From NCBI GenBank assembly GCA_900234795.1, contig LT962688.1, positions 1,620,001 through 1,652,000 on the forward strand: a stretch of DNA of 32,000 nt, written 5' to 3'. Shown here piece after piece: positions 1 to 32,000 of this stretch. The position numbers and the translations under genes are program-made. The notes under the pieces were generated by a model, which saw only the letters and a program-made list of their open reading frames with translations, ran no database searches and was not told where the DNA came from. Positions within the stretch are counted from its first letter, which is position 1. The number at the start of each line of letters is the position of its first letter. This DNA comes from Methylorubrum extorquens (GTDB lineage: Bacteria > Pseudomonadota > Alphaproteobacteria > Rhizobiales > Beijerinckiaceae).

Positions 1-1065
1 GGTCTGACCGGTTTGGCCCTTGCGGCCTGCTCGCCGGCCGAGACGGCCGTGAACCCGGAGCCGCCCCTCGTCCAAGTGACCGAGGTCGCCCCAAGCTCCG
101 GCGTCGTGTCTCGCTACACCGGCGTGATCAGGGCCCGCACCGAGAGCAACCTTGGCTTCCGGGTAGGAGGCAAGATCTTCGAGCGTCTCGTCGATCCGGG
201 TGACCGCGTGCACCTCGGCCAGCCGTTGATGCGCCTCGACCGGACCGACTTCACCCTCGCCCTCAATGCCGCGCGCGCCTCCGTCGAGGCTGCCCGCGCC
301 CAGATGATCAAGGCCAAGGCCGACGAGGAGCGTAGCCGTAAGCTCGTGGCCGACGGCTGGACCTCGAAGCAGACCTACGACCAGAACAAGGGTGCGGCCG
401 ATGCAGCCATCGCCCAGTTCGCCAATGCCGAAGCCCAGGCCGGCCAGATCGAGAACCAAGCAGGTTACGCCGAGCTCAAGGCCGATGCCGACGGCGTGGT
501 GATGGAGGTTCCCTCCTATCCCGGGGAAGTGGTCGCTGCGGGCCAAACCGTGGTCAGGCTGGCGCGCGACGGGTCTCGGGAGGCGGAGATCTTCTTGCCC
601 GAGGCAAGCCGTGGTCTGGCCAAGGGCGAAGCCAAGGCAACGCTCTATGCCGAGGGCGAAGCAACCTACCCGGCGCGCTTGCGGGAGTTGTCCGCCATTG
701 CCGATCCGGCCACTCGAACTTACCGGGCGCGCTACATCCTTTCGGGTGGTGGTGAAGACGCTTCGCTCGGGGCGACCGTCACCCTGCAGCTCAAATCTCC
801 TGAGGCTGTCCGCACCGCGACGGTCGAGGTGCCCCTCGCCGCCCTGTTCGACCAGGGGCGCGGCACCTCGGTTTGGCGCTATGACGCCGCCAGCGAGACG
901 GTGAAGCCGCAGGCTGTGCAGGTGGCCCGCATGGGCGAGGAGCGCGCCGAAGTCGCCGCCGGCCTCAATCCGGGCGACCGGATCGTGGCTCTTGGCGCCC
1001 ATCTGCTGAAGGCCGATCAGAAGGTGCGCCGAGCGCCCACCAGCATGACGGGGGTGGTGCGATGA
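1..1065 (+). CDS. efflux RND transporter periplasmic adaptor (membrane-fusion) subunit; 5' end probably cut by the window edge
   Basis: ORF 13..1065 reads like an HlyD/MFP-family adaptor, with coiled-coil LNAARASVEAARAQMIKAKADEE and C-terminal GDRIVALG. The frame stays open back to base 1 (GLTG-LALAAC-S, a lipobox-like motif), so the true start lies upstream of the window. Its TGA overlaps the ATG of the next gene (ATGA at 1062-1065). Confidence 0.85.
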   Translation, partial: GLTGLALAACSPAETAVNPEPPLVQVTEVAPSSGVVSRYTGVIRARTESNLGFRVGGKIFERLVDPGDRVHLGQPLMRLDRTDFTLALNAARASVEAARAQMIKAKADEERSRKLVADGWTSKQTYDQNKGAADAAIAQFANAEAQAGQIENQAGYAELKADADGVVMEVPSYPGEVVAAGQTVVRLARDGSREAEIFLPEASRGLAKGEAKATLYAEGEATYPARLRELSAIADPATRTYRARYILSGGGEDASLGATVTLQLKSPEAVRTATVEVPLAALFDQGRGTSVWRYDAASETVKPQAVQVARMGEERAEVAAGLNPGDRIVALGAHLLKADQKVRRAPTSMTGVVR

Positions 1066-4000
1066 GCGGCTTCAACCTTTCGGCGCTCGCCGTCCGCGAG
1101 CGGGCCGTCACCCTGTTCCTGCTGATCGCGCTGACCGGCGCGGGATTCTTCGCTTTCCAGAAGCTCGGACGGGCCGAGGACCCGGCGTTCACGGTCAAGG
1201 TCATGACGGTCTCGGCCGCCTGGCCCGGCGCCACCGCCGAGGAGATGCAGCGCCAGGTCGCCGACCCCCTGGAGAAGCGCCTGCAGGAACTGGTCTACTA
1301 CGACCGTGCCGAGACCACGGTCCGGCCCGGACTCATGGTGACCAAGGTCATCTTCAAGGACAACATGCCGCCGGCGAAACTTCAGTCGGAGTTCTACCAG
1401 ACCCGCAAGAAGCTTTCCGACCAGGCTTCCAGCCTGCCGCGCGGCGTGCTCGGGCCGCTCTTCAACGACGAGTTCTCGGACATCTACTTCGCCCTCTACG
1501 CCGTGCAGGCCAAGGGCCTGCCGCACCGGCAACTGGTCCTGCGCGCCGAGGACCTGCGCCAGCGCCTGCTACGGGTGCCGGGCGTCGAGAAGATTAATAT
1601 CCTCGGTGAGCAGGCCCAGAAGATCTTCGTCGAGATCTCCTACCAGCGCCTCGCCACCCTCGGGATCAACGGCCAGCAGGTCTTGGCCGCGCTCGCCAAC
1701 CAGAACGACGTGACGCCCGCGGGTTTCGTCGAGGCCGAGGGCCCGCGCGTCTACCTGCGACTGGACGGCGCCATCGACGGGCTCGACGCGATCCGCAACC
1801 TGCCCGTGGCCGCCGGCGACCGCAGCCTCAAGCTCGGCGACATCGCCGAGGTGAAGCGCGGCTACGAGGACCCTCGGACCTTCGAGATCCGCAACGACGG
1901 TGAGCCCGCGCTGATGCTCGGCCTCGTGATGAAGCCCGGCTACAACGGCCTCAAGCTCGGCGAGGCGCTCAACGCAGAAGAGGTGGCGATCCACCACGAG
2001 ACGCCCGTCGGCATCACCTTCACCAAGATCACCGACCAGGCGAAGGTCATCGAAGACGCCATCCACGAGTTCATGGTGAAGTTCTTCACCGCGCTCGGCG
2101 TGGTGATCTTCGTGTCCCTCGTCGCGCTTGGCTTCCGCGTCGGCATCGTGGTGGCGCTCGCGGTGCCGCTGACGCTCTCGGCGGTGTTCGTGGTGATGAT
2201 GCTCACCGGCCGCGACTTCGACCGCATCACGCTGGGCGCCCTGATCATCTCGCTCGGGCTCCTGGTCGACGACGCCATCATCGCCATCGAGATGATGGTG
2301 GTGCGCATGGAGGAGGGCTACGACCGCATCGAGGCGGCGACCTATGCCTGGAGCTCGACCGCCGCGCCGATGCTGACGGGCACGCTCGTTACCATCGCCG
2401 GCTTCCTCCCCGTGGGCTTCGCCGCCTCGACGGCGGGCGAGTATGCCGGCAACATCTTCTGGGTGGTCTCGTTCTCGTTGATCATCTCGTGGATCGTGGC
2501 CGTGACCTTCACGCCCTATCTCGGCGTCAAGCTCCTGCCGAACATCAAGAAGGTCGAGGGCGGTCACGACGCCATCTACGCCACGAAGAACTACGAGCGC
2601 CTGCGGCGCGTCGTGCGGATGTCCGTCGACCACAAATGGTGGGCCGCCGGCATCACGGTCGGGCTGTTCGGCCTCGCGGTGGTCGCCATGGGCAAGGTCG
2701 AGCAGCAGTTCTTCCCGAACTCGGAGCGCCCCGAACTCATCGTCGAGGTGACGCTGCCGGCAGGCTCGGCCTTCGCCACCACCGAGTCCAGCGTGAAGCG
2801 GATCGAGGCAGCCGTGCGCGAACTGCCGGAGGCACGCGAGATCACGAGCTATATCGGCCAGGGCATGCCGCGCTTCGTGCTCTCCTTCGACCCCGAACTG
2901 CCCGACCCGGCTTTTGCGCAGATCGTCGTACAGACCGCCGACGCCCATGCTCGGGACGCGCTGCGCGTAAAGGTGCGCGAGCTCGTCGAGGAAGGCCGCT
3001 TTCCCGAAGCCCGCGTGCGGGTGCTGCAGATCGTGTTCGGGCCGCCGGTCCGCTTCCCCGTCGCCTTCCGCGTGGTCGGGCCCGACCTCGACGTGATCCG
3101 CGGCATCGCGGCGGAAGTCGCGGGCGTTATGGCCTCCAACCCGAACATGCGGATGGTTCACCTCGACTGGGGCGACAAGACTCCGAGCCTGCGCCTCGCC
3201 CTGGACCAGGAGCGCCTGCGTCTGATCGGCCTGACCCCGAAGGAGGCCGGCCAGCAGTTGCAGAACTACCTCAACGGCACGCCCGCGACCCAGGTCCGCG
3301 AGAACCTGCGCTCCGTGGATGTCCTCCTGCGCAGCCCCGGTCCCGAGCGGCGCTCACTCGGCGACATCGGCGACCTGACGCTGGCCACGAAAGACGGGCG
3401 CCAAGTCCCGGTGTCCCAGGTCGCGCGGCTGGAAAGCCGTACCGAAGACGCGGTGCTCAAGCGCTACAACCGCGAGAGCTACATCCGCGTCCAGGGCGAT
3501 GTGCTCGACGGCAAGCAACCGCCGGACATTCACGCCCAGGTCTTCCCGCTGCTCGACCCGATCAAGGCCAAGCTGCCGCCGGGTTACCGCATCGACACGG
3601 CCGGCTCGGTCGAGGAGAGCGTGAAGGCGCAGATGTCGCTGGCAGCCGTGTTCCCGGTGATGCTGATCGTCACGCTGACGGTCATCATGATCCAGGTCCG
3701 GTCGTTTTCCGCCATGTTCATGGTGTTCGCGACCGCCCCGCTCGGTCTCGTCGGGGCCGCGCCGACCCTGCTGATCTTCCACCAGCCCTTCGGCTTCAAC
3801 GCGATCCTCGGCCTGATCGCGCTGTCGGGCATCCTGATGCGCAACACCCTGATCCTCGTGGACCAGATCCATCACGATCAGGCGGCGGGCCTCTCCGACT
3901 ACGACGCCATCGTCGAATCGACCGTCCGGCGCGCCAGGCCGGTCATTTTGACGGCGGCGGCCGCGATGCTGGCCTTCATCCCGCTCACCCACTCGGTGTT

Positions 4001-4169
4001 CTGGGGGGCACTGGCCTACGTGCTGATTGGCGGCGTCGGTGTTGGCACGCTGCTCACCCTGCTGTTCCTGCCTGCCCTCTACGCCTTGTGGTTCCGTGTG
4101 ACGCGGGAGCCGCGCCATGCGGAGAGCGCCGCCGGAGCCGACGCGGTGCCGATGCCGGCCGGGACCTGA
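1062..4169 (+). CDS. efflux RND transporter permease subunit (AcrB/AcrD/AcrF family)
   Basis: The 1035-aa ORF has typical RND architecture: an N-terminal TM helix, two large periplasmic loops and two 5-6 TM bundles (e.g. GALIISLGLLVDDAIIAIE and GLIALSGILMRNTLILVDQ). It is translationally coupled to the adaptor gene. Confidence 0.92.
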   Translation: MSGFNLSALAVRERAVTLFLLIALTGAGFFAFQKLGRAEDPAFTVKVMTVSAAWPGATAEEMQRQVADPLEKRLQELVYYDRAETTVRPGLMVTKVIFKDNMPPAKLQSEFYQTRKKLSDQASSLPRGVLGPLFNDEFSDIYFALYAVQAKGLPHRQLVLRAEDLRQRLLRVPGVEKINILGEQAQKIFVEISYQRLATLGINGQQVLAALANQNDVTPAGFVEAEGPRVYLRLDGAIDGLDAIRNLPVAAGDRSLKLGDIAEVKRGYEDPRTFEIRNDGEPALMLGLVMKPGYNGLKLGEALNAEEVAIHHETPVGITFTKITDQAKVIEDAIHEFMVKFFTALGVVIFVSLVALGFRVGIVVALAVPLTLSAVFVVMMLTGRDFDRITLGALIISLGLLVDDAIIAIEMMVVRMEEGYDRIEAATYAWSSTAAPMLTGTLVTIAGFLPVGFAASTAGEYAGNIFWVVSFSLIISWIVAVTFTPYLGVKLLPNIKKVEGGHDAIYATKNYERLRRVVRMSVDHKWWAAGITVGLFGLAVVAMGKVEQQFFPNSERPELIVEVTLPAGSAFATTESSVKRIEAAVRELPEAREITSYIGQGMPRFVLSFDPELPDPAFAQIVVQTADAHARDALRVKVRELVEEGRFPEARVRVLQIVFGPPVRFPVAFRVVGPDLDVIRGIAAEVAGVMASNPNMRMVHLDWGDKTPSLRLALDQERLRLIGLTPKEAGQQLQNYLNGTPATQVRENLRSVDVLLRSPGPERRSLGDIGDLTLATKDGRQVPVSQVARLESRTEDAVLKRYNRESYIRVQGDVLDGKQPPDIHAQVFPLLDPIKAKLPPGYRIDTAGSVEESVKAQMSLAAVFPVMLIVTLTVIMIQVRSFSAMFMVFATAPLGLVGAAPTLLIFHQPFGFNAILGLIALSGILMRNTLILVDQIHHDQAAGLSDYDAIVESTVRRARPVILTAAAAMLAFIPLTHSVFWGALAYVLIGGVGVGTLLTLLFLPALYALWFRVTREPRHAESAAGADAVPMPAGT

Positions 4170-4408
4170 GGCTCGAATGACCGCCATCGATGTCCCGTCC
4201 CTAGGACATCCCGAGATCGCGCGTTTGTCCTCCGAACGTGCGGTGCATCGACCGGCCTGCGCTCCTGCCCTCCTCGCGCAAGTCGGTCGACAGCCTCTGC
4301 GAAAGGTATGGGACGGTCGGACGCCCCAGAGTCTCCATCCCCAGCCGACGCTTTAATACATGACTGCTCGCATCTATATGGATCCCAGCAACGGCGGAGG
4401 ACGATACG

Positions 4409-4951
4409 ATGCCGAGAGTTTCGCAGGAGCAAGCCAAGCTCAACCGCCAACGGGTCGTGGAGGTCGCATCCTCCCTGTTCCGGGAGCGCGGCCTGAACGG
4501 CATCGGCGTCGTGGACATCATGGCGGCCGCCGGCCTGACCCATGGCGGCTTCTACGGCCAGTTCGCCAACAAGGATGCCCTCGCGGCCGAGGCGTTCGAC
4601 GCCGCGATCGGCAACGAATACCGGGCGAACCTCGACACCTTCATCGAGAACTATCTCTCCCTCGGGCACGTCCGGACACCTGGGAGAGGCTGCCCCGTCG
4701 CGGCCCTGGTGAACGATATCGGGCGCGAGCCTGCCGGAAGTGCCTTGCGGTCGCGGTTCACCCACGCGGTCAAGGGGCTCGCCAGCCTCATCGCGGACAG
4801 ACTGCCCAAGAGCGCGAAGGAGCGTCGTAGGCAGCGGTCGCTCGTGGCGCTGTCAACCATGGTCGGGGCCGTGGTGCTGGCGCGGGGCGTCGACGACGAG
4901 GCGCTGGCTGACGAACTCCTCCAGGCAGCGCGCTCGACCATCACCCCCTGA
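4409..4951 (+). CDS. TetR/AcrR family transcriptional regulator
   Basis: The 180-aa ORF has an N-terminal TetR HTH signature (RQRVVEVASSLFRERGLNGIGVVDIMAAAGLTHGGFYGQFANKDAL). GGAGG sits about 8 nt upstream of the ATG. The gene lies between two efflux loci. Confidence 0.88.
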   Translation: MPRVSQEQAKLNRQRVVEVASSLFRERGLNGIGVVDIMAAAGLTHGGFYGQFANKDALAAEAFDAAIGNEYRANLDTFIENYLSLGHVRTPGRGCPVAALVNDIGREPAGSALRSRFTHAVKGLASLIADRLPKSAKERRRQRSLVALSTMVGAVVLARGVDDEALADELLQAARSTITP

Positions 4952-5127
4952 GACGTTTCGGGGCCGCGCGTTTCGAAGCCGGTTCGACGTTCCGAATCTG
5001 GGTCTCCGAAGGGAAGTTGGGGCTGATGTCCAAGCAAGCCGAGGCCGGCGCGGATGGCCCGAGCTTCCACCTGCGTTCCGTGGACGGCCAGTAGCGCGTC
5101 GTCGGACTATCTTGGACTGGAGCCCTC

Positions 5128-6533
5128 ATGGACGTCCGCACACGCCGCCTCCTCGAGGCCCCTATCGTGCCGACCCTGGCCCGGATGGCCGCGCCCAACA
5201 TCCTGGTGATGGCGGTCCAGACCTCCGTCGGCCTTATCGAAACGTATTTCGTGTCGATGCTCGGGACGGACGCATTGGCCGGGATGGCCCTCGTCTTTCC
5301 GGTGGTGATGCTGGTCCAGATGCTCTCCGCCGGCGGGATGGGGGGCGCCATCCAATCGGCGGTCTCCCGCACGCTGGGTGCGGACCGGCAGGCGGACGCC
5401 GGAGTTCTGGCGTGGCACGCGATGGTGCTCGGCCTGGGGCTCGGCATTGCGACGAGCCTCGTGCCCTTCCGTTCGGGCCAACCCTCTACGCGGCGATGGG
5501 CGGGACCGGAGGCTCGCTCCGAGCGGCGACCACCTACGCGTCCATCGTGTTCGGCGGGGCGGTCCTGATCTGGCTGTTCAACGCGCTGTCGGCCGTGATC
5601 CGCGGCACAGGCAACATGGTGCTTCCGGCCATCGTCACCTGCGTCGGGGCCGTCGTGCTGATCCCGCTCTCGCCCGCGCTCATCTTCGGCTGGGGGTCGT
5701 TCCCCGAGTTCGGCGTCGCGGGCGGTGGCGTGGCGTTTGCGGCCTACTACGCCGCGGGGTCCGCGGTCTTCGCCGCCTACATCTGGTCCGGCCGCAGCGT
5801 CCTCCGCCCGAGCCGGCGCTTGCCCGCTCTCTCTTGGGGGCCGTCACGGGAGATCCTGCGCATCGGGGTTCTTTCGGGCATCGCCAGCATGACCTCGAAC
5901 GTCACAGTCATCGTGGCGACCGGCTTCGCCGGGGCGGCGGGGCCGGCGGCCGTGGCCGGCTACGGGACCGGCGCCCGGCTCGAATACCTCCTGGTCCCCC
6001 TCGTGTTCGGTCTCGGCTCTCCCATCGCAGCCATCGTCGGTACGGCCCTGGGAGCGGGCGACCACGCACGAGCCCGCCAGGCGGCCCTGACGGGTGCCCT
6101 CATCGCCGGTGTCCTGACGGAGTTCATCGGGGTCGCGGCCGCCCTGCACCCGGCCGCGTGGCTCGGCCTGTTTGGAGACGATCCGGCGATGCTCGCAACG
6201 GGCTCGCTCTACCTGCGAATCGTCGGCCCGTTCTACGGATTTTTCGGCTTCGGGCTGGCCCTGTACTTCGCCGCTCAGGGTGCAGGACGTGTCGGCTGGC
6301 CGCTCGCCGCCAGCCTCCTTCGGATGGGGGTCGCATTGGGCGGTGCTTGGCTCGCCTTGGCGCTCGGGCTCGGCCTCGCCGGAACATTCATTGCCATGTC
6401 GGCCGGGTTCGTCACCATGGGGCTCGTCAACGCGGCGGCCTTCGCGACGGGCAAGATGTTCCCGAGCGACGCCCTCGGCCCACCCTCCGTAACTTCCGCA
6501 ACGCTAGCTCCAGCCGCGGGCGTGAGACGCTGA
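5128..6533 (+). pseudogene. MATE family efflux transporter, reading frame broken by an apparent 1-nt deletion near 5463
   Basis: The N-terminal 112 aa or so (frame of ORF 5128..5568: RLLEAPIVPTLARMAAPNILVMAVQTSVGLIETYFVSMLGTDALAGMALVFP) and the remainder (frame of ORF 4740..6533 from ALPFGPTLYAAMGG onward) are both MATE-like. They join only if one base is added at 5461-5465 (gtg|gcc). This is either a real pseudogene or an assembly error. Confidence 0.75.
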
Positions 6534-6606
6534 CTTCCGCACCATAGGGGACAGGGGGATCTCCATCACGCCGTGTAAACGGCAACTCGGCGACCGGGCG
6601 CTCCGG

Positions 6607-7053
6607 ATGCTGCTCGCGACGGTCTTCGTCGGGGCGGCAGGAATGAAGCTTGCGGCGTCCGAATTCGAGACCATGAACTTCGCACGCTTCGGCTACGCGC
6701 CATGGTTCATGTACCTGGCGGGTCTCGCCGAAATGCTGGGTGCGGTCCTGCTCTGGGTCCGGGGACATGTCGCGTACGGTGCGCTGCTCCTTGCTGTCTT
6801 GGCTGTCTTGGCTGTCTTGATGGCGGGTGGTGCAGTCAGCCACCTGCGCGTCGGCGACCCGGTGATGCTGGCTGCCCCGGCGCTCGGCCTGATGGCGCTA
6901 CTGTGCGGTATCGCCGTTGCGCACCGGCACGAACTCCCCTTCCCGCGACGCCGAACGAGGGCGGAAGATTCGGATACGTTCGAAGCCCAAGCAAGCTGCT
7001 TTGGCCGAACTCACGCCGACAGGGCCATCACGGCGGCACGAAAGGCGCCCTGA
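6607..7053 (+). CDS. DoxX-like small membrane protein
   Basis: The 148-aa ORF has 3-4 predicted hydrophobic helices and a DoxX-like opening (FVGAAGMKLAA...FGYAPWFMYLAGLAEMLGAVLL). No alternative upstream start exists because a stop lies at 6574-6576. The 3' end overlaps the convergent MarR gene by 43 nt. Confidence 0.55.
   Translation: MLLATVFVGAAGMKLAASEFETMNFARFGYAPWFMYLAGLAEMLGAVLLWVRGHVAYGALLLAVLAVLAVLMAGGAVSHLRVGDPVMLAAPALGLMALLCGIAVAHRHELPFPRRRTRAEDSDTFEAQASCFGRTHADRAITAARKAP
6793..6819 (+). repeat. perfect 9-bp tandem repeat (gctgtcttg x3) inside the DoxX-like CDS, encoding (LAV)3
   Basis: Read directly: gctgtcttg gctgtcttg gctgtcttg. It is in frame with the CDS. Confidence 0.85.
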
Positions 7054-7460
7054 TCGACCTTGCCGAGTTGTCGGGCAACCGTCTCCTGGGCCTGCTGCCA
7101 GAGAGGGTACGCTTCGGCGAGGAGCGTGCGGCCCTCGTCGCTGAGTACGACCCGCCGGACACGACGATCCTCCGCATCGCCCTGCACGGTCACGAGGCCG
7201 CGGCGCTCCAGGGGCTTCAGGTTGGCCGTGATGGTCGTACGATCCGTCGCCAAGTGCTGCGCCAGGGCGCTGATGGTCGGCGGCTCCTCGCGAACCAGCA
7301 TCATCAGCAACGTAAATTGCCAGTTCGAGAGCCCGGTCGGTCGAAGGGCGGCGTCGTACCTGCGCCCGATGGCGCGCGCGGCCTTCTGCGCCGCGAAGCT
7401 GTAGCAGCTCCGCTCGACCGATGCGGCCATCGTCGGGGTCAGGACGTGATCTCGGGCCAT
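7011..7460 (-). CDS. MarR family transcriptional regulator
   Basis: ORF 7011..7517 contains a winged-helix MarR core (LSNWQFTLLMMLVREEPPTISALAQHLATDRTTITANLKPLERRGLVTV). The preferred start is the ATG at 7460 (MARDHVL), preceded by AGGGGAG. The longer 7517 start has no visible RBS. Confidence 0.85.
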   Translation of the reverse strand: MARDHVLTPTMAASVERSCYSFAAQKAARAIGRRYDAALRPTGLSNWQFTLLMMLVREEPPTISALAQHLATDRTTITANLKPLERRGLVTVQGDAEDRRVRRVVLSDEGRTLLAEAYPLWQQAQETVARQLGKVDQGAFRAAVMALSA

Positions 7461-7477
7461 GGCGGCTCCCCTGGAAG

Positions 7478-7612
7478 GTTGATACCAACGATATAGGTAC
7501 GGTCGGCATGCGTCCAAAGCCGGAAACAGCTGCCTGGGGAGACCTGTGAAGCGTTGATATCAACCATGTGCGCCGCCACACAGCAGTCAGACCGAATAGG
7601 TTTATATCAACG
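7478..7612. promoter_or_regulatory. candidate MarR operator sites in the divergent MarR / exported-protein intergenic region
   Basis: There is a perfect 12-bp palindrome GTTGATATCAAC at 7553-7564 and a near-copy GTTGATACCAAC at 7478-7489. A third half-site, ATATCAACG, sits at about 7604-7612. Confidence 0.35.
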
Positions 7613-7687
7613 TTATCGCAGAGAGCGAGGCCACTGGTTCGAAGCGAACCGGCAGGGCCAGCCGCTCCGTCGATGAGGAGAACTCCG

Positions 7688-7987
7688 ATGACCGTTCGTT
7701 CCATTCTCGCCGCTGCCGCAGTCGTCGCCGGCTTCACCGCTTCGGCCGCCGCGCAGGAAGGTCGCACTTTCGAAGCGTGGGGCCATACCTTCGACGTCCC
7801 CGGCGCCCGGGCCGCTTCCGGGACGGTTGCCGCCCCCGAGCGGGATGCCTTCCGTGCCATCGCTCCGAAGCGCACCTACGTTTCGGGCCAGGTCGGCACC
7901 GTGGTCGAGGGCGAGGTTCTCGCGCCTGCCACGACCTCCAACGTCATCAACGTGTGGGGTGCGCGCATCGAGGGGCCGGCTCGCTAG
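7688..7987 (+). CDS. small exported hypothetical protein (Sec signal peptide)
   Basis: The ATG at 7688 is preceded by GAGGAG. The N-terminus MTVRSILAAAAVVAGFTASAAA-QEG looks like a signal peptide with an AXA cleavage site. I recognised no family. Confidence 0.55.
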   Translation: MTVRSILAAAAVVAGFTASAAAQEGRTFEAWGHTFDVPGARAASGTVAAPERDAFRAIAPKRTYVSGQVGTVVEGEVLAPATTSNVINVWGARIEGPAR

Positions 7988-8078
7988 TCGGGACGTGGGC
8001 AGATCCTACGCAAGGTCCGATCCGACAAGCCGCCGACACCGGGATTCCACGCCCTCGCGATCCCGCAGGGAAAACCGT

Positions 8079-8109
8079 CAAGCTGCATCGATGCCATCGA
8101 TGCAGCTTG
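8079..8109 (+). terminator. 15-bp perfect inverted repeat (CAAGCTGCATCGATG c CATCGATGCAGCTTG), terminator-like hairpin after the exported-protein gene
   Basis: Read directly. It is followed by an AT-rich stretch (ccaattaaaattacg) that also holds the 14-bp palindrome ATTACGAACGTAAT at 8119-8132, upstream of the SDR gene. Confidence 0.5.
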
Positions 8110-8179
8110 CCAATTAAAATTACGAACGTAATGTATTGAGGTCTGCGGCAACGGCCTGTCGCGACAATGGGAGGTCATC

Positions 8180-9001
8180 GTGACCCAGGGCAGCACCAAG
8201 ACCGCAATCGTCACCGGGGCCGCCTCCGGCATCGGGTTATCGACCGCCAAAGCCTTGCGGGCTGCGGGCTACCGCGTGTTCGGGACAAGCCGGAAATCGG
8301 TGCCTGCCGCGGGGGGCGGGATAAGCATGCTGGTCTGCGACGTCACCGAGGACGCGTCCGTCACCGAGATGGTCGAGACGGTCTTCGGCGAGACCGGCCG
8401 CATCGACCTGCTCGTGAACAATGCCGGCTTCGGCATCAGCGGCCCTGCCGAGGAAACCTCGATTGCGCAGGCGCAGGCCATGTTCGACGTGAACCTGTTC
8501 GGCGTCATCCGCACGACCCGTGCGGTCCTTCCCCTGATGCGTGCCCAGAAGGGGGGCCGCATCATCAACGTGAGCTCGGTGCAGGGCTTTATTCCCGCGC
8601 CTTACATGGCCCTGTATGGCGCCAGCAAGCACGCGGTCGAGGGCTACTCGGAGTCGCTCGACCACGAAGTCCGTAGCCAGGGCATCCGGATCGTGCTCGT
8701 GGAGCCCGCCTTCACGCGGACCGCGTTCGACCGGAACCTCGTTCGATCCGATACGCCCCTCGACGTTTACGAGGCGGAGCGCGCCGGGCGTAACCGCTTC
8801 CTGGCCGACGTGATGATGGCCGCCGACGCGCCCGAGATCGTGGCGAAGGTCGTCGTGAGCGCCGCCACGACCGCGACGCCCAAGCGGCGGTACACCGCGG
8901 GATCCAAGGCACGGCAGGTCAGTCTGCTGCGGCGCTTCGTCCCGGCAAGCGCCTTTGACAAGGCCTTTCGCAAGGAGATGCGCCTTCCGCCGATCGCATG
9001 A
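8180..9001 (+). CDS. SDR family oxidoreductase (classical short-chain dehydrogenase)
   Basis: GTG start preceded by GGGAGG. The protein carries the TGAASGIG Rossmann motif, NNAG, and the catalytic S...YGASKHAVE (YxxxK) motif. Length is 273 aa. Confidence 0.9.
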   Translation: MTQGSTKTAIVTGAASGIGLSTAKALRAAGYRVFGTSRKSVPAAGGGISMLVCDVTEDASVTEMVETVFGETGRIDLLVNNAGFGISGPAEETSIAQAQAMFDVNLFGVIRTTRAVLPLMRAQKGGRIINVSSVQGFIPAPYMALYGASKHAVEGYSESLDHEVRSQGIRIVLVEPAFTRTAFDRNLVRSDTPLDVYEAERAGRNRFLADVMMAADAPEIVAKVVVSAATTATPKRRYTAGSKARQVSLLRRFVPASAFDKAFRKEMRLPPIA

Positions 9002-9045
9002 GAACGCCGGTTGCTATTGATGTCGGCTGACGCGTTGGGCGCTCA

Positions 9046-9118
9046 GTGTCTCTCACAAAACTCCCGCCGCGCTGTCATCGCCAGAGCGAGAACGGTCAGA
9101 GACCGGGAGTTTTGTGAG
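9046..9118 (+). repeat. 73-nt palindromic repeat element, copy 1 (45 nt downstream of the SDR stop)
   Basis: Contains a perfect 15-bp inverted repeat, CTCACAAAACTCCCG (9052-9066) and CGGGAGTTTTGTGAG (9104-9118), with a 37-nt spacer. The whole 73 nt matches the reverse complement of 14840-14912 at 69 of 73 positions (hand alignment). Confidence 0.8.
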
Positions 9119-9633
9119 CCACTCTTAGGTGTTGCGGAAACCGGAAAGGCCAGCCTCAACCTCGGACGACGAAGGTCACCTCAGCGCAGCGCAAGGCAGC
9201 AACAGTTTCGTCGCCCAGCGCGAAGAGGGCCGCGCGCTTCACGCCGAAGCTCAAGGGAGGGAGGGGCCGCCCTGAAGTTCGCCGCCGGCGCAATCGACCC
9301 CGAAGTCGATTTCGGCCACCACCAGGCCGAGATCGAGCTTGTGCGGTCGACTACGAGCTAACGGCAGCTTTCGGGGCACAAGCAGCCATCCCGGCGCACT
9401 TGCTCGAATGTCAGATCATGGCGCGAAGCAGGGGTCCAGTCTCCGCTTGCTCAAATGCCGTTTCCCACCCCGAGTGGTCTTCTGGTTGTGCGATCGCGCG
9501 TATCCATAAAACGAACGTTTTCCTTGCGCATATGGGGGCCTCGGACGGCCTGCCGACACAGCGCTGTTTTTGTGATGACCAGTATATCCGCAGATCTATT
9601 GCACGCATTAGGGCATTGTTTGACTGCCCTGGC

Positions 9634-9782
9634 ATGCTCACCTGATACGCCCGTGTCTCGACTTAGGATAGAACCTCGACTTGCAGCGCGATGCGCTGAC
9701 CAAGGCTGGCTGCGAGCGGATCTTTGAGAAGAAGAGCGGTAAGGTCAGGACCAGGCGCCCGCGAAGGAATGACCTTCGAGAG
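9634..9782 (+). pseudogene. decayed N-terminal fragment of a serine recombinase (resolvase/invertase)
   Basis: 9646-9663 encodes YARVST, the catalytic-Ser motif. After a frameshift and an in-frame TAG, 9672-9782 encodes NLDLQRDALTKAGCERIFEKKSGKVRTRRP, which is the classic resolvase N-terminal signature. A stop also lies between the ATG (9634) and YARVST. No C-terminal part follows. Confidence 0.6.
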
Positions 9783-9904
9783 TAAAGGTGCACAGCCCAT
9801 AAGCTTGGAAAAACCGTCCCCTGAATGGGGATTGCCGGGGAGAGCGGTCATTTTCCGCTCTCATAACCCATTGCCACCATTCGGCTTTCCTAGCGAGGAA
9901 AACC

Positions 9905-9980
9905 TGGTGGAGCTGAGGGGAATCGAACCCCTGACCTCCGCAGTGCGATTGCGGCGCTCTCCCATCTGAGCTACAGCCCC
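9905..9980 (-). tRNA. tRNA-Ala: tRNA-Ala (anticodon CGC)
   Basis: The reverse complement is GGGGCTGTAGCTCAGATGGGAGAGCGCCGCAATCGCACTGCGGAGGTCAGGGGTTCGATTCCCCTCAGCTCCACCA. It folds as a cloverleaf with a 7-bp acceptor stem carrying the G3:U70 Ala identity pair. It has a GCTC/GAGC D arm, a CCGCA/TGCGG anticodon stem with loop ATCGCAC (anticodon CGC), a GGTTCGATTCC T-loop and an encoded CCA. Confidence 0.95.
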
Positions 9981-10102
9981 GTCCGAGGCGAGGGCCTTGT
10001 AGGCTTGTCCGCTTCGGCCTGTCAATTCCGGAAATTTCCCGCCGCACCCGCGTCCCTCACGCCGGGTCTCCGTGCGGGGCGATGAGGACCGAACCCCCCC
10101 GC

Positions 10103-10393
10103 ATGAACGCCCTGCTCTGGCTCTTCAACACCATCATCCAGCTCTACATCTACGTCCTCGTTGCGAGCGCCGTGCTGAGCTGGCTCGTGGCCTTCAACGT
10201 GGTCAATGTGCGCAATCCGATCGTCTCGCAGATCGGTGAATTCCTCTATCGCGTCACCGAGCCGGTGTTGCGGCCGATCCGGAACCTGCTGCCCAATCTC
10301 GGCGGCGTCGATATCTCGCCGATCATCCTGATCCTGCTGCTGCTGTTCGCCCAGAAGCTCGCCACCGACCTCTACGTCCAACTGGCCTTCTGA
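10103..10393 (+). CDS. yggT: YggT family membrane protein
   Basis: [35 protein letters not shown]...[30 protein letters not shown] is typical YggT/Ycf19. I prefer the ATG at 10103 over 10082. Confidence 0.8.
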
Positions 10394-10587
10394 TCGCGTC
10401 TCCGGCGCCGACCCACCCCGGCGTCAAGCGCGGCATTGCGCGGGCGCCGGGCTCGTTGCTAAGGCGGTCGGGCATCGGTTCGGCCGAAAAGCCGATGCAA
10501 TGTCAGAACTTTAGGGCCTCGTTCTGAATACGATATTCAAGACGGTGCCCTCGGCCAGCAAGAGCCGCACAGGGAGCGACGCGCGCC

Positions 10588-11634
10588 ATGAAGACCAATC
10601 CGGGCCGCTTCTTCGAGGATTTCCGCCTCGGGGAGACCATCCGCCATGCCACGCCGCGCACCGTCACCACGGGCGACGTGGCGCTCTACACCGCCCTTTA
10701 CGGCCCGCGCTTTGCCGTGCAGTCCTCGGACGCCTTCGCCAAGGCGATCGGCTATCCGGCGAGCCCGCTCGACGACCTGCTCACCTTCCACGTCGTCTTC
10801 GGCAAGACCGTGCCGGACGTCTCGCTCAACGCGTTGGCTAATCTCGGCTATGCCGAGGGCGGCTTCCACCGCCCGGTCTATCCCGGCGAGACACTCTCGA
10901 CCGTCTCCGAGGTGATCGGGCTCAAGGAAAGCTCCAACCGCCAGACCGGCGTGGTCTATGTGCGTTCCACCGGCTCCGACGCCTCTGGCCAGACCGTGCT
11001 GAGCTATTGCCGGTGGGTTCTCGTGCGCAAGCGCGACCCGGAGGCCAAGATCGCCGAGGAGCACGTGCCTCAGCTCGCCAAGGTGGTGAACCCGGCCGAC
11101 CTCGCCCACGCCCTGCCCCCGCTCGATCCGGCCGCCTACGACAATGCGCTGGCCGGCAGCCCGCATCGCTTCGCGGATTACGCGGTCGGCGAGAAGATCG
11201 ACCACGTCGATGGCATGACCGTCGAGGAGGCTGAGCACCAGATCGCCACGCGCCTGTTCCAGAACACCGCCAAGGTCCATTTCGACGCGGTGGCGACCAA
11301 GGAGACGAAGTTCGGCAAGCGCCTGATCTATGGCGGCCACGTCATCTCGCTCGCCCGCGCGCTCAGCTTCAACGGGCTCGCCAACGCGTTCGCCATCGGC
11401 GGCATCAATGCCGGCCGCCACGTCGCGCCGCTCTTTGCCGGTGACACGGTCTATGCGTGGTCCGAGGTGCTGGAGACGGCCGAACTGCCCGGCCGCAGCG
11501 ATATCGGCGCGTTGCGCCTGCGCACGGTGGCGACCAAGAACCAGGCTTGCGGCGCCTATCCGGACAAGCAGGGCGAGGGCTACGACCCGTCGGTGATCCT
11601 CGATCTCGACTATTGGGCCTTCATCCCGCGCTGA
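10588..11634 (+). CDS. double-hotdog MaoC-family (R)-hydratase, likely mesaconyl-CoA hydratase (2-methylfumaryl-CoA hydratase) of the ethylmalonyl-CoA pathway
   Basis: The 348-aa ORF has two MaoC/hotdog halves. The N-terminus MKTNPGRFFEDFRLGE and the size match my recollection of Mch/Mcd-type mesaconyl-CoA hydratases of Rhodobacter and Methylobacterium. The specific function is inferred, not verified. Confidence 0.75.
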   Translation: MKTNPGRFFEDFRLGETIRHATPRTVTTGDVALYTALYGPRFAVQSSDAFAKAIGYPASPLDDLLTFHVVFGKTVPDVSLNALANLGYAEGGFHRPVYPGETLSTVSEVIGLKESSNRQTGVVYVRSTGSDASGQTVLSYCRWVLVRKRDPEAKIAEEHVPQLAKVVNPADLAHALPPLDPAAYDNALAGSPHRFADYAVGEKIDHVDGMTVEEAEHQIATRLFQNTAKVHFDAVATKETKFGKRLIYGGHVISLARALSFNGLANAFAIGGINAGRHVAPLFAGDTVYAWSEVLETAELPGRSDIGALRLRTVATKNQACGAYPDKQGEGYDPSVILDLDYWAFIPR

Positions 11635-11662
11635 AACGTCGGCCCTCAAGAGGCTGACGCCT

Positions 11663-12454
11663 CTAAGAAAAGAACCCGGCCACGGCCTGACGCAACGGGT
11701 TGGCCGGGTTCGATAGCAGGCGCAGCGCCATCGCGCAGGCGATGACGACGAGGAGCGGGCGGATCAGCCGGGCGCCGAGGCGGACGGCGAGCGCCGAGCC
11801 GACCTGGGCGCCGAGAAAGGCGCCGACGGCCATCGCGAGCCCCACCGGCCAGATCACCGCGCCCTGGAGCGTGAACAGGGCGAGGCTGCCGAGGTTGCTC
11901 GCGGCGTTCGAGAGCTTGGTGTGGGCGGTGGCCCGCACCACGCCGAGACCGAGCAGCGTCACGAAGCCGATCATGTAGAACGAGCCGGCACCGGGCCCGA
12001 ACACCCCGTCGTAGAAGCCGACCGCCGGCGCGAGCGTCACCGCGAACAGGCCGGGGGTAATGCGCGCCGCCGCATCCTCGTTGCTCATCCGCCGTGCGGT
12101 GGCGAAGTAGAGCGCGATGCCGACGAGCATGAGCGGCACCAATGCGTCGAGGACCGGGCGCGGCAGCAGGCTGACGCAGAGCGCGCCGCCCACCGAGGCA
12201 AGGCCAGCCCCGAGTGCGGCGGGCCCGGCCTCGCGCCAGCGGATCAGCCCGCGCCGGGCGAAGGCGATCGTGGCCGAGACCGAGCCGGCGCTGCCCTGAA
12301 GCTTGTTGGTGGCGATCGCGCTCACGGGGTCGAGCCCGGCGAGCAGCAGGGCCGGCAGGGTCATCAGCCCGCCCCCACCCGCGATGGCGTCGACGGCGCC
12401 CGCCACCACGGCCACGCCGAACAGGCCGGCGACCGTCTCAAGCTCAATGCTCAT
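11663..12454 (-). CDS. sulfite exporter TauE/SafE family membrane protein
   Basis: The ORF is a polytopic Gly/Ala-rich membrane protein with TauE-type repeats (GGGGLMTLPALLL and GAGSFYMIGFV). I prefer the ATG at 12454 (MSIELET) over the TTG at 12466. Confidence 0.8.
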   Translation of the reverse strand: MSIELETVAGLFGVAVVAGAVDAIAGGGGLMTLPALLLAGLDPVSAIATNKLQGSAGSVSATIAFARRGLIRWREAGPAALGAGLASVGGALCVSLLPRPVLDALVPLMLVGIALYFATARRMSNEDAAARITPGLFAVTLAPAVGFYDGVFGPGAGSFYMIGFVTLLGLGVVRATAHTKLSNAASNLGSLALFTLQGAVIWPVGLAMAVGAFLGAQVGSALAVRLGARLIRPLLVVIACAMALRLLSNPANPLRQAVAGFFS

Positions 12455-12462
12455 CGGGGATC

Positions 12463-12544
12463 CCAAAGGGCCTCAAGCCCTTTGGCGGGTTGTCAGGGCA
12501 GCGCCCTGACGTCGGCACAGCCGATCTGCAGGGCCCTGCCCTGC
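12463..12544. repeat. three consecutive GC-rich mini-palindromes sharing an AGGGC/GCCCT core (REP-like or terminator cluster)
   Basis: The three are CCAAAGGGC-ctcaa-GCCCTTTGG (12463-12485), GTCAGGGC-agc-GCCCTGAC (12492-12510) and GCAGGGC-cct-GCCCTGC (12528-12544). They lie between the GATase stop (12606) and the TauE start (12454). Confidence 0.6.
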
Positions 12545-12605
12545 ACCTTTGACAAGGACTCGTCCTTTCGAAGCCTTGATCACGGCTGTCCCGCCTGGGC
12601 AAGCC

Positions 12606-13391
12606 TCAGGCGGCGGCACGCTCCGTGCGCGGCAGGCTGACGACGGCGCGGCTGCCGCGGGTCGCCCGCAGCGTTCCGCCCTTGGGCACGATCGTCCAGC
12701 CCTCCTTGCAGCCGTCGATCGGCTCGGAGACGACGGTGAGGCCGCGCTCGCTCTCGCGGTAATACAGGCTCGGCGGGCGCCCGTCGCAGGCCCAGCGGAA
12801 GGCGGTGAGGCTCTCGCCGTCGGTGAGCACGGCGGTGAAGCGGAAGGCTTCGGCGATGTGCGCCTCCTGCATCAGGTCGCGCACGGTGGTGCAGGTCGCC
12901 TCCATGGCGCCGACGGGATCGGAATCGAGGCCGTTGGCGAGCGCCAGCAGGAACAGCGCCTCCGAATCCGTCGAGCCGCGGCGGGTGTCGTACAGCGCAT
13001 CGGGGATCATCGCCTCAAGGCGCCGCTTGATTCGGTGATAGCCGCCGATCTGACCGTTATGCATGAACAGGTGGCGGCCATGGGCGAAGGGGTGGCAGTT
13101 GGCCCGCGTCGTCGCCGTGCCGGTAGCCGCCCGTACATGGGCGAAGAATGTCCGCGCCCGCACCTGTCGGCACAGGTTCACGAGGTTCTCGTCCGACCAG
13201 GCCGGGCAGATATCGCGGTAGAGGCCGGGCTCGGCGTGCTCGCCGTACCAGCCGATCCCGAACCCGTCACCGTTGGTCTCGGTCTTCGCCTCGGAGGCGT
13301 GCAGCGATTGATGGACCAGCGAATGGGTCGGGGCGCAGACCAGCTCGTTCAGAAAGACCGGCTCACCGAGATAGGCGAGGAAGCGGCACAT
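12606..13391 (-). CDS. class II (Ntn-type) glutamine amidotransferase, EgtC/YafJ-like
   Basis: MCRFLAYLG has the nucleophile Cys2, followed by NGDGFGIGWY and HVRAATG...NCHPF...MHNGQI motifs. Length is 261 aa. Confidence 0.85.
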   Translation of the reverse strand: MCRFLAYLGEPVFLNELVCAPTHSLVHQSLHASEAKTETNGDGFGIGWYGEHAEPGLYRDICPAWSDENLVNLCRQVRARTFFAHVRAATGTATTRANCHPFAHGRHLFMHNGQIGGYHRIKRRLEAMIPDALYDTRRGSTDSEALFLLALANGLDSDPVGAMEATCTTVRDLMQEAHIAEAFRFTAVLTDGESLTAFRWACDGRPPSLYYRESERGLTVVSEPIDGCKEGWTIVPKGGTLRATRGSRAVVSLPRTERAAA

Positions 13392-13670
13392 GGCGGGACA
13401 AGAGCCTCCTTTGCGGTCCGGAGCGAGCTATGCAAGCATCGGTCCGCTTGAACCGCTGCGTGTCGCCGGACTGTAACAATTCGTTCCGTGTGGTGAACAG
13501 TCCGTTAAGGGAGGGGTCGATCGGAAGGGTTCAGGCTGGTGCAATTTCGCTGAACCGATCGTCCCCGAACTTGTTGTCGCAGGGCAAGCATCGTCGGCGC
13601 CGCCGATTCCGCCGCGGCGTGCCCATGGGCCGCCGCTTCCGAACCGCTCGCACAGCTTCAGGGAGAAATC

Positions 13671-14060
13671 ATGGCTCATTCCGGAGACAGCCCGGTCGCG
13701 CTCGTCGTTGAGGAGGACGAGGCCGCCCGCGACCTCGCGACCGTCCTGATCGAGGAGACCGACCTCGACGTCATCGCCTGTTCGAGCGCCGAGGACGCGT
13801 TGGCCGTTCTCGAACGCGGGGACGTGACCGTGGCGATGGTGATCGCCGACACGCGCCTCTCGGGCAAGATGGACGGGGCGGCGTTGGCGCGCGCGGTCGA
13901 GGATCGCTGGCCGGAGGTGCGGCTCGTGGTGACCTCCGGGGGCCGCGAGGAGCGCCGGACCGAGATTCCGCCGCATGCCGTCTACATGCGCAAGCCCTGG
14001 CTGCCGCTGGAACTGCTGCGGCAGGCCGAGCGCGCCACCCTGACGGCCAAGGCCGCCTAA
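13671..14060 (+). CDS. stand-alone response-regulator receiver domain protein
   Basis: The 129-aa ORF has acidic pocket residues (VVEEDE), a phospho-acceptor context (VIADTRLSG), then VVTSG and a conserved K (YMRKPW). No output domain is present. Confidence 0.8.
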   Translation: MAHSGDSPVALVVEEDEAARDLATVLIEETDLDVIACSSAEDALAVLERGDVTVAMVIADTRLSGKMDGAALARAVEDRWPEVRLVVTSGGREERRTEIPPHAVYMRKPWLPLELLRQAERATLTAKAA

Positions 14061-14081
14061 CGCCAGACGTTCAGACAATGG

Positions 14082-14119
14082 AAAAAAGGCCCGCCGGTCG
14101 AGCCGGCGGGGCTCTTTTC
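14082..14119. terminator. bidirectional rho-independent terminator between the convergent receiver gene and rpsU
   Basis: The sequence reads AAAAAAGG-CCCGCCGG-tcgag-CCGGCGGG-GCTCTTTT. This is a GC stem flanked by an A-run on one side and a T-run on the other. Confidence 0.7.
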
Positions 14120-14160
14120 GTATCGCGATGCTGCGGGCCGCGCGCGGCGGCCGGCGCGGA

Positions 14161-14478
14161 TCAGGAGGCGGCGGGCGCCGGAGCGGCGGCGGGGGCCGCT
14201 GCGGGCTGCTGCGAGAAGCTCGGCATGCCGGGACGGCGCGGAGCGCCGGTACGGGGCTTCGGCTTCGGAGCGGCGATCAGGCCCTCGCGGATCGCGGTCT
14301 TGCGGGCCTGCTTGCGGGCGCGGCGGACAGCCTCGGCCTTCTCACGCGCCTTGCGCACGGAGGGCTTCTCGTAGGCCTTGCGCTGCTTCATCTCGCGGAA
14401 GATGCCCTCGCGCTGCATCTTCTTCTTGAGGACGCGGAGCGCCTGATCGACGTTGTTATCGCGAACGAGTACCTGCAA
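14161..14478 (-). CDS. rpsU: 30S ribosomal protein S21 with Ala/Pro-rich C-terminal extension
   Basis: (M)[55 protein letters not shown] is canonical S21. The likely start is the TTG at 14478, preceded by AGGGG. About 35 extra C-terminal residues follow ([14 protein letters not shown]...[13 protein letters not shown]). Confidence 0.9.
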
Positions 14479-14839
14479 CGGAATCAACCCCTAGATTTGT
14501 CGTTTCGAACCGCACCGGCCCCGGAATCCCGGCTGAACCGGGAAAAAGCCGTCGGGCGCCCCTGTCTCCGGGCTGCATTCCGGAGGAGGCGTCGTGACGG
14601 CAGCCGAATCGGTGCGAAAGAATTGCACCTGAGCGCGCGGCATACACGAAACAGGTTCGTGTTGGAAGTGCAGGAAAGCCTCTTGCAAAGCCGCCGCGCC
14701 GTTTCTCCCTGTCCCGCCCTCGCGCGGCGAAGCCGAGGTCACCCAAGGCGTTATCCGATCCGGAAACGCCGCGCCATGGATGGCGCCGGCGTCAACCCGC
14801 AAGGCAGAGGGCAAGGGCAGAGAGACGGTTTCAGAGTGC

Positions 14840-14912
14840 CTGACAAAACTCCCGGTCTCTGACTGTTCTCGTTCTGGCGATGACAGCGCGGCGGGAGTTT
14901 CGTGAGAGACAC
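14840..14912 (-). repeat. 73-nt palindromic repeat element, copy 2 (abuts the phaZ stop codon)
   Basis: The reverse complement of 14840-14912 matches 9046-9118 at 69 of 73 positions. It has the same orientation relative to the upstream gene's 3' end as copy 1. Its hairpin arms carry 2 mismatches. Confidence 0.8.
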
Positions 14913-16127
14913 TCAGGCGTGCGAGGCGATGAAGTTGCGCACGAGCGGATAGGTCTGCGCCTCCCACTTGCGGCCGGAGAACACGCCGTAGTGACCCACG
15001 CCGGTTTGGAGGTGGTGGGTCTTCATGTGCGGCGGCAGGCTCGAGCAGAGATCGTGGGCGGCCATGGTCTGGCCCACGGCGCAGATGTCGTCGCGCTCGC
15101 CTTCCACCGTCATCAGGGCGGTGCGCCGGATCGCGCCCATATCGATGGGCTCGCCGCGGTAGGTGAGCTGGTTGCGGGCCAGGGTGTAGTCCTGGAAGAC
15201 GATCTTGACCGTCTCGAGGTAGAACTCGGCGGCGAGGTCGAGGACGGCGAAATACTCGTCGTAGAAGGTCTCGATCGCCTGCGCCTTGTCGGCGCTGCCG
15301 TCGACATAGTGCCAGAACAGGTCCGTATGCGCGTCCCTGTGGCGCTTGGCATTCATCGAGACGAAGGCGGAGACCTGCGTGAAGCCGGGATAGACCCGCC
15401 GCCCCGCCCCCTTGTGGCGTCCGGTCACCGTCTCGATCAGGTTCTTCTCGAACCACTCGATCGGCTTCGAGACGGCGAGCCGGTTCACCGAGGTCGGGCT
15501 GACGCGGCAATCGACCGGTCCGGCCATCAGGGTCATGCTGCGCGGCTGCGCCGGATTCTTAGTGTGCGCCATCAGCGCCGTGGCCGCGAGCGCCTGCACC
15601 GCGGGCTGGCACACGGCCATGAGGTGGGCGCCCTCGCCGATGGTCTCCAGAAAGCGCACCACGTGATCGACGTAGTCGTCGAAGCCGAACCGCCCTTCCG
15701 AGAGCGGCACGTCGCGGGCGTTGTGCCAGTCGGTGATGTAGACGTCGTGGTCGGGCAGCAGCGTGCGCACGGTGCTGCGCAGCAGCGTGGCGAAGTGGCC
15801 CGAGAGGGGGGCGAGCACCAGCACCTTGGGCTGGACGGTGTCGATGTCCTTGCGGAAGCGGAGCAGCGTGCCGAAGGGCGTGGCGAGCACCGGCTCCTCG
15901 ATCACCGGCACTTCGCGGTTGCCGACCATGACGGCGTGGATGCCGTAGGCCGGCCGCGCGAAGGTGAGGCCGGCGCGCATCATCATGCGCGCGCCCGCCG
16001 ACCACCATTTCGCGGCGTCGTGCCAGGGCGTCCGCATCCACGGCGCGGAGGCTTCCTGCAGCAGGCGGCCCCATTGGCGGGTCTGCCGGGCGATGTCCGA
16101 TTGGACATCGAGGGCTTGGTAGAGCAT
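14913..16127 (-). CDS. phaZ: intracellular polyhydroxyalkanoate (PHB) depolymerase
   Basis: MLYQALDVQSDI..., PLSGHFATLLRSTVRTLLPDHDVYITDWHNARDVP, AVCQP and HYGVFSG are characteristic of the PhaZ (intracellular) family. I prefer the start at 16127 over the 437-aa ORF start. Confidence 0.9.
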   Translation of the reverse strand: MLYQALDVQSDIARQTRQWGRLLQEASAPWMRTPWHDAAKWWSAGARMMMRAGLTFARPAYGIHAVMVGNREVPVIEEPVLATPFGTLLRFRKDIDTVQPKVLVLAPLSGHFATLLRSTVRTLLPDHDVYITDWHNARDVPLSEGRFGFDDYVDHVVRFLETIGEGAHLMAVCQPAVQALAATALMAHTKNPAQPRSMTLMAGPVDCRVSPTSVNRLAVSKPIEWFEKNLIETVTGRHKGAGRRVYPGFTQVSAFVSMNAKRHRDAHTDLFWHYVDGSADKAQAIETFYDEYFAVLDLAAEFYLETVKIVFQDYTLARNQLTYRGEPIDMGAIRRTALMTVEGERDDICAVGQTMAAHDLCSSLPPHMKTHHLQTGVGHYGVFSGRKWEAQTYPLVRNFIASHA

Positions 16128-16477
16128 CGGGCGCAAACTCCAAGCGCGCAAGGTGCCTGCACGCATCCATCTCTCGCGAACGCCCGAACGGCCCGGATTC
16201 GCCCGCTTCACGTTTCCGGTCGCCACTGCCGCCCCACGTGACGATGCCAGACGAGACAGGCTAAGCGGTTCTGGATTGGGCGCAACCGATCAAAAGTATA
16301 TATTGCGCCCCTGTGGTGTGGATGCATCACCTTGCATAGGAGTTTATGGGAGAAGAATTCTATTGCCGGAAAGGCGGGCAGAGGGTCCGAGATCCGGCAC
16401 AAGATTTGCCCTAGAAAAACGTCAAGTGCCGGGTTCCGGGCAGCAGGCTCGGGCAACGCGCATCCGGGGAGAGGGCC

Positions 16478-17134
16478 ATGGCCGAGGCGACGCTCACGAT
16501 CTCCAGCCGCAACTACTCGTCCTGGTCACTGCGCGGCTGGCTGCTGTGCCGGATGGCCGGGCTCGATCTCGCGGTGGAGGTGCTGTCCGGCTCGGACGCC
16601 TCGACGCGGGCCGAACTGCTCCACCTCTCGCCGTCCTTCCTCGTGCCGCGGCTGGAGCACGGCGCGATCGTGGTGTGGGACGTGCTCGCCATTGCTGAAT
16701 ATCTCAACGAGATCCGTCCGGAAGCCGGCCTTCTGCCCGAAGCGCCCGCCGAGCGCGCGCGCTGCCGCGCGGTTTCAGGCGAGATGCATGGCGGCTTCGT
16801 CAACCTGCGCTCGGCCCTGCCGATGAACCTGCGCAGCCTCCATCGCGGCTTCAAGATCTTCAACGGCGCCAAGGGCGACATCGAGCGGATCTGCGCGATC
16901 TTCGAGGATTGCCTGTCGCGCTCGGGCGGGCCCTACCTGTTCGGGGCGCGCCCCACCCTGGCGGACGCGATGTACGCGCCCGTCTGCACCCGCTTTCGCA
17001 CCTACGACGTCACCCTCCCCTTCACGACGGCCACCTACCGCGACACGATCCTCGCCTGGGATCTGATGAGCGAGTGGGCGGCGTCGGCCGAGAGCGAGCC
17101 GGAGGAGATCGAAGAACTCGACATGGAGTTCTAG
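16478..17134 (+). CDS. glutathione S-transferase family protein
   Basis: The 218-aa ORF has an N-terminal thioredoxin-like GST fold (ISSRNYSSWSLRGWLL...VPRLEHGAIVVWDVLAIAEYL) and a helical C-terminal domain. Confidence 0.85.
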   Translation: MAEATLTISSRNYSSWSLRGWLLCRMAGLDLAVEVLSGSDASTRAELLHLSPSFLVPRLEHGAIVVWDVLAIAEYLNEIRPEAGLLPEAPAERARCRAVSGEMHGGFVNLRSALPMNLRSLHRGFKIFNGAKGDIERICAIFEDCLSRSGGPYLFGARPTLADAMYAPVCTRFRTYDVTLPFTTATYRDTILAWDLMSEWAASAESEPEEIEELDMEF

Positions 17135-17140
17135 AGCGCA

Positions 17141-17171
17141 TTTCGACGAAGGGGACACCGGTTCGTCGAAA
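17141..17171. terminator. 10-bp stem hairpin (TTTCGACGAA / TTCGTCGAAA) between the convergent GST and diguanylate cyclase genes
   Basis: Read directly. It has A/T-rich flanks but no canonical U-tail beyond the stem. Confidence 0.4.
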
Positions 17172-17262
17172 AAAAGCGCGTCAAGGCAGAGACCGAGAGA
17201 CCCCGGCCTGATGCAATAGGTTCGGACACGGCTCTCGCGGCGGCCGGCTGGCGCCGCGCCGA

Positions 17263-18450
17263 TCAGGCCACCGCCACGCGGTTGCGGCCGAGGTTTTTCG
17301 CTTGATAGAGGGCGGCGTCGGCGGCGTTCACGAGCGTGTCCAGCGCCGTATGGCCCTTCTTCCAGTCGGCGACGCCGATCGACAGCGTCACCACGGCGTT
17401 CGGCCCGAGGCCGGGATGCGGAATCCCGACCCCTTCCACGCGCCGGCGGATGGCCTCCCCGAGCGCGGCGGCCTGCGCGGCATCCATGCCCGGCAGCAGC
17501 ACGAGGAACTCTTCGCCCCCGAAGCGCACGGCCGTTCCCACCGGAGGCTTGTTCTCGTTCGCCGGGACCAGCATCTCGCGCACGAGGTCGCTGACGGTGC
17601 GGATGCAGCGGTCACCCGCCAGATGGCCCTGGGTGTCGTTGAACCGCTTGAAGTGGTCGATGTCGATCAGGAGCGCCCCGAGGGACTGCGTGTCCCTCTT
17701 GGGAAGGAGATCGGCGCCGATGGTCGCGAGATGGTGCCGGTTGAACAGGCCCGTGAGTTGGTCGGTCCGTGCCATCTCCGCGTTGCGCTCGATCATCGCC
17801 TCGACCCGGAGGCGCTGGAGGAAGCCGTAGCGCTCCGTCCGCTCCAGCACGAACGATCCCAGGAGGATGATGGCGGCCGCGATGAGGTGGAAGACCACGA
17901 TGTACCAGAAGGTCGGGGCATCGACCTCGGGCCGTCTCGCGACGGTCGAGATCTGGGTCAGGACGATCAGCGCCATCCCGATCACCGCCATCCGGAACCG
18001 GACGCGCTGCACCAGCACCATGTAGAAGATGATGAGCATCGAGCCGAGCTGGTAGGTCGCGACGTAGTGCGATGCGCTGAACGAGATGATCGTGGACGGC
18101 ATCAGCACCGAGAGGAAGCAGCCCCCCACGAGCAGCCCGTCGACCTGCCAGGTCCGTGTCCGGCGCGGCAGGACCCAGATCATCAGAAGGGTCAGCGGCG
18201 TGAAGACGCCCAGGCGCATCACGGCGAGCGGCCCGAGCACGTCCGGCAGGATCATCCAGTCGGCTAAGAGAAAGATGTCGTAGAGGAAAATGGCAGCGAA
18301 AAGCGTCGCCTGGGCGAGCCTGATGCGTTCGGAGAGCCCCTCGGTCTCGAACCGCGCCTCGACCGAGGGCGAGAACCGCAACGGGGTGAGGCCGGCGAAC
18401 TCGCCCTCGATGGTTCCGGTTCGGGAGAGACTCATCAAAGCGAGGGCCAA
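17263..18450 (-). CDS. membrane-anchored diguanylate cyclase (GGDEF domain, GGEEF active site)
   Basis: The N-terminal region of about 210 aa has 5-6 hydrophobic helices. The C-terminal GGDEF domain shows DQLTGLFNRH, IDIDHFKRFNDTQGHLAGD, RFGGEEFLVL and LYQAKNLGRNR. Confidence 0.87.
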   Translation of the reverse strand: MALALMSLSRTGTIEGEFAGLTPLRFSPSVEARFETEGLSERIRLAQATLFAAIFLYDIFLLADWMILPDVLGPLAVMRLGVFTPLTLLMIWVLPRRTRTWQVDGLLVGGCFLSVLMPSTIISFSASHYVATYQLGSMLIIFYMVLVQRVRFRMAVIGMALIVLTQISTVARRPEVDAPTFWYIVVFHLIAAAIILLGSFVLERTERYGFLQRLRVEAMIERNAEMARTDQLTGLFNRHHLATIGADLLPKRDTQSLGALLIDIDHFKRFNDTQGHLAGDRCIRTVSDLVREMLVPANENKPPVGTAVRFGGEEFLVLLPGMDAAQAAALGEAIRRRVEGVGIPHPGLGPNAVVTLSIGVADWKKGHTALDTLVNAADAALYQAKNLGRNRVAVA

Positions 18451-18635
18451 GTCATTCCAGTCACCCCGACGCTAGAGCAATCGGGTTGCTGGGTTCTTAC
18501 GAGGACATCTCGGGCGAGGGCATCCCGCGATTGGTCGTTCGCCCCCGCTCCTTGCCGGCTGTACTGAACGATCCTGCTATATGGCGGTCAGGCCGCGTCG
18601 GCGGCGCCTTCCATCCGAACGCCGTGCGGACGTGG

Positions 18636-20114
18636 TTAAGCCGCCCTGCCGGCGCCCGTCGCCCCGGACCGTCCGGCGGCGAGCGGCAACTCGATGCGGG
18701 CGCAGAAGCCGCCGCCGGGGCGGTTCTCCAAGGTCAGGCGCCCGCCATGCCCCTCGACGATGGCGAGCACGATCGAGAGGCCGAGGCCGAAGCCGCTCGC
18801 GGAATCGAGGTTGCGGGCGCGGTCACCGCGCACGAAGGGCTGGAGCATGGCGCTGCGCTCGGCATCGGGAATGCCGGGGCCGTCGTCGATCACCTCCACC
18901 GCCACGCCGGGGTGATCGCCGGAGCCCGCCGGCCCCATGACGAGGCGAGCGCCACCGCCATACTTCACGGCGTTGTCAACGAGGTTGGTGATCGCGCGCT
19001 GGAGGTCGTCGGGGCGGCCGCGCACGAGGACGTGGCGGGTTCGCTCCAGGCTGACGGCCGCGCCGATGTCGCTGAACCCGTCGCAGACGGTCTGCACCAC
19101 CGAGGCGAGGTCGATCAGCGTGGTCTGGCCCTCGCCCGGCGCCCCCTGCCCGTCCCGGACATAGGAGAGCGCGGATTCCACGAGCTCGTTCATCTGGTCG
19201 AGGTCGCGCAGGGTCATCTCGCGGGCGCGCTCGTCCTCGATGAACTCGGCGCGCAGCCGCAGGCGGGTGATCGGTGTGCGCAGGTCGTGACTGATCGCGG
19301 CCAGCATCTGCGTGCGGTCGTCGAGCAGGCGCAGCAGGCGGGTGCGCATCCGGTCGAGCGCGCGGGCGAGCGCCAGCACCTCCTCCGGGCCGCGCTTGGG
19401 CAAGGGCGGCGGCTCCTCCGCCGTGCCGAAGGCCTCCGCCGCCGCGGCCAAGCCGGCAAGCGGCGCGGTGAGCGCCCGCGTCGCCCAGAACGAGAGCAGC
19501 GTGAGGCTGACCCCGAGGAAGACGAAGGTGAAGATGATCGGCGCTTGCGCCGGCGGGCGCGGAAAATCGTCGGGCAGCACCGCCCGGAGCCGGGCGCCGG
19601 CCGGCGTCGTGATGCCGATCTGAAGGAGGCCGGTCTTGCCGCGGTCGTGGCCGGGGGCGAGGTCGGTCACCGGCAGCGCCCGCCCGAAGCCGTCCCGAAG
19701 GCGCTCGATCAGGGGATGCTGGCCGATCTCGTCCTCCGTCTTCCCCTGCCCCGCCGACGGCGCGGCGCCGTCCCACGGCGCGATGCGCAGGGTCGGCAGG
19801 CCGCGCGCCGCCGCCCGGAGGATCCCGTCGCGCTCGCCCGGCTCGGCGGCATCGAGCAGCCGCGCGACGGTCGAGAGCCGGGTCGCGGCGACGCCGGGCC
19901 GTTCGTCCGGCCGCCATGGCTCGCGCAGGGCCAGCAGCATGACCGCCGCGAGCACATGCGCGGCGAGCAGGGCCGCGACCACGAGGAGCGCGATCTGCCC
20001 GGCGGCCTTTTTCGGGCGGGGCCACGGCACATGAGGCCAAGGCAGCCACGTTCGAGTTCGCGACGGGGCGGGGGCAGCGGCGGGCGGCTCCGCCGTAGTT
20101 CTCACGGGACTCAT
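18636..20114 (-). CDS. sensor histidine kinase (two TM helices, HAMP, HisKA, HATPase_c)
   Basis: The start ATG at 20114 overlaps the stop of the upstream regulator (ATGA at 20111-20114). The H-box is AAISHDLRTPITRLRLRAEF, the N-box is NLVDNAVKYG, and G-boxes are DDGPGIP and GFGLGLSIV. The rest of the 701-aa track ORF is out-of-frame overlap with the regulator gene. Confidence 0.87.
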   Translation of the reverse strand: MSPVRTTAEPPAAAPAPSRTRTWLPWPHVPWPRPKKAAGQIALLVVAALLAAHVLAAVMLLALREPWRPDERPGVAATRLSTVARLLDAAEPGERDGILRAAARGLPTLRIAPWDGAAPSAGQGKTEDEIGQHPLIERLRDGFGRALPVTDLAPGHDRGKTGLLQIGITTPAGARLRAVLPDDFPRPPAQAPIIFTFVFLGVSLTLLSFWATRALTAPLAGLAAAAEAFGTAEEPPPLPKRGPEEVLALARALDRMRTRLLRLLDDRTQMLAAISHDLRTPITRLRLRAEFIEDERAREMTLRDLDQMNELVESALSYVRDGQGAPGEGQTTLIDLASVVQTVCDGFSDIGAAVSLERTRHVLVRGRPDDLQRAITNLVDNAVKYGGGARLVMGPAGSGDHPGVAVEVIDDGPGIPDAERSAMLQPFVRGDRARNLDSASGFGLGLSIVLAIVEGHGGRLTLENRPGGGFCARIELPLAAGRSGATGAGRAA

Positions 20115-20836
20115 GAGCGGCCGATCTCCGGCGCGAACAGATAGCCGCCCGAGCGGATCGTGCGGATGATCTCGGGGTTGCGCGGATCGCGCTCGAGCTT
20201 CTGGCGAAGCCGGGAGACCAGGACGTCGATGCTGCGCTCGAACGGTCCCGCCGCCCGTCCCTGCGTCAGGTCGAGGAGCTGGTCGCGGGAGAGGACGCGC
20301 CCCGGCCGCAGGCACAAAGCGTGGAGCAGGTCGAACTCGGCCCCCGTGACGGCGATGCGCGCGCCCTCCGGGCTCAAGACCTGCCGGAGGCCGACATCGA
20401 GGGTCCAGCCCGAGAAATGGAAGCGGCGCGCGCCGTCGCCATCCTGCGGCTCGGCGCCCTTGCGCCGCAGGATCGCCCGGATGCGCGCCAGCAATTCGCG
20501 CGGGTTGAACGGTTTGCCGAGATAGTCGTCGGCGCCGATCTCCAGCCCGACGATCCGGTCGATCTCTTCGGATTTGGCCGTGAGCATCAGGATCGGCACC
20601 TGCGATGCGGCCCTGAGGCGCCGGCACAGGCTCAGGCCGTCCTCGCCCGGCAGCATCAGGTCGAGGACGATGAGATCGACCCGGGCATCGGCCAGCACCC
20701 GGTCCATCTCGCGTCCGTCGCCCGCGACGCTCACCCGGCACTCGTTGGCCCGCAGGTAGCGCGCGACGAGCGCGCTGATCTCACGGTCGTCCTCGACGAC
20801 GAGGATATGGGGCGTCGGCAGGTTGGTGGTGGTCAT
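20111..20836 (-). CDS. OmpR/PhoB-family DNA-binding response regulator
   Basis: The receiver shows ILVVEDD, LIVLDLMLPGEDG and LTAKSEE...GADDYLGKPF. The winged-helix output shows LTGAEFDLLHAL...RDQLLD...RSIDVLVSRLRQKLE...IRTIRSGGY. Confidence 0.92.
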   Translation of the reverse strand: MTTTNLPTPHILVVEDDREISALVARYLRANECRVSVAGDGREMDRVLADARVDLIVLDLMLPGEDGLSLCRRLRAASQVPILMLTAKSEEIDRIVGLEIGADDYLGKPFNPRELLARIRAILRRKGAEPQDGDGARRFHFSGWTLDVGLRQVLSPEGARIAVTGAEFDLLHALCLRPGRVLSRDQLLDLTQGRAAGPFERSIDVLVSRLRQKLERDPRNPEIIRTIRSGGYLFAPEIGRS

Positions 20837-21078
20837 GACGGCATCCGTCTTAATCCCGCGCGCCTCCTGCCCGGAAGTGTGGCCGCTGGCGAAGATTGTA
20901 ACCGCGGGTTTCCACAGCCGGTCCCGATACGTGCGGCAACAATCCTGAGCAGATTTACAGCCTCCGCGCGCCGTGATGGACGAAGCGTTTCGTCGGTGCC
21001 CCTCGATTGCCCTGCTGCCCGCCGATTCTTATGTCGTTGGCACGTGCTCGACAGGTCCGGGCGCCGGAGGAGATTTCC

Positions 21079-21360
21079 ATGCAAGGCTCGAACCGCCTTT
21101 TCGACGATGTCGCCCGCCTGTTCACCGATGCCACCGGAGCGGCCCAAGGGGTGCGCCGCGAAGCGGAAACGATGGTCAAGGGCCAGATCGAGCGCCTGAT
21201 CCGCGACATGGATATCGCCACGCGCGAGGAAGTGGACGTGCTGCGCGACCTCGTCGCTGCCCTGCGCAGCCAGAACGACGCACTCGCCGCCCGGGTGAGC
21301 GCGCTGGAGACCCGGCTTGGCGCCGAGGCGGGCAGCGCCGGCAGCACGGAAGCGGTCTGA
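21079..21360 (+). CDS. ubiK: accessory factor UbiK / BMFP family coiled-coil protein
   Basis: MQGSNRLFDDVARLFTDATGAAQGVRREAETMVKGQIERLIRDMDIATREEVDVLRDLV is typical of the UbiK (YqiC) family. GGAGGAG lies upstream of the ATG at 21079. Confidence 0.75.
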   Translation: MQGSNRLFDDVARLFTDATGAAQGVRREAETMVKGQIERLIRDMDIATREEVDVLRDLVAALRSQNDALAARVSALETRLGAEAGSAGSTEAV

Positions 21361-21395
21361 TACGGTTTCCGCTTGATCAAAGTGGAAACCGTATC
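21359..21395 (+). terminator. 12-bp perfect stem hairpin overlapping the ubiK stop codon
   Basis: GATACGGTTTCC-gcttgatcaaagt-GGAAACCGTATC, read directly. It has no T-tail. Confidence 0.5.
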
Positions 21396-21818
21396 AGCGA
21401 GCCCGCGCGGCGCTTGAGGAGGGCACCCATCGCGCCAGCGCGTTGGGATCCCACCGAAACCCAAATCCGCCATCCCGAAGGGATCAACCGGATTTGGGAT
21501 GAGCGGGCAGTCCGGACTCACCCTCGCGGGAAAGCGCGAATCCGGATTTCTTTGCACAGGAAGCATCGGTGGATAGCTGCGTTGCCCACCGCTGATGCCG
21601 GGGCGACGCTTTGAAGCCCGCGGGGGGCGCGGGCTATAAACGATTCGAAGTTGATTCGCCCCGGCGGAAAGGTGGAACCAAACCCCGGGGCGGCGAAATC
21701 TGGATTGAACCCCTCCGCAGGACGGAGATCGACGTGGGTTGCCTCGACTCCCGTCACGGCCCTGCTTTGCCCGCCGACCCGATCGAGCCTCTCGACCGGG
21801 CCGACAACTTGGATCGCC

Positions 21819-22325
21819 ATGACCCAGCTTAGCCTCATCGAAGACAGCGACCGGCCGGAGCACCCGCTCGATGTCGTCGAGCGCCTCGCCTCGCTCCGCG
21901 ACTGGATCTTCGATCGCATCGAGACCGACGAGATGTCGGTTTCCGTCTCGGGCCGCTGGGCCGAGTACCACGTCGCCTTCACCTGGATCGAGGAAGTCGA
22001 GTCGCTGCACGTGGCCGCCGCCTTCGACCTCAAGGTGCCGGAGCGGCGCCGGGCCGAGATGCTGCGCCTCGTCGCGCTGGTGAACGAGCAGCTCTGGATC
22101 GGCCATTTCGACCTGTGGTCGTCGGATAGCGTGGTGATGTTCCGCCACTCGCTGCTGCTCACCGACGGTATCGCGCCGACGCAGGGGCAATGCGCGATGA
22201 TGATGAAGACCGCCGCCGACGCCTGCGAGCGCTACTATCAGGCCTTCCAGTTCGTGCTCTGGGCCGGCAAGAGCGCCCGCGAGGCCCTCGACGCGGTGCT
22301 GTTCGAGACCGAGGGCGAGGCGTAA
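21819..22325 (+). CDS. YbjN domain-containing protein
   Basis: MTQLSLIEDSDRPEHPLDVVERLA...WAEYHVAFTW...LHVAAAFDLKVPERRRAEMLRLVALVNEQLWIGHFDLW is typical of alphaproteobacterial YbjN-family proteins. It occupies the usual position upstream of proC. Confidence 0.75.
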   Translation: MTQLSLIEDSDRPEHPLDVVERLASLRDWIFDRIETDEMSVSVSGRWAEYHVAFTWIEEVESLHVAAAFDLKVPERRRAEMLRLVALVNEQLWIGHFDLWSSDSVVMFRHSLLLTDGIAPTQGQCAMMMKTAADACERYYQAFQFVLWAGKSAREALDAVLFETEGEA

Positions 22326-22406
22326 GCTGCCGGTCCTGCGGGATCGCGCTGGCGTCCTTGAGCCCTCGCCCTTGATTCGGTGCGGCTGCGGTGGGATCGA
22401 GGGCCT

Positions 22407-23240
22407 ATGACGCGCGCGCCCGATGATCCGACCGCCTTTCCCACGCCCCTGGTTCTGGCCGGCGCCGGCAAGATGGGAGCGGCACTGCTGCGGGGTTGGC
22501 TCGCGGGCGGCCTCGACCCCGCCGCCGTGACCGTCGTCGATCCGCAGCCCTCCGCGGAGATCGCGACACTCTGTGCCGAGCGGGCCTTGCGCCTCAATCC
22601 CGAAGCCGCCGCCCCGGCCGGAGCGCTGGTGCTCGGCATCAAGCCGCAGGTTCTCGACGCGGCGGCACCGGCGCTGGCCGGATGGATCGGCCCGGACACC
22701 CTCATCGTCTCGATCCTGGCCGGCAAGACCATCGCCGACCTCAAGCGCCGCCTGCCGACCGCCCGCGCCGTGGTGCGCGCCATGCCCAACCTGCCTGCCA
22801 GCATCGGCCGGGGCGCGACCGGCGCCGTCGGCAGCCCGGAGGTCGGGCCGCAGGCGCGGGCGGGCGCGGAGGCGTTGCTCGCCAGCTCCGGCCTCGTGGC
22901 GTGGCTCGACGATGAAGCGTTGATCGATGCGGTGACTGCGGTCTCGGGGTCCGGCCCCGCCTACGTCTTCCTGCTGGCGGAAGCGCTCACGGAAGCCGGC
23001 GTGGCGGCGGGCCTGCCGCTGGACCTGTCGGCGCAGCTCGCCCGCGCCACCGTCGCGGGGGCCGGTGCCCTGCTCGACGCCGATGCCCGCGAGGCCGGGC
23101 AATTGCGCCGCGACGTGACCTCGCCCGGCGGCACCACCGCAGCCGCCCTCGCCGTGCTGATGCGCGAGGGCGGGCTGCCCGACCTGATGCGCGAGGCGGT
23201 CGAGGCGGCGCGGCGGCGGGCGGGCGAATTGTCCGGCTGA
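22407..23240 (+). CDS. proC: pyrroline-5-carboxylate reductase
   Basis: Contains a GAGKMG Rossmann motif, VLGIKPQ, RAMPNLPASIGRGATG, SGSGPAYVFLLAEAL and the VTSPGGTTAAAL signature. The start at 22407 (MTRAP) is preferred. Confidence 0.9.
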   Translation: MTRAPDDPTAFPTPLVLAGAGKMGAALLRGWLAGGLDPAAVTVVDPQPSAEIATLCAERALRLNPEAAAPAGALVLGIKPQVLDAAAPALAGWIGPDTLIVSILAGKTIADLKRRLPTARAVVRAMPNLPASIGRGATGAVGSPEVGPQARAGAEALLASSGLVAWLDDEALIDAVTAVSGSGPAYVFLLAEALTEAGVAAGLPLDLSAQLARATVAGAGALLDADAREAGQLRRDVTSPGGTTAAALAVLMREGGLPDLMREAVEAARRRAGELSG

Positions 23241-23310
23241 GAGGCCCAGCGGTTTCAAGCGGGCGAAACTGACCCTACATGAGACGTGAACCGAATGCGG
23301 AGCACGGACC

Positions 23311-24084
23311 ATGGAAACAGCCCCCGAGCCCAACACCGGCGGCAAGCCCGAGACCGGTGGGCCATCCGGTTCGTCGAACGCCGACACGGCCTCGCACAAG
23401 CCCAACCCGCGTGAGGCCGCGGTCGAGGCGCTGATGCGCCTCGCGGCGGAGCAGCCCTGGAACGACATCGAGGTCGGCGACATCGCCCGCGAGGCGGGGC
23501 TGAGTCTGGCCGAATTGCGCGACCTGTTCCCCTCGAAGGGCGCCGTGCTCGGCGGTCTGTCGCGGATCATCGATCGCAAGGTGCTGGAGGTCGACACCGC
23601 CGACCTCGCCGACGAGCCGGCCCGCGAGCGCCTGTTCGACGTGCTGATGCGCCGGCTCGACGCGATGACGCCCTACAAGCCGGCCCTGCGCCGCATCGCC
23701 TTCGCGCTGCGTGGCGACGTCCTGTCCATGCTGGCGCTCAACGGGGTCGCCCTGAACTCCCACCGCTATATGCTGGCCGCTGCCGGCATCGACACGGAGG
23801 GACCGCTCGGCCGGCTCAAGCTTCAGGGCACCGTGATCGCCTTCGCCCGCACCGTCGAGGTCTGGCTCGACGATGACGACCCGGCGCTCGCCCGCACCAT
23901 GGCCAAGCTCGACCGCGAGATCCGCCGCGGCGAGACCCTCATGGAACGCGCCGACGACGCTCGCCGCCTCACCGCGCCCCTGCGCGCCCTTGGCCGTGCC
24001 GTTCTGGAGCGCCGCTCGCGCCGCGACCGGACACCGCCGCCGGCGGGTGATGGCGAGGATCGCGATCCCGCCGCGGCGATCTGA
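23311..24084 (+). CDS. TetR-family-like transcriptional regulator with a long unstructured N-terminus
   Basis: A TetR-type HTH region is visible (EALMRLAAEQPWNDIEVGDIAREAGLSLAELRDLFPSKGAVL), followed by a helical C-terminal domain. Length is 257 aa. Confidence 0.65.
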   Translation: METAPEPNTGGKPETGGPSGSSNADTASHKPNPREAAVEALMRLAAEQPWNDIEVGDIAREAGLSLAELRDLFPSKGAVLGGLSRIIDRKVLEVDTADLADEPARERLFDVLMRRLDAMTPYKPALRRIAFALRGDVLSMLALNGVALNSHRYMLAAAGIDTEGPLGRLKLQGTVIAFARTVEVWLDDDDPALARTMAKLDREIRRGETLMERADDARRLTAPLRALGRAVLERRSRRDRTPPPAGDGEDRDPAAAI

Positions 24085-24111
24085 GCGCAGAGCTCCAGGT
24101 GGAAAGAGTTC

Positions 24112-24142
24112 GGGGTCGGAGCGCGTTTGCCGGTCCGACCCC
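24112..24142 (+). terminator. 9-bp stem hairpin (GGGGTCGGA / TCCGACCCC) downstream of the TetR-like gene
   Basis: Read directly. A second hairpin, CACCGACT-ccca-AGTCGGTG, follows at 24160-24179. Neither has a clear U-tail. Confidence 0.4.
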
Positions 24143-24456
24143 TGAACGATGATCCAAAGCACCGACTCCCAAGTCGGTGTGCTCGAAGCCCGCCGTTGGC
24201 TGAAATCGTACTGGGAAACGGTCCGCGCTTCGGCGGCCGAGGGCAAAGACTTGTCGGCCCTGCCTCCGGCTCAATCGCGCGCTTGACAGCCGTTCTGGCC
24301 GTGAAGGTCTTGCTGCATTCCTGTGCAGATCTTCCGTCGCTGACGGTGTTGCACTCTGCAGTAGGCTAGGCCGACTTGACTAGGCACAGGGGTGCTGAGC
24401 TTCCGGCGCACGAGAGGTCGCAAACGGCCGGAGATGACACTCCGGCCTTAGGGTCT

Positions 24457-24570
24457 TTACCGGTCCCACCCCTTCAGGTCGCAGAGCGTCATGAAGTCGT
24501 GGATCGTGATCAGATCAGCATCAAGCAGAGCCAGGGCTTCATCACGGCTCTTGATCGCTTCGGCGTTCAT
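24457..24570 (-). CDS. possible 37-aa small protein (MNAEAIKSRDEALALLDADLITIHDFMTLCDLKGWDR)
   Basis: The ATG at 24570 has GGAAAGG about 9 nt upstream. The stop is followed on the minus strand by the hairpin GGCCGGAG-tgtcat-CTCCGGCC plus GTTTG (24426-24447). Local GC is lower than the surroundings. I recognised no family, so the call is weak. Confidence 0.3.
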   Translation of the reverse strand: MNAEAIKSRDEALALLDADLITIHDFMTLCDLKGWDR

Positions 24571-24889
24571 GGAATGCGCCTTTCCAGTGTCGTGTTTTGA
24601 AGAACGACAAGCTAAAGCTTTCGTTCCTTTCGTCTGGAGGAGCATCTCGCGTGCCAGCGGCAACATCGTCGGCGAACCGCTTCGAGGCGCATCGCTCCGG
24701 AGGTCGGAATCCAAGCGATGCGCCGCGTTCTCGGGCCTGCCTCGGCCTCGGTCGGGTCAGCAGGTACCTAAGACGAGGGTTCGACGCGTCCTCGCGTTGA
24801 ACCCGTTCGGTCTTCGGCGAGCGCGGTCTGCTCGGGCCTCCTGTTCCTGCATCGTCCCGAAAGCCGGTTGCCACCTTTCGGGACGACGC

Positions 24890-25567
24890 TTAGCCCTCCC
24901 GTCCGCCGCCCATCGTCGCCTGCATCCGCGAGAGCTGAGCGATGTGCCGCTGGATCAGCGGGATCGCGCCGGCCGCGATGCGGCGCAGGCCCGGATCGTC
25001 GCCGGCCTGGGCGTAGGAGCCGTGGATGTTGAGGGCCTCCTGATGGCCCTGAAGCGAGGCGTTGACGAACATCGCGTCGTATTCGGGACCGGGCTGCATC
25101 CCGGAGAGCTGCGACAGGATCTGAGCCTTCTGCTCATCCGTCGTCATGCCGCCGGGACCGCGCCCACCGGGTACACCCAGAACGCCGCCGACCGCACCGA
25201 CGGTCGCCCCCGCGACGCCGCCCGCCACCGCCAGCGGCGCCTCGACCAAACCGCCGACGAGGCCGGCCGGACCGGCGGGCGCGCCTGCCATCGGCGCGCC
25301 CGCACCCAGATACGGGTCCAGCTTGCGGGCGAGGTTGACCTGCTCGGTCACCTCGGCCCGGCTGAAGGCTTTGACGCGCGGATTGCGGGTCTTGGCGTGG
25401 GCATCGCGCGCCGTGTTCTCGAGGAACAGGCCGCCCTTCGTCGCCATGGCGAGGTAGACCGGCGCCGGCATGGCACCGGCCGGCGCCGGTTGCGCCAGGG
25501 CGGTCCGGGTGACGGCCAGGGCCGCCGTTGCCGTCAGCAGGGTCGTCAGAAAATCGCGCCGATGCAT
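24890..25567 (-). CDS. DUF4142 domain-containing exported protein (Tat-type signal)
   Basis: The signal is MHRRDFLTTLLTATAALAV. Two DUF4142-like half-domains (GGLFLENTARDAHAKTRNPRVKAFSRAEVTEQ and YDAMFVNASLQGHQEAL...IPLIQRHIAQL) are separated by a Gly/Ala/Pro-rich linker. Confidence 0.72.
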   Translation of the reverse strand: MHRRDFLTTLLTATAALAVTRTALAQPAPAGAMPAPVYLAMATKGGLFLENTARDAHAKTRNPRVKAFSRAEVTEQVNLARKLDPYLGAGAPMAGAPAGPAGLVGGLVEAPLAVAGGVAGATVGAVGGVLGVPGGRGPGGMTTDEQKAQILSQLSGMQPGPEYDAMFVNASLQGHQEALNIHGSYAQAGDDPGLRRIAAGAIPLIQRHIAQLSRMQATMGGGREG

Positions 25568-25734
25568 GGTCTCGGGTCTCCCGGTCTGAAAACGATGCTC
25601 GGGCGCCGGTTTGCTTGTGCGGTGCCGGAGTCTGACGGGCGAAACCTTCGCGAAATCAGCAATGTTCCTGCCGTTCCAGGGGTGGCTTCAAACGAAGACG
25701 CTCGGGCGATCCCGACCGGGTTTGCTGCCGGGAT

Positions 25735-26235
25735 TCAGGGGCCGATCGAGGGACGCAAACGGGCCATGCAATGCACGTCGGCGAAGATGCCGTTGCGAAA
25801 CGAGGCCGCCTTGTGCGTCCCCTCGATGGTGAAGCCGAACTTTTCGTAGAGGGCGATGGCGCGGGTATTGTCGGTGAAGACCGTCATCTCGATGCGCACA
25901 ATATTGATCCAGTTGTCGGCCGTATCGATCACCGCGGCGAGAAGCCGCGAGCCGATGCCGTGTCCGGCGAAATCCTCATGCACGGCGATCCAGAACTCCG
26001 CCGCATGTGCCCGCCGCCCGTAGAAGGGGCGCAGGGCCGCTGCCCCGACGACGCGCTCGCCCTGCTGCGCGGCGAGGTGCAGATCCCGCGGCGAGCGGGG
26101 CTCGGCCCACTTCTTCACGGCCTCGAACGATTCGTAGGGGAGCGCCAGCGTTCCGAAACGGAAGGCGGGCTGGTTGTAGATCTCGAACAGATCCGGCGCG
26201 TCGTCCTCGCGCATGGCCCGTATCGTCACATCCAT
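25735..26235 (-). CDS. GNAT family N-acetyltransferase
   Basis: The start at 26235 (MDVTIRAMREDDAPDLFEIY) is preferred. The acetyl-CoA binding motif is AVHEDFAGHGIGSRLL, and ALYEKFGF is also present. Length is 166 aa. The upstream 65 codons of the track ORF have no support. Confidence 0.85.
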   Translation of the reverse strand: MDVTIRAMREDDAPDLFEIYNQPAFRFGTLALPYESFEAVKKWAEPRSPRDLHLAAQQGERVVGAAALRPFYGRRAHAAEFWIAVHEDFAGHGIGSRLLAAVIDTADNWINIVRIEMTVFTDNTRAIALYEKFGFTIEGTHKAASFRNGIFADVHCMARLRPSIGP

Positions 26236-26312
26236 ACTGGTCCTCGCTCCGTGTGAAGGTCTGATCTCGTCGAGAGCCGGTTCGACCGGCCCGTTCCGGC
26301 AACGATGACGAT

Positions 26313-26442
26313 CCTCATGCTGAGGTGCTGCGGCAGCAGCCTCGAAGCACGCCGCGACGTTGATCCCGGTCGCCGATGCCGTCGAATTGATCGTTCCGGC
26401 GTGCTTCGAGGCCGCGCTTTCGCGCGGCACCTCAGCATGAGG
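26313..26442. repeat. 130-nt nested perfect inverted repeat (16-bp outer arms, 15-bp inner arms)
   Basis: The outer arms are CCTCATGCTGAGGTGC (26313-26328) and GCACCTCAGCATGAGG (26427-26442). The inner arms are CCTCGAAGCACGCCG (26340-26354) and CGGCGTGCTTCGAGG (26397-26411). Each outer arm is itself a mini-palindrome (CCTCA-nnn-TGAGG). The element lies between the DUF2218 stop and the GNAT start. Confidence 0.8.
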
Positions 26443-26524
26443 GGCGGAGTGCCGGCTGAAGCGACGCCGCCATGCCGTCTTGCAGCGATACGCTCGATGC
26501 GAAGCGCGTCTTGCCTGACGCGGC

Positions 26525-26803
26525 TCACGTCCAGTCGAAGCGCAGCGTCTCGCGGAAGGCGAAGCGCTCGATGTGGCGCACGACCACGTCGCGCAGGTCG
26601 GGCAGGCTGGCGGCGTCCTGTGCGGTCAGGTCGATCGTCAGGGTCTCGGCGCTGGCACTCAGCCGCGTCTCACCGAGCGGCAGGGCAATCCGGGCATCGG
26701 TCGGGCTGAACTCGGTCTCGAACCGGTGGGCCCAGTGTTTGCAGAGCTGCTGGAGGTAGCGGCTGGCATGCGGGGTGCCGACGACGGCACGGCTCTCGGT
26801 CAT
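26525..26803 (-). CDS. DUF2218 domain-containing protein (last gene of the metallophore operon)
   Basis: MTESRAVVGTPHASRYLQQLCKHWAHRFETEF...VVVRHIERFAFRETLRFDW matches the DUF2218 pattern (ASRYL.QLCKH.AH). AGGAG lies upstream of the ATG at 26803. The gap to the AsbF-like gene is only 28 nt. Confidence 0.75.
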   Translation of the reverse strand: MTESRAVVGTPHASRYLQQLCKHWAHRFETEFSPTDARIALPLGETRLSASAETLTIDLTAQDAASLPDLRDVVVRHIERFAFRETLRFDWT

Positions 26804-26831
26804 GTCGGTCTCCTGAAGTTCCGGCGCCGGC

Positions 26832-27668
26832 TCAGCGCGCGGCGTGGAGGGCTCCCGCCCCGCGGCGGCCGGCAGTGGCACTGCGCAGGCGGAAAAGGTC
26901 GGTGGGCAGGACCGAGAAGCTGGCCTCGCCGAACCATTCGAGCGAGCCTTCCGCCTGCGGCGGCAGCGTCTTCAGGAAAGCGGCGTAATCCAGCGCGCCC
27001 TCGAACAGGCCGGTCATGCCCTCGCGCCGTCCGGCCGCGGCATAGACGTTGGCCGGCTCGAACACCGACAGGTCGGCGCGGCTGCGCACGTTCTTGAGGT
27101 GATAGTAGTCGATATGCGGGGAGAGCCGGGCGTGGGCCGCGAGCGGGTCGTCGCCGCCTTCCCAGACGTGGAGCGTGTCGAAATTGACCCGGAGGTTCGG
27201 GTGATCGACCGCATCCAGCAGGTCGAGGAGCGAGGCGGTGGTGTCGGCGAGCGTGCCGGGATGCGTCTCCACCACGAGGCGCAGGCCCTGGTCGGCGAGT
27301 TGGCCCGCCGCCATCCGCAGGCGCTGGGCGACATGGGCGCGCTCGTCGAGCGAGGCGGCCGCACTGCCCTTGGTCCCGGCGAAGGTGCGCAGCCGCGGCG
27401 CCCCCCAGCTCCCGGCGAGCCGGGCGAGTTCGGCCGTCCGCTCGGTCAGGATTTCCAGCGGCGCGTCGAGCGGCAGGTAGTCGCTCAGCATCGGCACGCG
27501 CAGGCCGTAGGCGGCGAGCCATTCAGCGTGGTCGCCGGGGCCGAGATTGCGGGCATGCACGCCCCACAATTCGATGCCGTCGAAGCCGTGGCCGCGGGCG
27601 AAGCGGGCGAGTTCGCCGATCGACACGAGATGGTGGCGAAAGCTGATGGTGCAGAGTGCGATTCTCAT
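26832..27668 (-). CDS. asbF: AsbF-like 3-dehydroshikimate dehydratase (xylose-isomerase-like TIM barrel)
   Basis: The 278-aa protein is co-linear with my recollection of B. anthracis AsbF. Shared blocks are LCTISFRH, GIELWGVHA.NL, RTFAGTKGSA, ETHPGTLADT, DHPNLRVNFD, HVWE, YYHLKN, FEPANVYAAAGRREGM, LFEG and SLEWFG. Its ATG overlaps the upstream stop (ATGA at 27665-27668). Confidence 0.8.
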   Translation of the reverse strand: MRIALCTISFRHHLVSIGELARFARGHGFDGIELWGVHARNLGPGDHAEWLAAYGLRVPMLSDYLPLDAPLEILTERTAELARLAGSWGAPRLRTFAGTKGSAAASLDERAHVAQRLRMAAGQLADQGLRLVVETHPGTLADTTASLLDLLDAVDHPNLRVNFDTLHVWEGGDDPLAAHARLSPHIDYYHLKNVRSRADLSVFEPANVYAAAGRREGMTGLFEGALDYAAFLKTLPPQAEGSLEWFGEASFSVLPTDLFRLRSATAGRRGAGALHAAR

Positions 27669-28972
27669 GCGGAGAGCCTTTCGCGTGACGGGAGCGCCTG
27701 TCCGAGATCCGGGCTGTTCTGCCGCCACGCCGCGTAGGCCGCGGCGAGCTGCCGCTTGATCGCGAATTCCTGCGCGTCGAGCGCATCGAGCCGCGCGAGG
27801 ACGGAGGCGACCTCCCCCGTCTCCCCCGTCCGGGCGAGCTTGAGGACGGCGTAGTGCAGGGCGGTGAGGCCGTTCACCAGGGCCTCGATCTCGTCGCAGA
27901 TCCGCTGGAACTCCGGGTCCGGCCAGCGCAGGGCCCGCCAGAAGAAGGCGAAGCCGTGCTCGTAGGCCCATTTGCGGATGGTGATGACCGGCAGTTCGCG
28001 CAGCGCCTCGCCGACATCCGTCAGCTTCAGCCCGCCCCGCCCCTCGGCATGGGCGAGCACGATGGCGCGCGCGGCATCGATCAGCGGGTTGGCGTCGAAT
28101 CGGAAGCAGGCGTCGAAGAAGGCGGCGAGATTCGTGTCCGCCGGCGGATGGGCCCGCGAGGGCTCGAAGCGGTAGCCGCCGGCGACGCTGGGCTGGCGGA
28201 TGGCGTTCAGCATCCGCTCGCGCTCGATCACGCCCTCCCAGCGGAAGTCGGGGTCGCGCACTTGCCAGAAGCCGGGATCGTCGCCGAGCGAGACGAGGAG
28301 GTAGTGCGGGAAGGGGTTCTGGTTGAACTTGTTCTCGCGCTCGGGGAGGTGGAACATATCGAGCATCACCATGATGCACGTGTCCGGCTCCCGCCGCTCT
28401 AGGAGGTCGAGCAGGGTGGCGACGTTCTCGTCCTTCGAACGGGAATGGTCGTACCAGGAGACGAGCGGCACGCCGTAGAGCCGTTCGAACCAGTAGCGGA
28501 ACGACTCGTGGTCCATCGCGTCCGAGTGGTAGGCGAGCCGCGAGCCGTCGGTGATGGCGAACTCGGCGTCCCAGATCAGGGCATAGAACGGGCGGTGGTC
28601 GATGCCCCGCATCTTCAGCCCGTCGCAGACGCAGCTGACGAAGCAGTGGATCTTCAGGTCGTAGGACATCGCGCCGTGGACACCCTCGGAGGGCGTCTCG
28701 GACTCGGCGACCGGTGCGGCCGGCTCCGCGCCCGGCGCCAGGAGCCGGGCGAGGTCGGCGACGGTGGAGACGTCCTGCCGGTTGATCGCTTCTTCTGGCA
28801 CCGACACCCCATGCGTCAGTTCCAGCGCCAGGATGAGCTGAAGCAACTGGACGGAATCGAGGTAGAGATCCTCGTTCAGCCGTGCGTCCGGCCCGAACCC
28901 ATCGAGATGGGGATGCTGCATCTCCTCGCGCAGCACCGTGCCGATGGCCGCGATCAGCGTCTCGTTGCTCAC
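27665..28972 (-). CDS. aryl/acyl carrier protein (AsbD-like) continuous in frame with an AsbE/BtrH-like carrier-protein:amine acyltransferase domain
   Basis: The GTG start at 28972 overlaps the TGA of the ligase gene (GTGA). The carrier-protein motif is EDLYLDSVQLLQLILALE, which holds the phosphopantetheinyl Ser. An Ala/Pro/Glu linker follows, then MSYDLKIHCFVSCVCDGLKMRG... from 28669, a 334-aa BtrH_N/AsbE-like domain. No stop codon separates the two parts. The internal ATG at 28669 is an alternative start for a separate AsbE-like protein. Confidence 0.7.
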   Translation of the reverse strand: MSNETLIAAIGTVLREEMQHPHLDGFGPDARLNEDLYLDSVQLLQLILALELTHGVSVPEEAINRQDVSTVADLARLLAPGAEPAAPVAESETPSEGVHGAMSYDLKIHCFVSCVCDGLKMRGIDHRPFYALIWDAEFAITDGSRLAYHSDAMDHESFRYWFERLYGVPLVSWYDHSRSKDENVATLLDLLERREPDTCIMVMLDMFHLPERENKFNQNPFPHYLLVSLGDDPGFWQVRDPDFRWEGVIERERMLNAIRQPSVAGGYRFEPSRAHPPADTNLAAFFDACFRFDANPLIDAARAIVLAHAEGRGGLKLTDVGEALRELPVITIRKWAYEHGFAFFWRALRWPDPEFQRICDEIEALVNGLTALHYAVLKLARTGETGEVASVLARLDALDAQEFAIKRQLAAAYAAWRQNSPDLGQALPSRERLSA

Positions 28973-30235
28973 GCCACCGCCTCCAGCGCGCCGTCCCGGT
29001 ACTGCGCAGCGACCGCGCGACGAGAAATCTTGCCGTTGGCCTCGCGCGGGATCGCGCCGACCTGCACCGCCTCGACCGGCACCTGATGGCCGGCGAGCCA
29101 GCGGCGGCACCAGTCCTGCAGCGCCCGGGGCGGCACGGGAGCGTCGGCGCTGAACAGCAGCGTCACCCGCTCGCCCGCAAACGGATCGGGCCGGGCGAAG
29201 GCCACGGCGTCGGTGATGCCGGGCATGGCCATCACCACGTCCTCGACCTCGCCGGGATAGACGTTGAGGCCCGAGACGTTGATCGTGTCGTCCTTGCGCG
29301 CGACGAAGATCAGCATGCCGTCGGGCGCCAGGTAGCCGAGATCGGCGGTGTGGATCGCCCCGCCCTCCCCCTCGACCACGATTTCCGCCGGGGCCTCGGC
29401 GCCGGTCCCCGCCCGGACGCGGTGGTGCGGCAGCGGCCGGCCCATGGCGTCGGCGCGGCGCAGATCCGGGTTGATCGCGATACAGCCGGCTTCCGAGCAG
29501 CCGTATTGCTGGAACAGGTGGGTGACGCGCCCGCGGATGGCGGAAAACCAGGGTGCGGGCAGGAGCGTGCCCGAGACCATCGCCGCGTGGAGGGTCTCGC
29601 CCTCGGGCATCAGCCGGGCCAGCGTGTGCAGCATGGCGGGTGCGGTGTAGAGCACCGGCCGCTCGATCTCGCGCAGGCGGCGCAGGAGGTATTTCGGGTT
29701 GGTGGTGTCCACGATCACCGGCACGCAGCCGCGGCGCAGACCCACGAACAGGCCGCAGATCAGCCCGTAGGAATGGGTGATCGGGCAGGCGATGACCGGT
29801 GTCATCCCGTCCGGCTCGGTGAAGGCGCCGACATAGCTCTCGATCTCGCGCTCGACCGCGCTCCAGGGGGCGGGCGATGCATTTCGGCTCGCCTGTGGTG
29901 CCGGAACTCATCTGGAAAAGCTCGCCCTCCCCCGGGACCGGCGGGGCGGCGCCGTCCAGGGGCTCGCCCTCCAGGCTGTCGAGGAACAGGCGGTGGCAGC
30001 CGGCGCGCTGGGCGAGCCGGCGCGCGCCCTCGTCTGGCAGGGCCGGATGGATCGGCAGCAGGCTCGCGCCGCTGCGGCGGGCGGCGAGGATGAAGGCAAG
30101 ACCCTGGGCGGTGTCGCGGAAGCGCGCGGCGACGCGCTCGCCGCTGCCGCCGCGCAGGGCCGCCGTATCCGCGACGCGCCGGATGGCGGCCTCCATCGCG
30201 TCCGCTGGGATGGTGCGGCCGTCGATCTCGATCAT
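28969..30235 (-). pseudogene. AsbC-like short aryl-AMP ligase (adenylate-forming enzyme); frame broken once at a G5/C5 run near 29866-29870
   Basis: The N-terminal part is in the frame of the 1435-aa ORF (MIEIDGRTIP...LFQMSSGTTGEPKCIARP). The remainder is in the frame of ORF 28969..29805 (WSAVEREIESYVGAF...ITHSYGL...QQYGCSEAG...HTADLGY...RKDDTINVSGLNVYPGEVE...REANGKISRR). The two join across ctccagggggcggg. No stop lies between this ORF and the upstream IucA/IucC region. Confidence 0.72.
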
Positions 30236-31951
30236 GCAGGCTCCGGAAAGGGCGTCAGGGGAGGAAGGGAACAGGGCGTTGGGCGCCAGCAGGCTGCCGC
30301 CCGCCTCGCCGAGCCCGAGCTTGCGCGACAGCAGCGCCTCGACCCGCAGCCGGGGCGCCTCGGCAGCGAGGCGGGCGAAACGCGCCTCCAGCCCATGCTC
30401 CGCCGCGTGGTGCCGCAGACGCTGGCCGAGGCGGCGCCAGAACCCTGCCTCGTCGAGGCCGTGCCGGCGCTGGAGCAGGCGGGTGATCTCGCAGAGGTTG
30501 AAGACGAACAGGCTGTCGGTGACGAGTTCGGCGAGCGTCGCGGCCGAGCGCATGGCGTGGAAGCGGTCGTCCGCCGGCCCGGCATGGGCCGGGTCGATCG
30601 CCCCGAAATCCGGCACGCGCTCCGGGCTCGTCACGAAGTCGGGCGCGTATTCCGCGCTCTCGTGGAAGTCGCGCAGGATCACCCGATCCGGCCAGCCGTC
30701 GCGGTGGACCAGAATCATGTTCTGGCCGTGCGCCTCCAGGGCGACGCCGTGGCCCGCGAGCAGGTGCCAGACCGGCAGCACCGCGACCGTGACCAAGCGG
30801 TCGAGCCAAGCGTCGCGGCCGTAGCGTTCGAGCCAGGGCGCGATGAAGGGGCTCCCGTCCGCCTCGCACACGGCCAGCGCGTTGAAGGGCACGGCCGCTT
30901 CGCCGGGAACGAGACGCGGGCTCTCCCGCCAGATCGCGGCGAGCTGCCCGGCGAGCGGACCGTCCCGGTCGGCGAGCGCGGCAGCGTATTCGCGCAGCAC
31001 CGTCACGCGGCCCTGCAGCGCGGGATCGGCGGCGACGAGGCCGGCGAGCCAGTCGGACAGGGCCGGGCCGGTCAGCACGAAATGCGGGTCGAGGATGCGC
31101 AGGCTCGAGGTCGAGACGACGGCAAGCGCCAGCTTCACGCTCGCGGCGGACGGGTCGTCGAGATTGTGCAGCGTGCGCAGGGACTGGCTCGCGACATAGC
31201 GCGGGCCGGCGGTGCCGAGCGCGACGGCGCGGCCCTCCGCCAGCCAGGGGGCGCAAAGCCTCCTCTTCGAGCCGGCGCATCTGCCAGGGATGGACCGGCA
31301 GCAGCGTGTGCGTGTCGATGGAATGGCCGGCTGCGGCGAGGCGGCTGGCGAGGACGTCCCCCTCCCCGCCGAGTTCGGCCCGCCAGAACCCATCCTCCGG
31401 GCCCGGCAGCGCGAGGGCGATGGTGTCCCGACGGACAGCCAGCCATTCGAGGCGGAACGGCGCGGCGGCTTCGGGCCCGTAGCGGTGGTGATCCTCCAGA
31501 GAGAAGCCGGTGCGCGCCTTGAAGCTCGGATGGTAGGGATGGCCCTCCCACAAAGCCGCATCGAGCGCGGCGAAGGGCAGCGCGCGGCGCTCCGGCGGCG
31601 ACAGGTTTTGGCTATTCCAGCGGCAGAGTTCGACCGTCTGCCGAAGCTCGGCCCGCAGCCGCGTCCGGTGCTCCGGGGCGGCGGGAAGGGCTTCCACGAG
31701 GGTGGCGAGGTCGGCCTGCACCCAGGCGCCCTCTTCGCCTGCCATCTCGACCGAACCGGAATCGAGGCGGGGGCGGCCGAAGGGGGGCCGAGAGTACCGG
31801 CCGCGCGAAAGCGATGGGAGCCGACGCGCCATGCGATCCGACCGGAGACGTTGGGGGCCGGCTCGCGCTCGGCCAGCCCTTCGAACAGGACGGCTTCGGC
31901 CAACTGGCGCAGGACACGCGCTTCGGGCTGCTCCAAGGTTTCGGGAAGCAT
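30236..31951 (-). pseudogene. IucA/IucC-family NRPS-independent siderophore (NIS) synthetase (AsbA/AsbB-like); two apparent frameshifts at G/C homopolymers
   Basis: The start ATG at 31951 lies 4 nt after the upstream stop. The opening MLPETLEQPEARVLRQLAEAVLFEGL is in frame A down to about 31790. The frame of ORF 30255..31832 then carries PFGRPRLD...WEGHPYHPSFKAR...LLPVHPWQ. Frame A resumes from about 31250 with PWLAEGRAVALG...SLRTL...VKLALAVVSTSSLRIL...LEAHGQNMILV...RDFHES...APNALF. The shifts coincide with G6 at 31782-31787 and G5 at 31247-31251. Confidence 0.75.
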
Positions 31952-31955
31952 GGCC

Positions 31956-32000
31956 TCAGGACGCGAGGGCATGGCCGGCCTCGCCCCGAGCCGCCCGAAG
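31956..32000 (-). CDS. 3' end of a further minus-strand CDS that continues beyond the window (unknown product; by asb synteny possibly a second NIS synthetase)
   Basis: An open frame runs from base 32000 down to a TGA at 31956-31958 (...LRAARGEAGHALAS*), 4 nt before the ATG at 31951. It is too short to identify. Confidence 0.3.
   Translation of the reverse strand, partial: LRAARGEAGHALAS

What the first reader, a model, noticed from the sequence alone, without database searches (positions are those of the whole stretch)
26525..32000. asb-like aryl-capped NIS metallophore operon (petrobactin/rhodopetrobactin type) running off the right edge; candidate lanthanophore or siderophore locus
Seen in the sequence: six tightly packed minus-strand functions, in this order.
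- An upstream CDS tail.
- An IucA/IucC synthetase with the HPWQ, STSSLR and EAHGQN motifs.
- A short adenylating enzyme (SSGTTGEPK ... GKISRR).
- A carrier protein (LYLDSVQ).
- An AsbE/BtrH-like transferase.
- An AsbF-like dehydroshikimate dehydratase.
- DUF2218.

The genes are joined by overlapping or near-overlapping start and stop codons: 4 nt at 31951-31958, GTGA at 28969-28972, ATGA at 27665-27668, and a 28-nt gap to DUF2218.

Established knowledge: this is the gene logic of Bacillus anthracis asbABCDEF, which makes petrobactin (citrate plus spermidine capped with 3,4-dihydroxybenzoate). It is also the logic of the rhodopetrobactin cluster of the alphaproteobacterium Rhodopseudomonas palustris.

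From memory, not checkable here: an asb-like 'lanthanide chelation cluster' (mll) in Methylorubrum extorquens AM1 was reported to make the lanthanophore methylolanthanin, with genes named as fusions (mllBC, mllDE).

Inference: the rest of the window looks like a Methylobacterium/Methylorubrum chromosome. This operon may therefore supply a rare-earth chelator for XoxF-type methanol oxidation rather than, or in addition to, iron. Receptor, regulator and export genes would lie beyond the window edge.
Basis: partly seen in the sequence, partly recalled or inferred. Interest (0 to 1): 0.9.

Follow-up and report, generated by a model that had tools for sequence, protein, structure and literature searches.

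The report
Known rhodopetrobactin/methylolanthanin gene cluster
This is the already described citrate-polyamine-hydroxybenzoate metal-chelator gene cluster (mll / rhodopetrobactin type) of Methylorubrum extorquens, here in strain TK 0001, and its only oddity, three frameshifts in one gene, is most likely an assembly error.

Summary
[quoted passage not shown] This is the same gene set as the published mll cluster of M. extorquens AM1 and the rhodopetrobactin cluster of PA1 and R. palustris.

Family matches are strong: IucA_IucC 1e-63, DUF6005 5e-135, AsbF (3DX5) 8e-66, AsbB (3TO3) 6e-85.

Gene coordinates in a published table place the window at M. extorquens TK 0001 chromosome 1,620,001-1,652,000. 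[quoted passage not shown]

- **mllF is full length.** It is like PA1 and AsbF, not truncated as in AM1. The predicted product is therefore the catecholate siderophore rhodopetrobactin, not 4-hydroxybenzoate methylolanthanin.
- **mllBC carries seven extra bases as deposited.** They are +2, +1, an in-frame +3 and +1, all in C-rich tracts. That gives three frameshifts, found in no other assembly. They are probably residual nanopore errors. If real, the cluster would be dead.

Novelty: already known. Interest is low.

The parts
31956..32000 (-). 3' end of mllA (AsbA-like IucA/IucC NIS synthetase): last 14 codons plus stop
   Evidence: The translation LRAARGEAGHALAS* equals the C-terminus of the 594-aa IucA_IucC/FhuF protein in L002. 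It corresponds to TK0001_v2_1773, 1651956-1653740.
28969..31972 (-). mllBC: AsbB-like NIS synthetase fused to an AsbC-like aryl-adenylating domain. It is broken into three reading frames in the window as given.
   Evidence: Pfam IucA_IucC, FhuF, AMP-binding and AMP-binding_C on the frame-corrected protein. Best PDB match is AsbB 3TO3, 5.8e-85. NCBIfam PRK08308, 2e-151. Removing 7 nt makes the gene identical to the intact 2997-nt gene of L002.
31782..31787 (-). Frameshift site 1: a C6 run on the coding strand where all other assemblies have C4 or shorter (+2 nt)
31247..31251 (-). Frameshift site 2: a C5 run in the context CGCCCCCTGG where others have C4 (+1 nt). Together with site 1 it restores the frame.
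30260..30262 (-). In-frame 3-nt insertion (TCC on the coding strand) private to the window
29866..29870 (-). Frameshift site 3: a C5 run in the same context CGCCCCCTGG (+1 nt), just after the SSGTTGEPK motif
27665..28972 (-). mllDE: AsbD-like aryl carrier domain fused to an AsbE-like (DUF6005) aryl transferase. GTG start overlaps the mllBC stop (GTGA).
   Evidence: Pfam PP-binding 1.2e-5 and DUF6005 5.5e-135. NCBIfam AsbD 2.8e-19. Fused in 78 of 78 related loci.
26832..27668 (-). mllF: AsbF-like 3-dehydroshikimate dehydratase, full length
   Evidence: Aligns residues 1-258 to AsbF 3DX5 residues 1-267, E 7.6e-66, starting at residue 1 of both proteins. Pfam AP_endonuc_2.
26525..26803 (-). mllG: DUF2218 protein
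   Evidence: Pfam DUF2218 4.9e-33. Named mllG in PMC11317620.
25735..26235 (-). mllH: GNAT N-acetyltransferase (acetylates the polyamine arms)
   Evidence: Acetyltransf Pfam families on the identical protein in L001/L002. NCBIfam N-acetyltransferase 5.9e-28. Role shown in AM1.
24890..25567 (-). mllJ: DUF4142 protein with a Tat-type signal; last gene of the cluster
   Evidence: Pfam DUF4142 on the identical protein. Equals TK0001_v2_1768, 1644890-1645567.

Best explanation
The region is the biosynthetic half of the mll / rhodopetrobactin-type NRPS-independent metallophore cluster of Methylorubrum extorquens strain TK 0001 (chromosome 1,620,001-1,652,000).

**Inferred pathway** (by homology to petrobactin biosynthesis and from the AM1 knockouts):
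- MllF dehydrates 3-dehydroshikimate to 3,4-dihydroxybenzoate (3,4-DHB).
- The C domain of MllBC adenylates the aryl acid and loads it on the carrier domain of MllDE.
- The E domain of MllDE transfers it to homospermidine amines.
- MllA and the B domain of MllBC condense the polyamine arms onto citrate.
- MllH acetylates the arms.
- MllG and MllJ are accessory.

**Predicted product.** mllF is intact here, as in PA1, so the predicted product is the catecholate siderophore rhodopetrobactin B rather than the 4-hydroxybenzoate compound methylolanthanin of AM1.

**Frameshifts.** The three frameshifts and one codon insertion in mllBC are most likely uncorrected errors of the MinION-based reference assembly, not biology.
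For: **Gene content and order.**
- They are identical to the published mll cluster, mllA-BC-DE-F-G-H-J with mluARI (= PMC11317620).
- Near-identical contigs carry the receptor (Plug/TonB_dep_Rec), FecR, the ECF sigma factor, a 594-aa IucA/IucC protein and an intact 998-aa IucA_IucC+FhuF+AMP-binding protein.

**Source of the window.** Four genes match published TK 0001 coordinates with an offset of exactly 1,620,000:
- mllJ, 1644890-1645567
- the mllA stop, 1651956
- MarR, 1627011-1627460
- the MatE fragment, 1625547-1626533

**mllF state.**
- It aligns to AsbF from residue 1.
- AM1's N-terminal frameshift in mllF is what switches the product to methylolanthanin. The intact PA1 gene gives rhodopetrobactin.

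**Frameshifts are probably artefacts.**
- The seven extra bases are absent from CP021054.1. They are also absent from Illumina-derived contigs that otherwise match the window base for base, and from six other species.
- The Illumina runs carrying the strain-specific MatE deletion and 9-bp duplication belong to the same accession series as those carrying intact mllBC.
- Removing the seven bases gives a gene identical to theirs.
- All five window-private differences sit in C/G tracts. Two frameshifts share the context CGCCCC(C)TGG.
- The TK 0001 genome is a MinION assembly polished with MiSeq reads and has 6,160 CDSs in 5.71 Mb.
- Its annotation lists fragments of rpoH, a suf permease, fbpA and modA.
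- mllA, mllJ and the adjacent FecI-like sigma factor appear with positive fold changes in the TK 0001 transcriptome tables. The authors report that siderophore genes were up-regulated.
Against: - No chemistry, expression data or read-level data for this locus could be examined here.
- The four indels cluster within 1.9 kb, while about 27 kb of compared sequence has none. Taking G/C runs of 4 or more as equally error-prone gives (20/203)^3, about 0.001. A purely random residual-error model therefore does not fit. A local polishing failure has to be assumed.
- All four are insertions, whereas (from my own knowledge) nanopore consensus errors are more often deletions.
- That the ERR runs are TK 0001 derivatives is inferred from shared alleles and accession series. 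It was not read from run metadata.
- Real frameshifts in this cluster do occur in laboratory strains: mllF in AM1 and in M. aminovorans.
Confidence: 0.85

Rival explanations
1. The mllBC frameshifts are real in the TK 0001 stock that was sequenced. The strain would then be a natural or laboratory mllBC-null. It would make no rhodopetrobactin or methylolanthanin, keep the receptor, and rely on other iron systems or on chelators made by neighbours.
For: - The frameshifts are in the sequence as given.
- mllBC is essential for product formation in AM1.
- Frameshift pseudogenisation has happened in this cluster in AM1 and in M. aminovorans.
- The indels are non-randomly clustered in one gene.
Against: - Three frameshifts plus a codon insertion, with zero substitutions across 10.5 kb, is not how a pseudogene decays.
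- Illumina contigs of what appears to be the same lineage have the intact gene.
- All private differences are in homopolymer contexts.
- The reference assembly shows fragment genes elsewhere, including rpoH and suf.
Confidence: 0.1
2. The cluster's main physiological role in this strain is lanthanide acquisition (a lanthanophore) rather than iron acquisition.
For: - In AM1 the homologous genes were the most up-regulated on poorly soluble Nd2O3.
- The AM1 product supports lanthanide-dependent growth and Nd accumulation.
- The AM1 promoter responds to both Nd and Fe.
Against: - With an intact mllF the expected product is rhodopetrobactin B. In PA1 this compound is induced by iron limitation, and methylolanthanin was not detected there.
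- Rhodopetrobactin B binds Fe3+ more strongly than methylolanthanin does. Both compounds precipitate lanthanides under biologically relevant conditions, which the authors say challenges simple siderophore-like lanthanide uptake.
- The same A-B-C-DE(-F) cluster is found in many non-methylotrophic Hyphomicrobiales, including Shinella, Ensifer, Aminobacter, Neorhizobium and Aureimonas, and in Azospirillum.
Confidence: 0.2

Closest known systems
mll/mlu methylolanthanin cluster of Methylorubrum extorquens AM1 (META1p4129-4138; PMC11317620, PMC13370498)
   Same: - Same genes in the same order: mllA, mllBC fusion, mllDE fusion, mllF, mllG (DUF2218), mllH (GNAT), mllJ (DUF4142).
- The TonB-dependent receptor, anti-sigma factor and ECF sigma factor lie upstream.
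- Same species group.
   Different: - AM1 mllF carries an N-terminal frameshift that inactivates the dehydratase and leads to the 4-hydroxybenzoate-capped product. Here mllF is full length.
- Here mllBC is frameshifted in the deposited sequence, probably an artefact.
Rhodopetrobactin B cluster of M. extorquens PA1 (includes Mext3763; PMC13251462, PMC13370498) and of Rhodopseudomonas palustris TIE-1/CGA009
   Same: - Intact AsbF-like gene.
- DE fusion.
- DUF2218 and GNAT genes.
- The predicted product carries 3,4-DHB caps on acetylated homospermidine-citrate.
   Different: - R. palustris has separate asbB and asbC homologues. Here they are fused, as in AM1.
- No chemistry is available for TK 0001.
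Petrobactin asbABCDEF operon of Bacillus anthracis
   Same: Same enzymology. AsbB (3TO3, 5.8e-85) and AsbF (3DX5, 7.6e-66) are the best solved-structure matches. AsbD and AsbC-type NCBIfam models also hit.
   Different: - In Bacillus there are six separate genes, spermidine instead of homospermidine, and no acetylation.
- Bacillus has no DUF2218 or DUF4142 genes and no TonB/ECF signalling module.

Membership tests
asb-type aryl-capped NIS metallophore cluster (petrobactin / rhodopetrobactin / methylolanthanin) | AsbB-like (type C) IucA/IucC synthetase | tested here: met
   Pfam IucA_IucC 1.3e-63 and FhuF 5.3e-29. Best PDB hit is AsbB 3TO3, 5.8e-85.
asb-type aryl-capped NIS metallophore cluster (petrobactin / rhodopetrobactin / methylolanthanin) | Second, AsbA-like IucA/IucC synthetase | tested here: met
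   Only 14 codons lie in the window. The full 594-aa IucA_IucC/FhuF gene follows in assemblies whose overlapping sequence is at least 99.9% identical to the window, and in the TK 0001 annotation.
asb-type aryl-capped NIS metallophore cluster (petrobactin / rhodopetrobactin / methylolanthanin) | AsbC-like aryl-adenylating enzyme | tested here: met
   AMP-binding 6.9e-20 and AMP-binding_C. NCBIfam PRK08308 2.1e-151, at 504.5 bits against a cut-off of 513, so just below the curated threshold.
asb-type aryl-capped NIS metallophore cluster (petrobactin / rhodopetrobactin / methylolanthanin) | AsbD-like aryl carrier protein with a serine attachment site | tested here: met
   PP-binding 1.2e-5, above Pfam's cut-off. 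NCBIfam AsbD 2.8e-19, below its curated cut-off at 69 against 100 bits. The LDSV motif is present.
asb-type aryl-capped NIS metallophore cluster (petrobactin / rhodopetrobactin / methylolanthanin) | AsbE-like aryl transferase | tested here: met
   Pfam DUF6005 5.5e-135 over 318 of 327 profile positions.
asb-type aryl-capped NIS metallophore cluster (petrobactin / rhodopetrobactin / methylolanthanin) | AsbF-like 3-dehydroshikimate dehydratase | tested here: met
   E 7.6e-66 to AsbF 3DX5, aligned from residue 1. The equivalents of AsbF R102, E142, H144, D172, H175, H198, K200 and E253 are identical in the alignment. The roles of these residues are from my memory of the AsbF structure paper.
asb-type aryl-capped NIS metallophore cluster (petrobactin / rhodopetrobactin / methylolanthanin) | All biosynthetic reading frames intact | tested here: not met
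   mllBC has three frameshifts in the window as given. They are judged to be probable assembly errors.
mll / rhodopetrobactin subfamily of Hyphomicrobiales | DE fusion, DUF2218 (mllG) and GNAT (mllH) in the cluster; BC fusion and DUF4142 (mllJ) as in M. extorquens | tested here: met
   Fusion survey: DE fused in 78 of 78 related loci, BC fused in 14 of 78.
mll / rhodopetrobactin subfamily of Hyphomicrobiales | Adjacent TonB-dependent receptor with a FecR-like anti-sigma factor and an ECF sigma factor (mluARI) | tested here: met
   These lie outside the window. They are present directly upstream in L001/L002, and TK0001_v2_1776 'sigma factor FecI' lies at 1654596-1655138.
Methylolanthanin-producing (AM1-type) allele | Frameshift truncating the N-terminus of MllF, so that 4-hydroxybenzoate is used instead of 3,4-DHB | tested here: not met
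   MllF begins MRIALCTISFRHH and aligns to AsbF MKYSLCTISFRHQ from residue 1. The AM1 state is described in PMC13370498.
Metallophore function (any metal) | A secreted chelator is made and expression responds to Fe or lanthanide supply | not testable with these tools
   Only indirect evidence. mllA, mllJ and the sigma factor appear in the TK 0001 differential-expression tables. Chemistry exists for AM1 and PA1 only.

The most novel reading that the evidence does not exclude
The seven extra bases in mllBC are real in the DSM 1337 stock. TK 0001 would then be a spontaneous non-producer. It would keep an intact receptor and signalling module and an open 1435-aa read-through frame spanning mllBC and mllDE, and it would depend on other chelators.
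Probability: 0.1. Interest if true: 0.3.

Novelty: already known. Interest (0 to 1): 0.12.

Why it matters
It matters little as a discovery. The cluster, its products, its knockouts and the AM1/PA1 difference are all published.

Two practical points follow:
- TK 0001 is used as an industrial methylotroph chassis. It is predicted to make rhodopetrobactin B, as PA1 does, not methylolanthanin.
- The TK 0001 reference sequence probably contains uncorrected indels. Automated annotation or BGC mining may therefore score this cluster as broken, or as a 1435-aa chimeric gene.

Tried and rejected
- **Exact-protein look-ups.** I looked up two window-specific products: the 1435-aa read-through ORF and the DoxX S112F variant. 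Neither is on record, so the source genome could not be identified that way.
- **Genome-contig scan with MllDE.** It returned no hit above 93% identity. The window's own species is absent from the scan results, so the scan served only for comparative context.
- **Text searches.** I searched two TK 0001 papers for mention of reference errors or of this cluster's frameshifts and found nothing explicit. Look-ups of locus numbers TK0001_v2_1769-1772 and of several coordinates in the supplement found nothing.
- **Sigma-70 promoter and intrinsic terminator scan of 24000-26900.** No sites.
- **Irr ICE-box-like motif** (TTTAGAA-N3-TTCTAAA, up to 3 mismatches) in the window and in L002, which includes the region upstream of mllA. 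No sites.
- **Rfam and tRNA scans.** They found only tRNA-Ala.
- **Programmed frameshifting or a functional split gene.** I considered and rejected both. Every relative has a single in-frame gene at all four sites.
Full report
**1. What is in the sequence**

A GC3 frame plot of the minus strand and six-frame translations show a continuous block of minus-strand genes from 32000 down to 24890.

Pfam assigns the following:
- A frame-corrected 1000-aa protein (28969-31972): IucA_IucC (1.3e-63), FhuF (5.3e-29), AMP-binding (6.9e-20) and AMP-binding_C (5.2e-8).
- The next protein (27665-28972): PP-binding (1.2e-5) plus DUF6005, the AsbE family (5.5e-135).
- The next (26832-27668): the xylose-isomerase-like TIM barrel (3.3e-25).
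- The next (26525-26803): DUF2218 (4.9e-33).

The GTGA and ATGA overlaps and the 28-nt spacer are as described.

Against solved structures:
- The synthetase part is closest to petrobactin AsbB (3TO3, 5.8e-85).
- The TIM-barrel protein is closest to AsbF (3DX5, 7.6e-66).

NCBIfam adds AsbD for the carrier domain and PRK08308 for the adenylating domain.

Two more genes to the left belong to the same unit: a GNAT acetyltransferase (25735-26235) and a DUF4142 protein (24890-25567).

**2. What it is**

[quoted passage not shown] This is exactly the set published for the methylolanthanin cluster of M. extorquens AM1, META1p4132-4138 (PMC11317620).

An exact-protein look-up with MllF found the same protein on a 5.6-Mb chromosome, CP021054.1, which one paper used as an M. 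extorquens reference. It also found the protein on many Illumina-derived contigs.

On those contigs the DNA beyond the window's right edge encodes:
- the full 594-aa AsbA-like synthetase;
- then, divergently, an ECF sigma factor, a FecR-type anti-sigma factor and a TonB-dependent receptor.

These are the mluARI homologues.

**3. Where the window comes from**

A supplementary table of Belkhelfa et al. 2019 (PMC6595629) gives TK 0001 gene coordinates. Four of them equal window coordinates plus exactly 1,620,000:

| TK 0001 gene | Genome coordinates | Window equivalent |
|---|---|---|
| TK0001_v2_1768 (mllJ) | 1644890-1645567 | 24890-25567 |
| TK0001_v2_1773, IucA/IucC (mllA) | 1651956-1653740 | stop at 31956 |
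| MarR | 1627011-1627460 | 7011-7460 |
| MATE 'fragment' | 1625547-1626533 | 5547-6533 |

The window is therefore M. extorquens TK 0001 chromosome 1,620,001-1,652,000. This is an inference from coordinates, not a direct database identification.

**4. The frameshifts**

The coding frame of mllBC changes three times.

I aligned the window to CP021054.1 and to the Illumina contigs. Across 10.5 kb the window and the Illumina contigs differ by no substitution and by only four insertions, all in the window and all in mllBC:
- +2 at 31782-31783 (C6 against C4);
- +1 at 31247;
- +3 at 30260-30262 (in frame);
- +1 at 29866.

Supporting observations:
- Deleting these seven bases makes the gene identical to the intact 2997-nt gene.
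- Six other species also have the short, in-frame state at all four sites.
- Illumina contigs from the same run-accession series (ERR28498xx, ERR2831xxx) as those carrying intact mllBC share the strain-specific markers elsewhere in the window: the 1-nt MatE deletion at about 5462 and a 9-bp duplication at 6793-6801. The contigs that span mllBC also carry the window's alleles at the three SNPs that separate it from CP021054.1 in that region. They therefore appear to be the same lineage.
- All five window-private differences lie in C/G tracts. Two of the frameshifts share the context CGCCCC(C)TGG.
- The TK 0001 genome was assembled from MinION reads and polished with MiSeq reads (PMC5824006).
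- Its annotation lists fragments of rpoH, a suf permease, fbpA, modA and others. This points to residual indels genome-wide.

I conclude, at roughly 85-90%, that the mllBC frameshifts are assembly artefacts.

Arguments on the other side:
- The four indels are significantly clustered.
- All four are insertions.
- Real frameshifts in this cluster are documented in AM1 and in M. aminovorans.

If the frameshifts were real the cluster would be non-functional, because mllBC is essential for product formation in AM1.

One side effect is that the frame of the start codon stays open for 1435 codons through mllDE. Only four locus numbers separate mllJ from mllA in the TK 0001 annotation. This is consistent with a chimeric gene call there, but I could not verify it.

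**5. How it most likely works**

This is inferred by homology to petrobactin biosynthesis and from the AM1 knockouts:
- MllF makes 3,4-dihydroxybenzoate from 3-dehydroshikimate.
- MllC adenylates it and loads it on MllD.
- MllE transfers it to homospermidine.
- MllA and MllB build the citrate-bis(homospermidine) core.
- MllH acetylates the arms.
- MllG and MllJ are dispensable accessory proteins.

The decisive allele is mllF:
- In AM1 an N-terminal frameshift inactivates it, and 4-hydroxybenzoate derived from tyrosine is used instead. This gives methylolanthanin.
- In PA1 the gene is intact and the product is rhodopetrobactin B. It is induced by iron limitation, and no methylolanthanin was detected.
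- Here MllF aligns with AsbF from residue 1 and keeps the residues identical at the AsbF metal and catalytic positions.

The prediction is therefore rhodopetrobactin B. The steps are inferred. Nothing about this strain's chemistry was tested.

**6. Siderophore or lanthanophore?**

Evidence for a lanthanide role comes from AM1.

For the catecholate product, published binding work shows higher Fe3+ affinity for rhodopetrobactin B. It also shows precipitation of lanthanides by both compounds, which its authors say challenges simple solubilising uptake.

The A-B-C-DE(-F) cluster also occurs in many non-methylotrophic Hyphomicrobiales and in Azospirillum.

I therefore rate a primarily lanthanide role for this allele as possible but less likely than an iron role.

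**7. Comparative notes**

Among 78 related loci that contain both parts:
- mllDE is always fused.
- mllBC is fused in only 14: the Methylorubrum clade, some Methylobacterium, one Hyphomicrobiales MAG and four Shinella.

Twenty-one loci have no mllF next to mllDE.

**8. Verdict**

The system is already known in detail, so the interest is low.

The useful outcomes are:
- the strain assignment;
- the prediction of rhodopetrobactin rather than methylolanthanin;
- the warning that mllBC is probably mis-assembled in the reference.

Noticed in passing
window 5128-6533 (+), deletion near 5462: The MatE efflux gene is split into 146-aa and 328-aa parts by a 1-nt deletion relative to CP021054.1 and ERR1103851. 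Unlike the mllBC indels, this one is shared with independent Illumina contigs and is annotated 'MATE efflux family protein (fragment)' in TK 0001, so it looks like a real strain allele.
   Followed up: partly
window 6793-6801 and 6941 (DoxX-like gene 6607-7053, +): A 9-bp tandem duplication (GCTGTCTTG) is shared with the Illumina contigs. There is also one window-private substitution (T against C, S112F) in a C4-T-C4 context, which may be another assembly error.
   Followed up: partly
window 27665-31972 (-): Because of the three frameshifts and the high G+C content, the reading frame of the mllBC start codon stays open for 1435 codons through the end of mllDE. Only four locus numbers (TK0001_v2_1769-1772) lie between mllJ and mllA, which suggests a chimeric gene call in the reference annotation.
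   Followed up: partly
TK 0001 genome outside the window (supplement of PMC6595629): The annotation lists fragments of rpoH, a suf Fe-S assembly permease, fbpA, modA, a Na+/H+ antiporter and TonB-dependent receptors. This suggests residual indel errors across the whole reference assembly.
   Followed up: no
L007-L086: The mllDE fusion is universal (78 of 78 loci). The mllBC fusion is found in 14 loci: Methylorubrum, some Methylobacterium, one Hyphomicrobiales MAG and four Shinella. It is therefore not peculiar to the AM1 cluster.
   Followed up: partly
L014, L015, L017-L019, L021, L024, L027 (Methylobacterium) and 13 loci from Rhizobium, Neorhizobium and one Rhizobium sp. MAG: These clusters have no AsbF-like gene next to mllDE within the fetched flank. 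The aryl cap may come from a dehydratase encoded elsewhere, or may be a different acid.
   Followed up: no
window 9905-9980 (-): tRNA-Ala (anticodon CGC) lies in the lowest-G+C kilobase of the window (0.598). It is the only Rfam or ARAGORN hit in the window.
   Followed up: no
window 10588-11634 (+): A MaoC-type hydratase gene. By position it is probably the one listed as meaC (TK0001_v2_1751; ethylmalonyl-CoA pathway) in the TK 0001 paper. It is unrelated to the finding.
   Followed up: no

Follow-up and report, generated by a model that had tools for sequence, protein, structure and literature searches.

The window analysed here, a 32,000-nucleotide stretch assigned to Methylorubrum extorquens, very probably carries on its minus strand an mllBC orthologue, in which the genes for an asbB-type NIS synthetase and an asbC-type aryl adenylase are naturally fused, within a methylolanthanin/rhodopetrobactin-type cluster of a Methylorubrum zatmanii-like strain. 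Comparison with relatives has shown the stop-less, in-frame junction between the two enzyme parts to be the native state of the window's clade. The gene was named in 2024 in PNAS as part of the methylolanthanin cluster of M. extorquens AM1 (META1p4133; PMC11317620), a 2026 preprint found it essential for production in AM1 (PMC13370498), and mllBC is called a fusion in both. The B-C architecture, which the initial annotation had put forward as an unusual one, is therefore not new. The window itself adds little, because the significance of the fusion has already been published.

The junction between synthetase and adenylase

The minus-strand frame phased with position 31999, here called f1, runs from 31999 to 27668 without a stop, and thus across the asbB-like/asbC-like junction. 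In this frame the junction reads SRKLGLGEAGGSLLAPNALF (with F at 30271-30269), PSSPDALSGAC (30268-30236) and MIEIDGRT, with its ATG at 30235-30233. The f1 translation reproduces exactly the passage from PSSPDALSGAC to MIEIDGRT reported in the initial annotation, and a frame scan confirmed that one frame encodes both the IucA/IucC synthetase and the AsbC-like adenylase, with 11 codons and zero stops between them. In tblastn comparisons with M. tarhaniae, AsbB residues 250-575 aligned to 31243-30263 and AsbC residues 1-123 to 30235-29867, in the identical frame. As in MllBC-type proteins, both enzyme parts thus lie in one stop-free frame, f1 across 30236-30268 in the window and intact 997-998-aa ORFs in relatives. 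Two features mark the junction:

30236-30268, minus strand: linker PSSPDALSGAC, 11 codons, open in f1 (relatives have a 10-residue PSPDALSG(A/D)C)
30260-30265: coding-strand TCC-TCC, an in-frame 3-nt duplication that is private to the window and adds one Ser (GGA insertion on the plus strand at 30263 relative to all near-identical assemblies)

In principle, a sequencing indel could have hidden the stop between what are really two genes, asbB and asbC. The more distant orthologues of M. tarhaniae and M. oryzisoli are indeed separate genes that overlap as ATGA, and the tail of the window in the alternative frame, ...PPLTPFPEPA followed by a stop, resembles theirs and ends at the TGA within ATGA. 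Stops are present in both alternative frames, at 30255-30257 and 30232-30234, as the initial annotation had pointed out, and other indels do occur in the window's mllBC. However, the junction is in frame within an intact 997-998-aa ORF in all five closest species and in every near-identical assembly, and the sole difference of the window from the latter at this place is the +3 in-frame duplication. The caveat raised earlier, that an indel in ttcccttcctcccctga might conceal a real stop, is therefore unsupported: the frame read at the junction is native. Separate genes disguised by an indel are already contradicted by existing sequence data, and we consider this reading extremely improbable. A net +1 indel hiding an ATGA-overlapped stop, proposed from M. 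tarhaniae and M. oryzisoli alone, was overturned by the survey of 80 loci described below. Chance is far from sufficient to explain the in-frame junction, which is conserved in 15 genomes at the species level and in all near-identical assemblies that were examined.

Distribution of fused and separate genes

The survey covered 80 loci, 78 of them informative at the species level. A fused asbB-asbC ORF was found in 15 of these 78, all five closest species included, and separate asbB and asbC genes, mostly overlapping as ATGA, in 63. The five closest species have one intact 997-998-aa ORF apiece, with the junction as in the window, and Methylobacterium sp. Leaf123 has an intact fused ORF of 997 aa. 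At least ten near-identical assemblies show a single gene call of 993-999 aa, nine of them with precomputed matches to all four Pfam domains. A 998-aa gene call combining IucA_IucC, FhuF, AMP-binding and AMP-binding_C occurs in M. zatmanii CP021054.1, in M. extorquens strains and in several Logan assemblies. The fused protein of the relatives, WP_056498822.1, belongs to a cluster of 46 members, AM1 and PA1 among them, and the junction LFPSPDALSGACMIEIDGRT is identical in these two strains. The intact ORFs of relatives support the covalent AsbB-AsbC fusion proposed in the initial annotation; the single long ORF for which it suggested an orthologue check is conserved in the window's own clade; 63 of the 78 loci have separate genes.

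An apparent lack of fusions in a word-indexed search (120 stand-alone IucC matches, no fusion) was rejected. Such negatives are uninformative here, because 998-aa proteins present in the same collection were not returned.

At 50% identity the fused proteins form at least five clusters. They have at least two origins, in the Methylobacteriaceae and in Shinella, and the junction state has switched at least three times in evolution; the B/C fusion appears to be easily reversed. Alignment of orthologous loci has shown what sets the fused state apart from the commoner separate state: the variable tail that follows ...PNALF differs slightly in length, which shifts the frame, and measures 30 nt in the relatives and 32 nt in a separate-gene orthologue. 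Small changes in tail length may have repeatedly switched the pair between a covalent fusion and translationally coupled genes that overlap as ATGA. Fusion would exchange translational coupling for a fixed 1:1 stoichiometry and proximity.

Enzyme identity and cluster context

Removal of four G's from the window's mllBC yields a 999-aa ORF. The repaired protein is identical to the M. zatmanii protein WP_056498822.1 at 997 of 998 positions, with one substitution and one extra Ser, so that the linker duplication is seen in this comparison as well. It shares 952 of 991 residues with AM1 ACS41786.1, which we take to be AM1 MllBC (locus tag META1p4133), and 963 of 998 with PA1 ABY32135.1 (∼95-96%). 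A search of PDB matched the N-terminal half of MllBC to AsbB (3TO3; E = 4e-86, residues 17-565) and the C-terminal half to ANL enzymes. PF04183 and PF06276 are found on both the f1 piece and the intact protein, as expected of a type C AsbB-like NIS synthetase. The f0 piece of MllB alone gave no Pfam match, though it is 69% identical to M. tarhaniae AsbB residues 70-240. The adenylase carries the ANL domains PF00501 and PF13193, with SSGTTGEPK in f1 and, in f2, ...REANGKISRR, presumably the motif with the catalytic Lys of the ANL family. For the 998-aa protein, AlphaFold2 run on the single sequence gave a mean pLDDT of 35, too low for the model to inform on the linker or on how the domains pack.

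Downstream of mllBC the following genes were found:

27665-28972, minus strand: mllDE, fusion of an aryl carrier domain with a DUF6005/AsbE-like transferase, 435 aa, intact (Pfam PP-binding and DUF6005; gene calls of locus L084)
26832-27668, minus strand: mllF, AsbF-like TIM-barrel 3-dehydroshikimate dehydratase, 278 aa, intact (Pfam AP_endonuc_2)
26525-26803, minus strand: mllG, DUF2218, 92 aa
25735-26235, minus strand: mllH, GNAT acetyltransferase, 166 aa
24890-25567, minus strand: mllJ, DUF4142, 225 aa

The mllDE start and the mllBC stop overlap by 4 nt, and the exact MllF protein of the window is present in CP021054.1 and in Logan assemblies. The order mllBC-DE-F-G-H-J is that of Table 1 of PMC11317620. 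Of the full context mllA-BC-DE-F-G-H-J, the genes from BC to J are thus ordered in the window; mllA lies past its end and is directly upstream of mllBC in near-identical assemblies. A scan of 28800-32000 for promoters and terminators found none.

By reference to the petrobactin pathway and to published mll genetics, the N-terminal half would condense a polyamine or aryl-polyamine onto a citryl intermediate, and the C-terminal half would adenylate an aryl acid and then load it on the carrier domain of MllDE. The polyamine here is reported to be homospermidine, not spermidine as in Bacillus (PMC13370498). Because mllF is intact, the expected aryl acid is 3,4-dihydroxybenzoate; when the chemistry of PA1 is also taken into account (PMC13370498), MllC may load either 3,4-dihydroxybenzoate or 4-hydroxybenzoate onto the MllD carrier.

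Frameshifts in the window copy

The copy of mllBC in the window is divided as follows:

28969-31972, minus strand: mllBC orthologue (asbB-asbC fusion gene) with three frameshifts (tblastn; DNA comparison with near-identical assemblies)
31784-31972, minus strand: MllB N-terminal segment, f1, ATG at 31972 (tblastn; L084 gene call with identical start)
31782-31787: G6 run (plus strand), private +2, frameshift 1 (G4 in all relatives)
31252-31781, minus strand: MllB middle segment, about residues 65-240, in f0 only (GC3 frame plot; tblastn, 69% identity to AsbB residues 70-240)
31247-31251: G5 run (plus strand), private +1, frameshift 2, back to f1 (comparison with relatives)
30269-31246, minus strand: MllB C-terminal part (IucA_IucC end and FhuF-like domain), f1, last residues ...APNALF (PF04183, PF06276; 81% identity to M. 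tarhaniae AsbB)
29871-30235, minus strand: first 122 residues of MllC (AsbC-like adenylase) with the P-loop SSGTTGEPK, f1 (translation, tblastn)
29866-29870: G5 run (plus strand), private +1, frameshift 3 (comparison with relatives)
28969-29865, minus strand: MllC C-terminal ∼298 residues, in f2 only, stop at 28969-28971 (Pfam AMP-binding and AMP-binding_C; tblastn, 84% identity)

All three frame-breaking sites are expanded G4 runs on the plus strand, and the frame changes near 31786 (+2), 31251 (+1) and 29870 (+1) agree with an earlier remark on homopolymer indels elsewhere in the gene. The single frame initially assigned to 28969-31951 holds across the B/C junction but not for the whole gene, which the three frameshifts split among f1, f0 and f2. 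The window thus has no uninterrupted ORF of ∼990-1000 codons, and the functional ∼110-kDa enzyme that had been envisaged cannot be translated from this copy as written, because three frameshifts interrupt it.

Relative to the near-identical assemblies L094 and L096, the window has 0 mismatches over 10,533 nt, yet 4 insertions. These four are private to the window's mllBC and comprise the frame-breaking +2, +1 and +1 in G-runs and the in-frame GGA in the linker. AGGGG sites were altered at 4 of 6 positions within mllBC against 0 of 21 elsewhere, and the confinement of all three expanded G-runs to one gene has a hypergeometric p of ∼0.0035. Base-calling error tied to an AGGGG or CCAGGGG context was rejected as a general explanation, as the 21 sites beyond mllBC are unaltered, and uniform random error was rejected by the clustering of the insertions. 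Since the insertions are clustered, neither random nor purely context-driven, a local cause is needed.

We favour local assembly error over a pseudogene because four insertions stand against zero substitutions; the four private insertions are more plausibly errors of the assembly or its consensus, confined to a region close to the end of the window, than real inactivating mutations. If the frameshifts were real, mllBC would be a recent pseudogene in a strain without the metallophore, possibly a natural or laboratory 'cheater'. The strict restriction of the indels to mllBC would fit such a case, as would a second frameshifted gene in the window (MATE) and the dependence of production on mllBC (PMC13370498). 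Remodelling of the cluster via frameshifts also has a precedent, mllF frameshifts having been published for AM1 and M. aminovorans (PMC13370498). However, neutral decay is very unlikely to leave four indels and zero substitutions over 10.5 kb, and one frameshift already inactivates mllBC, so there would be no selection for a further three. No other public assembly and no metagenome that was searched contained the allele, and every change is a homopolymer or short-repeat insertion near the window end, a typical consensus-error pattern. On this evidence a genuine pseudogene is possible but unlikely, and the frameshifts, together with the 1435-aa ORF that results from them, are probably assembly artefacts.

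The product of the 1435-aa ORF was not found in public protein collections. Two pattern scans of metagenomes for the expanded alleles returned no match and two wild-type matches, respectively, which is weak evidence. The MATE gene, which is unrelated to the cluster, is broken by a further 1-nt deletion near position 5463; this break is compatible with either a noisy assembly or a frameshift-accumulating strain. Annotation of the window copy as a pseudogene or as a giant fusion would need support from reads.

Internal start at the adenylase

Just upstream of the adenylase part lies a further feature:

30241-30244, minus strand: GGAG Shine-Dalgarno-like core, 5 nt 5' of the adenylase ATG (kept in 14 of the 15 fused loci; background 9%)

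A single MllBC polypeptide of ∼110 kDa is predicted from the ORF. Because the Shine-Dalgarno motif and ATG are retained at the adenylase start, internal initiation may yield some free adenylase besides the fusion, and the adenylase could even be made largely alone. Carried further, this would make the adenylase mainly a separate product of the internal start, and the fusion a near-neutral by-product of a lost overlapping stop. Of the 15 fused loci, 14 preserve a GGAG-type core that precedes the internal ATG by 3-11 nt, despite varying linker residues; the MllBC linker is short and poorly conserved, and at least three changes of junction state suggest a low cost either way. Against this, ribosomes translating MllB meet no termination site at the junction, so that all MllB must be made as fusion. 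The fused state has also been maintained throughout a clade of genus rank and occurs in at least five divergent clusters; the Gly encoded by GGA/GGAG is common in linkers, and the motif may therefore serve the protein; and published genetics treat mllBC as one gene (PMC11317620, PMC13370498). We regard a mainly separate adenylase as possible but unlikely. A broader scenario, in which the boundary is an evolutionary toggle, fused ORFs yield both MllBC and free MllC, and the window strain is perhaps truly a triple-frameshifted non-producer, is doubtful as a whole.

Comparison with known systems and implications

MllBC of AM1 and PA1 resembles the window's gene in domain order (IucA_IucC, FhuF-like, AMP-binding, AMP-binding_C), in its neighbours mllDE, F, G, H and J, and in the junction LFPSPDALSGACMIEIDGRT that both strains carry, whereas the extra linker Ser and the three frameshifting G insertions are found in the window alone. 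The mllF gene is intact in the window and in PA1, a rhodopetrobactin producer, but frameshifted in AM1 (PMC13370498). AsbB and AsbC of Bacillus anthracis (petrobactin) are homologous and by analogy suggest NIS condensation and aryl adenylation with carrier loading; unlike in the window, each of the two is a gene and a protein of its own, and the same holds for AsbD and AsbE. The rhodopetrobactin cluster of Rhodopseudomonas palustris TIE-1 is likewise homologous and has the GNAT, the DUF2218 and an AsbDE fusion, but there AsbB and AsbC have their counterparts in two genes that overlap by 4 bp, as ATGA (our survey, which included the Rhodopseudomonas loci L069 and L070; PMC13370498). In Erwinia amylovora DfoC (PDB 5O7O), as in MllBC, an NIS synthetase is fused with another enzyme from its own pathway; the PDB match spans only chain residues 325-747 of 787. 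The partner in DfoC, presumably an acyltransferase, is N-terminal, and there is no adenylase.

The fusion bears on the assembly of petrobactin-family metallophores, among them methylolanthanin, which chelates lanthanides. With the condensing and the aryl-activating enzyme in one chain, the ratio of the two is fixed, and intermediates may be channelled; the authors of the preprint connect fusions with missing pathway intermediates and with a trend of 'progressive fusion' (PMC13370498). To this literature the present analysis makes modest additions, namely at least two origins of the fusion and a Shine-Dalgarno motif and ATG kept at the adenylase start in fused ORFs. With an internal ribosome-binding site that survives in them, such genes may make two products rather than one.

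Reading frame across the junction

The genes in question are encoded on the minus strand, where frame f1 (phased with position 31999) is stop-free from 31999 to 27668. Translation of f1 crosses the junction as ...SRKLGLGEAGGSLLAPNALF-PSSPDALSGAC-MIEIDGRT..., and the ATG of the adenylase falls at 30235-30233, exactly as the initial annotation had read it. tblastn with M. tarhaniae queries placed the C-terminal part of the AsbB-type (IucA/IucC) synthetase (31243-30263) and the N-terminal part of the AsbC-like ligase (30235-29867) in a common frame, which confirms the claim that no stop separates them; the other-frame stops reported at 30255-30257 and 30232-30234 are both present. The same annotation was also right about further homopolymer indels in the gene, because the coding signal jumps frames along mllBC in both the GC3 frame plot and tblastn, at three breaks that are all expanded plus-strand G4 runs.

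Coding frames of mllBC (minus strand; GC3 plot and tblastn), frame breaks, and insertions private to the window relative to the Logan assemblies L094 and L096
31972 to about 31784, minus strand: coding frame f1
31782-31787, plus-strand run: frame break, G4 run expanded by 2
31786: private insertion of GG
to about 31252, minus strand: coding frame f0
31247-31251, plus-strand run: frame break, G4 run expanded by 1
31251: private insertion of G
to about 29871, minus strand: coding frame f1
30263: private insertion of GGA, in frame, changing linker PSPD to PSSPD
29866-29870, plus-strand run: frame break, G4 run expanded by 1
29870: private insertion of G
to the stop at 28969-28971, minus strand: coding frame f2

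Insertions private to the window

The window matches L094 and L096 with 0 mismatches over 10,533 nt, yet carries four insertions, all within mllBC; L097 and L098 likewise show 0 mismatches, over 5.2-6.2 kb. Relative to M. zatmanii CP021054.1, window positions 580-32000 differ by about 26 substitutions, the same four mllBC insertions, a 1-nt deletion at 5463 and one extra 9-nt repeat copy at 6793. Removal of the four G's yields a 999-aa ORF, which is the M. zatmanii protein save one substitution and an extra Ser.

The insertions are probably an artefact, so that the window's copy is likely to be marred by assembly errors. That they are real seems rather unlikely: four indels without any substitution argue strongly against gradual pseudogene decay, and the expanded alleles were found nowhere else in public collections and metagenome scans. 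The changes are nevertheless not uniformly random, as mllBC has only 13 of the 80 G-runs of the compared segment but all three of the expanded ones (p about 0.0035), and AGGGG sites are altered at 4 of 6 positions in mllBC vs 0 of 21 elsewhere. A local cause, hypothetically low coverage or a contig end in the window's last 2.2 kb, fits best.

Because the insertions total +7 nt, the mllBC start frame runs into that of mllDE, creating a 1435-aa ORF (27665-31972, minus strand) that seemingly joins the two genes. This ORF is an artefact of stop-free off-frame sequence in 68-73% GC DNA and the net +7 nt, and its product was not found in any public assembly or collection. A 452-aa ORF (24491-25849, plus strand), antisense to mllJ and mllH, had no Pfam match and is probably a spurious high-GC ORF.

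The sole frame-breaking difference outside mllBC is the deletion at 5463 (CTCGT[C]GCC), seen in comparison with CP021054.1 and two further genomes, which splits a MATE-family efflux gene (5110-6530, plus strand) across two frames; the gene is intact, at 468 aa, in CP021054.1 and L104. Directly upstream (1-4948, plus strand) lies an RND efflux operon encoding an HlyD-type adaptor and a 1035-aa AcrB-type pump, with a TetR regulator after it. A perfect intergenic 9-nt tandem repeat, GCTGTCTTG, is present in three copies at 6793-6819, one more than in CP021054.1 and two more than in two other strains.

Conservation of the fusion

One genome per species was surveyed, anchored on the intact gene downstream, giving 80 loci, 78 of them with both parts. 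The AsbB frame is stop-free through to the AsbC stop in 15 of the 78, including all five closest relatives (Methylobacterium sp. Leaf123 and R2-1, and Methylorubrum thiocyanatum, rhodesianum and podarium), six other Methylobacteriaceae and four Shinella, so the proposed covalent fusion is supported by conservation of the long ORF in orthologues. In Leaf123 the ORF is uninterrupted, spans 997 aa and reads ...APNPLFPSPDALSGDCMIEIDGRT..., and the linker is variable, at 9-10 residues, in all fused loci. The remaining 63 loci have separate genes, with a 4-bp ATGA overlap in 54. Start/stop overlaps of 4 bp also occur in the window at the mllBC/mllDE (28969-28972) and mllDE/mllF (27665-27668) boundaries; this is the same coupling device that is lost at the fused B/C boundary.

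Near-identical genomes were retrieved by exact look-up of the window's MllG and MllF proteins. These comprise M. zatmanii CP021054.1, several genomes of the M. extorquens group and Logan assemblies, and every one has a single called gene of 993-999 aa, with precomputed IucA_IucC, FhuF, AMP-binding and AMP-binding_C matches in all but L085. The fused protein is WP_056498822.1, whose 90% cluster (n=46) includes AM1 (ACS41786.1) and PA1 (ABY32135.1). The suspicion that an indel hides a true stop at the junction did not hold: the junction is in frame in all five closest relatives, and M. zatmanii, PA1 and AM1 share exactly the sequence LFPSPDALSGACMIEIDGRT there. M. tarhaniae and M. oryzisoli, where the genes are separate, with stop and start overlapping as ATGA, and have tails similar to the window's alternative-frame tail, would by themselves point to one more indel error at the junction; the 80-locus survey overturned that reading.

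A word-indexed homology search listed stand-alone IucC only (556-598 aa), but exact look-up found 998-aa fused proteins in the same collection, so negatives from the former are not to be taken as absence. An exhaustive representative search placed the fused architecture in at least five 50%-identity clusters, among them a 1180-aa protein whose linker is longer. Divergent IucA_IucC, FhuF and AMP-binding fusions from other lineages in the representative library are P0171 (1180 aa), P0146, P0149 and P0144; in one divergent fusion the linker is extended considerably, by about 25 residues, and the adenylase is longer too.

Evolution of the junction

In a neighbour-joining tree built from the adenylase part, fused Shinella are nested in separate-gene Rhizobiaceae and Methylobacteriaceae hold both states, which implies three or more changes of state, including at least two fusions that arose independently. 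Switching state takes no more than a slight change in the length of the variable tail: the F codon ending AsbB lies 30 nt from the ATG in fused relatives vs 32 nt in M. tarhaniae. Of the 15 fused loci, 14 have a Shine-Dalgarno core of the GGAG type 3-11 nt before the internal ATG, as do 29 of 40 separate-gene loci (background 9% at random positions within the gene). Its retention, among phylogenetically non-independent loci, would fit an adenylase that is still initiated internally, with the caveat that its codons also encode the linker Gly.

Predicted enzyme and product

The architecture is already known, and the window's gene corresponds to the MllBC fusion of the literature, because both papers describe the fusion and gene order from mllBC to mllJ in the window is exactly the published mll order. 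According to PMC11317620, no characterised homologue had previously shown the mllBC fusion, and mllBC is essential for production (PMC13370498, a 2026 preprint). The latter discusses 'the MllBC and MllDE fusions', proposes progressive fusion in the family and reports that AsbB and AsbC are separate in R. palustris TIE-1.

Residues 17-565 of the intact protein match B. anthracis AsbB (PDB 3TO3; E = 4e-86), and its C-terminal half matches ANL adenylating enzymes, with Pfam in agreement. By analogy with petrobactin and from mll genetics, the N-terminal half would perform the second NIS condensation, on a citryl intermediate, and the C-terminal half would adenylate an aryl acid and load the MllD carrier domain. 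Downstream lies the dehydratase gene:

26832-27668, minus strand: mllF (AsbF-like dehydratase), intact, 278 aa, full N-terminus MRIALCTISF...

In contrast, mllF is reported to be frameshifted in M. extorquens AM1 and M. aminovorans. Because mllF is intact here, unlike in AM1, we infer a 3,4-dihydroxybenzoate product; the analogy suggests that it would be rhodopetrobactin-type, as reported for PA1, rather than methylolanthanin-type.
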